This document shows positions 1 to 64,000 of a stretch of 64,000 bases of DNA, in pieces (the first letter of the stretch is position 1; each line of letters opens with the position of its first letter). The position numbers and the translations under genes were made by a program. The notes below the pieces were generated by a model, which saw only the letters and a program-made list of their open reading frames with translations, did not search any database and was not told where the DNA came from. Origin of the DNA: Spirochaetia bacterium (GTDB lineage Bacteria; Spirochaetota; Spirochaetia; DSM-2461); contig OY764216.1 in assembly GCA_963668315.1 (NCBI GenBank), positions 2,592,001-2,656,000 of the forward strand. The letters run 5' to 3'.

Positions 1-750
1 TCCCGGAACAAAGGAAAAATCACCGTACGCTATGAGCTGCTAATCGGCCGGGACGAGGTGGAGAATCTGCCCCTTTCGGAGATCAGAAAGCGCATGGAAA
101 GGGCCGGCGCCTACGATGAGTGGGCCCTGAGCCGCAAGGAGGATTTCCGTTTTCCCGGCCGGAAAAGGGCGGAGAACTGCGAACTGGTCTGCTTTACCTG
201 CCCTGGCTGTCACTCGGTAAATACCATACGCTCCGGGGGGAATGATTTCCGCTGCTCCCATTGTGGTCTGGAAGGGCGCGTGGATGACCGCATGCGGTTC
301 ATCTGGCCGGAGGGGAGCCGGGCGGTCCTTCCGGTAGACAGGAGATTCGAAACCGTCAGGGAATGGAATCTCTGGCAGATCGCCTATTATCGGGGGATAA
401 TAGACGGCGGTGATTTTTCCGGGCATCTCTTCTGGGAAAACCGGGGAACGGTGAAACTGACCCGGGGGAAAAAGGGGCGTTCCATGCAGAACGAAGGCAT
501 CGGCACGGCCCGGTTTTTCGGCGACCGGATCGAGTTTGAATCGGAGAAAAAATCTTTGGTGATGCCTTTGGATGAGATTGTCGGCTTCAGCGTATTCAAG
601 CAGTTTTATACGGAATTCTACCATGACCATCTCCTCTACAGATTCACTTTCACCGAAAGATCCGTGTCGGGATATAAATGGTTGATGCTTTTCAGACTAA
701 TATCGGAATATAACAGGGAGAGAGACCGGAACGGTGTTTCGGAAGGGTGA
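1..750 (+). CDS. Lysophospholipid acyltransferase-family protein, C-terminal part (5' truncated by window edge)
   Basis: Frame is open from base 1. It parallels the next gene: RAENCELVCFTCPGC vs RAENMELTLFTCPQC, and SVFKQ..EFYH..SGYKW in both. Confidence 0.75.
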   Translation, partial: SRNKGKITVRYELLIGRDEVENLPLSEIRKRMERAGAYDEWALSRKEDFRFPGRKRAENCELVCFTCPGCHSVNTIRSGGNDFRCSHCGLEGRVDDRMRFIWPEGSRAVLPVDRRFETVREWNLWQIAYYRGIIDGGDFSGHLFWENRGTVKLTRGKKGRSMQNEGIGTARFFGDRIEFESEKKSLVMPLDEIVGFSVFKQFYTEFYHDHLLYRFTFTERSVSGYKWLMLFRLISEYNRERDRNGVSEG

Positions 751-1991
751 GTATGGGGAACAGCAACGCAGTATTGGTAATCAGGCGGATATCGCAGGCG
801 ATCGTATATAATCTGGCGAGGCTCATTGTGCTCATCCCGTTTTTCATTATTTTCAAGGTTAAGATTTCCTGGTCCCGTGACTACAGGAAAATACGAGGTC
901 CCTACGTGGTTTTCGGCCAGCATCAGCTGGCCTGGGATCCGGTTCTGATTACCCTGGGGGGAAAGCATGCTCCCCACTGGGTCGCCACCGATGCCATATT
1001 CCGTAAAAAGGGGCTCGGATGGATCATGAGGAACCTGTGCGCCTGCATTCCCACCACGAAGAATATGTCCGATATGGAGACGATCAAGCTGATACGCATG
1101 TTTGCTGCCCTCGGCGGCCGTATCGGGATTTTCCCCGAGGGACAGCAGACCTGGGACGGGCGGGGGCTTCCCCCCGTACCGGGAACGGCCAAGCTGCTCC
1201 GTTTTCTCAAGCTGCCCGTGGTTTTCGTCTATTCCGAGGGTGCCTATCTCTCCAAAGCCCGCTGGAACTGGGGCCATAACCGAAGGCCCATCTACCTGCG
1301 CTATGAAGTGGGAATCACCGGTGAAGAGATCGCTTCCATGAAACTTTCCGAGATAGAGTACCGGCTGAACCGCTTTCTCGATTATGATGAGTATGCCGTT
1401 CAGAAAGAGAAGATGGTTCCCCTTTCCGGAGAGAAACGGGCCGAAAACATGGAGCTTACCCTGTTCACCTGTCCCCAGTGTGAAAAAATGGGTACCCTGG
1501 CTTCCGAAGGAAACCGCCTGGGCTGTACGTCCTGCGGTTTCCATGTGGATGTGGACCGCTACGGGTTCTTCGACTGGGGCGAGGGAAAAAAGTACTTCGA
1601 GTATATGTACCACTGGAATGAGTGGCAGCAGAAGCATCTCAGGGATATGGCCTTTGAGGCTCTGGAAGAAAAGAGTGCCAAACCTCTGCTGGAAGACAGC
1701 GATGTCTGGCTGAGAACGGGACATAGGCGGAGGCCTCTGGCCCGGGTCGCCAACGGAAGTACCCGGTTCTATACGGACCGAATCGAGTTCATTCCCGCCG
1801 AGGGGGAGCCGATCACCTTCATCCTGAGCGGGATTACGGGCTTGAATGTCTTCAAGCAGCATTTCCTTGAGTTCCACTATAAGCAGAAGCTGTACCGGCT
1901 GGACTTTGAGGGAAAATCCACCTCGGGATACAAGTGGATGTGCCTTTTCTATATACTGCTGGCTCTTGGTAAGGACGTGAAGGTTCTATAA
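747..1991 (+). CDS. 1-acyl-sn-glycerol-3-phosphate acyltransferase (PlsC-like) with C-terminal Cys4 zinc-ribbon extension
   Basis: HQLAWD (HxxxxD) and IFPEGQQTWDG acyltransferase motifs; CPQC...CTSC. Confidence 0.8.
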   Translation: MSMGNSNAVLVIRRISQAIVYNLARLIVLIPFFIIFKVKISWSRDYRKIRGPYVVFGQHQLAWDPVLITLGGKHAPHWVATDAIFRKKGLGWIMRNLCACIPTTKNMSDMETIKLIRMFAALGGRIGIFPEGQQTWDGRGLPPVPGTAKLLRFLKLPVVFVYSEGAYLSKARWNWGHNRRPIYLRYEVGITGEEIASMKLSEIEYRLNRFLDYDEYAVQKEKMVPLSGEKRAENMELTLFTCPQCEKMGTLASEGNRLGCTSCGFHVDVDRYGFFDWGEGKKYFEYMYHWNEWQQKHLRDMAFEALEEKSAKPLLEDSDVWLRTGHRRRPLARVANGSTRFYTDRIEFIPAEGEPITFILSGITGLNVFKQHFLEFHYKQKLYRLDFEGKSTSGYKWMCLFYILLALGKDVKVL

Positions 1992-3224
1992 CGGGCGGGC
2001 AATTTTAGCCAGTTTCCTGTGGTAGGTCTCCAGCATATCCTTTTCGAAGGCCTCGTTAGAAGGGTAGCTGCGGCCGAAAACCGGTTCCCATAGGGCCATG
2101 TCCTCCATGCAGAGATAGAAAAAGAGATCCTTACCGTGCCATTCGCCGAAGGAATCATAGGCATGGCGGAAGAGCTGTTCCTTGATTTCCAGGGGATAGG
2201 AAAACTTGCCCGCCGTCTCTTCCAGGGGCATTCTGAGTATCTGGCTGGAAAAGGAGCGGCTGCGGATCTTTTTCAGGACGGGTTTTATGAAAGTGAGGGT
2301 GCCGAAGGAGATCTGAACCAGTTCTTCCGGTGAAAAGAGGGAAACGACCTTTTCAAAAAGAGCGGAGTAATCTTCTTTCCAGTTCCTGTAATACACCATG
2401 GGATGGAAATGAAACCCCACGGGCAGATTCATATCGGCGGCGGTCCTGGCTGCCTTCATCCGTCTTTCCAGGGTGGCCGTGCCCCTTTCCTCGTTTTTAA
2501 TGACCGCCGGAGGGTTCAGGGACCAGGTAAAAAGAATATTGGGAGGAATCGCTTCCCGGTTATCTGTTATCCAGCCCAGGTTGTCCGATTTGCTTTTCAT
2601 CTCCAGTATGACCTGGGGGTTACGCCGTGCGAAGCGAGCCAGTTCTTCAAGGAGTCCCTGGCCGTTTCCTGTGGGATGATTCCCCCACATAAGGGAATCG
2701 GAAGACTGACCCGTGCCTATATGGTAGATCTTATCCTTCACAAGGGTCTTTTCCAGATCTTCGAGTTTTTCCCGGAGATTCCCGTGAAAAGATATTTTCC
2801 CCTGGGAATAAAAGGACTGGATGGAACAGTAGGAGCAGTCGAATCCGCACCGGAAGACCGCATCAAGGGTCATCAGATTACAGCATCTGGTCTTTTCCGA
2901 GGCCACAGGACAGGAACCCAGTATATTTCTTGTATCCTCTATCCTCTCAAATTCCGTTTTTGCGGGAGAAAAGGGCTTTCTGTCCTCCGGCCAGAGGGGA
3001 CCGTCTTTCTTGGCCCGGAGCCACTTTTCTTCAATGGGAGCCAGCGCAGCCTTTCGCAGATCCTTTCCTTTCAGTTTTTCGGAAGGAGTCCTCCACCAAT
3101 CCCGCAGGGGGGGGAAATCCCACTGGGCCAGTTCTCCCAGCCAGAGTTTAAGTTTTTCCTGTTCTCCGAAGGTAAAAGGGTAGAGGGGCAAAAGGTATTC
3201 AAGGTCTTCCTTAACATCTCGCAT
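1986..3224 (-). CDS. Spore photoproduct lyase-like radical SAM protein
   Basis: CGFDCSYC radical SAM motif, GTGQSSDSL, WSLNP, GFHFHP. Start moved to the ATG at 3224. Confidence 0.8.
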   Translation of the reverse strand: MRDVKEDLEYLLPLYPFTFGEQEKLKLWLGELAQWDFPPLRDWWRTPSEKLKGKDLRKAALAPIEEKWLRAKKDGPLWPEDRKPFSPAKTEFERIEDTRNILGSCPVASEKTRCCNLMTLDAVFRCGFDCSYCSIQSFYSQGKISFHGNLREKLEDLEKTLVKDKIYHIGTGQSSDSLMWGNHPTGNGQGLLEELARFARRNPQVILEMKSKSDNLGWITDNREAIPPNILFTWSLNPPAVIKNEERGTATLERRMKAARTAADMNLPVGFHFHPMVYYRNWKEDYSALFEKVVSLFSPEELVQISFGTLTFIKPVLKKIRSRSFSSQILRMPLEETAGKFSYPLEIKEQLFRHAYDSFGEWHGKDLFFYLCMEDMALWEPVFGRSYPSNEAFEKDMLETYHRKLAKIARPL

Positions 3225-3412
3225 GGCCCCAGTGTAGTCAATCCGGCCTATCCCTTCAAGGGGAAAAAGAGCCGCCGGGCACATTTGCCCCCGGGCCGGC
3301 CGGGGAAGCTTCCGTTTATATTTGGACTTTTATATATAAATGTGTTAAATTTGAAGATAGGGAGGAGAGCGTGTTTGAATCTATACATGAACACCTCTGA
3401 CTAAGTTAAAAA

Positions 3413-4048
3413 ATGCCTTTGGAAATTCAGTTTTTAGGAAATTCATCATTCGCGATAATAGGGGGAGCCGCTGTCTACATTGATCCCTGGAGGCTGGGAC
3501 AGCTGGAGATAGGCGCGGATTTCATTCTCGTCAGCCATGATCACCATCACCATTTCTCTCCCATGGATATTGAGAGAATCGGCGTGCCGAGCACCCGGGT
3601 ACTGGGCCCCTCCCAGGTCATAGAGAGTCTGGAAAACGGACAGGGCAAGGTTCTTCTGCCGGACAGGGAAATCCTGGATACCCATGTCAGAATCAAAGGG
3701 GTCCCCGCCTATAACCGCCGTTCGGAAAGGCACAAGAAGAGCGACAAGGGATTGGGCTTTATTATTGAGATCCGCGGCAAGAGGATCTACTATGCCGGAG
3801 ATACGGACTATATCGCCGAGATGGAGAACCTCGGACCGATAGATGTCGCCCTGCTTCCCGTGGGAGGCGGATCCGTTATGGGAGTAAGAGAAGCAGTTCA
3901 GGCCGTCAAGGTCATTAAGCCTAAATTGGTAATACCCTACCATTACGGAGACAGCGAGTCGACCATGCTTGCCGGAGAGTCCTTCGCGTCCCAGGCTAAC
4001 TGTATTGTCAGGGTTCTGATTCCCGGCGACAAGGTTACGCTGGTTTAG
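3413..4048 (+). CDS. MBL-fold metallo-hydrolase
   Basis: YIDPW, SHDHHHH, YYAGDT, LLPVGG, IPYHYG. Confidence 0.85.
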   Translation: MPLEIQFLGNSSFAIIGGAAVYIDPWRLGQLEIGADFILVSHDHHHHFSPMDIERIGVPSTRVLGPSQVIESLENGQGKVLLPDREILDTHVRIKGVPAYNRRSERHKKSDKGLGFIIEIRGKRIYYAGDTDYIAEMENLGPIDVALLPVGGGSVMGVREAVQAVKVIKPKLVIPYHYGDSESTMLAGESFASQANCIVRVLIPGDKVTLV

Positions 4049-4054
4049 AGCGCT

Positions 4055-4633
4055 ATGTCGGAACTGTTAACTCATTTTAAAAAAAATCCCCTTATGGCAG
4101 CCTGTAATCTGGATAACATGGAAGAAGCCGCCGGCAGCAGAGCGTCAATCATCCTGCTCATGAAGTGCTCCCTCAATCAGCTGATCAAGCCGGATTTTCC
4201 GGGAAAATGCGGGGACAAACCTCTATTCCTCCATGCCGATATGATCAAAGGGCTGTCGGGGGACAGGGAGTCGATACGATTCCTCCGGGATTTCATCCGT
4301 CCCGCCGGTCTCGTTTCCACCCGGGGGAATCTTATCCGCAATGCCAAGAAGGAAGGGTTCACGGTAATACAGCGTGTATTTCTCATAGACCATTCGTCCC
4401 TGGAAAATTCTCTGGAATCCATAAGGGATAACAAGCCCGACGGGGTGGAGCTGATGCCCGGTATCGCCCTGGATATCATTGAGCGGGTAAGGGGCGAGAT
4501 CGATTGCCCCCTTATCGCCTCCGGACTGATCAGCGAGCGGAAGCAGGTCGTCAATGCACTTAACAGGGGTGTTCAGGCCGTTTCCATGAGCCGCAGCGAA
4601 CTGTGGCATGAAGATTTTAGCCATATGGCTTAG
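4055..4633 (+). CDS. glpP: Glycerol-3-phosphate-responsive antiterminator
   Basis: FLHADMIKGL, IQRVFLIDHSSL, PDGVELMPG, LIASGLI motifs of the GlpP family. Confidence 0.85.
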   Translation: MSELLTHFKKNPLMAACNLDNMEEAAGSRASIILLMKCSLNQLIKPDFPGKCGDKPLFLHADMIKGLSGDRESIRFLRDFIRPAGLVSTRGNLIRNAKKEGFTVIQRVFLIDHSSLENSLESIRDNKPDGVELMPGIALDIIERVRGEIDCPLIASGLISERKQVVNALNRGVQAVSMSRSELWHEDFSHMA

Positions 4634-5431
4634 TTATTTCATTCCCGTAATGACAAACGATTCGGTAAATCTTTTCTGAAAAGCGAGAAAGAGAATGAGA
4701 AGGGGCAGTACGGCTATCAGAGTTCCGGCGGAAAGCACAGACCAGTCCACTCCCGATTCGGGGGCGGCGAAAATGGCCAGTCCCACGGTGAGAGGGCGGA
4801 CTCTGACCGAATTGGTGATGATGAGGGGCCACAGGAAATCGTTCCAGTGGTGGCTCACCGATACGAGCCCGTATGCGAGAAAGGTGGATTTGGAAAGGGG
4901 AATGAATATTCTCAGGAGTATTCCCACCCGCCCGCAGCCGTCGATAATGGCAGCTTCCTCCAAATCACGGGGGATGGTTTTAAAGCTTTGCCGCAAAAGG
5001 AAAATCCCGAAGGCGCTGGCGATATAGGGGAGAGCAATCCCGCGGATCGTATCGGTCAGATGGAGAAAGGAGATGGTGCGGTAGTTCTGGACGATGAGTA
5101 TTTCCGGCGTGATCAGAAGCTGAATCATCACAAGAGCGAAGGCTATCTCCCTGCCCTTGAATTCGAAGCGGGCGAAGGCATAGGCCGCCAGGGAGCAGAT
5201 GATGAACTGACCGGTGACGACTCCCATTACCAGAACTGTCGTGTTGAAGGTATACCGCAAAAAGGGAGCGTACTCCAGGGCCTTGAGTATATTGTCTCCC
5301 GTAATGTGAAAGGCGAACGCGGGGGACGTCACATACTCCGCAGGACAGAAGGCGGCCCAGATAGTAAACATCAGCGGAATGAGCCAGAGAATTCCCGCCG
5401 ATATAATCAGAATCATAGCGTATTTTTTCAT
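4634..5431 (-). CDS. Carbohydrate ABC permease (UgpE-like)
   Basis: EAA loop LEEAAIIDG, WNDFLWPL, multiple TM segments. Confidence 0.9.
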   Translation of the reverse strand: MKKYAMILIISAGILWLIPLMFTIWAAFCPAEYVTSPAFAFHITGDNILKALEYAPFLRYTFNTTVLVMGVVTGQFIICSLAAYAFARFEFKGREIAFALVMIQLLITPEILIVQNYRTISFLHLTDTIRGIALPYIASAFGIFLLRQSFKTIPRDLEEAAIIDGCGRVGILLRIFIPLSKSTFLAYGLVSVSHHWNDFLWPLIITNSVRVRPLTVGLAIFAAPESGVDWSVLSAGTLIAVLPLLILFLAFQKRFTESFVITGMK

Positions 5432-6306
5432 GAATAGTGTACCCTTTTCTCCATAACGGACATATTGAAGTAGGAGATTCCTCCCAGTATTAAAAGAAGT
5501 ATGACGGCCAGGGCCCCCGCATAGGATGTATCGAGGAAGGAGAAGGCCGATTCGTAGATGTAGTAAAGCAGCATATTTGTCGCGTTGTTGGGCCCACCCT
5601 TTGTCAGGATGAAAAGCTGGTCCACTCTCTTGAAGGCATTGAGAGTGGCATTGATCAATACGAAGAGAGTGGTGGGGGTCAAAAGGGGTAGGGTTATGGA
5701 CCGGAAAATACGAAAGGGGCCGGCTCCCTCCATGCCAGCGGCTTCGGCGTATTGGGCCGGAATCCCCTGTAAGGCGGCCAGATAGAAAACCATGAAAAAC
5801 CCCGATTCCTTCCAGACGGCCAGAATCATCATGGCGGGAAGGGCCGTTCGGGTATCCCCCAGCCAGTTGGGGCCGGGAATCCCTATGAGGGAAAGGGAAC
5901 GGTTCACAAAGCCGATCTCCGGGGTGTAAAAAAAGAGCCAGATATTGGCCGCCGCCACCATGGGCAGAATGGTGGGCGTGAAAAAGGAAAGCCTCACGGC
6001 TCCCCGGAAGGGAAGATTCCCGTTTACCGCCAGGGCCATGGCCAGCGCCAGGGCGACCGAGGGGATAACGGTAAACAGGGCGTAAAGGAGATTATTCGCC
6101 AGGGCTTTCTGAAATACCGGATCTCCCGCCAGGGTCGCATAGTTTTCCAGCCCCAGGAAGCGGGAAGGCCTCATCGCCGTTCCCGGATCGTAAACGGAGG
6201 AGAACAAAGTCGCCAGAATAGGCCAGTGGGTAAAAGTTAGCAAGAGCATCAGGGCGGGCGTGATGAGCAGCCAGCCCAACAGGGATTCTCTGTTCTTCTT
6301 CGTCAT
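5428..6306 (-). CDS. Carbohydrate ABC permease (UgpA-like)
   Basis: FLGLENY, YLAALQGIP..EAAGMEGA, TKGGP. Confidence 0.9.
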   Translation of the reverse strand: MTKKNRESLLGWLLITPALMLLLTFTHWPILATLFSSVYDPGTAMRPSRFLGLENYATLAGDPVFQKALANNLLYALFTVIPSVALALAMALAVNGNLPFRGAVRLSFFTPTILPMVAAANIWLFFYTPEIGFVNRSLSLIGIPGPNWLGDTRTALPAMMILAVWKESGFFMVFYLAALQGIPAQYAEAAGMEGAGPFRIFRSITLPLLTPTTLFVLINATLNAFKRVDQLFILTKGGPNNATNMLLYYIYESAFSFLDTSYAGALAVILLLILGGISYFNMSVMEKRVHYS

Positions 6307-6317
6307 AAGCGATTCTC

Positions 6318-7616
6318 CTAGCGGTAGGGCTTAAGCAGTTTGTCCGCTTCTTCCTGGGCGTTTGCCAGTGCCGATTCGGGAGTCTCCGCACCGGTCAAAG
6401 CGGCCTGGATCGCATCGTCGAGGAGCTTTCTCACGCGGCCCGTCTGGAATGTGGAAAGTTCGGCCGTGGCATACTCCAGCTGATCCCGTGCGACCTGAGC
6501 GGCGGGAAAACCGGCGGTGTATTCCGTGAGTGCCTCCGTATTATAGGCGGCGGGGCTGATTCCCATATATCCGGTCTTCTGACTCCAGAGAGCGGAGTTT
6601 TCCGGTGATGTCATATAGCGGATAAGTTTGACGGAAGCCCTTTTCTCCTCTTCGGTGGAGTTCTTGAACACGTAGAAATTGCCTCCTCCCGTGGGCGAGC
6701 CCCTTCTGACGGAAGAGGGCAGCATGGCGACTCCGAAGTCAAAGGAGGCGTTCTCCTTGACGGCTGTCAGATTTCCCGTTGAATGCCACATCATGGCGGT
6801 TTTCCCTTCGAGAAACTGCTGTCTGAGAGTTCCCCACTCGATGGTGCCCTCGGGCATGATCTTATGATCCCGGCCCAGGGAGAGCCAGAATTTCAGGGCG
6901 TCTACAACGGCGGGACGGTCAAAATAGGTTTCCGTGCCGTCGCCGCTCATAAGGACCTGGTTATTTTCCATGGCCAGGGCTCCGAACATCCAGTAGGGAT
7001 AACCGGTCGAGGGAATCATGAGACCCCAGCGGCTTCCGTCGGCCTTTGTCAGCGCCTTGCCCATGGAGATCATTTCATCCCAGTTCGCGGGAGGTGTTTC
7101 GGGGTCAAGTCCCGCGTCACGGAAGGCGTCTTTGTTGTAGTACATGACGATGGTGGATCTCTGGAAGGGAATTCCCCAGGTCTTTCCTTTGTATTGTCCG
7201 TTTTCCATAAGGGCGGGATAGAAGGAGTTAAGCCAGGCTTTCTCCTCATCGGTTTTCACGATGTCATCGAAGGGAACGATCACATCCTTCTCCATGAGAT
7301 CATAGATATCAATGGAAAAAAGAACGGAAAGCTGGGCGGGCTTGCCGCTTTCCAGGGCCGCCAGGGCTTTGATGCGGGCATCATTGTAATTTCCCGCATA
7401 GATGGCATTTACCTTGATGTCCGGATTCTCCGCCATAAATCCGTTTACCATTCCGTCAATAACTTCGGTTAAGGGACCGCCCACGGAAATGGGGTAGTAC
7501 ATGGTCAGTTCAACAGGACCGGTCGGAAGGGATTCGCCCTTTTCCTGATTTCCATTAGCCCATAATCCGATGGTCAAGATCATGAGAATTGTCAGAATCA
7601 TACTTCTCTTAAACAT
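6318..7616 (-). CDS. ABC substrate-binding protein (UgpB-like, glycerol-phosphate/glycerophosphodiester)
   Basis: Signal peptide; IPFQRSTIVMYYNKDAF and SPTGGGN. GAGGAG RBS precedes the ATG at 7616. Confidence 0.85.
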   Translation of the reverse strand: MFKRSMILTILMILTIGLWANGNQEKGESLPTGPVELTMYYPISVGGPLTEVIDGMVNGFMAENPDIKVNAIYAGNYNDARIKALAALESGKPAQLSVLFSIDIYDLMEKDVIVPFDDIVKTDEEKAWLNSFYPALMENGQYKGKTWGIPFQRSTIVMYYNKDAFRDAGLDPETPPANWDEMISMGKALTKADGSRWGLMIPSTGYPYWMFGALAMENNQVLMSGDGTETYFDRPAVVDALKFWLSLGRDHKIMPEGTIEWGTLRQQFLEGKTAMMWHSTGNLTAVKENASFDFGVAMLPSSVRRGSPTGGGNFYVFKNSTEEEKRASVKLIRYMTSPENSALWSQKTGYMGISPAAYNTEALTEYTAGFPAAQVARDQLEYATAELSTFQTGRVRKLLDDAIQAALTGAETPESALANAQEEADKLLKPYR

Positions 7617-7785
7617 ATTCACTCTCCTCAAATATTTTATCCCCGCTAAAAAGTGTTATCGCCGGGGACAGTACATAGTTATGGCAGAGCTGTTTTCCGT
7701 TTAGATTAGAAAAAAGGGAATTGATGATGGCCGTAGCAACCCCTTTCCTACAAGGGGAACAGAAGAGAAGCTCTGTTTACGGACA

Positions 7786-7813
7786 CGTTGGTTTTCTCAA
7801 TTCTCCACCAACG
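7786..7813 (-). promoter_or_regulatory. Candidate GlpP-binding RNA hairpin in the ABC operon leader
   Basis: Minus strand CGTTGGT-GGAGAATTGAGAAA-ACCAACG: a 7-bp stem enclosing GGAGA/GAGA. It resembles Bacillus glp leaders as recalled, and glpP is adjacent. Confidence 0.55.
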
Positions 7814-7910
7814 AACGAACCGTTTTATGAAAGCAATTATGAGGATCTCCCGTTCAGGAAACATGAAGGTCTTGTTAGGAAACGGTAAATCATAGGGGGG
7901 GTCGGACATA

Positions 7911-7943
7911 AAAAAAGGGCTGTCCGCTAAGGAGACAGCCCTT
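7911..7943 (-). terminator. Intrinsic terminator of the minus-strand PEPCK gene
   Basis: AAGGGCTGTC/GACAGCCCTT stem followed by a T-run on the minus strand. Confidence 0.8.
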
Positions 7944-7968
7944 GTCAATCAGGATAATCCCTTAGGAA

Positions 7969-9858
7969 TTAACCCTTGTAAGCTCCGGGAAGGATCTCGT
8001 CGCCGTACTTTTCCTTAACGGCTTTGTACTTGGCGATGGCAGCGTCCCAGTACTCGTTCAGCTCCGCGGGAACGTTGCTGTCCTTGCTGGCGAAGAATTT
8101 CTTGGTTCTTTCCAGTTTTTCGATCAGCTTGGTACAGCGGAAGGTGAAGAGGTAGTCGTACTTCTCTTTGGTGAAGCCTTCATTGGGAAGGAATTCCTTG
8201 AAGAGGGCGTCCAGATCTTCAAACTTGGGAATCTTGCCGGAGGGAGTATCGATCGCATCGTACTCGCCGTGGATTCTGCCTTCGGCCCAGTGTACCCATA
8301 CTTTCTTAGCCAGCTTGCTGGTCATGAATTCGCCCTTGGGGCCTCTCATGAAGTAGTTGGTGGAGAAAACTTTGGGCTCTTCCTTCATGCCTTCCACGAA
8401 TTTGATATTGTTCATGGTGTACTCGCCGAGGGGGTAGGAGACAAAGTCCATGTTGGCCATGGGAGAAGCGGCTCTGACACCTTCCGCACCGAGGGTAGCT
8501 GCGGTGGTTTCGGACTCGAGGGTACAGGCCTTGAGGAGAATACCGTCTTTCCAGCTGGGAGATTCTTCACAGGGTACGGATGTGTCACTGTCCCGTCCAC
8601 CGTAGAGAATTCCGGAAACCTTGACACCTTCCTTGGCTTCGAAACCTTCTTTGTCGTAGTTTTCGAGGTAGTCCAGTCTCATGGTGTAGCGGGAGTTGGG
8701 GTGGGCTACGCCGATTTCCTTGCCCGTGGCGTCCTTGTTGCCTTCGGCCCACTCACCGGAGTGGTTCATTCCGGTCTTGGGAGCTTCAACGCCCTGGCCG
8801 AGCCAGTAAGGCATCTTGTCGGGACCCTGGAGGATGTTGGAGAAGATAACTTCCTGGTTCTTCATGCAGTTCTCGAAGATGACCGGATCGTCCTCGGCGT
8901 TAACATCTTTGATGATGCCGAAGATACCCTGCTCTACGTTTACGGCGCGGAATTCGCCGTTGATATTTCTGGCGTAGATGATGTCGTCACCGACGATTTT
9001 TTCGCCGGGGATCATGGCCGTAGCGGTTTTACCGCAGGCGGAGGGGTAGGCGCCGGAGAAATAGGTTTTTCTTCCGCCCTTTCCGATACAGGCCATGAGG
9101 AACATGTGCTCGCAGAGCCAGCCCTCTTCTCCGGCCTTATTGATAGCCAGTCTCATGGCGTGCTTTTTCAGGCCGACGGAGTTTCCGGCGTACTGAGCGT
9201 TCATGGAGTAGACGATATTGTTCTGGGTGTCCATGTAGATCCGTCTTTTATCAAGATTGACGGAGCATCCTCTTTCATCGACTTTTCCGGCGGAGTGGAT
9301 GAAACGGAAAAAATCGTCACAGCCGGGATTCTTCAGGAAGTGGGTGTAACCGGCTCTGTAGAGAATGGTTTCGGAGTGGGTTACGTAGGAGGAGTCGGTG
9401 AACTGGATACAGGGGATGGTGAAGGGGGATTCGGCAGGTCCTTCGGTGAAGAACTTGACGTAGGCTTCCTTGCCTTCCATGTTGCCTTTGGCAATTCCCA
9501 TGATCTCTTCCAGGGCTTCGTCGTAGGGGAGGGAGTTCATGGCTTTCATCTTTTCCATGTTTTCGGGGTAAACCATGTACCGGGTGTTGACTTTGTCGCG
9601 GGCCTGATCGCCGTAGCCATCCCAGTGGATGGTCTGCTCGGAATGGGCCATAGGATGTTCTTCCCCGTTTTCCAGGGCGACTTTTCTGATGTAGGCTTCG
9701 TCTTCTGCACTGTCATCGCACACGTAAATTGAGGCGGGATTGCAGTGTTCGGCAAAGGAACCAATAAATTCCATAACCTTGTCGTTCTTAAGAGCTTCCA
9801 GTTTCGCAAAGCTCTTGCCACTCATTTTGCTTTTTAACAAATCGGTGTAATCAGCCAT
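7969..9858 (-). CDS. Phosphoenolpyruvate carboxykinase (GTP), divergent/archaeal-like clade
   Basis: YAGNSVGLKK, GWLCEHM, YPSACGKT, IVGDDI, HPNSRY, ILYGGR. Confidence 0.9.
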   Translation of the reverse strand: MADYTDLLKSKMSGKSFAKLEALKNDKVMEFIGSFAEHCNPASIYVCDDSAEDEAYIRKVALENGEEHPMAHSEQTIHWDGYGDQARDKVNTRYMVYPENMEKMKAMNSLPYDEALEEIMGIAKGNMEGKEAYVKFFTEGPAESPFTIPCIQFTDSSYVTHSETILYRAGYTHFLKNPGCDDFFRFIHSAGKVDERGCSVNLDKRRIYMDTQNNIVYSMNAQYAGNSVGLKKHAMRLAINKAGEEGWLCEHMFLMACIGKGGRKTYFSGAYPSACGKTATAMIPGEKIVGDDIIYARNINGEFRAVNVEQGIFGIIKDVNAEDDPVIFENCMKNQEVIFSNILQGPDKMPYWLGQGVEAPKTGMNHSGEWAEGNKDATGKEIGVAHPNSRYTMRLDYLENYDKEGFEAKEGVKVSGILYGGRDSDTSVPCEESPSWKDGILLKACTLESETTAATLGAEGVRAASPMANMDFVSYPLGEYTMNNIKFVEGMKEEPKVFSTNYFMRGPKGEFMTSKLAKKVWVHWAEGRIHGEYDAIDTPSGKIPKFEDLDALFKEFLPNEGFTKEKYDYLFTFRCTKLIEKLERTKKFFASKDSNVPAELNEYWDAAIAKYKAVKEKYGDEILPGAYKG

Positions 9859-10067
9859 TTTAACTCCTTTGTGTTTATTTAATCTAAATCTTTAAGCTTT
9901 TCATTATATAGCTTTACAGAAAACGAATAAAAAGTCAATGATAAAGGCAACCCCGTCGTAAAGCCGGTATGATGTAGGGAAAAGGAGGGGGATGGAATTT
10001 ACAGAAACTTTTATCTGGGATATAAATAGATAAAAAAATACTTTGAAAAAAAACGAGGTCCGGCGGG

Positions 10068-10442
10068 ATGGAAAAAACAAAAGGAAAAATGGAAGCGGAG
10101 ATAAGCGAAGCGGTAATCCGCTTTGAAAAAGAGTTTATGGGAAGAGGGCCTCTTGAAACAAAAAGCTATATTCTCGACGATATGATTATCGTCAGGCTCA
10201 GAGATGTTCTGACCCCCGCGGAAAAAAAGCTGGCCCAGTCGGACGACCCCAACGACGGAAGAGTCCTTATAAAGAGAATGCGCCATGCGCTCCTGGAGAA
10301 GGGACGGCCCCTGCTGGAAGCGGCGATTTTCAATATAACCGGGGAGAGTGTTATTTCCGTGCATTCCGACTTGAGTACGAAGACGGGGGAGAAGATTATT
10401 ATATTCTCCCTGGATGGAAAACTATTTCTTTCAGAATCATAA
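10068..10442 (+). CDS. DUF2294 / MpsC-family protein
   Basis: KTKGKMEAEIS...FEKEFMGRGP...LTPAEK...HSDLSTKTGEKIIIF signature. Confidence 0.85.
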   Translation: MEKTKGKMEAEISEAVIRFEKEFMGRGPLETKSYILDDMIIVRLRDVLTPAEKKLAQSDDPNDGRVLIKRMRHALLEKGRPLLEAAIFNITGESVISVHSDLSTKTGEKIIIFSLDGKLFLSES

Positions 10443-10444
10443 TT

Positions 10445-10663
10445 GAGGCGTCCGGTTTATTGACGAAAAGCCATATTTGATTAAAATGATCCTTGCTCGT
10501 ATTCAGGGGAGAAAGGGTTGAATAAACCGGTTCTCCTAAGAATCCCGCAGCCCTTTCCAACCCAAGGCTTGCATAGGTCCGGAATATCCGGGCGGCTGCT
10601 AAGATAGGGGATTATACAATATCCGGCAGGCTTGGAAAAATATGACCATGCCGGGACAAGGAG
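10445..10663 (+). promoter_or_regulatory. Structured leader with mutually exclusive helices (candidate RNA switch)
   Basis: Several overlapping complementary segments between the DUF2294 stop and the pckG RBS (see findings). Confidence 0.5.
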
Positions 10664-10669
10664 TAAATA

Positions 10670-12487
10670 ATGTCTGTTCAAACAAAACATGCAAAATTGA
10701 ATGCATGGGTTAAGGAGATCGCCGATCTCTGTACCCCCGACAGTGTAGTTCTCTGTGACGGAAGTCAGGCGGAATACGATGAAATGATTAAAATCTGTGT
10801 GGATGGCGGTCTGGCTATTCCCCTGAACGAGAAGAAGAGACCCGGTTCGGTTCTTTTCTCTTCCGATCCCTCCGACGTGGCCCGTGTCGAAGCGCGTACC
10901 TATATCGCTTCCGAGACCAAAGAAGCCGCCGGTCCCACCAACAACTGGATCGATCCCAAAGAACTGAAGACCACGATGAAAGGTTATTACCAGGGATGTA
11001 TGAAGGGCAGAACCATGTACGTGATCCCCTTCTCCATGGGACCTGTCGGTTCCAACATCGCCAAGATCGGTGTTGAAATCACCGACTCCGCCTATGTTGT
11101 AGCCAATATGCACATCATGACCCGCGTGGGAAGCAAAGTTATGGACGTTCTCGGTTCCGACGGTGAGTTCATCGAGTGTCTCCACTCCGTGGGCAAGCCC
11201 CTGGCCGAAGGCGAAAGCGACGAGGGCAAATGGCCCTGCGCTCCCATCGAAGATAAATATATCTCCCACTTCCCCGAAACAAGACAGATCTGGTCTTACG
11301 GTTCCGGTTACGGTGGAAACGCTCTTCTGGGTAAGAAGTGTCTGGCCCTGAGAATCGCCAGCGTTGTCGCCCGTGATGAGGGATGGCTCGCCGAGCACAT
11401 GCTCATTCTCAAGATCACCAGCCCCGAAGGCGTTGTCAAGAACGTGGCAGCCGCTTTCCCCTCCGCCTGCGGAAAAACCAACCTGGCCATGCTTATCCCC
11501 ACCATTCCCGGCTGGAAGGTGGAAACCATCGGTGACGATATCGCCTGGATGAAGTACGGTAAAGACGGAAGACTCTACGCCATCAACCCCGAAGCGGGAT
11601 TTTTCGGCGTTGCTCCCGGTACATCGGACGACTCCAACCCCAGCGCCATGAAATCCATTGAGAAAAACACCATTTTCACCAACGTTGCCCTCACTGAGGA
11701 CAAGGATATCTGGTGGGAAGGAATCGGATACGACGCTCCCGGCAAGCTGATCGACTGGAAAGGCAACGAGTGGGTTCAGGACAAAGGCAACAAGGAACAG
11801 GCTCCCGCGGCCCATCCCAATGCCCGTTTTACCGCTCCCGCTTCCCAGTGTCCCGTAATCGCTTCCGAATGGGAAGATCCCAAGGGTGTACCGATTGACG
11901 CTATCCTCTTCGGCGGACGCCGCCCCAGCACCATTCCCCTGGTTCACCAGGCCAAGAGCTGGAACCACGGTGTTTTCATGGGCTCCATCGTAGGTTCGGA
12001 AGTAACCGCCGCCGCTCTGGACATCAAGGCCGGTACCATCCGCCGCGATCCCTTTGCCATGCTTCCCTTCTGCGGATACCACATGGGAGAATACTTCAAG
12101 CACTGGATCGAAGTGGGCAAGAAATCCACCGAAGACAAGCTTCCCAAGATTTTCTTTGTCAACTGGTTCCGCAAGACCGCCGAAGGCAAATGGCTCTGGC
12201 CCGGTTACGGTGACAACAGCCGCGTTCTGAAGTGGGTTTTCCAGCAGTGTGAAGGCACCGGTGATTTCGTTGAGACTCCCATCGGCAACATGCCCACCAT
12301 TGACGCTATCGACAGACCCGAAGGTGTTTCTGCCGAGGATATGAAGGAACTCCTTTCCGTTGATAAGGAAGGATGGCTCAAGGAGCTGGCCGACGTTCGG
12401 GACAATCACTATCCCAAATTCGGCGACAAGCTTCCTTCCGAGCTGACCGAATTCCTGAACTCCGTTGAAGCTTCCCTCAAGGGCTGA
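10670..12487 (+). CDS. pckG: Phosphoenolpyruvate carboxykinase (GTP), canonical clade
   Basis: [67 protein letters not shown]. Confidence 0.95.
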
Positions 12488-12507
12488 TTTTCCGGCAGGG
12501 AATAATT

Positions 12508-12543
12508 AAAAGGGCCGTCCCGGCATATGCGGGACGGCCCTTA
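12508..12543. terminator. Bidirectional terminator between convergent pckG and the aldo/keto reductase
   Basis: AAGGGCCGTCCCG/CGGGACGGCCCTT 13-bp stem. Confidence 0.8.
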
Positions 12544-12585
12544 TCAGTTTATAACAGCCTTTCGCGGCTGTGTTCAGTCAGGCTT

Positions 12586-13560
12586 CTACTTCCTGAGAAT
12601 CTCCTCTATTTTCTCCAGTTCCTCTCCGCTCAAAGCCGGTGCCTCCAGTGCCGTCAGGCTGTCTTCAAGCTGTTCCATACGGCTGGCCCCCACTATGGCG
12701 GAGGTAACTCCCTTATGACGCAGAACCCAGGTGACGGCCAGAGAGGCGAGGGATTGTCCTCTCTCCCGGGCGAGGCCGTTCAATTCCCCGGCCTTTTCGA
12801 TGAGGCTTTCGGTTATATTGGCTTCCTTCAGAAACAGATTTTTCGCCGCCCGGGAATCTCCGGGGATACCGTTCAGGTAACGGTTCGTCAGAAGGCCCTG
12901 GGCCAGGGGAGAAAACACGGTAATGCCCGTGCCGCTGACTTCCAGAACATGATCGAGCATGCCTTCGAGGCTGCGGTCCAGCATATTATAGCGGCCCTGA
13001 TAAACCACACAGGGCGTTCCCAGGGACTTCAGTATCTCCAGCGCGCTGCTGGCGGCGGCGGCCGGATATTTTGACAGGCCCGCATAAAGGGCTCTTCCCG
13101 ACCTTACCGCATAGTCCAGGGCCGTCATGGTCTCTTCAAGGGGGGTATCGGGATCGTATCTGTGGGAATAGAAGATATCCACATGATCCAGCTTCATGCG
13201 TTTGAGGCTCTGATCAAGGCTGGTAATGAGGTGTTTGCGGCTTCCCCAGTCTCCGTAGGGACCTTCCCACATGGGGTGGCCCGCTTTGGTGGAGAGGATG
13301 ATTTCATGTCGGTGGGAATGAAGGGATCTTTCCATGATTTTCCCGAAGGTGCTCTCCGCACTTCCCGGAGGAGGCCCGTAGTTGTTTGCCAGGTCGAAAT
13401 GGGTAATTCCCCGGTCAAAGGCTCCCATGACAAGAGCCTCGCATTTATCAATGTCATCCCCGGCACCGAAATTATGCCAGAGCCCCAGGGAGAGGGCGGG
13501 GAGTTTAAGCCCGCTCCGTCCGCATCTTCTGTATTCCATTTTGTCGTATCGCCCCATCAT
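12586..13560 (-). CDS. Aldo/keto reductase, L-glyceraldehyde-3-phosphate reductase (YghZ/Gpr)-like
   Basis: YRRCGRSGLKLPALSLGLWHNFG, FDLANNYGPPPGSAE, GPYGDWGSRK. Confidence 0.9.
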   Translation of the reverse strand: MMGRYDKMEYRRCGRSGLKLPALSLGLWHNFGAGDDIDKCEALVMGAFDRGITHFDLANNYGPPPGSAESTFGKIMERSLHSHRHEIILSTKAGHPMWEGPYGDWGSRKHLITSLDQSLKRMKLDHVDIFYSHRYDPDTPLEETMTALDYAVRSGRALYAGLSKYPAAAASSALEILKSLGTPCVVYQGRYNMLDRSLEGMLDHVLEVSGTGITVFSPLAQGLLTNRYLNGIPGDSRAAKNLFLKEANITESLIEKAGELNGLARERGQSLASLAVTWVLRHKGVTSAIVGASRMEQLEDSLTALEAPALSGEELEKIEEILRK

Positions 13561-14720
13561 ATTCCTCCTGCAAGTGCGGTAAAGAGGGTGACACCCGCGG
13601 CGATCACCCTGTCGTTGAAATCAAACCGGGACGTGTGGAGGGACGGCCAGTCAGCCCCCAGTCCCAGCTGAAAGAAACATCCCGGAGCTTTCTCCAGGCA
13701 GAAGGCGAAGTCCTCGGCTATCATATCGGCCTTATCCGCCCGAACGGCCGAGCTCTGCCCGAAGAGGGAACCCGCCAGGGAGAGTACCTTGTCGGCATGG
13801 GCCGGATCGTTGATAACGGGCAGATCATACCGCCTGTCGAAACTGTCGGTTACGGACGTGCCGCTCCGTACCGCTTCTTCCGCCGCCAGCCTTTTCAATT
13901 CGCCGTAAAGGTGATTCCCCTGTTCCCGTGCCAGGTAGCGGGTGGTGCCTTCCACGGTGCATCTGTCGGGGATGATATTGGCGCTGGAGCCTCCGGATAC
14001 GATACAGGCGGATACGACCGAACCGGTCTCACCGTTGACGCGGCCGTGCAGTTCTTCCGCGTCCAGAATGAACCGGGCGGCGGAGGGCAGGGGGTTGAGT
14101 CCGTTTTCAGGGGTGGCTCCGTGGGTGCCCCGGCCGGTGAAGGTAAAGGAGAACGTATCGGTGGCGGCCATCAGGGTGCCCTCTCGGGTTCTGATCTGTC
14201 CTTCCCCGATTCCCGGCCATCCGTGCAGGGCGTAGGACTCGGTGCAGTTGTCATAGGCCCCCCTTTCCGCGAGAGTCCGTCCGGCACAGCGCATCTCTTC
14301 TCCCGGCTGGAAGACGAAGCGAACCCTCCGGGTGAGATGCCCTCTCCGGGAACAGAGAGCTTTTGCCGCTCCGACCAGGATGGCCATGTGCCCGTCGTGT
14401 CCGCAGGCGTGCATTCTGCCCTCGTGAACGGATTTCCAGCCCCTCTCCTCCTCTTCGGTAATCATCAGGCCGTCCATGTCGGCCCTCAGAATGACCGTAT
14501 CCTCCCAGGTCCCCGAAGGGAGCAGATCGGCAACAATATCCGTGCCTATATAGGGTTCGTGGAAAATCAGGGGAAGACCGGAAAGTTCCTCCATGAGTCT
14601 TGCTTTTGTTTTATGTTCTTCCAGGGCGATTTCGGGGATACGGTGAAGATCGCGGCGGAGAAGGGTTAATTCCTCTGTAAGATTCGGAAAAAGTGTGTTA
14701 AAATCATCAGGACTGTTCAT
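13557..14720 (-). CDS. M20 family amidohydrolase
   Basis: RRDLHRIPE, LRADMDGL, MHACGHDGH, FQPGEE, AEDF. Confidence 0.9.
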   Translation of the reverse strand: MNSPDDFNTLFPNLTEELTLLRRDLHRIPEIALEEHKTKARLMEELSGLPLIFHEPYIGTDIVADLLPSGTWEDTVILRADMDGLMITEEEERGWKSVHEGRMHACGHDGHMAILVGAAKALCSRRGHLTRRVRFVFQPGEEMRCAGRTLAERGAYDNCTESYALHGWPGIGEGQIRTREGTLMAATDTFSFTFTGRGTHGATPENGLNPLPSAARFILDAEELHGRVNGETGSVVSACIVSGGSSANIIPDRCTVEGTTRYLAREQGNHLYGELKRLAAEEAVRSGTSVTDSFDRRYDLPVINDPAHADKVLSLAGSLFGQSSAVRADKADMIAEDFAFCLEKAPGCFFQLGLGADWPSLHTSRFDFNDRVIAAGVTLFTALAGGI

Positions 14721-14782
14721 GATTCCATCTTAAAGTAAGTTCCTGGAAATAACAATGAGGTTCGGAAAGGAATAATATTTCC

Positions 14783-14818
14783 GGACGAAATGGACAAATG
14801 AGGACATTTATGGTCAAT
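14783..14818 (+). promoter_or_regulatory. Phased GGAC direct-repeat operator
   Basis: GGAC at 14783, 14792 and 14802, and GGTC at 14812. Near-copy at 36432-36466 on the minus strand. Confidence 0.65.
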
Positions 14819-14907
14819 AGGGGAAAATAGGGGTGAATAATCTTCCCTAGAAATTCAAATTATGATATTTTATACTTGTTAAATAAAGATTAGGAGGAGT
14901 CAGGAAA

Positions 14908-15360
14908 ATGTATGAATTAGATTCCTATATGGATGTTAAGAATATTAGTTTCATCCAGGAAAGTTCTAAGGAAAAAGTACTGGAAAAAATGGTACAGCTG
15001 AGTTTTGATAACGGAAAGATAAGGGACCTGGATAGCTTCAAGAATGCTATTTTCGACAGGGAAGGAATTATGAGCACCGGCCTCGGACTGGGACTGGCCG
15101 TGCCCCATGCCAAGCTGAAGGGGATCGATGAGTTTTTCGTTACCATCGGAATCCTGAAAAATCCCGTGGAGTGGCAGGCTATCGATGATCAGCCCGTTTC
15201 TCTTGTTTTCATGATAGGCGGTCCCGATAACAGACAGCAGGATTATCTGGGTATTCTTTCAAAGCTGGTCCTTTTCACCAAAAACAGCGACCGCCATGAA
15301 GGACTTCTGAAAGCTTCCACTCCTGAGGATGTCATCAAGTTATTCATATCGAGAAATTAA
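14908..15360 (+). CDS. PTS EIIA (Fru/Ntr-type) stand-alone protein
   Basis: REGIMSTGLGLGLAVPHAK with phospho-His; GGAGGAG RBS. Confidence 0.9.
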   Translation: MYELDSYMDVKNISFIQESSKEKVLEKMVQLSFDNGKIRDLDSFKNAIFDREGIMSTGLGLGLAVPHAKLKGIDEFFVTIGILKNPVEWQAIDDQPVSLVFMIGGPDNRQQDYLGILSKLVLFTKNSDRHEGLLKASTPEDVIKLFISRN

Positions 15361-15363
15361 GCC

Positions 15364-16584
15364 ATGGAAGAGATCCCCTCGTTTATCTATCTGGCGGTTA
15401 TTTTTCTGGCCGCCTTCTTGACCAAGAAAGTTACGGAAAAAATAAAGATCCCCGAAGTAACCGGATTTGTGCTGGTCGGCGTGATGCTGGGAGTTTCCCT
15501 CCTGCACGTACTCAGCCCCGAGACGGTGGAACGCTTATCGGGCATCAGTACTGTCGCTCTGGGCATCATCGCTTTTATCATCGGTGTCGAACTGAGGCTG
15601 GATGTCATCAAGAAACTGGGACGATCGGTTTTAATGATCGTGCTTTTCGAATGTCTGGGAGCCTTTGCCATCGTCTATTTTGTTCTGATGCTGCTCTATC
15701 CGGACAACCCCTATCTGGCGCTGCTGCTGGGATCGGTCGCCTCTGCCACCGCTCCGGCTGCCACGATAGCCGTCATCAAGCAGTACAAAGCCAAGGGGTC
15801 CCTTACGTCTACGGTTATTGCCGTGGTGGGTATTGATGACGCCATGGCGCTCATTATATATGTTTTTGCCTCCAGTATCGTGAAGGCAGGCCTGACCGGG
15901 GGACACGCCCAGATGATTATGATCGTGGGAAGCACCCTTCTGTCCATCGGGGAGTCAATCGTCTGCGGTACCATCTGCGCCTTTCTTCTGAAGCTCCTTC
16001 TGAACAAGGTGAGGGAGACGGAGCTGATCCTCTTTCTTCTGGCCGCCGTCATAATGGGACTTCTCGGGGTCAGCGAAATCCTGGGGATCAGCGAGCTGCT
16101 CTCTATCATGTCCTTCGGATGTGTTCTGGTGAATATCGCACCCCAGCTGGCGAAAAGGAGCGGCGGTCTCATTGAGAATTTCTCCCCCATCTTTCTTGCG
16201 GCGTTTTTCCTCCTGGGTGGAGCCCACCTGGACCTGCGTCTTCTGAAGCAGATCGGGGTCATGGGGCTCATCTATTTCGCTTCCCGGAGTGTCGGAAAAA
16301 TGGGCGGGGCCTCCATAGGCGCCGTACTGGGGAAAGCTCCCAGAACAGTTAAGAAATACATCGGATTCACCCTGCTGCCCCAGGTCGGAGTCGCCCTGGC
16401 TCTGGCCCTGTCCATCAGCAAGGAGTTCACAAAACCCGTATATGGTGATATGGGGAATCAGATGGCGACCATTATCATCAACATTTTATTATTCACAACC
16501 ATTATAACAGAGATCGTCGGACCGATGCTCACCCGTTTTGCCTTGAAGAAGGCCGGAGAGATAACCGTCGGAGCTCAGGAATGA
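15364..16584 (+). CDS. Cation:proton antiporter (CPA family)
   Basis: Highly hydrophobic; KIPEVTG, ATAPAAT, VGIDDA, LLPQVGVAL. Confidence 0.85.
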   Translation: MEEIPSFIYLAVIFLAAFLTKKVTEKIKIPEVTGFVLVGVMLGVSLLHVLSPETVERLSGISTVALGIIAFIIGVELRLDVIKKLGRSVLMIVLFECLGAFAIVYFVLMLLYPDNPYLALLLGSVASATAPAATIAVIKQYKAKGSLTSTVIAVVGIDDAMALIIYVFASSIVKAGLTGGHAQMIMIVGSTLLSIGESIVCGTICAFLLKLLLNKVRETELILFLLAAVIMGLLGVSEILGISELLSIMSFGCVLVNIAPQLAKRSGGLIENFSPIFLAAFFLLGGAHLDLRLLKQIGVMGLIYFASRSVGKMGGASIGAVLGKAPRTVKKYIGFTLLPQVGVALALALSISKEFTKPVYGDMGNQMATIIINILLFTTIITEIVGPMLTRFALKKAGEITVGAQE

Positions 16585-16946
16585 CAAGGGAGGAAAGCAT
16601 GTTTTATCTATTAGTTGAAGTATACGATTCATCATACCGTGAGGATATCTATCTGGCTTTGCAGAGTATCGGCGTGCAGCGTGCCATTACTCTGGATGCC
16701 CAGAATATAGCCGGCGCCCTATCCGATGAGCAGACCTTTTTCACCGGCTTCTTCCGTTCCGATAAGTTTGATTCGGGAAGCATTCTGCTGATTCAGGCCC
16801 AGATCGGAAGCAAGGAACAGGCCCGGGAATTTCTCTCCAACCTCAGGGAGGCGGGTGTCGCCATCGACGATGAGGATATTCTCAGTCTGACCCTTGTCCC
16901 CGTGGCGGCCGGTTTTTCCCGGCAGAACGGATTCAGGGAGAATTAA
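16581..16946 (+). CDS. PII-like (ferredoxin-fold) small protein
   Basis: ATGA overlap with the antiporter. The pattern FYLLVEV / REDIYLALQSIGV / ITLDAQ / LLIQAQI / LTLVPV parallels PII secondary structure. Confidence 0.55.
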   Translation: MTREESMFYLLVEVYDSSYREDIYLALQSIGVQRAITLDAQNIAGALSDEQTFFTGFFRSDKFDSGSILLIQAQIGSKEQAREFLSNLREAGVAIDDEDILSLTLVPVAAGFSRQNGFREN

Positions 16947-17008
16947 ACCGTACCAGGGCCGGAGCGAATGTACTTGCCCCGGCCTGAAGTTTTTCTTATA
17001 CTTGTGCC

Positions 17009-17932
17009 ATGATAAAGAAATTCAAGCTTGACGAGACGGTCAAGGAGCAATATAAGGAACGTCACCGGAACAGAATCTACTCTTTTCTCCTCTCCGGAGG
17101 GGAGTTCCGGGGAAAAATCGTTCATGCCACGCGGGTCATTCAGGAGATGAAAGCCAACCACGAACTGGGACAGCTGGAAACTCTTGTCCTGGGACGGGCC
17201 TATCTAGGGGCCCTCATCATGGCTTCCAATCTGAAACAGGAAGGGCGCATTCAGCTCAGTATCGAGTGCGGCGGCCCGATAGGCGGTTTATCGGTGGAAG
17301 CCGATTCACACGGAACGGTGAGGGGCTATCTCAAGGAGAACCCCATCCCCCTGGAAAAGCCTCTCGAGAGCCTGGATCTCTCATCCCTCTACGGCCCGGG
17401 ATTTATGACCGTGAGCCGGCTGGAGGGGAGTATGAAACAGCCCCATATCAGCCAGGTCATGCTTCAACACGGAAGCATGGGAAAGGATCTGGTCGCCTAT
17501 TATCTCGAATCGGAGCAGGTTCCCTCTTTTTTCGATCTGAGCATCCAGTTCGACGGGAAAGGCGAAGTGTCTTCGGCGGGAGCCCTGTTCATACAGGTCA
17601 TGCCCGGCACGGAGGAGGAGAGGATTGAGGCCCTGGAGGAGAAAGCCCTTTCACTGCCTTCTCCGGGAGTGCGTTTTCTCGAAGGAGTGACTCCCGGTCA
17701 GTATCTGCAGAATAATCTGAAAGAGTTTGAACCGGATATACTCGATTCCAAAACGGTGGAGTTTTTCTGTCCCTGCAGCCGGGACTATTATGTTCCCTAT
17801 CTCAAGGGGCTGAAGAAATCCGACAGGGAGGATATCCGGGAGAAGGGACCTTTCCCTCTGGAAATCCGCTGTCATAACTGCAGCAGTTCCTATGAATTTT
17901 CCCGGGAGGAACTCCAGGATATTCTGGGGTAA
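17009..17932 (+). CDS. hslO: Hsp33 redox chaperone
   Basis: YYLESEQVPS, C-terminal FFCPCSR and CHNC zinc centre. Confidence 0.9.
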   Translation: MIKKFKLDETVKEQYKERHRNRIYSFLLSGGEFRGKIVHATRVIQEMKANHELGQLETLVLGRAYLGALIMASNLKQEGRIQLSIECGGPIGGLSVEADSHGTVRGYLKENPIPLEKPLESLDLSSLYGPGFMTVSRLEGSMKQPHISQVMLQHGSMGKDLVAYYLESEQVPSFFDLSIQFDGKGEVSSAGALFIQVMPGTEEERIEALEEKALSLPSPGVRFLEGVTPGQYLQNNLKEFEPDILDSKTVEFFCPCSRDYYVPYLKGLKKSDREDIREKGPFPLEIRCHNCSSSYEFSREELQDILG

Positions 17933-17968
17933 CCGGCGTATCCGTCCCGCCGAATTGTTCGGGGCGGA

Positions 17969-20419
17969 TCAGGCCTCGCCTTTTTTATGGTTTCTTATCT
18001 TCTCAAGGATCTTTCCCAGTTTGGAATCAAAACTTTCCGAGACTTTCAGATCGGGATAGTTGTGGCTCATAGATTTGAGGAAGCCCAGGGAATTTTCCAG
18101 TTTTTCATCGTTTATTACCAGGTTTGAGCGGGTTCTCTGGCGCCTGTCGTACTGCTGGGCCACCTCCATGAGGCTTCTGTCGCCCTCCAGCTTCGACCGG
18201 ACGCATTCCAGTTTGAGGGGAACCTCATCCTGGATCATTTTCGCTTTTTTCTCTTCCGGCAGGTCATCGGTCAGGCTGTAGATGTAATCGAGCATACCGA
18301 TGACAGACTTCTTATCCAGCTTATCCGATTCCTTTTTCTCTTCGGGGAAAGCCTCTTCCCCATGCTCCTCTGGCAGAGCAGGCTCTTCCGGCACGGGAAG
18401 GGGAGGCGTCTCCTCTTCGGCCCCATTCTCTTCGGGGAGGACCTCAGGCTCTTCCTCCAGGGTATACTCCTGGAACTCCTCCTCTTCCTCCACGGCGGAA
18501 GGCTCTTCCGGGGCAGGCGGCAGATTCTGTACCGTAATATTCTGGGGAACGGGGATGATAATGGGCTGCTGACCGGCACCTCCCGGCTGGCTGGAAGCCC
18601 GGGATGCCTCTTCCTGGCGCCGGCGCTCCTCTTCCTGCATGACTTCCGTATAGATCTCGGAGAAATCTTCCGGGGAGTCCTCCAGATAGAGCACTTCCTC
18701 CTGTTCGTTTATGGTGATGACCGGGTCTATGGTCGTCATGTCCAGAAGGGACAGGGAGTCCTGCTCCACCAGGGAGCGGGAAGCAAAGGAGTCGGCCGTA
18801 ACAAGCTCGTCTCTGACGCCCTTGCGGGGAACGACGGGCATATTGTTCCTGACCCGCCTGACCAGCCTGTCCACCCGTTCTTCCCAGTTCTTTCTGTTCT
18901 CCCGGTACAGGTCCTCGGCGGTACTCTCGTAGATCTCCAGAACCTCTTTCATCCTGTCCAGATCATCGGAAGTACCCCGTTCCCCGTGAATATTCATCAG
19001 CTGGTCGAGGCGGGCCATGGCCTCCATCTTTCTGTCCGTCTCCCGGTAGAGCTTGACCATCTCACCGAGACGTTCAGGATTATCCGGTTCCTCGCCGTCC
19101 AGCTGCTCCATCAGTTCCAGGGCTTCCTCCGGCTTCCCCCGGCTGTCCAGTACCCGGGAAAGGGATTCTCTTGCCCTGAGACTGTCGGGATGAAAGCTGT
19201 GGAGGTCCCTCAGGAGTTTTTCCGCCTCTTCGTCGTTATTGTTCTTCCGGTAGGCATCGGTGATGCGGAGGACCGCGTCTTCGTCTTCAAAAAGCTCCGT
19301 ACCGACCCGCTTGAGCTGATTGGCAGCCTTGGTTTCATCCCCCTGTCTCAGATAGAGTTCCGCCAGGTTTTTCCGGGCCTGTCTGTTCTCCGGATCCCGC
19401 TGAATGATATGCTTGAAGGTCTGTTCCCCTTCGTTAAGCTGATTGAGTCGGATCAAGGTCTCGCCCAGTTCGTTTCTGATCTCCATATCAAAGGGGTAGA
19501 CGGTGACCATCCGGTTCAGCTCTTTCAGGGATTCGGTGAAATTCTTCTGCGATTTGTAAACCCGGTTCAGGTTAAGGGATGCTTTCTTGTAATCCCTGTC
19601 CAGCTTCAGGGCCGAATCGTATGCCCTCTCCGCCTCTTCAAGCTGTCCCAGCCGAGACTGGACGACTCCCATGTTGTTGAAGATGGCCGGATTGGTATCA
19701 TCCTTCTCCAGGATGGAGTAGAAGAGGGTTTTGGCTTCTTCCAGACGATTCTGCTCCTGCAGGGTAATGGCCAGGTTGTTCTGGCAGTCCGTCCAGCCGG
19801 GCCGCTTTTTCAGGGCTTCCCTGAAGCAGCGCTCCGCCTCTTCCCATCTCTCCTCCTGCTGGTTGAGCACTCCCAGATTATAGAGCAGTGAGCTGTTAGA
19901 CGGATCGAAGGTCAGCCCTTCCTCATAGGTCTGCCGGGCCAGATCTCTCTCGTCCCGGGCTTCATAAATGGCCCCCAGGTTATTATAGGCCTGCAGGTAG
20001 TCGGGCTTGAGGGATAGGACGGTTTTGTATGCCTCTATGGCCATGACGCCGTTTCCCATGCTCTTATGGAGATTGCCCAGGTTGTAATGGACGTCGGGGC
20101 TGTCCTGGTCAAGGTTCAGGGCTTTTTCCAGTGAAGCCGCCGCCTTCTCGAACCGTCCCAGCTTTCGGTAGATAAGGCCCAGATTGTTATAGGCTTCGGT
20201 GCAGCGGGGATTCAGATTGGTGACAAGACGGAAGGAGGCAATCGCATCACGGTTTTTCCCTTCCATGGTATAGACATTGCCCATGAGCATATGGAAACGG
20301 AAGTCGTCGGAGAAGTCCTCCTTGAGAGAATCGCCCATCTGCTCGGCCTTTTCGTAATCCTTGAGCATGAAGAGTTTGAGAAGTCTCGCATATTTATTCT
20401 GCCGGTCCCTGCTGTTCAT
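17969..20419 (-). CDS. Tetratricopeptide repeat protein with acidic Pro/Glu-rich linker
   Basis: Many AYNNLG/YNLG TPR units; EEP-rich low-complexity region. Confidence 0.85.
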   Translation of the reverse strand: MNSRDRQNKYARLLKLFMLKDYEKAEQMGDSLKEDFSDDFRFHMLMGNVYTMEGKNRDAIASFRLVTNLNPRCTEAYNNLGLIYRKLGRFEKAAASLEKALNLDQDSPDVHYNLGNLHKSMGNGVMAIEAYKTVLSLKPDYLQAYNNLGAIYEARDERDLARQTYEEGLTFDPSNSSLLYNLGVLNQQEERWEEAERCFREALKKRPGWTDCQNNLAITLQEQNRLEEAKTLFYSILEKDDTNPAIFNNMGVVQSRLGQLEEAERAYDSALKLDRDYKKASLNLNRVYKSQKNFTESLKELNRMVTVYPFDMEIRNELGETLIRLNQLNEGEQTFKHIIQRDPENRQARKNLAELYLRQGDETKAANQLKRVGTELFEDEDAVLRITDAYRKNNNDEEAEKLLRDLHSFHPDSLRARESLSRVLDSRGKPEEALELMEQLDGEEPDNPERLGEMVKLYRETDRKMEAMARLDQLMNIHGERGTSDDLDRMKEVLEIYESTAEDLYRENRKNWEERVDRLVRRVRNNMPVVPRKGVRDELVTADSFASRSLVEQDSLSLLDMTTIDPVITINEQEEVLYLEDSPEDFSEIYTEVMQEEERRRQEEASRASSQPGGAGQQPIIIPVPQNITVQNLPPAPEEPSAVEEEEEFQEYTLEEEPEVLPEENGAEEETPPLPVPEEPALPEEHGEEAFPEEKKESDKLDKKSVIGMLDYIYSLTDDLPEEKKAKMIQDEVPLKLECVRSKLEGDRSLMEVAQQYDRRQRTRSNLVINDEKLENSLGFLKSMSHNYPDLKVSESFDSKLGKILEKIRNHKKGEA

Positions 20420-20431
20420 AACGTCCAGACC

Positions 20432-21913
20432 TTAAGGCCTTACGGATACCTCCTGGGAGAAGGAACTGTACTGGGCCGGGTCGGAATCGCTGTAGGCTAC
20501 CAGGGAAAAATACCAGCGTTTTTTCGGTTCCAGTCCGGTCATAGTATAGTGCCTTTCCCCGGGGCCGACAAGAATGGGGCTTCCCGGTCCGAAGTAGTGG
20601 CCCGGTCTGTCTCCGTAGTAGATCTGGAATCCTCCCATCCCCTCGGTTTTCCAGTAATCCCAGCTCAGGGTGACTTCTCCGTTTTCCGCGGACACGGCGA
20701 TGTTCAGAGGGGGGACGGGGGGAAGCTCCGGCTGATAGCTGATGCGGAATTCCGATACGGACGGTGTCTGGGAGGCGCCGAGATCCGGGTAGAGCAGGGC
20801 GCCGATAAGGAGATAGCGTCCCCGGGACTCCTCCATTTCTCTGCCCGAATCAAAGGGCTGCCATCCCTCCTTTTCAAAGGAAAAATCGGAGCGGGAGAAT
20901 TCGCGGCGGAGTTTCTCCAGTTCCTCCTTTCTGTCGGAAAAGGCGTAGTAGTAGTAAAGGGAACTGTTGCCGGGTATCCGGTCGACCGCTTCAATCGATT
21001 CGAGCCGGGAATCCTGGTAGGACAGGTCGATTATGGGGGAGAGAAATTCCCCCCGGTCTTCGTAGTCGTCCAGAAGGGGATTCTCCACGTAGGAACTGCT
21101 CAGACGGACTTCATCTATGAAGCCGGTGAATTCCGGGCCCAGGGTGAGGGGGGTCGGTTCGGCCTGGTTCATCAGAGGCTGGAAAATCCGGTTATCCTCA
21201 CGTTCGGAAGGTGTCGTGTAGGTCATGGCCGAGGGAATTCCGTCGATCAGGTACTCCAGCAGGCCCGTATTGCTGTCAAAGCGAACCAGGTGATGATTCC
21301 AGCGCCGGGGAACAAGGGCGTCGCCCGTCAGGGTGAACGTGGTGAGGCGCGTATCATGGCCGGCGAAAATATTGCGGAATGTCCAGACGAGTCTTCTGCG
21401 GGAGACCTGGCAGGTTATCTCCTGGGGAATCAGTTCTTTTTCCAGCCTGTAGAGCCCCTTCCAGTGGAAGACCACTTCCCCCTCTCTGAGGAGGGCAGGA
21501 TAGAGCTGGAACTCCAGACTGAAGTCGATCCACTCCGCATGCCCCGAAAAGAGGGAATTCTCGCCGGGGAGAATGACAAGGGGGGAGCCCTCTTTGAGAA
21601 CGGCGGCGCTTTTGCCGCGGCGGTACTCGTATTCGGTAAGGACGGGAGGAGACTGGAGGGTGTAGTTCCCCGTTTCGTCGAAGAGGCCGTTCTCATCGAA
21701 GGGAAGAAGCAGGTCGGTACCGGCATCGGGGCGGTAGACCGAACCCATGACGTTCAGGTCCATATGGCCTTCCCAGCCCTTTTTCAGAAGAATATTCTTC
21801 ATGGACGATTCGGCCCAGTTGTCCTCTCTTCCCAGGATAATTGTATCCTGAGCCGCCAGGAGGGGAGGGAGAAGAGCGAAAAGTATAAGGAAAAGGCTTG
21901 GTTTTTTTCTCAT
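20432..21913 (-). CDS. Exported LamG-like jelly-roll plus fibronectin type III protein
   Basis: Signal peptide; WNHHLVRFD...FTGFIDEVRLS (LamG); VTLSW...GFQIYYG...TGLEPKKRWYFSLVAY (FN3). Confidence 0.7.
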   Translation of the reverse strand: MRKKPSLFLILFALLPPLLAAQDTIILGREDNWAESSMKNILLKKGWEGHMDLNVMGSVYRPDAGTDLLLPFDENGLFDETGNYTLQSPPVLTEYEYRRGKSAAVLKEGSPLVILPGENSLFSGHAEWIDFSLEFQLYPALLREGEVVFHWKGLYRLEKELIPQEITCQVSRRRLVWTFRNIFAGHDTRLTTFTLTGDALVPRRWNHHLVRFDSNTGLLEYLIDGIPSAMTYTTPSEREDNRIFQPLMNQAEPTPLTLGPEFTGFIDEVRLSSSYVENPLLDDYEDRGEFLSPIIDLSYQDSRLESIEAVDRIPGNSSLYYYYAFSDRKEELEKLRREFSRSDFSFEKEGWQPFDSGREMEESRGRYLLIGALLYPDLGASQTPSVSEFRISYQPELPPVPPLNIAVSAENGEVTLSWDYWKTEGMGGFQIYYGDRPGHYFGPGSPILVGPGERHYTMTGLEPKKRWYFSLVAYSDSDPAQYSSFSQEVSVRP

Positions 21914-21938
21914 GGTTCTGTACATTGAGTATCGGTAT

Positions 21939-23750
21939 ATGTCAGGACAAAATAAAGATGAACTGAAAGAAAAGGTAAGAAACTTCCCTCTGACTCCCGG
22001 TGTTTACATTATGAAAAACAGCCGGAAGGAGGTCATATATGTGGGAAAGGCCAAGAAACTGAGGAACCGGGTTTCCTCCTATTTCAACGGTAAGAAAGAG
22101 GGGAAGACCGCCCTCCTTGTCTCCCGAATCGCCACAATTGAGTACGTGGAGACGGATAACGAGTTCGAAGCTCTCCTTCTGGAGAACAATTTTATCAAGA
22201 AGTGGACCCCCCGGTACAACATTCTGCTCAAGGACGGCAAAAGCTATCCGGCCATCCGCATCACCAATGAGGATTTTCCCCGGGTTTTCCGGACCCGTCA
22301 TATTATCAACGACGGCTCCCGCTATTTCGGCCCCTTTCCCGACGGCATGGGCGCCGTGAAGTATATGGATCTCATCAACAGCCTCTTTCCCATCCGCCGC
22401 TGCCAGAAACTCAAGCCCCGGGAGAATCCCTGTCTCTACTACCATATAGGCAAGTGTTCCGGTCCCTGCTGCGGCAAGATCAGCAAGGAGGACTACGGGA
22501 AACATATCCGCAAGATCGCCAGCTTGCTGTCGGGCAAGACGGTGATGCTCGTCCAGGAGCTGGAGAAGGAGATGAGAACGGCCAGCGAGAGTCTCCAGTT
22601 CGAGGAGGCCGCCCGGCTGCGTGATCTCATCCGGTCGGTGGAGCTCCTGCAGTACGACCAGTCGGTGGTGGATTTCGACAGGAAGGTCAGGGACTACCTT
22701 GTCACCCTTTCATCGGGTAATACCCAGGTGTTCGTGGTCTACCAGCTCCGGGACGGCAAAGCCACGGGACGGGATGTTTACACCACCTCCTTTCTGGGTG
22801 ATGACGACGAGGCCCTGCTGGATTTTATCGTGCAGTACTACTCCGTGGAGAACAGGGAGCTGCCCGAGACCCTCTTTACCGAAGGGGGAGACCGGGAGAT
22901 GGCGGAAAACTTCTTCAGCCAGCGGCTGAACAAGCAGGTGCGCGTCAGGGAAGCCCGTTCCAAAAGAGATATTTCCATCATGAATATGGCCCGGGAGAAC
23001 GGTCTCAGCGAGCTGGATAAGAAATTACGCAAGGAAGGAGACCTTTCGGCTTTGAAGGAACTCAAAACGGCCCTGTCCCTCAAAAAAATACCCCGTCGCA
23101 TCGAGGGTTTCGATATCGCCCAGCTCCACGGCAAATATACGGTGGCCTCCCTTATCTCCTTCAAGGACGGGAATCCGGATCGGAAAAACTACCGCCATTT
23201 TACCATGGAGAGCCTGGCCCCCGGGGAGATAGACGATTTCAAGTCGATCTCCGAAGCGGTGGCCCGCCGTTACAGCCGCCTTCTAAACGAGGACGGGGAG
23301 ATGCCCGACCTGGTCATGATCGACGGCGGAAAAGGGCAGGTGAGCGCCGCCTGGTCGGTCCTTACCGCCCTGGGCCTTGATAAGCGCATCGCCCTGTGCG
23401 GCCTGGCCAAGAGGGAAGAGCTGATCTACCTGCCCGGGGAGAGCGAACCGGTGGATCTTCCCGAAGGGGATCCGGCCCTCCGCGTCCTGCAGCAGGTGAG
23501 GGACGAGACCCACCGCTTCGCCACCTCCCATAACCAGAAGCTCCGCCAGAAGGAACTGCGCCTCTCCTCTCTGGAGAAGGTGCCCGGCATAGGGGAGAAG
23601 CGGAGCCGTAAGCTGATGCAGACCTTCGGCTCCCTGGATCTGATGGCGGCGGCGACGGCGGAAGAACTGGCGGCGGCCGCCGGGGTCAGCCTGGAAACGG
23701 CCCAGACGCTTAAGGCCTATCTGGTTTCCCGGACGTCTGTCATCAACTAA
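21939..23750 (+). CDS. uvrC: Excinuclease ABC subunit C
   Basis: GIY-YIG PGVYIMK..IYVGKAKKLRNRVSSYF, RIEGFDI, IDGGKGQ, RDETHRFA, HhH. Confidence 0.97.
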   Translation: MSGQNKDELKEKVRNFPLTPGVYIMKNSRKEVIYVGKAKKLRNRVSSYFNGKKEGKTALLVSRIATIEYVETDNEFEALLLENNFIKKWTPRYNILLKDGKSYPAIRITNEDFPRVFRTRHIINDGSRYFGPFPDGMGAVKYMDLINSLFPIRRCQKLKPRENPCLYYHIGKCSGPCCGKISKEDYGKHIRKIASLLSGKTVMLVQELEKEMRTASESLQFEEAARLRDLIRSVELLQYDQSVVDFDRKVRDYLVTLSSGNTQVFVVYQLRDGKATGRDVYTTSFLGDDDEALLDFIVQYYSVENRELPETLFTEGGDREMAENFFSQRLNKQVRVREARSKRDISIMNMARENGLSELDKKLRKEGDLSALKELKTALSLKKIPRRIEGFDIAQLHGKYTVASLISFKDGNPDRKNYRHFTMESLAPGEIDDFKSISEAVARRYSRLLNEDGEMPDLVMIDGGKGQVSAAWSVLTALGLDKRIALCGLAKREELIYLPGESEPVDLPEGDPALRVLQQVRDETHRFATSHNQKLRQKELRLSSLEKVPGIGEKRSRKLMQTFGSLDLMAAATAEELAAAAGVSLETAQTLKAYLVSRTSVIN

Positions 23751-23825
23751 TCCATGAAGCGCATGACCGGCCGGACCCGGCAGGCTTTGCTGCGATCTGT
23801 ATAACCGCCGCCATCGGGATAAAAT

Positions 23826-24165
23826 CTAATGACTACCTAAATTACCTCCGGAGCCAATCGGTTCGCTGGAAGTCCAGTAGAAATCACGTGTATCGAAATT
23901 TCCGATATGCCTGTCCTGCAGCCTATCATCCATATTCAGGCTATCTCCGTCCACAGAGCGGTGAGCGTTATCTCCCCATCGGGCAGAGTGAACGAATCCC
24001 GGGCCGATAGACTGAGGAATTATAAGACCGGCCTTCAAAGAGGGAACCCTCCTTTTCGGGAACGGTTGAACTTATCTCATAGTTGTCTCCGGCGAGTAGC
24101 TAAAGGAGTAAAACGGACAGGAATCACTCAGTATAAAGTGACGAGATCCTTGCCTGAGTGACGAA
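23826..24165. ncRNA. Unexplained structured non-coding segment (candidate ncRNA or mobile-element end); strand and limits uncertain
   Basis: Long intergenic region between convergent genes containing multiple hairpins and no credible ORF. Confidence 0.4.
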
Positions 24166-24199
24166 ATAATGAACTCTATATGACAATCGTAAGGGGGGG

Positions 24200-25195
24200 C
24201 TATTTCTCGAAATAATCGATGAAATCGCCAATCCCGTCGGCCAGGGCATGGGCGTAGGTATCGAGGAACTCCTCGTCCTGAAGGAGGGGAACGTCCTGGT
24301 CATTGGACACGAAGGCCAGCTCGGCCAGGGCGGAAACCATGTTCTTGTTGCGCAGGACGTACCACAGTTCCCTTTTGAGCCCCCGGTTGGGGAAGCTGTC
24401 GGGAAAAGCTCCGTCCACCCGGCTTAAGAGAAAACGGGCGAAGTTGTAGCACTCCCTCGTGAATATCCCTTCCCACAGGGAATTCAGCACCTGCTTGACT
24501 TCTCCCGATTCCCCCTCTTCCACGAGTTCCCGTTCCACATTGTCCGGCAGGTACCAGACCTCAAAGCCCCGGGCCTCCTTATTCATGGAGGCGTTGGAGT
24601 GAAGGGAGAGAAAGATCATCCCCTCCTGGGGGGAAAAATCATAGGATTCGGCTATGGCCACCCGGTCTTTCAGGGTGGGGAAGGTATCGTCCCGGCGGGT
24701 AAGGGCTATGGTTTTGTCAGGATATTTCTCCTTGAGAATGGCTTCCAGGCGCAGGGCCATATCCAGATTGACGTTTTTCTCCTTGAGGTAGGTCTCCTGG
24801 CCGTCCACAATCGTCTGGCGGTAGGCCCCCCAGTCCTTTCCCCCGTGACCGGGATCCAGCAGGATCACGCTGACCTCATAGCTTTTCTCCTGCCTCCGGG
24901 AGGTGAAAAAATCATAGATACGCCGGGCCGTCTCATCGGTGAAGGTCACCACCCCATTTTCATACCGGGCGGGGTCGGCGGGAACGGTCTGATTGTAGTT
25001 CAGTATGAGGGAAGGGGCATCGGTGGAGAAAACCACCCTGTCATCTCCCCGGCGGAGGATCCCCAGGGACAGTTCGCTGTCCCAGACAAGCCGGGTGCCC
25101 GTCTCTTCCATCAGGGCATTAAGGGTGACGTTTCCGAAAAGAGGAGCCGAGAAGGTCAGAATCAGTATTAGTAAGGGGAATACCTTATTGCCCAT
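24200..25195 (-). CDS. N-acetylmuramoyl-L-alanine amidase (Amidase_3)
   Basis: ILLDPGHGGKD, EKNVNL, LTRRDD, FLSLHSNAS, ELAFVSN; signal peptide. Confidence 0.92.
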   Translation of the reverse strand: MGNKVFPLLILILTFSAPLFGNVTLNALMEETGTRLVWDSELSLGILRRGDDRVVFSTDAPSLILNYNQTVPADPARYENGVVTFTDETARRIYDFFTSRRQEKSYEVSVILLDPGHGGKDWGAYRQTIVDGQETYLKEKNVNLDMALRLEAILKEKYPDKTIALTRRDDTFPTLKDRVAIAESYDFSPQEGMIFLSLHSNASMNKEARGFEVWYLPDNVERELVEEGESGEVKQVLNSLWEGIFTRECYNFARFLLSRVDGAFPDSFPNRGLKRELWYVLRNKNMVSALAELAFVSNDQDVPLLQDEEFLDTYAHALADGIGDFIDYFEK

Positions 25196-25206
25196 AGGCG
25201 TATATT

Positions 25207-26085
25207 TTACACGGGCTCTGCGGGCTTGTTCAATAGTGATGTCCCCTTGAGATTCGTGTTCTCAATTTTTTCCATGTAGGCCAGAATCTTCTTCTCCTGC
25301 TCCTCCGGGTAAGAGTAGCCCAGCCCTCTCGCCACATCCCGGGCCAGGCGGGAAAAAAGGGCCGCCATGGCATGGACTGAAAGACTGTTGTCTTTCGGAT
25401 CTGACCCGGAGAATGTCCTTTCACAGAGAGACCAGATTTCCCCGGGGAGACTGGCTTTGATCCAGCGTCCGTATTTGTTCGTGTCCAGCTGCCAGCCATG
25501 GTTCATGGCAGCGTACCATTCGAGCATGGGCATGAGGCAGTTGAAGCGGATAACCCTGTCCCTCATGTAACTTGCCCAGAAGAGCTCGTCCCTCTTCAGG
25601 GCTTTGGGGATATAGAGAATATCCCAGAGAAAGGAGTTTACCCGGTCCAGAAATTCCTCTTCCGTCGGTCTGGCTATGAAGAGCCGCTCCCGCCGGGCAG
25701 GCGGCATCCCGTTCCCCAGGCCGTCCTTGTCTATGAGGATTTCATACCCCGCGTCGAAACTGTCATGGTAGGCCAGAGGACGGGTCGTTATCTGAAAATC
25801 GATGCGTGTACCCTCCTCATACTGGACGAGCCTTGTCAGCCATTCCGAAGAAGAGTCAGGCTGCGCCGTAAGGGGCCAGCGGACCAGGACGGCTCCGAAG
25901 CGTTCGAGCCAGCTGTCACTGCCGGAAAAAGGGGAGATATCCCTCACATAGAGTTCCAGATCGAAGTCGGAGAGAACATCGGCTGTGCCGTCATGGCGGG
26001 CCCGGGAGCTTGTCAGTACGGCGGCCCGGACATTCCCGTCTGCACCGCACCAATTGATAAGGGCCTGGAAAATTTCTGAATCCAT
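25207..26085 (-). CDS. Aminoglycoside 6-adenylyltransferase (AadK/ANT(6))-family protein
   Basis: VRAAVLTSSRA, DVLSDFDLELYV, RIDF, LIDKDG, PTEEEF, KALKRDEL. Confidence 0.8.
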   Translation of the reverse strand: MDSEIFQALINWCGADGNVRAAVLTSSRARHDGTADVLSDFDLELYVRDISPFSGSDSWLERFGAVLVRWPLTAQPDSSSEWLTRLVQYEEGTRIDFQITTRPLAYHDSFDAGYEILIDKDGLGNGMPPARRERLFIARPTEEEFLDRVNSFLWDILYIPKALKRDELFWASYMRDRVIRFNCLMPMLEWYAAMNHGWQLDTNKYGRWIKASLPGEIWSLCERTFSGSDPKDNSLSVHAMAALFSRLARDVARGLGYSYPEEQEKKILAYMEKIENTNLKGTSLLNKPAEPV

Positions 26086-26101
26086 AAAGCTATTATAGCA
26101 T

Positions 26102-26132
26102 AAAAAAGCGGCCCCTCCGCTGGAAGGACCGC
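26102..26132 (-). terminator. Intrinsic terminator after the porin-like gene
   Basis: Minus strand GCGGTCCTTCC-AGC-GGAGGGGCCGC-TTTTTT. Confidence 0.75.
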
Positions 26133-26167
26133 CTATAAATCAGTTAAATAATGTTCAGCCTGTAAGA

Positions 26168-26980
26168 CTAGAGGGAAAAGTCATACTCGAAGTTGAGATT
26201 GAATGCCCAGTTCTCTTCATCAGCACCGGCAATATAGTACTCGAAGGAGGGGCAGAAGTCGATGGCAAGGGGAGTATAGTCGATCTGAACGCCGATATAG
26301 TCGGTGTTTTCGCTGTCATTGTCAAATGTTTCATAGTAGACACCGGGGGTGACGCCGTCGGCAATCGTGTAATCCGCTTCAACATAGATGTCCGATTTTT
26401 CAGAATCCATGACGTAAGCGATTTCACCGCAGGCGTAGAAGACTCCCAGCTCGAATTCCACTCCGGCTGCTGCCGCGTTGTTGGTATCTTCGCCCAGGTC
26501 GAAAAGACCGGAAACGTTCAGGGTGAGAGCTTCCACGGGGGATACGTAAAGGACGGGCTGAATCTCGAAATTGTCGTCCGTACCGTTTACCACATCGATT
26601 TCATAGCTGATCATGTCAATGCCGCCGTAAATCTCGACGCCCCATTTTTCCGTACCGCCGGCGTTAACGGGAGCCCAGGCTGTTCCGAATTTACCGGCTT
26701 TAAAACCGAAGGGTTCGCTGATATCCCAGGCGAAGAACATCTCTTCGATGTTGTTCTCGGTTCCTGTGTCTTTGAACTCAAGCTCCATCTCGTAGTAGAT
26801 GTCGTCCTGTGTGGAGCTGAAAACAATATCTCCGTCTCCGATGCCGAAAGCACCCATGTCCGAATCCTGATCAAAGGCGTAATTCATCTGGGCGCTGACA
26901 TCCAGACCATCGGCAAAAACATTGGTGGAAACTACCATCAATACAACCGCACAAATTGCTAATCTTCTCAAAACTTTCAT
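26168..26980 (-). CDS. Putative outer-membrane beta-barrel / porin
   Basis: Signal peptide (VFA), alternating beta strands, acidic composition, C-terminus FNLNFEYDFSL; AGGAG RBS. Confidence 0.6.
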   Translation of the reverse strand: MKVLRRLAICAVVLMVVSTNVFADGLDVSAQMNYAFDQDSDMGAFGIGDGDIVFSSTQDDIYYEMELEFKDTGTENNIEEMFFAWDISEPFGFKAGKFGTAWAPVNAGGTEKWGVEIYGGIDMISYEIDVVNGTDDNFEIQPVLYVSPVEALTLNVSGLFDLGEDTNNAAAAGVEFELGVFYACGEIAYVMDSEKSDIYVEADYTIADGVTPGVYYETFDNDSENTDYIGVQIDYTPLAIDFCPSFEYYIAGADEENWAFNLNFEYDFSL

Positions 26981-27243
26981 TTAGGTCTCTCCTATGAAAT
27001 ATATTGGGCTGATACAGATAAACTGTACCTGTTTGAAGTCTACCCGAGCTGTCTTGGCTTTTAATGATGATAAACTGAAGAAAAAGTAAGGAGAGAACGG
27101 GGAGAGTTACCTAAAGAACAGATTAAACACAGATAGAGGTGTCCGGTGGTGAAATCCGCCTGGAAGGTGGGAAAAAAATGCTTCCTGTGCAGAATATGCA
27201 TAGGAACGATAACCGAAAAACGGGGTCTCCGCCCTTTAAAAGA

Positions 27244-27258
27244 TGGCACGGTATTTGT
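27244..27258 (+). promoter_or_regulatory. Possible sigma-54 -24/-12 promoter
   Basis: TGGCACG-GTAT-TTGT (consensus TGGCACG-N4-TTGC, one mismatch), 12 nt before the ATG at 27271. Confidence 0.35.
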
Positions 27259-27270
27259 AACTCTTCTGCT

Positions 27271-27951
27271 ATGAACAACACCATATACCTTAATACATCA
27301 AGTCCGGTACTTGAGATGGAGCTGACCGCTTCTCTGGAAGATTTCCAGGTTCAGACCTTCTCCCTCAGAGACGATGAAATGAAGATCCTCGCCTGTCCGT
27401 CTCCCCGTCTCTGGATTGTTGAGATAAACCCCAGAAATCTGCGCGGACTCCTCTTTGTCAAAAATCTCATTGAGGAGCGGGGGGAGCCGGTCATCGTCCT
27501 TTCCTGGGAAAACTCCGGACCGGTTCGGGAGGAGTGCTACCTCATGGGAGTCGACGATTTTGTGGAACAGCCCTGGTATCCCCGGGTCATAGCCATGCGT
27601 GTCAGGGCCGTCCTGGGGAGACGTCATGCCGCCGAAGGGGAAAAAGACGAAATCCAGTGGTTCTACGAGGGAACGGAATTCGCCCTGGACAAGGATAAGC
27701 ACCGGCTGAGGGTGAACGGGGAAAATGTCGAACTTACCCCCAGCCAGTGGAATCTCTTCAGTACCCTCGCCGTCCACGGCAATCGGGCGGTCAGCCGGGA
27801 ATATCTTCTGAACGAATGCCTCGCCCAGGGAAACCGGAAGACCCGGACCCTGGATAACCATATGAAAAACCTGAGGCAGAGCATCGGATCCTCGGAGCTG
27901 ATCGAGACGGTCCGCGGTTACGGATACCGGCTCAGGGGAGAAGCCAGTTAA
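27271..27951 (+). CDS. OmpR/PhoB-family regulator with atypical (pseudo) receiver
   Basis: wHTH RTLDNHMKNLR..IETVRGYGY. Receiver has LWIVE (Asp->Glu) and DDFVEQP (Lys->Gln). Confidence 0.8.
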   Translation: MNNTIYLNTSSPVLEMELTASLEDFQVQTFSLRDDEMKILACPSPRLWIVEINPRNLRGLLFVKNLIEERGEPVIVLSWENSGPVREECYLMGVDDFVEQPWYPRVIAMRVRAVLGRRHAAEGEKDEIQWFYEGTEFALDKDKHRLRVNGENVELTPSQWNLFSTLAVHGNRAVSREYLLNECLAQGNRKTRTLDNHMKNLRQSIGSSELIETVRGYGYRLRGEAS

Positions 27952-28685
27952 TGGAGAGAAGGAGGATTCTGTACCTGAAAAACCGTACCCTTCCTTCCCT
28001 TGAAGACTTCAGCCTGCACTGCCGGATAAACAATTATCTCCTTGTCGAAGGGGACAGCGAGACGTTTTCCTCCGAGAACATCTCCCCGGAGGATTTTCAG
28101 CTTATGCTGGTGGATTATCCCCTGATGAACCGTGCCAGGATGAAAAGCATCCGTGAATGGAAAAACAGCTCTGTCCTGCCCCTCATTATGCTGATGGACA
28201 ATGTACGGGAGACATCGCAGATGGAGGCTTTCTCTGAGGGGGCCGACGATATAATCGATCGGAAGGTCTGCTCGGAGAGGGTTTTCACCCTGATGAGCCG
28301 GATGGATAATCTTATACGGATTTACGGAAAAAACAGGAATGAGTCCCTGACGAGCTGGATGATCGGAAAGGACAGAATCTCCCTGAATGTCCGGGGGCGC
28401 CTTGTTCTGGTCAACGGCGCGGGAGTTCATCTGACTCCCACGGAATGGAACATCCTGCGCCTTCTCAGCGAAAAAAACGGCCATGTCGTCTCCCGTGAGG
28501 AGATCCTCAGCGGCTGTTTTGAATACCAGTATGAGGGGTACGACCGCTCCATCGACGCCCATATCAAGAATCTGAGAAAAAAAATCCCCCTCTGCATCGA
28601 AACATTGAGGGGAGTGGGGTACCGCTTTACGGGAAGGGATATCTCACAGAGCCCCGATCCTATTGAAAGCCCCCTCTCAATCTGA
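27951..28685 (+). CDS. OmpR/PhoB-family response regulator
   Basis: LMLVD, GADD, LTPTEW, DRSIDAHIKNLRKK..ETLRGVGY; TAATG coupling to the upstream gene. Confidence 0.85.
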   Translation: MERRRILYLKNRTLPSLEDFSLHCRINNYLLVEGDSETFSSENISPEDFQLMLVDYPLMNRARMKSIREWKNSSVLPLIMLMDNVRETSQMEAFSEGADDIIDRKVCSERVFTLMSRMDNLIRIYGKNRNESLTSWMIGKDRISLNVRGRLVLVNGAGVHLTPTEWNILRLLSEKNGHVVSREEILSGCFEYQYEGYDRSIDAHIKNLRKKIPLCIETLRGVGYRFTGRDISQSPDPIESPLSI

Positions 28686-28726
28686 TAAAATACGGCCCAT
28701 CATTCAGTTAGAATTCAGAGGAACCC

Positions 28727-30280
28727 ATGGATAAGATCATAATATTGGATTTCGGCAGTCAGACGACTCAGTTAATCGGCAGAAGAATCAGAGATTTCGG
28801 CGTTTACAGCGAAATCTATCACGGAGATATCACCCTGACGGAGGATATCCTTACCAGTGACGTCAAGGGCGTCATCCTTTCCGGCTCTCCCTATTCCGTC
28901 TATGAAGAGGGCGCTCCGAAGCCCGATAAGGCCGTTTACGATCTTGATGTGCCTCTGCTGGGTATCTGTTACGGGTTCCAGAGAATGACCGAGGACCACG
29001 GCGGGAAAGTCGCTCCCCTGGATAAAAAAGAGTACGGCCGGTCCCGGATCTCCTTCAAGGAGGAGAACGAGCTGCTGGCGGGAATACCCGACGGTTTCGT
29101 CTCCTGGATGAGCCATGGCGATTCCCTGGATAGAATGGCCCCCGGCTTTACCCTGGTCGCCGAGAGCGAACACGGTCTTCCCGCCGTAGGATTCAACAAA
29201 GAGAAGAATATGTACGGTCTGCAGTTCCACCCCGAGGTGACCCACTGCGAGAACGGATTGGACATTCTGGAAAATTTCGTCTGCTCTATCTGCGGGGCGA
29301 AGAAAGAGTGGTCCATGGATAAGTATATCGAGGATGAGGGAAACCGCATCAGGGAGCGCGTGGGCAAGGAGGATGTTCTTCTTCTCATATCCGGCGGAGT
29401 CGATTCCACCGTGGCAGGCGGTCTGCTTCTGAAGACCCTTGATCCCGATCAGGTTTACCTCATGTACATCGATACGGGCATGATGCGCAAGGGCGAATCG
29501 GAAGAGGTGGCGGAGAACCTGAAGCAGCTCGGAGCGAAGCACCTATTTCTCATTAATGCCCGGGAGCGTTTCCTTACCGCCCTGGAAGGTGCCTCCGAGC
29601 CGGAAAAGAAGCGCAAAATAATCGGTGATATGTTCATCAAGGTCCAGGAAGAGGAGATCAACGCCCATATCAAGGGAGATTACTTTCTGGCCCAGGGAAC
29701 CCTTTATACCGACCTTATTGAATCGGGCAAGGGCGTGGGCAACAAGGCCAACGTCATCAAATCCCATCACAACGTGGGAACCCCCCTTGTGGAAGCCAAA
29801 AGGGAGAAGGGGCTCATCGTGGAACCCCTGGAAATGCTCTATAAAGATGAGGTCCGGAGACTCGGTACCCTTCTGGGCATCGACGATAAGATCGTCCACC
29901 GCCATCCCTTTCCCGGGCCCGGACTGGGCATAAGAATCATCGGCGACGTGACCGAAGAAAAATGCCGTATCCTGCGGGATGCGGATTACATCTATATCCA
30001 GGAGCTCCATAAGAGAAACCTGTACAGGGAGATCTGGCAGGCCTTCAGCGTGCTGACCACGGTCCGGTCTGTGGGTGTTGCCGGAGACGCGCGGGACTAC
30101 GGTTATGTCCTGGCCCTCAGAGCCGTTGTCTCCTCCGACGGAATGACCGCCGACGTGTATGACTTCCCCACCAAGGACCTTCTGGAAATCTCCTCCCTCA
30201 TCACCAATTCGGTTCCTGAGATCGGAAGGGTGGTCTACGATATCTCTTCCAAGCCGCCCGCCACTATTGAGTGGGAGTAG
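28727..30280 (+). CDS. guaA: GMP synthase (glutamine-hydrolysing)
   Basis: ILDFGSQ, LGICYG, QFHPEV, SGGVDS, IKSHHNVG, KPPATIEWE. Confidence 0.98.
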   Translation: MDKIIILDFGSQTTQLIGRRIRDFGVYSEIYHGDITLTEDILTSDVKGVILSGSPYSVYEEGAPKPDKAVYDLDVPLLGICYGFQRMTEDHGGKVAPLDKKEYGRSRISFKEENELLAGIPDGFVSWMSHGDSLDRMAPGFTLVAESEHGLPAVGFNKEKNMYGLQFHPEVTHCENGLDILENFVCSICGAKKEWSMDKYIEDEGNRIRERVGKEDVLLLISGGVDSTVAGGLLLKTLDPDQVYLMYIDTGMMRKGESEEVAENLKQLGAKHLFLINARERFLTALEGASEPEKKRKIIGDMFIKVQEEEINAHIKGDYFLAQGTLYTDLIESGKGVGNKANVIKSHHNVGTPLVEAKREKGLIVEPLEMLYKDEVRRLGTLLGIDDKIVHRHPFPGPGLGIRIIGDVTEEKCRILRDADYIYIQELHKRNLYREIWQAFSVLTTVRSVGVAGDARDYGYVLALRAVVSSDGMTADVYDFPTKDLLEISSLITNSVPEIGRVVYDISSKPPATIEWE

Positions 30281-30899
30281 ATTCTCCCTCCACGAACATG
30301 GCCCGGGAATAGAGATTGTCCATGAACAGGGCGGTCTCTTCCCGGCCTTTGTTTTCCCTCAGGGTCTGTTCAATCATTCCTCTGACTATGCTCAGGGAAA
30401 GCAGGCCCTGGTCAGAGGTGAAGTCCTCTTTGTGGGCATCATAATATGCCTGGATTTCTTCGTCGCTCACCGATATTTTATCAAGCACTTCGGTTTTTAT
30501 CACCTTGTCGATTATGAGGCTGTTTCTTATCACTTCGCGAAAACTCTCCTGTGTATAGAGCTGTCCCTCGAGAAGTTTCGCCCACTCCTCATCGGGGTAA
30601 TCCCCCTTCGCCTGTGAAAGGTTTTCCTCCACTTCTTGTTCCGGGACTTCTATTCCCCGGTAATCGGCCAGAGTGAGGAGGAGCTTTCTCATGATAATGC
30701 CTTCTTTCACATTTTCTCTGAGCTGGTCCTTCTCCTCCTCTTCATAATCCCTTTCCTGGAGCCGGCCCTGGATAATCAGCCTCTCCAGCTCCTTCTGAAC
30801 CTCCTCTTCACTGACCTGAATACGGCCCAGCTTGTCCTGGGAGGCGAGAGGTATCAGAATTACCGTCAGCAGCAATAGGATGTTACGTATTTTGTTCAT
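30264..30899 (-). CDS. SurA N-terminal-domain exported chaperone-like protein
   Basis: Signal peptide; helical; VSDEEIQAYYDAHKEDF. Confidence 0.65.
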   Translation of the reverse strand: MNKIRNILLLLTVILIPLASQDKLGRIQVSEEEVQKELERLIIQGRLQERDYEEEEKDQLRENVKEGIIMRKLLLTLADYRGIEVPEQEVEENLSQAKGDYPDEEWAKLLEGQLYTQESFREVIRNSLIIDKVIKTEVLDKISVSDEEIQAYYDAHKEDFTSDQGLLSLSIVRGMIEQTLRENKGREETALFMDNLYSRAMFVEGESTPTQ

Positions 30900-32178
30900 A
30901 TTCCCTCCTGGGGGCTTTCTTGTTGATGAGATAAAGGGCGGTAAGGGAAAGAACGGCGCCGCCGATGGTAAGCAGGCGGGGTGTCTCTCCCAGAATTATC
31001 CAGCTTAAGAGCAAAGCCAGAAGGGGTATGAGAAAGGTAAAAGCGCTTGCCTTCGGAGGACCGATTTTTGCCGCAGCCCTGAAATAGAGCGATGTGGCCA
31101 GGGAGCTCACAAAAAAGGAGAGAAAGAGAATGTTGATCCAGAAGGAACCGGTGAATCCTGAGAGCCGGAAAGGCCCGTAGGGGAGGGCCATTATCAGGGA
31201 ACCGAAGGCGGCGAAAAGATAAAGGTAGAAGTTGTACTTCTTCAGGTTTATGTGCTCCTGGGCTTTGCCCGAAAAGACTGTCATGAGGGACCAGCATCCG
31301 GCGGCGGCCAGAAAAAAGGCGCTGTCCCTCCGGAATAATACTCCGCCGGCCAGCTGCGGCTCCAGAAGAACCACCCCGCCAATAAAGCCCAGGGCCAGTC
31401 CCAGGACCATGGATTTTTCCGGTTTCCTTCTGCCGGCGAGAATAATTACGGCCGTGGTAATCAGAGGATTCAGGGTGGTCACGATAACGCCCCCCTTTCC
31501 GGCCATGCCGATGCTGAGTCCGGTGAAGAAGAAAACATTATAGAAGAGCAGAAACAGAGCGGAAAGCAGGGTATAGCCGGCGGCTTTCGGCGTCAGGCTC
31601 AGGCGGTCCCGGTGAGGGGGAAAGGGAAGAAAAGGCAGGAGGGAAAAGAGAAAGCGCCAGAATATCAGAACGGGAAAAGGGGCTTCCTCTGAAACGATCT
31701 TTCCCGATACCCAGCTGAGGGCCATAATCGTCATGGAAAGTACGAGGAGTGCATAGAAGAGGATGCTGCGCCGTTTTCTCTCCGCGGTGGAACTGTAGAC
31801 GTTTCTTTTGTAGGGAGGAAGAATTTGTATTTCCGGAGAGTAGTCGCTCTGCCTTTCCAGCCAGCTTCTCAGGTTATCGCCCATCCTGTCCTGGTCATGG
31901 CCAAGGCAGATCACCTGGGGCCGTTCCTTCTGAAGTACCTGCCAGCTGCCCCGTTCTTCGTCGGAGGGCAGGGCCTTTTTGACAATTCCTGTTTTAAGGA
32001 GATGGGCTACGCGGTCGTTATAGGAGTGCATGGGAGTAATTCCCTTCAGTTCACCCACCGTTTTGTCACGGGCCACAACGGCTACCAGGGTGTCTCCCAG
32101 GGCGGCCGCGTTGCGCAGAAAGTAGAGGTGTCCCCTGTGAAGAGTATCGAATGTACCAAAGACCATCACTTTTTTCAT
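30883..32178 (-). CDS. Fusion: RibL-like cytidyl/adenylyltransferase + EamA/DMT transporter
   Basis: N-terminal VFGTFDTLHRGH, VVARD, ICLGHDQ, YSST, continuing in frame into ~10 TM EamA repeats ending ILGE. Confidence 0.8.
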   Translation of the reverse strand: MKKVMVFGTFDTLHRGHLYFLRNAAALGDTLVAVVARDKTVGELKGITPMHSYNDRVAHLLKTGIVKKALPSDEERGSWQVLQKERPQVICLGHDQDRMGDNLRSWLERQSDYSPEIQILPPYKRNVYSSTAERKRRSILFYALLVLSMTIMALSWVSGKIVSEEAPFPVLIFWRFLFSLLPFLPFPPHRDRLSLTPKAAGYTLLSALFLLFYNVFFFTGLSIGMAGKGGVIVTTLNPLITTAVIILAGRRKPEKSMVLGLALGFIGGVVLLEPQLAGGVLFRRDSAFFLAAAGCWSLMTVFSGKAQEHINLKKYNFYLYLFAAFGSLIMALPYGPFRLSGFTGSFWINILFLSFFVSSLATSLYFRAAAKIGPPKASAFTFLIPLLALLLSWIILGETPRLLTIGGAVLSLTALYLINKKAPRREYEQNT

Positions 32179-32375
32179 AAGTCATTATTACAACATAGAA
32201 GAGGAAAAAAGTCACTACGCGGTAATATGTGTGAAAGGAGATTTCCCTATTTGTGAAAGTTATGATAAAAACAGAAAAATAATGAGTGATTTCCTTGCAA
32301 TTCGATATAAACTTTCGTATATTATTTTTATAGGGTTCATTTAAAAAATGAAATATATAAAAACGGAGGTATATA

Positions 32376-32909
32376 ATGCAGGTACTAAAAGAAGAAGTAA
32401 GACAGCGGATAATCAAGTCTGCTAAAAAGGAATTCAAAAACAATGGTTTCGATAAAGCTTCCATGAGAGACATAGCCGATTCGGCAAAAATGACAGTGGG
32501 TAATCTTTATCGATATTACAAAAATAAGGAAGATATGTTCGGAGCTATCGTAGGTGACCTTTACGGGGAACTTCGGGATCTCAGAAAAAATATTCCTGAG
32601 GAGGAAGGACAGATAAAGTTCCTTCTGAATCGTCTCGTAGAGCTCCAGAAGGCTAATAAGGCTGAATGGCTAATCCTGTTCAATACCACAAAAGGGTCAA
32701 AATATGCCCGCGTGGTAGACGACATTTACAGTCTTGTTACCGAAGCCTTGATGGAGCAGTTCGCCGAGAGAGAAGGTTTTGACGAATCCATCGCCAGACC
32801 CGTTGCTTATGCTATCATAAACGGCCTTAACACCATTCTCCAGAATGAGCGGAAGTATAACGATGATGCAGCCGATCTCTTTCTGGATTATATGATCAAA
32901 ACCGCTTAA
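32376..32909 (+). CDS. TetR/AcrR family regulator
   Basis: GFDKASMRDIA...VGNLYRYYKNKEDMF; GGAGG RBS. Confidence 0.92.
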   Translation: MQVLKEEVRQRIIKSAKKEFKNNGFDKASMRDIADSAKMTVGNLYRYYKNKEDMFGAIVGDLYGELRDLRKNIPEEEGQIKFLLNRLVELQKANKAEWLILFNTTKGSKYARVVDDIYSLVTEALMEQFAEREGFDESIARPVAYAIINGLNTILQNERKYNDDAADLFLDYMIKTA

Positions 32910-32932
32910 TCATCACCGTTTTTGTAATCCCG

Positions 32933-32970
32933 ATCCCGGTACTTTCTTAAAATCATGAGAAAGCCGGGAT
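32933..32970. terminator. Hairpin between convergent tetR and ddl
   Basis: ATCCCGG..CTTTCT / AGAAAG-CCGGGAT followed by a T-run. Confidence 0.55.
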
Positions 32971-34065
32971 TTATTTTTTTTCAAAAAGGAGAGAGCTTTT
33001 CTCCCTGTACTCTTCCATTCCCGCTTCAAGAAGTTTCATTATCAATTCGGGGCCTTTCAGCCCATCCTTTTCGCAGAGCATGGGATACATGCTGATGCTG
33101 GTGAATCCGGGCATCGTGTTCACTTCGTTGATATAGAACCTTTCCGAATCCTTTTCGAGAAAGATATCGACCCGGGCCAGACCGTTCAGATTCAAGGCGA
33201 GATAGGCACTCTTCGCGGTCGCTTTTATCCTGTCCGACAATGCGTCATCAAGGGGAGCGGGAATCAGGAGAGCCGCTCCGTCGGGATCGATGTATTTGGC
33301 TTCATAATCATAGAAGGTGTGATGCGGGGCAATCTCCCCGGGCCCGAACACTTCCGGATCGTCCCTTCCCAGTAAGGAGCACTCTATCTCCCGGGCATTG
33401 ACGGCTTTTTCAATCAGTATCTCCCTGTCGTAAAGGAGGGCCGATTCTATACCGTTCAGAAAGGAGGCCTCGTCTTCGGCACGGGTAACTCCCACCGATG
33501 AGCCGGCACGGGAGGGCTTGATGAACAGGGGGAGCCCCAGCTTCTCGCAGCATGTCCGGTAAAAGGCATTTTTTACAAAGCCGCTCTTTTCCCACCTGTG
33601 GCGGTCCATTTTTTCGTAGGGAACGACGGGAAGACCGGCATTTTCCCATATCTCCTTGGCGCAGATTTTATCCATTCCCAGAGCACTGCTCTCCAGACCG
33701 GCCCCAGCATAGGGAATGTCCATCATTTCAAGAAGGCCCTGGAGGGTTCCGTCCTCTCCGAAGGTCCCGTGTATGACGGGGAACACGATATCGCAGGGAA
33801 CCGGCTCTCCCTTAACGGTTTGAAGTCCTATTCCGGGGATCAGTACAAGACGGTTTTCCTCTTTCTCTTCCAGGGGAAGGATGTCGGCGGGCTCCTTCGA
33901 ATACTCCTGATAATACCAGATTCCCTTCGGTGTTATGCCCACGGGATGGGGTATCAGGCCGCTTTTCTTAATATTGTGATAGATGAAGGCTCCCGATCTC
34001 AGGGATACTTCATGCTCCCCCGAACGGCCTCCGTAAATAAGGACTATGTGTTTCATACTAGCCAT
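32971..34065 (-). CDS. ddl: D-alanine--D-alanine ligase
   Basis: GGRSGEHEVS, HGTFGEDG, GSSVG, FYDYEAKY, NEVNTMPGFT. Confidence 0.97.
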   Translation of the reverse strand: MASMKHIVLIYGGRSGEHEVSLRSGAFIYHNIKKSGLIPHPVGITPKGIWYYQEYSKEPADILPLEEKEENRLVLIPGIGLQTVKGEPVPCDIVFPVIHGTFGEDGTLQGLLEMMDIPYAGAGLESSALGMDKICAKEIWENAGLPVVPYEKMDRHRWEKSGFVKNAFYRTCCEKLGLPLFIKPSRAGSSVGVTRAEDEASFLNGIESALLYDREILIEKAVNAREIECSLLGRDDPEVFGPGEIAPHHTFYDYEAKYIDPDGAALLIPAPLDDALSDRIKATAKSAYLALNLNGLARVDIFLEKDSERFYINEVNTMPGFTSISMYPMLCEKDGLKGPELIMKLLEAGMEEYREKSSLLFEKK

Positions 34066-34146
34066 TATTTACCATGGTTCGGTCAAAAATACAACAAAAA
34101 TGGGGCTTTTGCGCCTTTTTTGTCAATTTTCCCCCTCTCCCGGGGT

Positions 34147-35655
34147 ATGAATGATTTCTATAACCAAAAAGTAAAAGAGCTGTTCCGCCTTGACTATCTC
34201 TATCCCTGGCAGCGGCTGGTAATCGCCGATACCCTGGAGGGCATGGGGTATTTCGGTGAGGAACTGAGAGAGGAATCGTCCGGAAGGAAACTTGTCATTC
34301 TACCCACGGGAGCGGGAAAAACCCTTTGCTTTCTCATGCCGGCCCTGCTTACCCGGGGGATTACTCTTGTCCTTTACCCCCTGCTGGCCCTTATGAACGA
34401 TCAGGCTCGGAGGCTGACCGAAGAGGGGCATCATCCCGTTGTCTTCCGGGGGGGACAAACCCGCCGGGAGAGGGAAGAGGGCTGGACCGCGCTGGCAGAA
34501 GGAAAAAGCCGGATAATCCTGTCCAATCCCGAAACGGTCGGTTCGGAGGAGTTTCTGGAGCGGCTGGCCTCTCTGCCCCTGGCTCACCTGGTAATCGATG
34601 AAGTGCACACCATTCCCCAGTGGGGTCCGTCCTTCCGCAAAGGGCTTCTGAAAACGGCGGATCTGGTGGAAAAAGGAATCTTTCCGGTGGTCTCCGCCTT
34701 TACGGCCACCGCCTCTCCCCGGGTTCAGGAGGAGATCGGCTCTCTGGTATTCGGAGGCGGAAACTACCGCAAAATCATGGCGGATCCGGACAGGCCCAAC
34801 ATTCACTACCATGTCCTCTATACCCGCTTTGTACTCACTGCGCTGGAAGAACTCTGCCTGGGGGAGGAAAAACCGATTCTTATCTTCTGCCGCACCCGTT
34901 CCCAGACAGAAGAGACGGCCCGATACCTGGAGAGAAGGATCGGCGGGAAGGGCGGAGTCGGCAGAGTCCGCTTCTACCACGCCGGTTTGGAGAAGGATGA
35001 AAAGGAGGAGGTGGAAGCCTGGTTTCTCAAGGCCGGGGGAGCCGTCCTCTGCAGCACATCGGCCTACGGAATGGGGGTGGACTGCCGCGGCCTCCGCACG
35101 GTCATCCACAGGGATCTCCCCTATTCCGTCGAGTCCTATATCCAGGAATCGGGTCGTGCGGGGAGGGGAGGAGAACTCGCCCGGGCCTTTCTTCTGGTGC
35201 CGTCGGTCCCTGAGGGAGATGAGGGGATCGCCCCCTTTATCAACCGGAGGGACAGGTGCCGCCGGGCCCTGCTGATGGAAGAGCTGGGACGGGAGAGCGG
35301 TTACTGCGGAGGATGCGATGTCTGTTCCCCGGGCCGGTATATTCCGGTCACCGAAGCCCGGGAGGAGAGGTTAATGAGAATCATGAAGCGATACTGCCCG
35401 GCATTGTCAAAGAAGGAGTGGATGGATTTTCTCAAGGGCTACGGCCGGGGTTTCTCCCGCTGCCTGACCGGATGGGGAATGCTGGGTGATATGGAGAGAG
35501 AACAGATCGCCGATGTCCTGGAATGGTATGAAAGGGAAGGGTTTATCCAGATAAAAACCCGTGGATTATGGAAAAACAGGGTTTTTGTCAAGATGCATAA
35601 AGAAAAAAGAAAATTTATTAAAGAAAAATTTGCAAAGCGCCTTAAAATGTATTAG
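34147..35655 (+). CDS. RecQ-family ATP-dependent DNA helicase
   Basis: LPTGAGKT, DEVH, TATA, YHAG, AYGMGVD, QESGRAGR, C-terminal Cys cluster. Start set to the ATG at 34147. Confidence 0.9.
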   Translation: MNDFYNQKVKELFRLDYLYPWQRLVIADTLEGMGYFGEELREESSGRKLVILPTGAGKTLCFLMPALLTRGITLVLYPLLALMNDQARRLTEEGHHPVVFRGGQTRREREEGWTALAEGKSRIILSNPETVGSEEFLERLASLPLAHLVIDEVHTIPQWGPSFRKGLLKTADLVEKGIFPVVSAFTATASPRVQEEIGSLVFGGGNYRKIMADPDRPNIHYHVLYTRFVLTALEELCLGEEKPILIFCRTRSQTEETARYLERRIGGKGGVGRVRFYHAGLEKDEKEEVEAWFLKAGGAVLCSTSAYGMGVDCRGLRTVIHRDLPYSVESYIQESGRAGRGGELARAFLLVPSVPEGDEGIAPFINRRDRCRRALLMEELGRESGYCGGCDVCSPGRYIPVTEAREERLMRIMKRYCPALSKKEWMDFLKGYGRGFSRCLTGWGMLGDMEREQIADVLEWYEREGFIQIKTRGLWKNRVFVKMHKEKRKFIKEKFAKRLKMY

Positions 35656-35751
35656 CTTTGAGATGTAAGGTAAAGAAAATCTTACGAAGATGTTGGATGC
35701 AGCATGTTGCTGTTTTCATAATCTCTCCTATTCCCCCCTTCCGGCTTCCAT

Positions 35752-36438
35752 TTAATGGGAGCCGGTTTCTTTTTTTATAAGGAGAGTTTCCACATCTCTT
35801 TTGGTACGGCATTCGAGAAACTCCTTCACCGTACCCTTTTTGATGAGGCTGGTAATGCGGGAGAGTATTCTCAGATGAATGGTTTCGCTGCTTGTATGGA
35901 CGAGAAAGAAAAGATGAACCGGCTTATTGTCGATCGATTGAAAATCCAGTCCTTCCTTCGACATTCCCAGGACAATATGAGGCTCTCCCTGATCGTTTTC
36001 CCGGGGATTTCTTATATGGGGGATGGCGATCCCTTCGCCTATGCCGGTGGAGAGCATGTTTTCCCGGTCTTCCAGTTTGTTTAGATAGCCGTCGGGATTT
36101 TTTATGAGATCACTGTTGATCAAAGGGGCGGCCAGCTGGGAGAGAATCTCCCGGCGGTTGCCCGGGTTGAGGGGGATAACCGTATCATAGAGCATGCGTG
36201 ACAGATTGACATTGACTTCGCCCGATTCTATGAGACGGGATATATCACCCTTGACTTCGTCCTTTTCCTGCATGGATTCAAGAAGCCAGTCGTCCAGTAT
36301 GGATTTGATAAATCGCCATTGGTTTCCCACCCGGGTACAGGGTATTTTATGGGCTGCAATCATCCGCTGTATGGTCTTTTCTGCAACCTTCAGATATTCT
36401 GCTGTTTCAGCCAAAGTCAGTATCTCATCATTAATCAT
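35752..36438 (-). CDS. Excisionase-like (HTH_17) DNA-binding domain fused to PTS EIIA
   Basis: LTLAETAEYLKVAEKTIQRM..IPCTRVGNQWRF plus RENMLSTGIGEGIAIPH. Confidence 0.88.
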   Translation of the reverse strand: MINDEILTLAETAEYLKVAEKTIQRMIAAHKIPCTRVGNQWRFIKSILDDWLLESMQEKDEVKGDISRLIESGEVNVNLSRMLYDTVIPLNPGNRREILSQLAAPLINSDLIKNPDGYLNKLEDRENMLSTGIGEGIAIPHIRNPRENDQGEPHIVLGMSKEGLDFQSIDNKPVHLFFLVHTSSETIHLRILSRITSLIKKGTVKEFLECRTKRDVETLLIKKETGSH

Positions 36439-36466
36439 AAAAGTCCTCTAATGTCCATGATCGTCC
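36432..36466 (-). promoter_or_regulatory. Phased GGAC operator overlapping the RBS/start of the HTH-EIIA gene
   Basis: GTCC on the + strand at 36443, 36453 and 36463 (exact 10-bp period). Confidence 0.65.
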
Positions 36467-36474
36467 TACAAAGA

Positions 36475-36503
36475 AATATAGGTAATAGGAGGTTTTAAGT
36501 CAA
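36475..36503 (-). promoter_or_regulatory. Sigma-70 promoter of the HTH-EIIA gene
   Basis: TTGACT-17 bp-TATATT on the minus strand. Confidence 0.7.
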
Positions 36504-36573
36504 TATGGAAGCGTTGCCATACTTCCCAAATAAGTCCTGTTCGGCTATACTTTCTTCAACAAAGGAGTTTTTG

Positions 36574-39500
36574 GTGGGATTTTTTCGTGTTTTTGTAGAG
36601 AAGAGAGACGGATTCGATCAGGAAGCGGTTCATTTGAAAACCGATTTTCAGGAAACCCTGGGTATTGCGGGCCTTGAGAAGGTCCGCTTGCTGAATATTT
36701 ACGATGTCGATTCCATGAATGAAGCCGACTTCCGGCAGGCGGTTGACAGTATTTTTTCCGAAAGGAATGTGGACAGGGTTCACTATGACCTGTCCGTGCC
36801 GCAGGGAGCCGTTGCGGTGGAAGCTCTGCCGGGGCAGTTCGATCAGAGAGCCGATTCGGCGGCCCAGTGCCTCAAGCTCCTCCATCCCCATTGGGACGGA
36901 CGGGTGAAAACGGGAAAACTGCTCGTCCTTGAAGGAAATATCACAGAAGCGGAACGATCCCGCATCGAGGGATATTTCATTAATCCCCTGGAAATGCGTC
37001 ATAAGGACCTCTCCATCCTGAAAATTGAAGACATCCCTGCCGATATCATACCGGTTGAAACGATTGAAAGGTTTACCCGTTGGAACGGCGAAGAAATGGA
37101 AAAATTCCGCCGCGCCCAGGGCATGGCCATGACCCACGATGATCTGGCCTTCGTCCAAACCTATTTCCGGGATACGGAGAAGCGGGATCCCACCGAGACG
37201 GAGCTTAAAGTACTGGATACCTACTGGTCGGACCATTGCCGCCACACCACTTTCGAGACGGAACTGACCGATATCAAACTTCCCCGGGGCCGTTACGAAG
37301 ACCTGTTTCAGAAAGCCTTTGACGATTATCTGACCGCCCGGGAAAATGTTCACGGCGGAAAAAAGCCCATGACTCTGATGGATATGGCTACCCTGGCCGG
37401 CAAGGAACTGCGCCGCGGGGGAAAGCTGGATGATATGGAAGTCTCCGAGGAGATTAACGCCTGCAGCGTCTTTATCGATGTGGACATCACCGAAGGGGAT
37501 GAAACCCGCATGGAGAAGTGGCTTCTCATGTTCAAGAATGAGACCCATAACCATCCTACGGAGATAGAGCCCTTCGGGGGAGCCTCCACCTGTATCGGGG
37601 GGGCCATCCGCGATCCCCTTTCCGGTCGTTCCTACGTCTACCAGGCCATGCGCCTTACCGGGGCGGGCGACCCTCGCGTTCCCATTGAGGAGACCATGGA
37701 GGGGAAACTTCCCCAGAAGGTCATAACCAAAGGCGCCGCCCGGGGCTACAGCTCCTACGGCAACCAGATCGGTCTGGCCACCAGTTTCGTCAAAGAGATT
37801 TATCATCCCGGCTACCGGGCCAAGAGAATGGAAGTGGGAGCCGTCGTCGGTGCCGTTCCCGCCGACTGGGTCAGAAGGGAAACTCCCCGGCCCGGTGATG
37901 TGGTCATACTTCTGGGAGGCAAGACGGGCCGTGACGGCTGCGGCGGCGCCACCGGTTCCAGCAAGGCCCACACGACGGAATCGCTGGAGACATGCGGTGC
38001 CGAAGTGCAGAAGGGCAACGCTCCGGAGGAAAGAAAGATTCAGCGTCTCTTCCGGAATCCCGAGGTAACCTCCCTCATTAAAAAGTGTAACGACTTCGGT
38101 GCCGGCGGCGTGTCCGTGGCTATCGGAGAGCTGAGCGACGGCCTGGATATCCGGCTCGACCGGGTCCCCGTTAAATATCTCGGACTGAACGGTACGGAAC
38201 TGGCCATAAGCGAATCTCAGGAAAGAATGGCCGTCGTCGTGGAGAAGAAGGACCGGGAGGCTTTTCTCTCCCTGGCCGATAAGGAGAATCTGGAGGCGGT
38301 GGAGGTGGCTGTCGTCACCGATGACAACCGCCTGCGCATGACCTGGAGGGACAGGGAAATCGTCAATATCGACAGGGCTTTTCTCGATACAAACGGTGTG
38401 AGATCCGAAGCGTCCGTCAAGGTCGTACTGGACGATAAGGGCGCCGATCCCTTTGCCAGAAGTCCCGAAGGAGCCGACGGAGGGGAGAAATTCCTCAACC
38501 ATCTGGCCTCCCTGGAAGTGGCTTCCCAGAAGGGTCTTGTGGAGATGTTTGACTCCACCATCGGGGCCGGTACGGTTCTCATGCCCTACGGGGGAAAGAA
38601 CCAGCTCTCCGAGAGCGAATGTTCCGTTCATAAGCTGCCCCTGCTCAAGGGAAGCACCGATACGGCCAGTTTCATATCCTGCGGCTACAATCCGGATATC
38701 TCCAGCTGGAGTCCCTTCCATGGGGCCGCCTGGGCTGTGGCGGAATCCCTGACCCGTCTGGTGGCTGCGGGCGGGAAATGGAGGGAGACGAGGTTTTCCT
38801 TCCAGGAGTATTTCCGCCGTCTGGGAGATGACCCTGAGAACTGGGGCCTCCCCTTCGCCGCCCTATTGGGGGCTCTGAAAATCCAGAGGGACCTGGAACT
38901 CCCCGCCATCGGCGGTAAGGACAGCATGTCCGGCTCCTTCGGCGAACTGAATGTTCCCCCCACGCTTATCTCCTTTGCCGTTACGACCGGTAAGGCTTCC
39001 CAAACGGTCTCCACCGATTTCAAAGGGGCCGGTCATCGGCTCTACCTCCTGAAGAATATTCCCGACGGAGACAATATGCCCCGTTCCTCTGAAATGGGGG
39101 TTCTTTTCGATACCCTCCAGAGCTGGATTGAGGGGGGTGTCATTCTCTCCGCCCAGTCGCTGAAGGCCGGAGGAGCGGCTGAGGCCCTTTTCAAGGGCGC
39201 CGTCGGTAACGGAATCGGTGTGAAGGTCACCGCTCTGGTACCGGAAGAGCTTTATGCCCTGTCCTACGGTTCTTTTATTCTGGAGACCGAGGAAACCCTG
39301 TCCCTGGAAGGAACAGGCCTTGATGCCGGACACCTTGTGGAGATCGGAGCAACCGAAGACTCTTCCCGCCTTACCCTGTCCCATGGGAATCAGGTCCTTT
39401 TCGACCTCTCCCTGGATGAGTGTATCAACCGCTGGACCGGCGTTCTGCAGCATGTCTTTGAGGACCTGACGTCCGACGGCGGTGAAACTCTGTCGCCCCG

Positions 39501-40347
39501 GGATTACACCGGAGGAGCGGCTGTAAAATCCGCCGGTCTTTCGCTCAAAGCCAAGCCAAGGGTCATCATACCCGTATTCCCCGGTACCAACTGCGAGTAC
39601 GACACGTTCCGGGCCTTCGAAAAAGCCGGGGCCGCCGGGGAGATCCTCCTTTTCAGGAATCGGACGGCCAGTCAGATAGAGGAGTCTCTCGACCGGCTTG
39701 TCAGAGAACTGGACAACAGCCAGCTCCTCATGCTTTCCGGTGGATTTTCCGCCGGTGACGAGCCGGAAGGGTCGGGAAAATTCATCGCCAATATTCTTTC
39801 CAACAGCGCGGTGAGCGATGCGGTTCACCGGCTTCTGGACAGGGACGGCCTGATTCTGGGAATCTGCAACGGTTTCCAGGCTCTGGTGAAGAGCGGTCTT
39901 CTGCCCCATGGCAGGATCACCCCCCAGAAGGAGGATTCCCCCACCCTGACTTACAACAATATCGGACGGCACGTCTCCCGCATGGCGACTCTCAGGGTGG
40001 CTTCCAACCTCTCTCCCTGGCTCTCCCGCATGGAAGTGGGAGATCTCCATAATGTGGCATTGTCCCACGGGGAGGGTAAGTTTTACGCCGAACCGGATGT
40101 TATGGAGAGCCTCGTGGCGGGCGGTCAGGTCTGTTTTCAGTATGCCGACGGCGATGGCCGTCCCACCATGGACCGCCGGTTTAATCCCAACGGTTCGGTC
40201 AATGGCGTGGAGGGAATCTGCTCTCCCGACGGCCGGGTTCTTGGCAAGATGGGGCATTCCGAGCGTTACGGAGAAAATCTCTTCCGGAATATCCCGGGCG
40301 AGAAGAACCAGCCACTCTTCGACGGAGGCGTGGGATACTTCCTCTAG
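36574..40347 (+). CDS. purL: Phosphoribosylformylglycinamidine synthase (large, fused glutaminase)
   Basis: TYWSDHCRH, KNETHNHPTEIEPFGGA, SESQERM, IGGKDSMSG, FPGTNCE, LGICNGFQ, MGHSER. AAGGAG RBS before the GTG at 36574. Confidence 0.97.
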   Translation: MGFFRVFVEKRDGFDQEAVHLKTDFQETLGIAGLEKVRLLNIYDVDSMNEADFRQAVDSIFSERNVDRVHYDLSVPQGAVAVEALPGQFDQRADSAAQCLKLLHPHWDGRVKTGKLLVLEGNITEAERSRIEGYFINPLEMRHKDLSILKIEDIPADIIPVETIERFTRWNGEEMEKFRRAQGMAMTHDDLAFVQTYFRDTEKRDPTETELKVLDTYWSDHCRHTTFETELTDIKLPRGRYEDLFQKAFDDYLTARENVHGGKKPMTLMDMATLAGKELRRGGKLDDMEVSEEINACSVFIDVDITEGDETRMEKWLLMFKNETHNHPTEIEPFGGASTCIGGAIRDPLSGRSYVYQAMRLTGAGDPRVPIEETMEGKLPQKVITKGAARGYSSYGNQIGLATSFVKEIYHPGYRAKRMEVGAVVGAVPADWVRRETPRPGDVVILLGGKTGRDGCGGATGSSKAHTTESLETCGAEVQKGNAPEERKIQRLFRNPEVTSLIKKCNDFGAGGVSVAIGELSDGLDIRLDRVPVKYLGLNGTELAISESQERMAVVVEKKDREAFLSLADKENLEAVEVAVVTDDNRLRMTWRDREIVNIDRAFLDTNGVRSEASVKVVLDDKGADPFARSPEGADGGEKFLNHLASLEVASQKGLVEMFDSTIGAGTVLMPYGGKNQLSESECSVHKLPLLKGSTDTASFISCGYNPDISSWSPFHGAAWAVAESLTRLVAAGGKWRETRFSFQEYFRRLGDDPENWGLPFAALLGALKIQRDLELPAIGGKDSMSGSFGELNVPPTLISFAVTTGKASQTVSTDFKGAGHRLYLLKNIPDGDNMPRSSEMGVLFDTLQSWIEGGVILSAQSLKAGGAAEALFKGAVGNGIGVKVTALVPEELYALSYGSFILETEETLSLEGTGLDAGHLVEIGATEDSSRLTLSHGNQVLFDLSLDECINRWTGVLQHVFEDLTSDGGETLSPRDYTGGAAVKSAGLSLKAKPRVIIPVFPGTNCEYDTFRAFEKAGAAGEILLFRNRTASQIEESLDRLVRELDNSQLLMLSGGFSAGDEPEGSGKFIANILSNSAVSDAVHRLLDRDGLILGICNGFQALVKSGLLPHGRITPQKEDSPTLTYNNIGRHVSRMATLRVASNLSPWLSRMEVGDLHNVALSHGEGKFYAEPDVMESLVAGGQVCFQYADGDGRPTMDRRFNPNGSVNGVEGICSPDGRVLGKMGHSERYGENLFRNIPGEKNQPLFDGGVGYFL

Positions 40348-40357
40348 GAAGCTATTG

Positions 40358-40388
40358 AAAGGGGCTCCCCATGGGGAGCCCTTTTTTT
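40358..40388 (+). terminator. Intrinsic terminator after purL
   Basis: GGGCTCCC-CATG-GGGAGCCC-TTTTTTT. Confidence 0.85.
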
Positions 40389-40417
40389 CGGGCGGTGATT
40401 CTTTTTCTGAGGTTTTG

Positions 40418-43400
40418 TTAAAAGGTCAGGGTCAGTTCCACGCCCAGTTCCGAACCGGCTTTGGTCCGGGTTTCGTTCCAGTTGACTCCCAGTTTCATCC
40501 AGCCGGCCAGAGTTCCCAGGTCGTCGATATAGAGCACCGATCTGTGGACAGCCCCCGTTTCATGGGAGTAATCGTCCCCGGAGTTCTCAAACTCGTAACT
40601 CAGCGTTTCGCTGTTCTGCACATAGCTTTCCGTCGAAATAATATAGCGGGAGAAGGGTATCTTCCGATAGGGTTTCCGATCGGTTTTCCAGAGATAGGAG
40701 ACGGAGAGCTGTTCCTCCAGTTCCTGTTCCTCAAAACTGTAGGTCAGATCGTTTTCCGCCGTGAATGTCGCTCCTCCCTCTCCCTCAAATCGACTGTAGC
40801 AGTTCCATGAAAGGCTCTCCCATGCGGGGACGGCGCTGTTTTTCCCCGAAAGGGTCCAGGTATAGGTATTGGCGATCTCTTCGGTGGCGTAGAAGGGAAA
40901 TACCGGAGTGGTTCCGAAGCTTCCGAAGACATTCAGGGCGCGCTGCTGCAGGGTGAAATCCCAGCTTGTCTTGTAGTATCGGCTGTCCGTTTCTCCTTTG
41001 TAGAGCCGGCTGATCTCCGCCTCGGCCAGAGAGGGGAGGAACAGGTCGGAAATATGTGACCCGTAGGGCCTGTTCAATGCCAGGGAAAAAGCCGGATTGT
41101 AGGCATAGGTTCCCCTTTCGGGTAATTGATTCATCACATTTTCGCTGACAGCCAGTTCATAGAGAGGGACGAAATGGGACAGGGGAAGCAGGGGCATGAT
41201 ATTGTCCGACCAGGCGGCGTAATCGTCGGCGAATGTATTTGTCTTGGACTGTATGTCCGTCAGGCTTATGTCCCGGCTGTATTCGGGGGTCAGAGTCAGG
41301 GTGCGCTCAGTGCCCAGTTTGATGGGAACGGACAGGGATGAGGAAAGATCGCTTGTCTGTTTCCACGCGGTGCTTCTGACCAGATTCGTCCCATAGGAGA
41401 GGGCCAGCTTGGGCGAGCAGCGCTCTCCCTTCCAGGAATAACTCAGATCACCCGAGGCGGACCGGTTCTCCACGTCCGTTCCGTCGGGAATGAGGTAACC
41501 CCAGGAATTTCCCCACAGGGAGAAATAATCCAGTCTGCGGGGAGACGTTTCCTCCGACAGGGAATCCCAGGTATTCTTCAGGGATAGCTGCCATTGTTCC
41601 GAGGAGGCGGTGAGGCTGCCGCTCCAGTCCTGGGTCAGCTCTTCCTGGTCGAGGACCGCTTCGTGATCCCCCTTGATCTTCACCGAGGCCGGGAGGGTCA
41701 GGCCGGCCGACGCCGTATGGCTCAGAAGGGGAGTGTCGCTGTCATCCCCCCGGGCGAAATTCTCCTCCAGCACCAGGGGGGAATCGACTGTGGGAAATGT
41801 CAGTCCGTGACCGCCCCACAGGGTAAAATCTTCTCCGTCCCAGCTGCCGTCACCCTGAAGGCTCAGTCCCAGATACATGACCTCCGTACCCGTCTGCCCC
41901 TGAAAGGAGACGGAGCCTTCCCTGCCGGCAACGCCGCCGGTGCGTCCCGAGAGCGATCCCGATGTGGTCAGATCCAGAAAGGTCCCTCCCAGCCAGCGGA
42001 ATCCGGTAGCGCCGGTCAGGTAGGCGTCGCTGGCGTAGTTCAGGCTGACGGTGGTCTTCCCGTTCAGAGCCACCACCGGTTCCTCGAAGTAGATCTCATC
42101 GATCCACAAAGAGCCGGTCCCGTCGGGATCTCCCTCTCCTGTGAGGGCTATCCGGTTTAGGGTCGCCGTACCTCTGTCTATGGTCAGGGCCGAATCGGCG
42201 ACTCCCCCGTCAAAACGGGCGGTTTTTTCCGTTAGGTCTATGGTGACCATCTGCCAGGCCGTTTCGGAGCCGTCTGTGTCCCAGTCCAGATGGACGCCCT
42301 TGTCATCGGTGTCGGTCAGATTCAGGGAGTAGGAGCCGACGGAACCATCGTGCCTGATGAAAAAACGGACTTTCCCGAAGCGGGTGAGATCCTTGGCGTC
42401 AATCCAGCTGACGGCTTTCCATCTTTCCGTGGGGTCAAATCCGGTCCAGTCGATTCTTGTCACCCGCTGATCGGAGCCGTCCTTATGGAACTGCTCTATC
42501 TCATCGGAGTAGGCCGATTCCAGGGTTGAATCGGTGACTTCGGACATACCCGTTTCCGCGGTACTGCTGGTGATTTCGTTCTCCACGGAGAGGGCGAAGG
42601 TCTGTCCCACCAGCTCCAGTCCTCCGATGAGAACCTGATGGCTTCCCGTGCCCCAGGAATCGACCGTCAGATCGGGATCGGTGAGGGAACCGTCCGTATT
42701 GGAGAAGAGAAAGCGGAGGGACCGTGTTTTGGTCAGAGCCTGACGGTCGAGGCTGTCCAGGTTCCAGGTCACCTGTTCCCAGGAGCCGCTGTCGAACTCG
42801 GTGGAATCAATGACTTCCGTCGCCACCAGGGATTCGTCGTAATCCTCGATAAAACCGTCCTCGTCAAAATCGGTTTTCTCCCCCGTTTCCCCCAGCTTGA
42901 GAATAAGGTCCCCCGCCGTTCCCGAGAGGACTCTTACGTAAAATCTGATCTCCTGCAGGGTGGAGTAGTCCGCCGTTCCGTCGGAGGTCAGGTGCAGATC
43001 GGCACCGGTCCATTCCGACGAGGCCAGGGTGAACGAGGCGTCCAGGGCATAATCTTCAAAGGGGGCACCACCCGGGGATTCGTTCACCAGAGGACCGGCA
43101 GAACTGTTCATGACCACGTAGTCGGCCGAAGGAAAATCATTGTCCGTTTCGCTGTTTCCCGCTTTCGGTTCAGCCAGGGCTTCCTCGTATACGGGATAGG
43201 CCGAAAGGGCGTCTTCCATGCCCAGTATCCGTTCTATGCCGTCGGCGTCTCCCAGGTCGGCCTCTCCGGTAAGCTCCGCCTTAAGGGAAAGGTCGTCCCC
43301 CCTATGGTTCCATGTCACGCCCAGCTGGACGGTTCCCCCGTCTTCGGTGGAGCTGTCCGCTCCGTCGGGAAAAACATAGTTGAAGGATTCCGCCGTTTCC

Positions 43401-44965
43401 AGGGTATCCCTCTCCGAAAGGGTGAACCGGTTCCCCTGGTAGATGAGCATCTCCTGCCCTTCGAAATTCAGGGTTTCCCGGCGGTAAGAGAATTCGATGC
43501 GGTCATCGGGAAAGATATAGCGGTTGAAGCTCACCGTTCCCCGGTCGCTGTCCAGGGTGTAGTTGTATTCGGGACTGCCGTTGACCGTGACCGACAGAGA
43601 GCCGGGAACTACGCCCGTCCCCAGACGGTACCCGCTGCTTCCCGTTTTGCTCACCAGATGCAGCCGGTGGGAGACCAGCTCCGTTCGGTTGACCGGGGCG
43701 TTTCCGTAAACCTCGGGAAACACGTCGCCCAGGGGGTAGCGGTTAAGGGCATCCCTTGTGCCGGCCCCCGTCCTGTAGAGGGTGAGAATCTTATCATCCG
43801 AAGCGCTTTCCCAGGAAAAACCGGAAGGGTCATCGGTCTCCGATCCATAACGGTCGGCCAGATGAAGGGAATTTTTCAGGCTGTTGGACGAGAGGGTCAG
43901 ACCGTAGGAGTAGCGGCTGTACTGGGCGAAGGGGGAGAACCTTTCCGGCTCATAAATAAGCAGACAGGGGTAGCCGTTAATCGTCTCCTGCCGGGACTCG
44001 CCGTATGTCCCGCCCCGCGTGTCGTACGGGTCGTCGGCCGTCCAGCTGAAAGCTTCGGCTGTGGCGGCGACATCGGGGATTCCCGAGCCGTCGGACGTGG
44101 GGGGAATGACCGCGCCCGATCCCAGGGAAATATGCCCTACGGGAAGGCCGCCCGACGTATAGTAGACCGCCACGGGCCCGTCAAAATCCTCTTCCAGGGT
44201 AAGGATACCTTCCGTGCTGTCTATGAGGTAGTCCCCCTCTTCGGCCAGCCGGTAGGAATAGGAAGACGATCCCTGGTAGGAGCCGTCGTCGTCCCTGATA
44301 TAGACGCGCAGGTTGGCTATGTCGGTATCGGGGAGCAGAAAGCGGCGGTTGGGAAGATAGTCGTAGAGTTCCAGGTACTCTTCGTTCGCTTCATAGGTGC
44401 CGATATAGGTTTTGCTCTCCTCCCAGGTCCCGTCGAAGCGTATCATCAGTTCGTTCTGCATTTTGTCGCCGGCCCCTTTGAGGGTGATGCCCGGCGTATT
44501 GTAAAGGGGGCTGGACACATCAAGGCCGGCGTAGCTGTCGGTGGTAATGGAAGTGTTGCCCAGTTTCACCGATTGGAGGTACTCCTCCCCGGTCCCCTGG
44601 TAGCCAAGGAGATAGGTGTTTTTATCGTAATCCTCCACGACGCTTGTCTCGAAGAAATACCGGTCGTCTATCCAGAGGGAGAGGAGAAGATCGGGGGTCT
44701 GGAGAAAACGGAAGCCCGTGGTATAGTCGTCAAAGGAGGCGTTCCAGTCATATCCGCCGTCCTCTATTTTCACGGCCAGTCCCGATGAGAAATGGAAGCG
44801 CCAGTAGCCGTCCCAGTAGAAATCGACGTTCTGGTCGCCCATCTGATATGTCCAGAGATAGGGGGACGCTTCTTCCGTATCCCCTTCGTCCTCGGCCTGG
44901 AGAAGGGGGAGGGAGAGAAGGAAAAAAAGCAAGGGGGCAAAAAAAATGTGTGCTTTTATTTTCAC
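40418..44965 (-). CDS. Large exported beta-rich protein, probable outer-membrane barrel with SprA-like motifs
   Basis: Signal peptide (LQA), 1515 aa, amphipathic strands, C-terminal ELGVELTLTF. Confidence 0.55.
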   Translation of the reverse strand: MKIKAHIFFAPLLFFLLSLPLLQAEDEGDTEEASPYLWTYQMGDQNVDFYWDGYWRFHFSSGLAVKIEDGGYDWNASFDDYTTGFRFLQTPDLLLSLWIDDRYFFETSVVEDYDKNTYLLGYQGTGEEYLQSVKLGNTSITTDSYAGLDVSSPLYNTPGITLKGAGDKMQNELMIRFDGTWEESKTYIGTYEANEEYLELYDYLPNRRFLLPDTDIANLRVYIRDDDGSYQGSSSYSYRLAEEGDYLIDSTEGILTLEEDFDGPVAVYYTSGGLPVGHISLGSGAVIPPTSDGSGIPDVAATAEAFSWTADDPYDTRGGTYGESRQETINGYPCLLIYEPERFSPFAQYSRYSYGLTLSSNSLKNSLHLADRYGSETDDPSGFSWESASDDKILTLYRTGAGTRDALNRYPLGDVFPEVYGNAPVNRTELVSHRLHLVSKTGSSGYRLGTGVVPGSLSVTVNGSPEYNYTLDSDRGTVSFNRYIFPDDRIEFSYRRETLNFEGQEMLIYQGNRFTLSERDTLETAESFNYVFPDGADSSTEDGGTVQLGVTWNHRGDDLSLKAELTGEADLGDADGIERILGMEDALSAYPVYEEALAEPKAGNSETDNDFPSADYVVMNSSAGPLVNESPGGAPFEDYALDASFTLASSEWTGADLHLTSDGTADYSTLQEIRFYVRVLSGTAGDLILKLGETGEKTDFDEDGFIEDYDESLVATEVIDSTEFDSGSWEQVTWNLDSLDRQALTKTRSLRFLFSNTDGSLTDPDLTVDSWGTGSHQVLIGGLELVGQTFALSVENEITSSTAETGMSEVTDSTLESAYSDEIEQFHKDGSDQRVTRIDWTGFDPTERWKAVSWIDAKDLTRFGKVRFFIRHDGSVGSYSLNLTDTDDKGVHLDWDTDGSETAWQMVTIDLTEKTARFDGGVADSALTIDRGTATLNRIALTGEGDPDGTGSLWIDEIYFEEPVVALNGKTTVSLNYASDAYLTGATGFRWLGGTFLDLTTSGSLSGRTGGVAGREGSVSFQGQTGTEVMYLGLSLQGDGSWDGEDFTLWGGHGLTFPTVDSPLVLEENFARGDDSDTPLLSHTASAGLTLPASVKIKGDHEAVLDQEELTQDWSGSLTASSEQWQLSLKNTWDSLSEETSPRRLDYFSLWGNSWGYLIPDGTDVENRSASGDLSYSWKGERCSPKLALSYGTNLVRSTAWKQTSDLSSSLSVPIKLGTERTLTLTPEYSRDISLTDIQSKTNTFADDYAAWSDNIMPLLPLSHFVPLYELAVSENVMNQLPERGTYAYNPAFSLALNRPYGSHISDLFLPSLAEAEISRLYKGETDSRYYKTSWDFTLQQRALNVFGSFGTTPVFPFYATEEIANTYTWTLSGKNSAVPAWESLSWNCYSRFEGEGGATFTAENDLTYSFEEQELEEQLSVSYLWKTDRKPYRKIPFSRYIISTESYVQNSETLSYEFENSGDDYSHETGAVHRSVLYIDDLGTLAGWMKLGVNWNETRTKAGSELGVELTLTF

Positions 44966-45019
44966 TATGTATTATTATTTACATGAACCGGGATGAAAAA
45001 TCAAGGTGAAATGGATTGA

Positions 45020-45955
45020 GTGATGAATGAGATTGATGAGTTGACCAAAGAAAAGGCGAAACAGTTTATAACCAGGCTCATGTCCAATCCGGCGCTCCAG
45101 GGAATGGCGCCCCTGAAAAAGGAACAGCAGATCCGGTATTTTCTCAAAGTGAATGAGAGTCAGCTTCTTCCCACATTGTCATCCCCCGCTTTTTTCCCGG
45201 GCAAAACTCCCGGCGAAATATATAATATCCTTGAATCGGCCCTGAGAGGCATGACGGGGGAACTGCTGAATCCCCGGATCAGGCAGTTTTTCTCTTCCGG
45301 CCTGAGGCCTGCCGCTCTGGTCAGTGCCGTGGGCGACCCGGGCCTTGATGTGACCCGGCTCAGAGAGACCCTGTGGAAGCTCTTTACCCTCATCCTTGAT
45401 TCAAAGGAGGGACGGGAAGCCCTGGTCCCCGCTCTTACCCTTATCGATTCACCCATTTTCGACCGCTACGTGCCCCAGATCATACAGAGACAGAAATATA
45501 TCTCCTTTGAAATCCGCATGGTGCAGAGATTCAAGGAAGTACAGGAAAATATTATCGACTATCTGAAGCTCATTGTTCTTCTCAAGCCGATTGTGTATAC
45601 CTTCCTTACGAACACGGGAGAGCTGGTGAACGGCTGTATTTCCGTACCCTACTGCAATGTCATCGCCCATCAGCTGAGCCGCAAGTATCCCTCCCTGCCG
45701 GAGCCGATTCTCAAGGGGATCATTCAGGCCAACGTGTCGTTTCAGGATGAGAGAAATCTTCCGGCCACAAGCCGGCTGGCGGGAATCTTTACCCAGAGAG
45801 CCCTGCACTGGAATCCGGCTCAGAAAATCGACAGGGGTGCCGAGACATCCGATAAGAGCTGGTTCAGCATAACAAGGAAAAATTACCGCTATTACGGATA
45901 CGATCTGGACATGCTTTTGGAGTTGTATAATATAGCATCGGAACTGGGGTGGTAG
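45020..45955 (+). CDS. Hypothetical cytoplasmic protein
   Basis: 311-aa ORF 1 nt upstream of the next gene; no recognised motif. Confidence 0.7.
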   Translation: MMNEIDELTKEKAKQFITRLMSNPALQGMAPLKKEQQIRYFLKVNESQLLPTLSSPAFFPGKTPGEIYNILESALRGMTGELLNPRIRQFFSSGLRPAALVSAVGDPGLDVTRLRETLWKLFTLILDSKEGREALVPALTLIDSPIFDRYVPQIIQRQKYISFEIRMVQRFKEVQENIIDYLKLIVLLKPIVYTFLTNTGELVNGCISVPYCNVIAHQLSRKYPSLPEPILKGIIQANVSFQDERNLPATSRLAGIFTQRALHWNPAQKIDRGAETSDKSWFSITRKNYRYYGYDLDMLLELYNIASELGW

Positions 45956-45956
45956 A

Positions 45957-47081
45957 ATGAAGAACCGATTCAATACGTTTTTGGAAAATCTGGTGATGGC
46001 CGTTATCTTTCTTGTCCTCGTCCAGACTTTTCTGGCCGATCTGGCCGTGGTCGCCGACTGGGAGTGGTCCTTCCGCCGGATAATGATCTGGTCCGCCTTC
46101 GGCTTCGATCTGTTCTTTACCATGGAATTTCTCATCCGATTCTTCGGGGCCCTGTATAACGGCAGGGGCGAAGTGAAAAGGTATTTTCTCTACCGCCAGG
46201 GATGGGTCGACCTGATCGTCTCCATCCCCCTCCTGCTTTTCAGCTCCACCCCGGAGCTCTTCGCCCTTCTGACCGGTTCGGTCATCGCCGGATTCGGCGG
46301 TTCTCTGAATATTCTCAAGGTGGTCAAGTCGATCCGCATCGCCCGTCTTCTCAGGCTTCTCAGGGTTCTGAAGATCTTCAAGCACATCAAATATGCCGAT
46401 TCCGTCATGGCCCAGAGGCACACGTCGCGGATCGTCACCACCGTGGTCACTTCGGTCATCCTGGCGCTCACGGTTATGTCCTTTACGGCCTCCTTTTTCT
46501 ATTTCGACGATCTGACAAGCCGCTACGAACAGGACCAGAGGGAGAGTATGCTCTATCTGCTGTCCAGCGGGATGCTGGAGGACGGGGGAGACCGGCTGGC
46601 GGACTACTGCACGGATCAGACAGATTTTCTCATTATCAAAAAGGGCCGTGCCGATCTTTACAGCCGTTATTCCCAGGACGAATACACCCGTTCCTACGGC
46701 TTCAGCGACTACGCCTATCTCTCCTCCGGGGAGTACGGCTTCTACTATGATCTCAAGCCGATCAATGTCTCCGACGCCTGGAACAGCCTGGTCGTCTTCG
46801 GGGAAATTATCTTCGTGATTCTGGTCATCATGATCACCTACAGCACCCATTTCGCCATTAATGTGACCGATCCGATCAATATCATGTATAAAGGGCTGAA
46901 CGAAGAGGAGTACAACCTGGAGGTGGCCATTCCCGAGAATTACAGGAGTGACGATATCTTTCGCCTGTCCGAAAGCTATAATAACGAGTTCCTTCCGCTG
47001 AAGGCCCGGACGGTCAGGAGGGAAGGGGAGGAGAAACCCGCCCTAGATCTGAACGATCTGACGGACCTTTTCAAGATCTGA
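45957..47081 (+). CDS. Ion_trans-like voltage-sensor membrane protein with HAMP-like tail
   Basis: S2 FDLFFTMEFLIRF, S3 GWVDLIVSIP, S4 KSIRIARLLRLLRVLK, two further TMs, then VTDPI..M..GL...DDIFRLSESYN. Confidence 0.7.
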   Translation: MKNRFNTFLENLVMAVIFLVLVQTFLADLAVVADWEWSFRRIMIWSAFGFDLFFTMEFLIRFFGALYNGRGEVKRYFLYRQGWVDLIVSIPLLLFSSTPELFALLTGSVIAGFGGSLNILKVVKSIRIARLLRLLRVLKIFKHIKYADSVMAQRHTSRIVTTVVTSVILALTVMSFTASFFYFDDLTSRYEQDQRESMLYLLSSGMLEDGGDRLADYCTDQTDFLIIKKGRADLYSRYSQDEYTRSYGFSDYAYLSSGEYGFYYDLKPINVSDAWNSLVVFGEIIFVILVIMITYSTHFAINVTDPINIMYKGLNEEEYNLEVAIPENYRSDDIFRLSESYNNEFLPLKARTVRREGEEKPALDLNDLTDLFKI

Positions 47082-48311
47082 CACTTTTTCCCGGGGAAGA
47101 AAAATCCTCACTTTTCTCAGAACTCCCGTCAGATTCCTGACGGAGGGACCGCTGAAGAGAGATTCCGTTTCGGTAAAGGGAACGAACCGTCCCTCGGTGA
47201 GCAGGGGCAGATTCACTTCAAAGGAGATTTTCTCCGGCACATCGGCTATTACTTCTTCGGCGCTTATATCCATGCCGGCCCCGCGCAGGTCTGAGGCCAG
47301 AGACGCTTCAAATTCCACGCGGGACGGGAGTTTTTCGAGGCTCCGGTGAACGGGGTTGTCTTCGGAAAAGTCCTTCTCAAGGACCGCCTGGTAGGAGAGG
47401 GGATTTTCCGAGCGGATGATCAGGTTTTCCAGTTCCGGGAAGAGATCGCGCACCTTCAGACGGAAATCGTCATCGGTCAGCCCGTAAAGATCGGAACCCC
47501 GCAGCTCGCCCCTTTCCAGGGCCAGATAGAGGGCTTTCTTCACCAGGGCCGTGGAGATTCGCACGTCCCGGTGCCAGTAAACCGCCTTGTACATGAGATA
47601 TTTGGAAAAAAGTACATTCTCCACGGCCAGGGAACCCTTGGCGGACAGGGCTATGCCTCCGGGGGTGGGAATGATCTGGGACAGAACGAAATCGGTGTCC
47701 TGAACGCCGTAGGGAACGCCGCAGAAAAAGGCGTCCCTGTTCAGATAATCGAGCTTATCCGGATCCAGAACCCCCGAAAGAAGACTGCGGTAGAAAGCCA
47801 GCTCGGAACCGAAGCCGCTCAGAGCCATCTCCTGGTCGACTATCGCCGCGGTCAGTTCGGCAGAATTCCCCTCGTCCCCGGCGATGATCCTTCCGATAAC
47901 CCCTTCCCGTATTATCCGGCCGGAGAGCTGCTCATGATCCGTCAGGGGAAGTTCCTTGAGGGAGTGGGTATAGGGGAAATGGCCCAGGTCATGGAGTAGG
48001 GAGGCGTTCAGAAAAGCCTTCACCCCCGTCAGGGTCAGGTCCGGGCAGGCTTCGTGGGACACAATGCGGTGAATCAGCTTTCTGGCAATGTGGTAAACCC
48101 CCAGGCTGTGGTTGTAACGGGTGTGGGTGGCTCCGGGATAGACATAGACCGAGGGACCGAGCTGACGGATCCGTCCCAGTTTGCTGAAGTCCTCCGTTTG
48201 AATCAGCCGGCGCATGAAAGGGCTCAGGTAGATGTGCCCCCACAGGGGATCCCGTACGGGGTCGGTGAATTCATTGTTCAGATAGTTCAGTATGGATGTT
48301 CTTTCTTTCAT
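47043..48311 (-). CDS. HD-domain phosphohydrolase (YdhJ/SAMHD1-like)
   Basis: RDPLWG, RQLG, YPGATHTRYNHSLG, LLHDLGHFPYTH, DPDKLDYLNRD. Confidence 0.9.
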   Translation of the reverse strand: MKERTSILNYLNNEFTDPVRDPLWGHIYLSPFMRRLIQTEDFSKLGRIRQLGPSVYVYPGATHTRYNHSLGVYHIARKLIHRIVSHEACPDLTLTGVKAFLNASLLHDLGHFPYTHSLKELPLTDHEQLSGRIIREGVIGRIIAGDEGNSAELTAAIVDQEMALSGFGSELAFYRSLLSGVLDPDKLDYLNRDAFFCGVPYGVQDTDFVLSQIIPTPGGIALSAKGSLAVENVLFSKYLMYKAVYWHRDVRISTALVKKALYLALERGELRGSDLYGLTDDDFRLKVRDLFPELENLIIRSENPLSYQAVLEKDFSEDNPVHRSLEKLPSRVEFEASLASDLRGAGMDISAEEVIADVPEKISFEVNLPLLTEGRFVPFTETESLFSGPSVRNLTGVLRKVRIFLPREKVSDLEKVRQIVQI

Positions 48312-48420
48312 CGGGATAGTTCCTTTTCCGGAGCGGCCGGGGAAGGCCGGGGCCTGCCTGCTTTCCCCTCTTTTTCTCATAGAACGGAAAACCTTTCAAC
48401 CCCGGACCGGGCTTTCCCTT

Positions 48421-49947
48421 CTAATCGTACCTCACACCCCAAAGGGTTTCATTGCCGTCGGAGATAAGGGAGAAGGCCGTCACATCGTTTCCCGCCTCAT
48501 CCTTCTGTTTCAGAAGAACTCCGGTGAATAGTTCGCCGTCCAGGGTGACCGTGAAGGTTGCCGATTCTTTCTCATACTGCCAGCGGCCCAGGTTTTTTCC
48601 CTTCCGGTCCTCAATTCCCCCGCCCGCTTTGAAGAGCGTTTCCTCAGCCCCGTGGATAGCCGGGCCGATATCCGTCCCGTGATTTACCACGAAATAAAGG
48701 CCCCCCGCGCTCCGGGGGGAAAGGCCCACCGCAAGTTTCTCGGTACCCGTAAAGGAGAAGGGGGCTGCCGTGAGCCATCCGTCGGGAGTTCTGAAAAGAC
48801 GGCGGACCCGGGGTTCATGGTATTCCGAATTGTCGTCAAAACGGGTGTGGTGTACCAGATATATCTTATCTCCGTCTATCAGGGCGGAGTTGTGGCCGGG
48901 AGCCATATAGGGCATGAGCAGGCTGGGAAACATATAGTTGCCCATCATTTTTAATCCGTAGGGATAGTGAGAGGGCCTGGCCGGGTCGAGTTCCTCCCCC
49001 CGTCTGTCCACATAGGGGCCTTCCGGCGTTTCCGACCGGTAGAGCCTGATCTGGTATCCGCCGATACTCACCAGTGCCCCATAGGAGACAAAGAGATAGT
49101 AGTAGCCCGATTGCTCGTCATAGATGATATAGGGACCTTCCACCGAATTATGCCATCCTCCCGCCAGATGTCTTCCGAAGTAGGCATCGGTCCGGGTTAC
49201 CCCATTGTTTTCCCGATGGAGGGGATAGCCTGTCTCCTGGTCTATTTCCAGAAGAAAAATTCCCCCCGACCAGGAACCGTAGGTCATCCAGAGTCTCGCC
49301 TCCTCGTCATAAAAAAGGGCCGGGTCGATGGCGTTGGGCCAGCGGGTGTTCAGGTAGCCGCCGGAGGGGAAGTATCTTTCTGCCTGTCCCTTTCCGACGA
49401 TCTCTTCCACGTCGGTCTCCCCCAGAGTTCTTCCGGTGAAGCCGGAAGAGAGAATCCTGTCCACATAATGATAGGGTCCTTCCGCCGAATCGGAGAGGGC
49501 TAAGCAGATGTTCGACTTGATATAAGTGGAGGTGGTGCAGAAATACATCATATACTTGCCCGTTTTTCTGTTGTAGATCACATCGGGCGCCCAGACGGAA
49601 TACCCTCCCTGCTCGTTACGGCCGACGTAGTCAAAGGCCCTCAAGTCGGTAAACAGATTATCAAAAAGCGGGTTGCCTTTGGTGACGCCCGAGGCGATTC
49701 TTTTCCATTTTATCAGGTCCTCCGAAACGGCCGCTTCCATGTGGGAACCGAAAATGAAGTATTTCCCCTCCGCCTTGATTATAGAAGGGTCGTGGACGGA
49801 AACTCCCGCCATGTAGGAGGATCTTCTTATCTCCTCCCTCCCGGCGGGCCTGAATCCCCGGCAGGAGACAAGAAGCATTATTGTCATGAGCAGGACCATC
49901 GTCCCTGCCCGAAGGGGGATTTCGTTTCTCTGTTTCATAAAATCCAT
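48421..49947 (-). CDS. GH43 endo-arabinanase-like lipoprotein
   Basis: LLVSC lipobox, VSVHDPS, WAPDV, NAIDP, YGSWSGG, EGPYI, PGHNS. Confidence 0.85.
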   Translation of the reverse strand: MDFMKQRNEIPLRAGTMVLLMTIMLLVSCRGFRPAGREEIRRSSYMAGVSVHDPSIIKAEGKYFIFGSHMEAAVSEDLIKWKRIASGVTKGNPLFDNLFTDLRAFDYVGRNEQGGYSVWAPDVIYNRKTGKYMMYFCTTSTYIKSNICLALSDSAEGPYHYVDRILSSGFTGRTLGETDVEEIVGKGQAERYFPSGGYLNTRWPNAIDPALFYDEEARLWMTYGSWSGGIFLLEIDQETGYPLHRENNGVTRTDAYFGRHLAGGWHNSVEGPYIIYDEQSGYYYLFVSYGALVSIGGYQIRLYRSETPEGPYVDRRGEELDPARPSHYPYGLKMMGNYMFPSLLMPYMAPGHNSALIDGDKIYLVHHTRFDDNSEYHEPRVRRLFRTPDGWLTAAPFSFTGTEKLAVGLSPRSAGGLYFVVNHGTDIGPAIHGAEETLFKAGGGIEDRKGKNLGRWQYEKESATFTVTLDGELFTGVLLKQKDEAGNDVTAFSLISDGNETLWGVRYD

Positions 49948-49982
49948 CCTGAGGGGCCTCTCGCCCGGCCCCGGTCGGGGAA

Positions 49983-50936
49983 TCAGTCCTCACTGACCGG
50001 AATTCCGAAAACGGGTCTGCCCGTTCCGTCCCAGAAAATTTTCTGCATTCTCGTATGCCGGTTTCTGTCCTCCAGGGGATCCCCTTTGATCCCGCGGTAG
50101 TTCCGGGCATGGTAGACAAGAATATCGGTTTTTCCGTCTTCGGTGAGGGTGAAACAGCTGTGCCCGGGCCCGTAGATGCCCGTTTCATCGGAGGATTGGA
50201 AGACGGGGACGGGACTCTTCTCCCAGGTGTTCCGGTCTAGAAGATCTCCCTCCTCCGGAGCGGTCAGGAGCCCCATGCAGTAGTTATGGTCCGTGCCGCT
50301 GGCCGAATAGGTCAGGAATATTCTTCCGTTCCTTATCAGAACGGCCGGCCCTTCATTCACATCGAAGAGCTGCTTTTCCCAGTCGAATTCGGGAGCGCTG
50401 AGCAGGACGGGCTTGCTCTTCAGTGTCCAGGGATCGGCCATTTCGCCGATATAGAGATTGCTGATCATGGGAGTAGCGGAAGGCTTCTGGGCCCAGACGA
50501 GATATCTTTTGCCCCGACACTCAAAGGTGGTGGCATCCAGGGTAAACGTCGTATCCCCCGTCTCTATTTCCCCCTTTTCCCTCCAGTTTCCTTCCAGGGG
50601 ATCGGCCGATTCATTTTCCAGGACGTATTTTCTGATATGCCAGACATCTTCCGAATCTCCAGCGGCGAAGTAGATATACCATTTCCCCCCGATAAAGTGG
50701 ATTTCCGGCGCCCAGATATGGGACCCCAGCTCTCCTCTCTCTCTTTTTCTCCAGATCACTTTCGCCTGTGCCTCCGCCAGACCCGCCAGGGTAGGGCTCT
50801 TTCTAAGCTCGATCAGATCGTATTCGGGGACAGTGGCCGTAAAGTAGTAGAATCCGTCTTCATGTCTGAAGATCCAGGGATCGGCTCTGTAGGGGATAAA
50901 GGGATTGGCGATCCCGGCAATTTTCTGGTTTTCCAT
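49983..50936 (-). CDS. GH43 alpha-L-arabinofuranosidase
   Basis: RADPW, HIWAPEIH, LDATTF, VNEGP, YGPGH, YHAR. Confidence 0.88.
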   Translation of the reverse strand: MENQKIAGIANPFIPYRADPWIFRHEDGFYYFTATVPEYDLIELRKSPTLAGLAEAQAKVIWRKRERGELGSHIWAPEIHFIGGKWYIYFAAGDSEDVWHIRKYVLENESADPLEGNWREKGEIETGDTTFTLDATTFECRGKRYLVWAQKPSATPMISNLYIGEMADPWTLKSKPVLLSAPEFDWEKQLFDVNEGPAVLIRNGRIFLTYSASGTDHNYCMGLLTAPEEGDLLDRNTWEKSPVPVFQSSDETGIYGPGHSCFTLTEDGKTDILVYHARNYRGIKGDPLEDRNRHTRMQKIFWDGTGRPVFGIPVSED

Positions 50937-51081
50937 TATATCTTCCTTTTCTATGCGTAATTATAGTCCCAATTAGGGGGGATGGGGAGGCGGAAACATT
51001 TGTTATACGCTTTTTTCTGTTTTTTTTTCAGAGAAGGATGGCGGCTGTATCCTCTCTCTGAAAATATGATATAGTTCGCCT

Positions 51082-51879
51082 ATGAATATTTTCAAATGTT
51101 TTCCCCAGGGGAAATTCAAAGTACTCACTTTGAGTTATGACGACGGTAAGGAAGCTGACAGAAGGCTTGTCTCCCTTTTCAACGAGTACGGGCTCAAGGG
51201 AACATTTCATCTGAACTCCGGACTTTTCAGCACTCCCGAAAGAATCCCCGAAGGGGAGATCGGCTCTCTCTATGAAGGCCATGAGATTTCTGCCCACACA
51301 CTGACCCATCCCACTATCGGCAGGTCTCCCCGGGAGGAGCTTGTCAGGCAGGTGATGGAAGACAGGAAAAATCTGGAGCGTCTCGCCGGGTATCCGGTCA
51401 GAGGATTGTCCTATCCCAACGGCTCCTACAACAGGGAAATCATCGGGACCCTTCCCGCCCTTGGCATCGAATATGCCCGGACGGTCAGAAGCACGGGGGA
51501 ATTCGGATTTCCCGACAATTTTCTTGAATGGCATCCCACCTGCCATCATAATGAAAATCTTCTTGAGCTGACCGATGACTTCGTCAGTCTCTATAAATCC
51601 CAGTATCTCTACATGATGTACGTCTGGGGACACAGTTATGAATTCGACAGGGATGATAACTGGAATCTCATGGAGGAATTCTGCAGACGGGCCGGACGGC
51701 GGGATGACATATGGTATGCCACCAACCTTGAGATTGTCGATTATTTCACCGTTCTGAACAATTTGAAATTCAGCGTGGATTTGTCCTTTGTCCAGAATCC
51801 TTCCGCCCGAAGCGCCTGGCTGGCCGAAGGGGAGAGAGTCATTGAGATACCCGGAGGAGAGCTGGTCGCCCTCTCGTAG
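51082..51879 (+). CDS. Polysaccharide deacetylase (CE4)
   Basis: LSYDDG, HEISAHTLTHP, SYPNG, WGHSYEF. Confidence 0.9.
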   Translation: MNIFKCFPQGKFKVLTLSYDDGKEADRRLVSLFNEYGLKGTFHLNSGLFSTPERIPEGEIGSLYEGHEISAHTLTHPTIGRSPREELVRQVMEDRKNLERLAGYPVRGLSYPNGSYNREIIGTLPALGIEYARTVRSTGEFGFPDNFLEWHPTCHHNENLLELTDDFVSLYKSQYLYMMYVWGHSYEFDRDDNWNLMEEFCRRAGRRDDIWYATNLEIVDYFTVLNNLKFSVDLSFVQNPSARSAWLAEGERVIEIPGGELVALS

Positions 51880-51890
51880 AAAGGGACCCC

Positions 51891-53012
51891 TCAGATCTGA
51901 TTGATAAAATCCTGTATGTAGTAGAGGCAGGCCCCCACGGGTACGGAGTCGCCGGGATACCGGCTTATGGTAATAAAATGTTCCGTATCAATGAAAGGGG
52001 AATCGGTTTTTGAAAGGACCTTCAGCTTCTCCAGATCCTCTTCATTCACGTACTGGGCCAGTTCCCCGCCCAGTATGATGATCCTGTCCAGCAGGATGTG
52101 GAGACTGCTCATGGCATCGGCCGATTTTTTCAGGTATTCGTTCCAGCGGTCCATGTGGCCGGCAGATCCCCCCCTGAGGGCTTCAAAAAAATCGCCCGTT
52201 TTCTCCTCGTCATTGAGGAGGGCGCTGATGGAGCAGTACGTTTCGATACAGCCGCTTTTTCCGCAATAGCATTTTCTGCCGTTGGGAACGAGCTGCATGT
52301 GCTCCGCCGCTCCGCAATGGCCGTTGTCGCCCATGAGGATCTGACCGTTGGTGATCATCGCCCCGCCCAGATGGTTCCCCACCGAAAGGTAGAGGGCATT
52401 CTTCAGGCCTCCCGCGAACCAGAGTTCCGTGGTGGCGGCGCATTTGGCATCATGGAAAAAGGAGCAGTGGTAGTTGAGATGGCGGGAGAAGGCGGAAATA
52501 TTCAGCCCCGTATAACCCAGGGTTTTCCCGTAGGTGATGGTCGTGTTATCCACGGACGTCAGCCCTTCCACGGCAAATCCGACGCCCAGGATCTGATCGG
52601 AAAGATAATTACCCTCCAGGATGTAGTCCTTTACTTTATAGGCCACTTCCCTGTAGTAATCATCTTCGTCGGCATAGATCAGATCGTGATCGACCGTAAT
52701 GCCGATATTTCCCGTCAGATCAACGCAGAGAATACGGATTCTCTTCTGCAGGACCTTAACGCCGATGGCGATACGGGCCCTGGCGTTGATCGTATAGGCC
52801 ACGGCTCTTCTTCCGACGGATGATTCGAAATGGCCGTCCTTTCTTATCAGTCCCTGTTCTTCCAGTTTGACAAGTTTCTGCGTTACCGTGGGGAGACTTA
52901 ACCCGAGCTGACCGGCTATCTCCTGTTTGGATATCTTTCCGGAATGATAAATCAGCTTATAAATCTGCGAGAGATTGTTCTTTTTTATGTCCGTAACGGT
53001 AATGTTTTTCAT
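51891..53012 (-). CDS. ROK family transcriptional regulator
   Basis: N-terminal HTH (ISKQEIA..LSLPTV, SVGRR), CYCGKSGCIETYCS. Confidence 0.9.
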   Translation of the reverse strand: MKNITVTDIKKNNLSQIYKLIYHSGKISKQEIAGQLGLSLPTVTQKLVKLEEQGLIRKDGHFESSVGRRAVAYTINARARIAIGVKVLQKRIRILCVDLTGNIGITVDHDLIYADEDDYYREVAYKVKDYILEGNYLSDQILGVGFAVEGLTSVDNTTITYGKTLGYTGLNISAFSRHLNYHCSFFHDAKCAATTELWFAGGLKNALYLSVGNHLGGAMITNGQILMGDNGHCGAAEHMQLVPNGRKCYCGKSGCIETYCSISALLNDEEKTGDFFEALRGGSAGHMDRWNEYLKKSADAMSSLHILLDRIIILGGELAQYVNEEDLEKLKVLSKTDSPFIDTEHFITISRYPGDSVPVGACLYYIQDFINQI

Positions 53013-53114
53013 AGTAAGCAGTTAATAACCGGGAAAGGTTTTTCTCTCTATCTCTATTTTTACAAAAAATATCACAATATGAAAAAATATAAAAGAAGAA
53101 ATTGTCTAAACCTC

Positions 53115-53155
53115 CGGGAATTTCCCCCAAAACACAGTGTCTGGGGGAAATCCCG
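53115..53155 (-). terminator. Stem-loop downstream of the SDR gene
   Basis: CGGGA-TTTCCCCCA / TGGGGGAAA-TCCCG inverted repeat. Confidence 0.6.
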
Positions 53156-53156
53156 T

Positions 53157-53933
53157 TTAAATGCAGGTAAAGGCGCCGTCCACGATAAAGTCGGAACCGG
53201 TGGTAAATGAGCTGGCATCGCCCGCAAGATAGACGGCGATAGCCTGCAGCTCTTCGGGGCTGCCGAGCCTTTTCATGGGACTCATCTCTTCCCATTTGGC
53301 GATAAGGGGCTTGAGGCTTTCCGAGCTGGTTATCAGTTCGGTGGCCATATAGCCGGGGCTGAGGCTGTTCACCCGTACACCGCGGGTGGCGAACTCTACG
53401 GCCATGGATTTGGTAAGTTGCATGACCCCCGCCTTGGATGCGTTGTAGGAACACTGGGGCTGGGGGACATTCACAATGGTGCCCGACATGGACGCGGTGT
53501 TGATGATAGAGCCGAAGCCCTGTTTGAGCATCTGCCGGGCAGCCGCCTGGGCGGTGAGAAACACTCCGGTGAGATTGATATCTATCACCTTTTTCCACTG
53601 CTCCAGAGTCATATCCTCGCAGGGGATATTCATACAGATACCCGCATTGCAGAAGGCCGCATCCAGTTTGCCGAAGGTCTTCAGAATGGTTTCCATCATC
53701 ATTTCCACATCTTCCGGTTTGGTGGCATCCGCCTTGATCGCTACGGTCTGCACGGCCAGATTCCCGGCGATCATATCGCTGGTTCTCTCGGCTTCGTCAA
53801 TATCTATGTCCACTATGGCCACATTGCTGCCTGCCTCGGCCAGGGCGATGGCTATCTGTTTTCCTATTCCTCTGGCTCCTCCGGTAACAAAAGAGGCTTT
53901 GCCGTCCAATCTCATTTTTTCAATTATACCCAT
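53157..53933 (-). CDS. SDR oxidoreductase, polyol (arabinitol/sorbose/L-xylulose reductase-like) subgroup
   Basis: TGGARGIG, NAG, TASMSGTIVNVPQPQCSYNASK. Confidence 0.85.
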   Translation of the reverse strand: MGIIEKMRLDGKASFVTGGARGIGKQIAIALAEAGSNVAIVDIDIDEAERTSDMIAGNLAVQTVAIKADATKPEDVEMMMETILKTFGKLDAAFCNAGICMNIPCEDMTLEQWKKVIDINLTGVFLTAQAAARQMLKQGFGSIINTASMSGTIVNVPQPQCSYNASKAGVMQLTKSMAVEFATRGVRVNSLSPGYMATELITSSESLKPLIAKWEEMSPMKRLGSPEELQAIAVYLAGDASSFTTGSDFIVDGAFTCI

Positions 53934-53960
53934 ATGTTTTCTCCTTTATCCTGTGAAAAT

Positions 53961-54021
53961 AAAAAGTAAAGTAGTTTTATAAATATGCATTCATAATAGT
54001 TCTCCTTTTCCTCTATGTCAA
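53961..54021 (-). promoter_or_regulatory. Sigma-70 promoter and putative ROK operator of the SDR gene
   Basis: TTGACA-17-TATTAT (54021-53993), followed by TTTATAAAACTACTTTAC. Confidence 0.6.
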
Positions 54022-54135
54022 TGGAAAAGTATTTTTAAATAGATAAATAAATATCGGAATAAGACGCTGTAACTATATATGATAGGGAAAAATAGAATGA
54101 ATACTACGATAAATTGTCAAATGGGAAAGTTTTTC

Positions 54136-54190
54136 TTGACAACTCGAAAAAATGGCCGTAGCATAGGTTTTGTTAAATCGCTTTACAAAA
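54136..54190 (+). promoter_or_regulatory. Sigma-70 promoter and palindromic putative ROK operator of the ABC operon
   Basis: TTGACA-17-TAGCAT, then TTTTGTTAAATCGCTTTACAAAA (54168-54190). Confidence 0.65.
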
Positions 54191-54411
54191 GTAGTTTCGT
54201 AAATAATATTCATTAAATAAAAATTGGGGAGGTTTATTCGTATTTAAAAAAGGAAGCGTGTAAAAGGAAGATCGGTTTTGGTTTTCCCGCTGACCAGGCG
54301 TCTGTATCCGGGCGGCGGTTAAGGGAAAGGCAAGAGAAAGTTAGGAAAGTAAATTAAGGGAAAAGGAGAGGAATCGGATGATCAGCCTTTCCCGGAAAAT
54401 CGGAGGATAAA

Positions 54412-55377
54412 ATGAAAAAAATGATTATTGTATTGATGGCCGCTTTTATGGGCCTGGGGCTTTTTGCCAACGGTGCCGCCGAAGATGACGGCGTCATGAG
54501 AGTGGGTATTACCATTCAGTCCCTGGAAAACAGCTACTGGGCCGGTGTCTTCGGAGAGGTGGAAGCGATAATGGACGCCAAGGGCTGGGACTATACCATT
54601 CTGAGCTGCAAGGACAATTCGGCTACCCAGATCCAGCAGATAGAGAATTTCATTACCAATCAGGTTGATCTCATCATGGTTCATCCTTCCGATCCCAACG
54701 CTCTGGAAGATTATCTGGCCGCCGCCCGGGAGCAGGGTATCAAAGTTATGTGCTGGGATGACAAGATGACCAATACGGACGTTAACTGGGTTCTGGACAA
54801 TACCGAACTGGGATATACCATCGGAAGCGCCGCCGCCGAATTTGTCAACGATCATTACTCCGCTTCATCCAAAGCGCAGATCGCCGTTATGAACTATCCC
54901 CAGACTCCCATCCTTCTGGAGCGGGAAACGGGTATCCTGGCCGCTCTGAAAGATAAGGCCGCCGGAAAATACGAAGTCGTGGCCCAGCAGCCCGCCCTCG
55001 ATGCAGCTACCGCCCTTTCACATATGGAATCCATCTTCCAGGCCTATCCCGATACAAAAGTCGTCTGTTCCATCGGAGCCGGCGGTGACATCGGTGCCAA
55101 CGAAGCGTATATGTCCAAGCTGGGCGGCAAAATCCCCGCCGACGTGGGTATCTTCTCCGCCGACGCTACCCAGCAGCAGCTCGAGGCTATCGTCAACGGT
55201 GAAGCGTCAAGAGCTTCGGTCGGTTTCGAAGGGTCCAACAAAAAGACCGCCGAAGCCTGTGTCGCCCTGTATGAAAAGCTTATGAACGGCGAAACCTTTG
55301 CGGATCAGAATATTTTCAGACCCCTTCTGGTTATCAATGCCGATAACGCCGCCGAGTATCTGGCCGACTACAAATAA
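54412..55377 (+). CDS. Monosaccharide/polyol ABC substrate-binding protein (RbsB-like)
   Basis: Signal peptide; QIQQIENFI..VDLIMVHP; GGAGG RBS. Confidence 0.88.
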   Translation: MKKMIIVLMAAFMGLGLFANGAAEDDGVMRVGITIQSLENSYWAGVFGEVEAIMDAKGWDYTILSCKDNSATQIQQIENFITNQVDLIMVHPSDPNALEDYLAAAREQGIKVMCWDDKMTNTDVNWVLDNTELGYTIGSAAAEFVNDHYSASSKAQIAVMNYPQTPILLERETGILAALKDKAAGKYEVVAQQPALDAATALSHMESIFQAYPDTKVVCSIGAGGDIGANEAYMSKLGGKIPADVGIFSADATQQQLEAIVNGEASRASVGFEGSNKKTAEACVALYEKLMNGETFADQNIFRPLLVINADNAAEYLADYK

Positions 55378-55400
55378 ACCGGAGGATTTGCGGTACTGTG

Positions 55401-55437
55401 AAGACGGCCGCTGTGTGTGATGCAGCGGCCGTTTCTT
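55401..55437 (+). other. Intercistronic stem-loop after the binding-protein gene
   Basis: ACGGCCGCTG / CAGCGGCCGT inverted repeat. Confidence 0.6.
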
Positions 55438-55454
55438 ATTTAACGGAGAAAGCC

Positions 55455-56975
55455 ATGAGTGACGATTATATATTGCAGTTAAAAAACATAAGGAAGGAGT
55501 ATCCCGGCGTTGTGGCCCTTAAGGATGTTACCCTGGAAGTTCGGCCGGGGGAGATTCTGGGGCTGATAGGGGAAAACGGGGCAGGAAAATCCACTCTTAT
55601 CAAGACCTGTTCCGGCGCGGTTATCCCCACTTCGGGAAAAATCGTGGTGAACGGAAAGGAGTTCTCCTCCATGAGCCCCCAGCTGGCCAAGGAGAACGGG
55701 ATAGCCATCATCTATCAGGAATTCAATAACGTGGGCGAGCTGTCCGCCGCGGAAAACCTTTTTCTGGGGAATCCCATCAGAAAGGGACTTGTTATCGACA
55801 GGAAGGCGATGGAGAGGGAAGCGGAGAAAGCCTTCGCCCAGCTGAACATCAGGATAGATCCGAAGGCCCTGGTGAAAAACCTCACCGTCGGCTATCAGCA
55901 GATGATCGAAATCGCCAAAGCCATTCAGCAGAACGCCAAAGTGCTGATTATGGACGAGCCCTCCGCGCCCCTGACCAACTCAGAGGTTCAGAGCCTCTTC
56001 AAGGTCTGCGAACTTTTGAAATCCAAGGGGGTCTCCATCGTCTACATATCCCATAGACTGGAGGAGATTTTCCATCTGACCAGCCGTATCGTCGTCTTGC
56101 GGGATGGAAATTACATCGATACCCTGATTACGGCCGAAAGCAGTGTGGACGAGCTGATCAAGCTGATGGTGGGACGGGAGCTGAAGGATACTTTCCCTCC
56201 CCGGAAGCCCTTTGACTACGAAAAAGAGAGCGAGGTCCTGTTCGAGGCCAGGAATGTATCGGGGAACGGCGACAGAAACATCAATCTGAAAATCAGAAAA
56301 GGAGAAGTCCTCGGGCTCGGGGGCCTCGTCGGGGCGGGCCGGACGGAGCTGGCCCAGATGATCTTCGGCGATGTGCAGAAAACGGAGGGTCAGTTTTTCC
56401 TGAAGGGGAAGGAGATCCATCCTAAATCCCCCCGGGACGCCATCGATCTGGGAATCGCCCTGGTTCCGGAGGACAGAAAGCGGCACGGCGCCCTTCTGGG
56501 AATATCCGTGAAAAACAATATCAACATGCCCATCTACAAGAGCATCTCCCGTTTTTCCGTCATCGATGAGAAGAAGGAGAGGGAGGTGACGGAAAAATAC
56601 AAGGACGAGCTGATTATTAAAACGCCCACCATCCATCAGAATGTGAAGAATCTGAGCGGGGGAAATCAGCAGAAGGTCATTCTGGGGAAATGGCTGGCCG
56701 CCGATTCGGAACTCATCCTTCTCGATGAACCTACGAGAGGTATAGACGTGGGGGCCAAATTCGAAATCTATAAGCTGATCAACCAGCTGGTGGAGACCGG
56801 AAAAACGGTTCTGCTCATCTCTTCGGAGATGGAAGAGCTGATTGGTATGTCAGACCGGATTGTCGTGTTCGCCGAAGGAAGGATTACGGGCGAATTGAAG
56901 AGAGAAGAATTTGAACAGCATCTGATACTGAAGATGGCATCGGATATTCAGGAGGATAAAAAAAGTGAAAAGTAG
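55455..56975 (+). CDS. Sugar ABC ATP-binding protein (RbsA/MglA-like, two domains)
   Basis: GENGAGKST, MDEPS, YISHR, LSGGNQQK, DEPTRGIDVG. Confidence 0.95.
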   Translation: MSDDYILQLKNIRKEYPGVVALKDVTLEVRPGEILGLIGENGAGKSTLIKTCSGAVIPTSGKIVVNGKEFSSMSPQLAKENGIAIIYQEFNNVGELSAAENLFLGNPIRKGLVIDRKAMEREAEKAFAQLNIRIDPKALVKNLTVGYQQMIEIAKAIQQNAKVLIMDEPSAPLTNSEVQSLFKVCELLKSKGVSIVYISHRLEEIFHLTSRIVVLRDGNYIDTLITAESSVDELIKLMVGRELKDTFPPRKPFDYEKESEVLFEARNVSGNGDRNINLKIRKGEVLGLGGLVGAGRTELAQMIFGDVQKTEGQFFLKGKEIHPKSPRDAIDLGIALVPEDRKRHGALLGISVKNNINMPIYKSISRFSVIDEKKEREVTEKYKDELIIKTPTIHQNVKNLSGGNQQKVILGKWLAADSELILLDEPTRGIDVGAKFEIYKLINQLVETGKTVLLISSEMEELIGMSDRIVVFAEGRITGELKREEFEQHLILKMASDIQEDKKSEK

Positions 56976-57912
56976 TATTATAAACAGCATAAAGAAAAGT
57001 GCCATCTGGCTGGTACTGTTTTTTCTGGTCATATTCTTTACCTCGGCCAACCCCCGGTTTTTATCGATGAACAATCTTTTCACCATCGCCCGGCAGGTTT
57101 CCATGTACGGTATCGCTTCCATTGGCATGACTTTTGTTATCCTGATTGCCGGCATCGACCTTTCCATCGGAACCATCATCACGATTGTCAACGTGGTATG
57201 CGCTTTCCTTATGGTCAATATGGGTATGGGAATGGCGGAAGCCGTGGCCGTCTCCGTCGTTATGGCCACGGCCATCGGCGTTCTGAACGGGTTCCTTGTC
57301 TCCACTGTGGGGATTCCCGCCATCATTGCGACTTTCGCCACACAGACGGTATTCGCCGGCGCGGCCTACCTGATCTGCGGCGGGACGCCCATCTACGGTT
57401 TTGATCCCCGTTTCAAGGTGATCGGCCAGGGGTATGTGGGGCCGGTTCCCGTTCCCGTTATCATCATGACCGCCTGCTTTCTCGCCGGCGCGTTTATTCT
57501 GAACAAAACCTATTTCGGCCGGTACTTCTACGCCGTGGGCGGGAACGAGGAAGCCGCCGAGCTTTCCGGTATCCGCGTCGGCCGGATCAAGTACCTGATC
57601 TTCGCCCTTTCCGGTTTCTTCGCCGGCCTGGCGGGAATCGTTATGCTGTCCCGGACCAATTCTGCCCAGCCCACCGCCGGTCTCGGCTACGAGTTTGACG
57701 TTATCACCTGCGTCGTCCTGGGGGGTGTTTCCATTATGGGAGGTCTGGGGAAAATCTCCGGGGTCATCGCCGGCGTCCTTATTATCGGCGTGCTGACAAA
57801 CGGCATGGTGCTTCTGAACATCAGCTCCTATACGCAGATGATCGTAAAGGGCCTTGTGCTTATGTTCGCCGTCGGTTTTGATACTCTGCAGAAGAAGAAG
57901 GCCGTATCCTAG
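56965..57912 (+). CDS. Sugar ABC permease (RbsC-like)
   Basis: GIDLSIG, YAVGGNEEAAELSGI, YEFDVI..VVLGG. Confidence 0.93.
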   Translation: MKSSIINSIKKSAIWLVLFFLVIFFTSANPRFLSMNNLFTIARQVSMYGIASIGMTFVILIAGIDLSIGTIITIVNVVCAFLMVNMGMGMAEAVAVSVVMATAIGVLNGFLVSTVGIPAIIATFATQTVFAGAAYLICGGTPIYGFDPRFKVIGQGYVGPVPVPVIIMTACFLAGAFILNKTYFGRYFYAVGGNEEAAELSGIRVGRIKYLIFALSGFFAGLAGIVMLSRTNSAQPTAGLGYEFDVITCVVLGGVSIMGGLGKISGVIAGVLIIGVLTNGMVLLNISSYTQMIVKGLVLMFAVGFDTLQKKKAVS

Positions 57913-57934
57913 GAGTCGTCCTTTCTTACTTTTT

Positions 57935-57975
57935 GCCGGCAGGGAATTCTCCGTTATTTCCTGCCGGCTTTTTTT
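57935..57975 (+). terminator. Intrinsic terminator of the ABC operon
   Basis: GCCGGCAGG / CCTGCCGGC then a T-run. Confidence 0.75.
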
Positions 57976-58541
57976 TATTCTTCCCCGAGCATCTCTGCTA
58001 ATTTTATTGCGGTGTTCCAGTTCCTTATGGTCATATTCTGGTATACCCCGGTTCCTATTATTCTGTTAAGGCCGCTTTTTGTTCTTTCCGCACCGAGTCG
58101 GCGGGAGTAGATGACCCCCTCTCCGGTCCAGAGCTTGTCCACTCCCTCCCGGGGCTTGAAACTCTGCAGCGCTATTTGACCGGGTATATCCATGAGAAAT
58201 ATAACATCATAGAGGTAGATCTCCCGATTTTCTCCGAACCGGGCGGGGCGGTTCTCTATGAGCGAAAGATAGAATGTCCGGGAGAGAACAAGAACCCGGA
58301 CAAGATCCCTGTCCAGGCTGAAGCGGAGGGGAAGCCGGTTCTCTATCAGAGCGGCCGTCTCCCGGCGATCCATGGCAGACCGGAGAATGACATTTCCGCT
58401 GGCTATATAGGTCATAATCCCGGTGAAGCCCAATTCCTGGAGCATTTCCTTCAATTCCCCCATGGGAATCTTATTTTTCCCCCCTACATTAATACCTCTG
58501 AAAAGAATCACATAGGTTTCCATAGTTTTATATTGGCTCAT
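57975..58541 (-). CDS. DUF1697 family protein
   Basis: FRGINVGGKNKIPM, TYIASGNV, TIRNWNT. Confidence 0.9.
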   Translation of the reverse strand: MSQYKTMETYVILFRGINVGGKNKIPMGELKEMLQELGFTGIMTYIASGNVILRSAMDRRETAALIENRLPLRFSLDRDLVRVLVLSRTFYLSLIENRPARFGENREIYLYDVIFLMDIPGQIALQSFKPREGVDKLWTGEGVIYSRRLGAERTKSGLNRIIGTGVYQNMTIRNWNTAIKLAEMLGEE

Positions 58542-58625
58542 AGAAAGATAATATACAAGGATCAAACAACCGGAATCCTTGCTCTTCCCTATTGGGAGAC
58601 TATAATTATAGATAAGAGGTATTTC

Positions 58626-59507
58626 ATGAAAAATTTCATACGCTTTTTTACCGTTCTTATCCTTTTTTTACCGGCCGTGACATTCTTCTCCTGCAATGAC
58701 CTGGAAGGAAGCGATTCCGAGGGCGTTATTCACTTGAAAATCACCGATGCCCCCGTTTCCGGGGAGGAGATCGGGGAAGTCCATGTGGCCGTTTCCAGGA
58801 TTGACATTCACATCCCCGATCAGTGGGTCTCTCTGATGGATTTCGGGGATGAGCCAGTCGATGTGGAGCTTCTCGCTTTGGCAGACGGAATAACCGAGGA
58901 CTTGGGTGTCTATTCCGTTCCTTCGGGAAAGGTGACCCAGGTAAGGGTCTGGCTGGAGGAGTCGGGCTGCTATCTTCTGAAGCCGGAAGATGATTATAAA
59001 TATCCCCTTCAAGTTTCCTCTTCGGGTGGATTCAAGGCCGTCGGGGGCTTTGATGTACCTGTGAATGACTCTGTTCATCTTGTCCTGGATTTTGACGTCC
59101 GGAAATCCCTGGGGAAAAACAGCTCCGGCTATTTTCTGAAACCGGCCATTCGGGTCGTCGGAGAGGACAATTCCGGCATGATCACGGGTACTGTAACCGA
59201 TGAGACAGCAGACCTGGACGGAAGGGAACTGACCGTCTTTGCCTATGAAGAGGGTACTTATGACGATTCAGAGGCGGAACTCTCTGCGGACGATCTCTAT
59301 TTTGAAAACGCCGTGAGCAGTGCCCATGTCAAGCTGTGCCCCGAAGGATACTGGGCTTACAGATTGGCTTTTCTCTCGGTGAACTATACCTATGATCTGG
59401 TTCTGGTCGAGTGGGACAGCGGTGTACCAACTGTTGTAAATGGTCAGGCCGCGACGGGTCTTTCCGTTGAACCGAAGGGGACGACGAAGGCTGATATCAT
59501 TTTCTGA
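58626..59507 (+). CDS. DUF4382-type lipoprotein
   Basis: FFSC lipobox, LKITDAP, LVLDFDVRKSL, LKPAIR. Start set to the ATG at 58626. Confidence 0.8.
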   Translation: MKNFIRFFTVLILFLPAVTFFSCNDLEGSDSEGVIHLKITDAPVSGEEIGEVHVAVSRIDIHIPDQWVSLMDFGDEPVDVELLALADGITEDLGVYSVPSGKVTQVRVWLEESGCYLLKPEDDYKYPLQVSSSGGFKAVGGFDVPVNDSVHLVLDFDVRKSLGKNSSGYFLKPAIRVVGEDNSGMITGTVTDETADLDGRELTVFAYEEGTYDDSEAELSADDLYFENAVSSAHVKLCPEGYWAYRLAFLSVNYTYDLVLVEWDSGVPTVVNGQAATGLSVEPKGTTKADIIF

Positions 59508-59552
59508 GGCTGATTCGAATCTCCTGTTTTGACTTTCATAGGGATTTTTCTC

Positions 59553-59608
59553 TTGACAAAGGGGACATCATTAATTATATTTCAAATATGACTAAATAAG
59601 TCGGAATA
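59553..59608 (+). promoter_or_regulatory. cysK sigma-70 promoter and Rrf2 (CymR/IscR-type) box
   Basis: TTGACA-17-TATATT, then AATATGACTAAATAAGTCGGAATA. Confidence 0.65.
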
Positions 59609-59637
59609 ATAATGAATAGAAATTACAGGAGTAGAAT

Positions 59638-60573
59638 ATGGCAAAGATAGCAAGTTCAATTACCGATCTGATAGGACACACCCCTCTTCTGGAACTGTCC
59701 CGATATGCCGGGGAAAAGGGAGCCCAGGCAAGGATTGTCGTCAAGCTGGAGTCCTTTAATCCCGCATCGAGCGTAAAGGACAGAATCGGTTACGCCATGA
59801 TCAAGGACGCCGAGGAGAAGGGGCTGATCAACGGGGACACGGTTATCATCGAACCGACGAGCGGCAATACGGGAATCGCCCTGGCCTTTGTTTCGGCTTC
59901 CCGGGGGTACAGGCTGATTCTGACAATGCCCGATTCCATGAGTCTCGAGAGAAGGAATCTTCTCAAGGCCCTGGGTGCCGAACTGGTGCTGACACCCGGT
60001 TCGGAGGGAATGGGAGGAGCTATCAGAAAGGCGGAGGAGCTGGCGGCGGAAACTCCCAATTCGTTTATCCCCCAGCAGTTTTCCAATCCGGCGAATCCGC
60101 AGATACACCGGAATACGACGGCCGTGGAAATCTGGGAGGATACCGACGGGGAGCTGGATATTTTCGTGGCCGGAGTGGGTACGGGAGGCACGGTGAGCGG
60201 CGTGGGCGGCGCCCTCAAGAGCCGCAATCCGAAGATCCATGTGGCGGCCGTGGAACCGGACGGTTCCAAGGTTCTTTCCGGCGGCAGCAAAGGTCCCCAT
60301 AAAATACAGGGAATCGGGGCGGGCTTTGTCCCTGATAATTTCGACCGGGACGTGGTGGATGAAATTGTCACCGTAACCAATGAGGAAGCTTTTGAGACCT
60401 CAAGGGAATTGGCCCGGAAAGAGGGAGTTCTTGTGGGCATCTCCTCCGGGGCGGCCCTGGCAGCGGCGGTCAAGCTGGCGAAGAAACCGGAGAATAAGGG
60501 AAAGACCATTGTCGCCCTCCTTCCCGATACGGGGGAGAGGTATCTTTCCACCACCCTGTTCACCGAGGAGTAG
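59638..60573 (+). CDS. cysK: Cysteine synthase A
   Basis: [41 protein letters not shown]. Confidence 0.97.
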
Positions 60574-60597
60574 GCGGATCATTCCTCCTGTTTAAAG

Positions 60598-60641
60598 AAA
60601 AATCCCCCGGCGAGGATAAATCCCTGCCGGGGGATTTTTTT
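60598..60641. terminator. Bidirectional terminator between cysK and the patB-like gene
   Basis: AAAAATCCCCCGGC / GCCGGGGGATTTTT. Confidence 0.85.
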
Positions 60642-60682
60642 ATCCGGAGAATAACCTCCGGAACGGGTGCATAGGAGAAGTG

Positions 60683-61852
60683 TCAGAGGCTGTCCACAGC
60701 TTTTTTTATCCGGGAGAGTCCTTCCTCGAGAGTCGTACGGGGACAGGCGAAATTCAGACGGACAAAGCCGCGGCCCTCTTCACCGAATGTCTCTCCGTCA
60801 TTCAAACCGACCCGGGCTGTCCCTGAAAAAAAGTCTTTAAGATTCCCCTTGATGTTCAGAGATGTGCAGTCAAGCCAGGCAAGGTAGGTCGCTTCGGGAC
60901 GGATCATCTTGATGGAGGGAATCTTCTCTCGGAAGTAATTTTCCATGAAGTTCAGATTTTCCTCCAGGTAGACCAGCAGATCGTTCAGCCACTCTTCGCC
61001 GTATTCATAGGCCGCCTCCGCCGCCGAAAGGCCGAACACGTTGAGCGGTTCGGAGCCGTTCTTCTTCATAGTCGCAGTAAAACTATGCCTCAGGTCAGGG
61101 TCGGAGATAAGGGCGAAGGATTCGGCCAGTCCCGCCACGTTGAATGTTTTGGAGGGAGCCATGAGGGTTATGATGCGTCCGGACTCCGCTCCCTTAACCG
61201 AGGAGGCGGGGACATGTTTGTACCCCTTGAAAATGAGATCGGAATGGATCTCATCGGATACCAGTATGACACCGTATTTACGGCACAGCCCTGTGACTTT
61301 TTCTATATCGCCGCGGCTCCAGACGCGGCCGATGGGGTTGTGGGGACTGCAGAAAATCATCAGCCTGACTCCGGATGCGAGTTTTCTTTCCAGATCTTCA
61401 AAATCGATATCGTATCTGTCCCCCGAACGGCTCAGGGGATTCCTGACAAGTTCCCTTCCGTTGTCGGCAATGCTGGAGTAAAAGGGGTAGTAGATCGGGG
61501 TCTGCATCAGAACCTTATCGCCCGGTTCCGTAAAGGCCAGAACGGCCGTATTGACCGACGTGACCACGCCGGGGCTGTGGACAATGCTTCGGGGATCGAT
61601 CTCCCAGGCATGCCTCTTTTTCATCCAGTCCCTGATAAGCCCCGGGAGCTTATCCGAGGGAACGGTATAGCCATAGATCCCGTGGGCCGCCCGCTCGGTG
61701 ACGGCCTTTACAACGGGGGGCGGGGAGGGGAAATCCATATCGGCCACCCACATGGGAAGGATGTCCTCCCGGCCGAAACGCTGGGCGCAGCAGTCCCATT
61801 TCAAACAGTTGGTGCCTTTTCTTTCGGTGTAATTATCAAAGTCGTTGGTCAT
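60683..61852 (-). CDS. MalY/PatB cystathionine beta-lyase
   Basis: PMWVADMDF, CSPHNPIGRVW, SDEIH, APSKTFN, RLNFACP. Confidence 0.92.
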   Translation of the reverse strand: MTNDFDNYTERKGTNCLKWDCCAQRFGREDILPMWVADMDFPSPPPVVKAVTERAAHGIYGYTVPSDKLPGLIRDWMKKRHAWEIDPRSIVHSPGVVTSVNTAVLAFTEPGDKVLMQTPIYYPFYSSIADNGRELVRNPLSRSGDRYDIDFEDLERKLASGVRLMIFCSPHNPIGRVWSRGDIEKVTGLCRKYGVILVSDEIHSDLIFKGYKHVPASSVKGAESGRIITLMAPSKTFNVAGLAESFALISDPDLRHSFTATMKKNGSEPLNVFGLSAAEAAYEYGEEWLNDLLVYLEENLNFMENYFREKIPSIKMIRPEATYLAWLDCTSLNIKGNLKDFFSGTARVGLNDGETFGEEGRGFVRLNFACPRTTLEEGLSRIKKAVDSL

Positions 61853-61861
61853 TTTTTCTCC

Positions 61862-63013
61862 TTATTTGAGCGCCCGGTCCAGATCGGCGATCAGATCATC
61901 GGGGCTTTCCAGTCCCACGGAAAGCCTGAGGAGGCGTTCGTTAACTCCCAGGCTGTTCCTTCTCTCTTCCGGAATGGAAGCATGGGTTTGCACGGCAGGG
62001 TAGGTGATCAGAGTCTCCACCCCTCCGAGGCTTTCGGCAAACATGATGGTCTTCACCCCCTTCAGGACTTTTTCCACGGTCTCCCTGTTATCCACTTCGA
62101 AGGAGATCATGGCTCCGAATCCGCTCGCCTGAGTACGGGACGTTTCATGGCCTTTATGCCCGGGAAGTCCGGGGTAGTAAACCTTTCTGATCCTTTCATC
62201 CCCTTCGAGCCAGCGGGCGATTCTCATGGCATTCTCCTGCTGCCTGTCCATCCGGACGGCGAGGGTTTTTAGGCCCCGGAGTATCAGCCAGCTGTCGAAG
62301 GGAGAAAGGACGGCCCCGGTTGTTTTCTGGGTAAACCCGATCCGTTCGGCCAGATCTTCCCGGCTGACGACCAGGAGCCCGGCCAGGGTGTCGTTATGCC
62401 CCCCCAGGTATTTGGTACCGCTGTGAATGACCACATGGGCCCCCAGTTCCAGAGGACGCTGACAGTAGGGGGTGAGAAAGGTGTTGTCCACCAGAAGCAG
62501 AATCCCCTTCTCATCGGCCAGGGCGGCAATGGCCTTCAGATCGGCCACTTTCATGAGCGGATTGGTGGGTGTCTCGATAAAGAAAGCCCTTGTCTCCTGT
62601 CTTATGGCCGTCTTCAGGGCCCCCGTATCGCTGGAATCCACATAGGTGAACTCTATGCCTTCCCGTTCCCTCAGATCTTCTATAAGCCTGAATGAGCCTC
62701 CGTAAAGGTCTTCGGAGACAATAATGTGTTCACCTCGGGAAAAAAGGGAGAGAGCGGCGGCGACAGCAGCCATGCCCGTGGAGAAGGCAAACCCCTTCTT
62801 CCCCTTTTCCAGAAGGGCCATCGTTCTTTCCAGTTCTTCCCGGGTAGGGTTCTGAAGGCGGGAGTAATCATAGCCGGTGGATTCGCCCAGTCCCGGATGG
62901 CGGAAGGTGGCGCTCTGATAAATGGGAAAGCTGACCGCACCGGTTCTTTCCTCGCTGCGGCTGTAGCCGTGAACAAGGAGGGTTTCCAGCTTTTCTGGAT
63001 TTACATCTGTCAT
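61862..63013 (-). CDS. Cystathionine gamma-synthase/lyase (MetI/MetB family)
   Basis: PIYQSATF, YSRLQNPT, ETPTNP, VDNTF, HSGTKYLGGH, AESLGG, LRLSVG. Confidence 0.92.
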   Translation of the reverse strand: MTDVNPEKLETLLVHGYSRSEERTGAVSFPIYQSATFRHPGLGESTGYDYSRLQNPTREELERTMALLEKGKKGFAFSTGMAAVAAALSLFSRGEHIIVSEDLYGGSFRLIEDLREREGIEFTYVDSSDTGALKTAIRQETRAFFIETPTNPLMKVADLKAIAALADEKGILLLVDNTFLTPYCQRPLELGAHVVIHSGTKYLGGHNDTLAGLLVVSREDLAERIGFTQKTTGAVLSPFDSWLILRGLKTLAVRMDRQQENAMRIARWLEGDERIRKVYYPGLPGHKGHETSRTQASGFGAMISFEVDNRETVEKVLKGVKTIMFAESLGGVETLITYPAVQTHASIPEERRNSLGVNERLLRLSVGLESPDDLIADLDRALK

Positions 63014-63086
63014 ATATTGTCTCCTCTTTTTCTCCTGATTGATCTTTTTTCGGGGAGCTTATGCTATAAATATACCAAATACTATA

Positions 63087-63108
63087 AAACCTATCAATAT
63101 ACTCATAT
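63087..63108 (-). promoter_or_regulatory. Putative Rrf2 box upstream of the trans-sulfuration genes
   Basis: Minus strand ATATGAGTATATTGATAGGTTT resembles the cysK box ATATGACTAAATAAGTCGGAAT. Confidence 0.5.
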
Positions 63109-63123
63109 ATGAAACAGAAGAAA

Positions 63124-63555
63124 TCAGATGTAGTACATGTAATAATTACTGTTCGACTTAAAGTAGTCGTCTACGAGATCCTGGAGCGTCAGCGAATCGG
63201 CCAGTTCATCAATTTTACCGTTTATCTTTTCCCAGACAAGGGTTCTGATGCATCTCTGCAGGGGCGACTCCTGCTCTTCTTCGTCCACCACGGAGAGGGA
63301 GCCCTCCAGGGGGCGCAGTATCTCTCCCACCAGGATTTCCCGGGGGGGACGGGAGAGGATATATCCTCCGCTGGCCCCTTTGACGCTTTTGACAAGGCCC
63401 GCTTTTCTCAGGGCGGAGAAAATCTGCTCCAGATAATTTTCCGAAACGACCTGACGGTCGGAAATACTGAAGAGGGAAACATGCTCTCTCTGGGAATTCA
63501 CAGCCAGATCGATCATAGACCTCAGGCCGTATCTTGCTTTTGCGGAAATCTTCAT
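63124..63555 (-). CDS. Rrf2 family regulator, CymR-like
   Basis: MKISAKARYGLR, YLEQI, SVKGASGGY, single Cys, C-terminus YYMYYI. Start at 63555. Confidence 0.9.
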   Translation of the reverse strand: MKISAKARYGLRSMIDLAVNSQREHVSLFSISDRQVVSENYLEQIFSALRKAGLVKSVKGASGGYILSRPPREILVGEILRPLEGSLSVVDEEEQESPLQRCIRTLVWEKINGKIDELADSLTLQDLVDDYFKSNSNYYMYYI

Positions 63556-63616
63556 GACCTCATCTCCGGTTCGGTCCATTCCCGGCGGGGTGGAATCCAG
63601 GGGCATGGTAAACAAA

Positions 63617-64000
63617 TCATATGAAAAAGTCCATAGAAGCCGGTCCGGAGGATTCTTCCCTGGCGTAACACTCCACAATGTCACCCAGGGAGACGGATGC
63701 GGCCGTTTCGTTCATTACAGACCAGAGCTGGTTCCAGAAACCGCGGGTGGGACAGATGTCGACGCGGCAGCAGGAGTCCCTGTCGCTGAGGCACTCCACC
63801 GGAGCCAGAGAGCCTTCCAGGGCTTCCAGTATCTCCAGGACCGTAATATCCGAAGCTTCCCGGGATAGAAGGTATCCTCCCTGGGCGCCCCTTATGCTTT
63901 TAACGATATCCGCCCGGCGTAGTTTGGGAAAAATCTGAAGCATATAGGAGTGGGAGATGGAGCAGCGCTCCGATATATCCCGCAGGTTGACCGGACCTCC
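63617..64000 (-). CDS. Rrf2 family regulator, IscR-like (Cys-rich), 5' end beyond window
   Basis: SIRGAQGGY, LEG..VECLSDRDSCCRVDIC, C-terminus MDFFI. Confidence 0.88.
   Translation of the reverse strand, partial: GGPVNLRDISERCSISHSYMLQIFPKLRRADIVKSIRGAQGGYLLSREASDITVLEILEALEGSLAPVECLSDRDSCCRVDICPTRGFWNQLWSVMNETAASVSLGDIVECYAREESSGPASMDFFI

Follow-up and report, generated by a model that had tools for sequence, protein, structure and literature searches.

The locus and its promoter

In the window, by which we mean the whole 64,000-nt stretch of spirochaete DNA analysed here, the gene for the DUF2294 protein MpsC lies upstream of pckG, which encodes a GTP-dependent phosphoenolpyruvate carboxykinase (PEPCK), and the region between them holds a predicted promoter, a series of RNA hairpins and a Shine-Dalgarno sequence (Table 1). 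The genome to which the window belongs (G000) gave a single match to mpsC, and its closest named relatives are Spirochaetales. The gene sits between two PEPCK genes, an arrangement that is identical in genome G003; a divergent PEPCK-like gene (26–28% to pckG) also occurs in four genomes that contain neither mpsC nor a canonical pckG. Upstream of the second PEPCK gene of the window, the core motif of the leader described below was not found. Farther upstream, a plus-strand ORF of 192 aa (4055–4633) resembles what we take, from its translation, to be a GlpP glycerol-3-phosphate antiterminator, and convergent with it on the minus strand (4634–7631) is what is presumably, again from the translation, an ABC transporter for a sugar or glycerol phosphate.

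Both promoter boxes of pckG and their spacing are conserved in all six aligned leaders, and from the sequence we infer that the transcript starts near 10495, which would give a predicted leader of 175 nt (10495–10669). An 11-codon frame at 10486–10521 was considered as a leader peptide and rejected: it begins inside the −10 box, has no ribosome-binding site (RBS), and its ATG is absent at that place in leaders L002 and L003.

Table 1. Features of the mpsC–pckG region, in window coordinates
Feature	Coordinates	Strand	Remarks
Second GTP-PEPCK gene, 629 aa	7969..9858	-	Divergent, head to head with mpsC
mpsC/DUF2294	10068..10442	+	124 aa; Pfam PF10057, E 4e-36; proposed trans-acting RNA-binding factor
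Hairpin 1 of the initial annotation	10447..10472	+	Overlaps the −35 box; outside the conserved element
Predicted sigma-70 promoter of pckG	10460..10487	+	TTGACG, 16 nt, TAAAAT; 10 of 12 consensus positions matched
Hairpin U1	10495..10551	+	Basal AG/AA loop 10505–06/10538–39; apical AG/GG loop 10514–15/10529–30; predicted MpsC site
Alternative fold	10541..10613	+	10547–52 with 10594–99 plus 10541–46 with 10608–13; opens the bases of U1 and U2
Hairpin U2	10561..10609	+	CCC/GGG base, 4x4 purine-rich loop, CUU/AAG stem, AG/GG-containing loop, GC-rich apical stem
AU-rich spacer	10610..10622	+	G003 has a run of 9 U at the equivalent place
RBS-proximal hairpin	10623..10654	+	No U-tract; predicted in every state, P 0.88–0.99
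Shine-Dalgarno AAGGAG	10658..10663	+	6 nt upstream of the pckG ATG; read from the sequence
pckG, GTP-dependent PEPCK, 605 aa	10670..12487	+	PF00821, PF17297; proposed regulated gene

A conserved leader with two hairpins

The segment 10495–10669 is almost certainly a real structured leader. Its hairpins fold more stably than their shuffled counterparts (z −2.74 for U1, −2.35 for U2 and −2.52 for the RBS-proximal hairpin, in regions chosen by eye), and both U1 and U2, folded separately, form hairpins in 11 of the 11 spirochaete leaders compared, a set that leaves aside the longer leaders of L007, L013 and L016. Within the six aligned leaders, the CUU/AAG stem of U2 is conserved in five and its CCG/CGG core in all, and the U1 fold contains a 2x2 loop of the type AG/(AG, GG, AA) in 9 of the 11 leaders, against 1–8 of 200 shuffles of each. 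Among the five alignable leaders, which are related sequences from which the structure was partly derived and in which two U2 helices are out of register, 12 base pairs are changed on both sides (11/15 within U1), and the covariation score is 0.481, compared with 0.234 for shuffled alignments (0/500) and at most 0.165 for slid controls. The closest relative, represented by contigs X5 and X6 of one sample, shows 64 differences in 951 nt, and the four listed changes within 10495–10611 are all confined to the apical loops of the two hairpins. The RBS-proximal hairpin stands at equal distance in L002, L004 and G003.

The initial annotation recognised no known riboswitch here, and Rfam 15 bears this out, with no match above gathering score in the window and a best E of 3.5 in the region 9800–10750; across 20 related loci it finds nothing at the element, and only T-box and tRNA matches elsewhere. 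A model of the window-type leader (R2), in which 5 of 26 pairs (two U2 helices) are out of register so that U2 is understated, was run over 61 genomes; it recovered the four on which it was trained, gave three further matches that are weak (E 0.016–0.086), and does not match L005 or L063–L068. Leaders of the L063 type were left out of register with the window type by MAFFT and were compared by folding instead, and L147 shares 11 nt with the end of L001. Since a descriptor built on U1 has U1 as its sole match in the 5.6-Mb genome, nothing points to a regulon in G000.

A 9-nt direct repeat, AATATCCGG, lies at 10583–10591 and 10618–10626, and the second copy of AATATCCGG could substitute for the first in the apical stem of U2. 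The leaders L066 and L068 also duplicate the 3′ end of U2, ahead of their terminators.

The inverted repeat at the 5′ end

All the pairings on which the initial annotation built its proposal are present in the sequence and in the pair lists: the hairpin at 10447–10472; the exact 10-bp inverted repeat of 10452–10461 with 10521–10530; the GGAGAA/TTCTCC pairing within 10508–10536; the helix of 10511–10520 with 10548–10557, which has 10 pairs including one G-U; the GCAGCC/GGCTGC pairing of 10547–10552 with 10594–10599; and the stem of 10623–10628 with 10649–10654, which ends 3 nt upstream of the RBS. What fails is the role given to the first two as parts of a switch, for both coincide with the −35 box, ahead of the predicted start, and are not conserved. 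Because the promoter runs through hairpin 1, a transcript that starts near 10495 would lack it. A start site downstream of the proposed helices had been named as a counter-argument; the predicted start, near 10495, lies downstream of hairpin 1 and at about the 5′ end of U1.

Hairpin 1 folds in an ordinary manner (z −1.24, 33 of 300 shuffles), the region as a whole has z −1.58 (13 of 200 shuffles), and 35 of 1000 shuffles contain an exact inverted repeat of at least 10 bp. Covariation in homologues, likewise proposed as a check, is seen as compensatory changes in U1 and U2, but neither hairpin 1 nor the 10-bp repeat is kept in any of the five aligned homologues. In the closest relative, where 10 of the 13 differences counted in 10400–10700 are listed, three of those ten hit hairpin 1, and two of the ten repeat pairs are broken and two turned into G-U. 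No leader other than those of the window and L001 has all pairs of the helix of 10511–10520 with 10548–10557. The suggested search pattern, AGGC..CC..AAAGCC, gave at least four scattered matches over 54 loci, none of them directly after mpsC among the matches listed. The 10-bp repeat, and the 5′ switch with it, is a product of chance. It can still be asked whether hairpin 1 and the repeat act in a transcript that reads through from mpsC, and in folding models a transcript from 10443 would form the repeat transiently (P 0.97 at lengths to 10531–10540) to the exclusion of U1; set against the frequency of comparable repeats in shuffled sequence, the breakage of this one in the closest relative and in all five homologues, and the inversion of mpsC in five relatives, such a switch is hardly credible.

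A look-alike of hairpin 1 on the plus strand at 9946–9967, upstream of mpsC, carries about 10 changes in the closest relative and is probably also a chance occurrence; it directly follows a weak promoter-like site at 9913–9942.

Terminators, competing folds and access to the RBS

The relationship between U2 and a terminator differs among the leaders. In L003, L005 and L064 the two overlap by 3–5 nt, and forcing U2 to form in the models opens the base of the terminator, whose probability falls from 0.87–1.0 to 0–0.24. The terminators of L063 and L065 begin 1 nt past the modelled U2, and those of L066 and L068 are displaced and unaffected by it. A U-tract is absent from 3 of the 10 complete leaders, namely the window, L002 and L004, in which a hairpin without U's lies 3–5 nt upstream of the RBS; the window has 3 U in 8 nt, compared with 9 U at the spacer of G003. 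The three leaders have a common geometry, with 58–59 nt between U2 and the ATG and the hairpin 11–12 nt after U2, and L002 and L004 belong to another genus than the window.

In the window leader, the alternative fold and the two-hairpin fold are iso-energetic in the models (−42.4 and −42.2 kcal/mol, respectively). A helix at the place of the GCAGCC/GGCTGC pairing is found in five of six leaders with its letters changed, but the window and L005 are the only ones where it competes energetically. In L002 and L004 the two hairpins are favoured over the cross helix by about 10 kcal/mol, and L003 lacks it. The RBS is modelled as unpaired at 0.37–0.48 in all states of the window leader transcript, and access to it is predicted at 0.31 versus 0.38 between the folds of the window and at 0.78 versus 0.72 between those of L002. 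Because modelled access is unchanged between folds, an effect on the RBS is unsupported.

The proposal with which the initial annotation ended, an undescribed attenuator possibly bound by DUF2294, is partly supported. It was right that pckG has an uncatalogued, conserved and structured leader with competing folds and a tie to MpsC, but the anatomy differs: hairpin 1 and the 10-bp repeat are non-conserved, and the conserved core consists of two hairpins with tandem purine loops.

A family of hairpins linked to mpsC

Bacillota-type loci have a canonical hairpin after mpsC, a compact GG-AAG-AC ... GU-AAG-CC structure with an apical AG/AG loop, the final bases of which double as the start of an intrinsic terminator. 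Of the 31 loci L024–L054, most of them from Firmicutes, a model of this hairpin (R1) built from 23 loci matches 28 at E < 1e-4, 23 of them training rows, and in its alignment, which is fitted to the model and includes three weak matches, 10 of 13 pairs are changed on both sides. Other spirochaetes also have the canonical hairpin beside mpsC, in one case immediately upstream of pckG (L083), and in Desulfuromonadales loci the leaders are longer, with terminators and with loops of the AAG/AAG type or AG/GG. The genes downstream, as identified from 16 proteins chosen by hand, encode PurE, PurK, PurC, Sua5, biotin carboxylase, SbtA, carbonic anhydrase, the CODH epsilon subunit and an Mrp/NuoL-like subunit, most of which use or supply CO2 or bicarbonate, and also DUF4914, DUF3360 and an MFS carrier, which have no evident link to CO2.

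Genes of the DUF4914 type (~625 aa) are the most frequent after the canonical hairpin (L024, L028, L031, L036–L039 and others; checked against Pfam for L024), and their position suggests a carboxylation enzyme, although BLASTP showed no resemblance to pckG (E 0.19). Canonical hairpins in tandem, or at sites other than the 3′ end of mpsC, occur at L178 and L189 (G444), L165 and L188 (G450), L173, L163 and L145; the copies away from mpsC each have a terminator and precede purE or unnamed genes of 380–460 aa. We regard these scattered copies as small regulons.

The R1 model has no match in the window, and none in G000 among the 150 of 1399 candidates scored. Because R1 does not match the window and R2 strongly matches only its training genomes, the link between the window leader and this family rests on loops, position and gene context. 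The window leader has an apical AG/RG tandem loop and a basal purine loop, adjoins mpsC and precedes a gene for a CO2/bicarbonate-using enzyme. It shares with the canonical hairpin the purine loops, the place beside mpsC and that before pckG, but differs in having two long hairpins and its own promoter after mpsC, and in lacking both the GG-AAG-AC/GU-AAG-CC ends and a U-tract.

The tie between leader and MpsC

Among 61 relatives, 14 have mpsC, 15 have pckG of the window type and 11 have both, and in all 11 of the latter the two genes are adjacent. In five of these mpsC is inverted and the leader still lies ahead of pckG; the RNA is therefore a leader of pckG, on which MpsC would act in trans. 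With a filter designed on the positives, the core motif is found before 10 of 13 pckG genes beside mpsC versus none of four in genomes without mpsC. Among 101 relatives of G407, which as kin are not independent, the canonical hairpin was detected in 20 of the 26 genomes that have MpsC and in 5 of the 75 that do not. One of these five matches is poor and four are true copies, from the clostridia G431, G434, G445 and G448 (L182, L185, L180 and L181, respectively), in which the hairpin and a terminator precede purE and mpsC was not found. Three of the four copies are nearly identical, and they show mild drift, with modestly shortened U-tracts (4–6 rather than 6–8 U in 8 nt) and a 5′ GGAAGAC that reads GGAAGAT; they either argue against a strict need for MpsC or mark decay after the loss of mpsC. 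Distant matches to the MpsC domain lie in frames of 184–272 aa in G123, G099, G049, G426, G453 and G482, which are probably fusions.

MpsC carries PF10057 as its sole Pfam domain and has no ANTAR match. Its conserved residues are R26, R43, K69, R72, R80, H99 and the G25-R26-G27-P28 segment, and the AF2 model (pLDDT 92.8) predicts a small alpha/beta domain. By sequence, none of the solved structures is related to it (best E 1.1); a Foldseek search returned nothing under E 0.001, and an Atlas search gave no match outside PF10057. Structural comparison of the model with the KH type II/RbfA-like RNA-binding fold places RbfA at Z 5.6 (rmsd 3.8, 88 residues aligned) and Era at Z 4.8, with unrelated folds reaching Z 6.7; these searches do not establish a new fold. 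In Staphylococcus aureus, expression of mpsA drops 1.7–2.5-fold in 5% CO2, a delta-mpsC strain grows normally in air, and the gene was set aside as non-functional (PMC6689103); published work on MpsC describes it as dispensable for growth (PMC6689103, PMC8552792).

A proposed mechanism and its alternatives

The reading that we prefer, with a probability of roughly 0.55, is that MpsC binds the purine loops of the leader in the manner of a BglG/LicT antiterminator, likely reporting CO2 or bicarbonate. On gene context and distribution, MpsC is probably the leader-binding factor; we give even odds to CO2/bicarbonate as the signal, and the chances that the window copy still switches are just as evenly balanced. 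Binding likely switches the downstream genes on, although we infer all three of binding, signal and direction. In this scheme MpsC would bind the purine-rich internal loops of U1 and U2 and hold the leader in its ON fold. When no active MpsC is present, the 3′ arm of U1 would pair with the 3′ arm of U2 (GCAGCC/GGCTGC plus 10541–10546 with 10608–10613), and this cross pairing would free the terminator strand and stop transcription; with MpsC bound, U1 and U2 would be held in place and transcription would read through, in the simplest case at low CO2/bicarbonate, so that the leader would tune PEP carboxykinase to the supply of CO2/bicarbonate. Because the U-tract has eroded in the window genome, the leader here probably causes weak termination or pausing or else affects the stability of the mRNA.

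The erosion of the U-tract invites a different conclusion, namely that the family is indeed an MpsC attenuator but that the window copy has lost its terminator, leaving pckG constitutive and the hairpins only to stabilise the mRNA. The comparison with the U-run of G003 and the modelled RBS-proximal hairpin and RBS access, identical in all states, fit such a relic. Against it, the closest relative has the same stems and internal loops, its changes falling in apical loops and flanks; mpsC is intact and adjacent; the terminator-less geometry recurs in another genus; and the two folds are iso-energetic. We consider a relic unlikely. Alternatively, MpsC may bind the leader and act on translation or mRNA decay, with the AU-rich spacer as a standby or nuclease site, or may repress. 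The hairpin placed 3–5 nt before the RBS, with its spacing conserved in the window, L002, L004 and G003, and the pairing of the start of the spacer in the alternative fold would suit this, but nearest-neighbour models predict no change in RBS access and the homologues with terminators place U2 as an antiterminator, which makes it quite improbable.

It may also be that the sensor is the RNA, as a riboswitch for a small ligand or an ion (bicarbonate, Na+ or a carboxylation intermediate), with MpsC as a co-regulated passenger. The four clostridial genomes that retain hairpin and terminator without mpsC would fit this, tandem purine loops can bind ions, and the dispensability of mpsC for growth of S. 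aureus is compatible with a passenger. Co-regulation, however, is at odds with the position of mpsC, which is either divergent from the element or located upstream of it and is therefore not controlled by it; further, the hairpin is simple with few invariant bases, MpsC occurs in 20 of 25 hairpin-positive genomes, and the copies without mpsC drift. A riboswitch of this kind seems improbable, if somewhat less so than an action on translation or decay.

To return to antitermination by MpsC, the leader RNA is real and uncatalogued, and if MpsC does bind it, it would be a variant form of protein-dependent antitermination. A bolder and more doubtful generalisation would have the MpsC/DUF2294 proteins be undescribed RNA-binding CO2/bicarbonate sensors that read tandem purine loops in Spirochaetota, Bacillota and Desulfobacterota, with the spirochaete leader a cooperative two-site version, rewired in its lineage from termination to the control of PEP carboxykinase translation or mRNA decay.

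Comparison with known systems

To our knowledge, how non-autotrophic bacteria sense CO2/bicarbonate and adjust their carboxylases and carbon pumps is largely open, and a 124-aa orphan protein together with an RNA of 45–115 nt makes CO2/bicarbonate sensing directly testable. If true, the proposed mechanism adds a new family of RNA-binding antiterminators, to which the window contributes a twin-hairpin subtype and naturally occurring versions that either have or lack a terminator, from which output can be studied; the genomes with the gene inversion show that the RNA belongs to pckG and that MpsC would act in trans. In gene order, a parallel in Bacillus subtilis is HutP with its hut operon terminator, where the gene of a small single-domain regulator lies directly upstream of its terminator, as mpsC does. 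HutP is activated by histidine and recognises UAG repeats in single-stranded RNA; in the sequence search of solved structures, no HutP chain matched MpsC. We found no description of the leader RNA or of MpsC as a regulator in the literature searched, nor in the main text of PMC7266159, PMC11109978 or PMC8552792, although the supplements of motif-discovery papers might include the RNA with a different name.

The ANTAR leaders of EutV, NasR and AmiR consist of tandem P1 and P2 hairpins, the second of which overlaps a terminator (PMC3369936). The window has the two hairpins, but terminator overlap is present only in some of its homologues, and whereas ANTAR proteins read A1 and G4 in the apical loops, the apical loops here, of 3–7 nt, vary freely in length and sequence. 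In the RAT hairpins of the BglG/SacY/LicT systems, two conserved internal loops interrupt the stem, the apical loop varies and the 3′ end also forms part of an intrinsic terminator (PMC5393181), exactly the layout of the canonical MpsC hairpin. U1 of the window also has two internal loops (AG/AA and AG/GG), but the window has two hairpins and, where the RAT 3′ end shares 6–10 nt with the terminator, no U-tract. The proteins and targets differ as well: the cognate CAT domain of RAT (PF03123) was not found in G000, which is 97% complete, with a positive control in 4 of 14 genomes, whereas MpsC is a single 124-aa domain; the MpsC-linked loops are AG/RG and AAG/AAG or AG/AA, and the genes are those of CO2/bicarbonate enzymes instead of sugar uptake. 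With no CAT domain in G000 and no conserved apical-loop bases, the leader belongs to neither the RAT nor the ANTAR class. In the RAT system a dimer reads the two internal loops of the hairpin, whose base overlaps a terminator (PMC5393181), and the leader likely works as that hairpin does with LicT.
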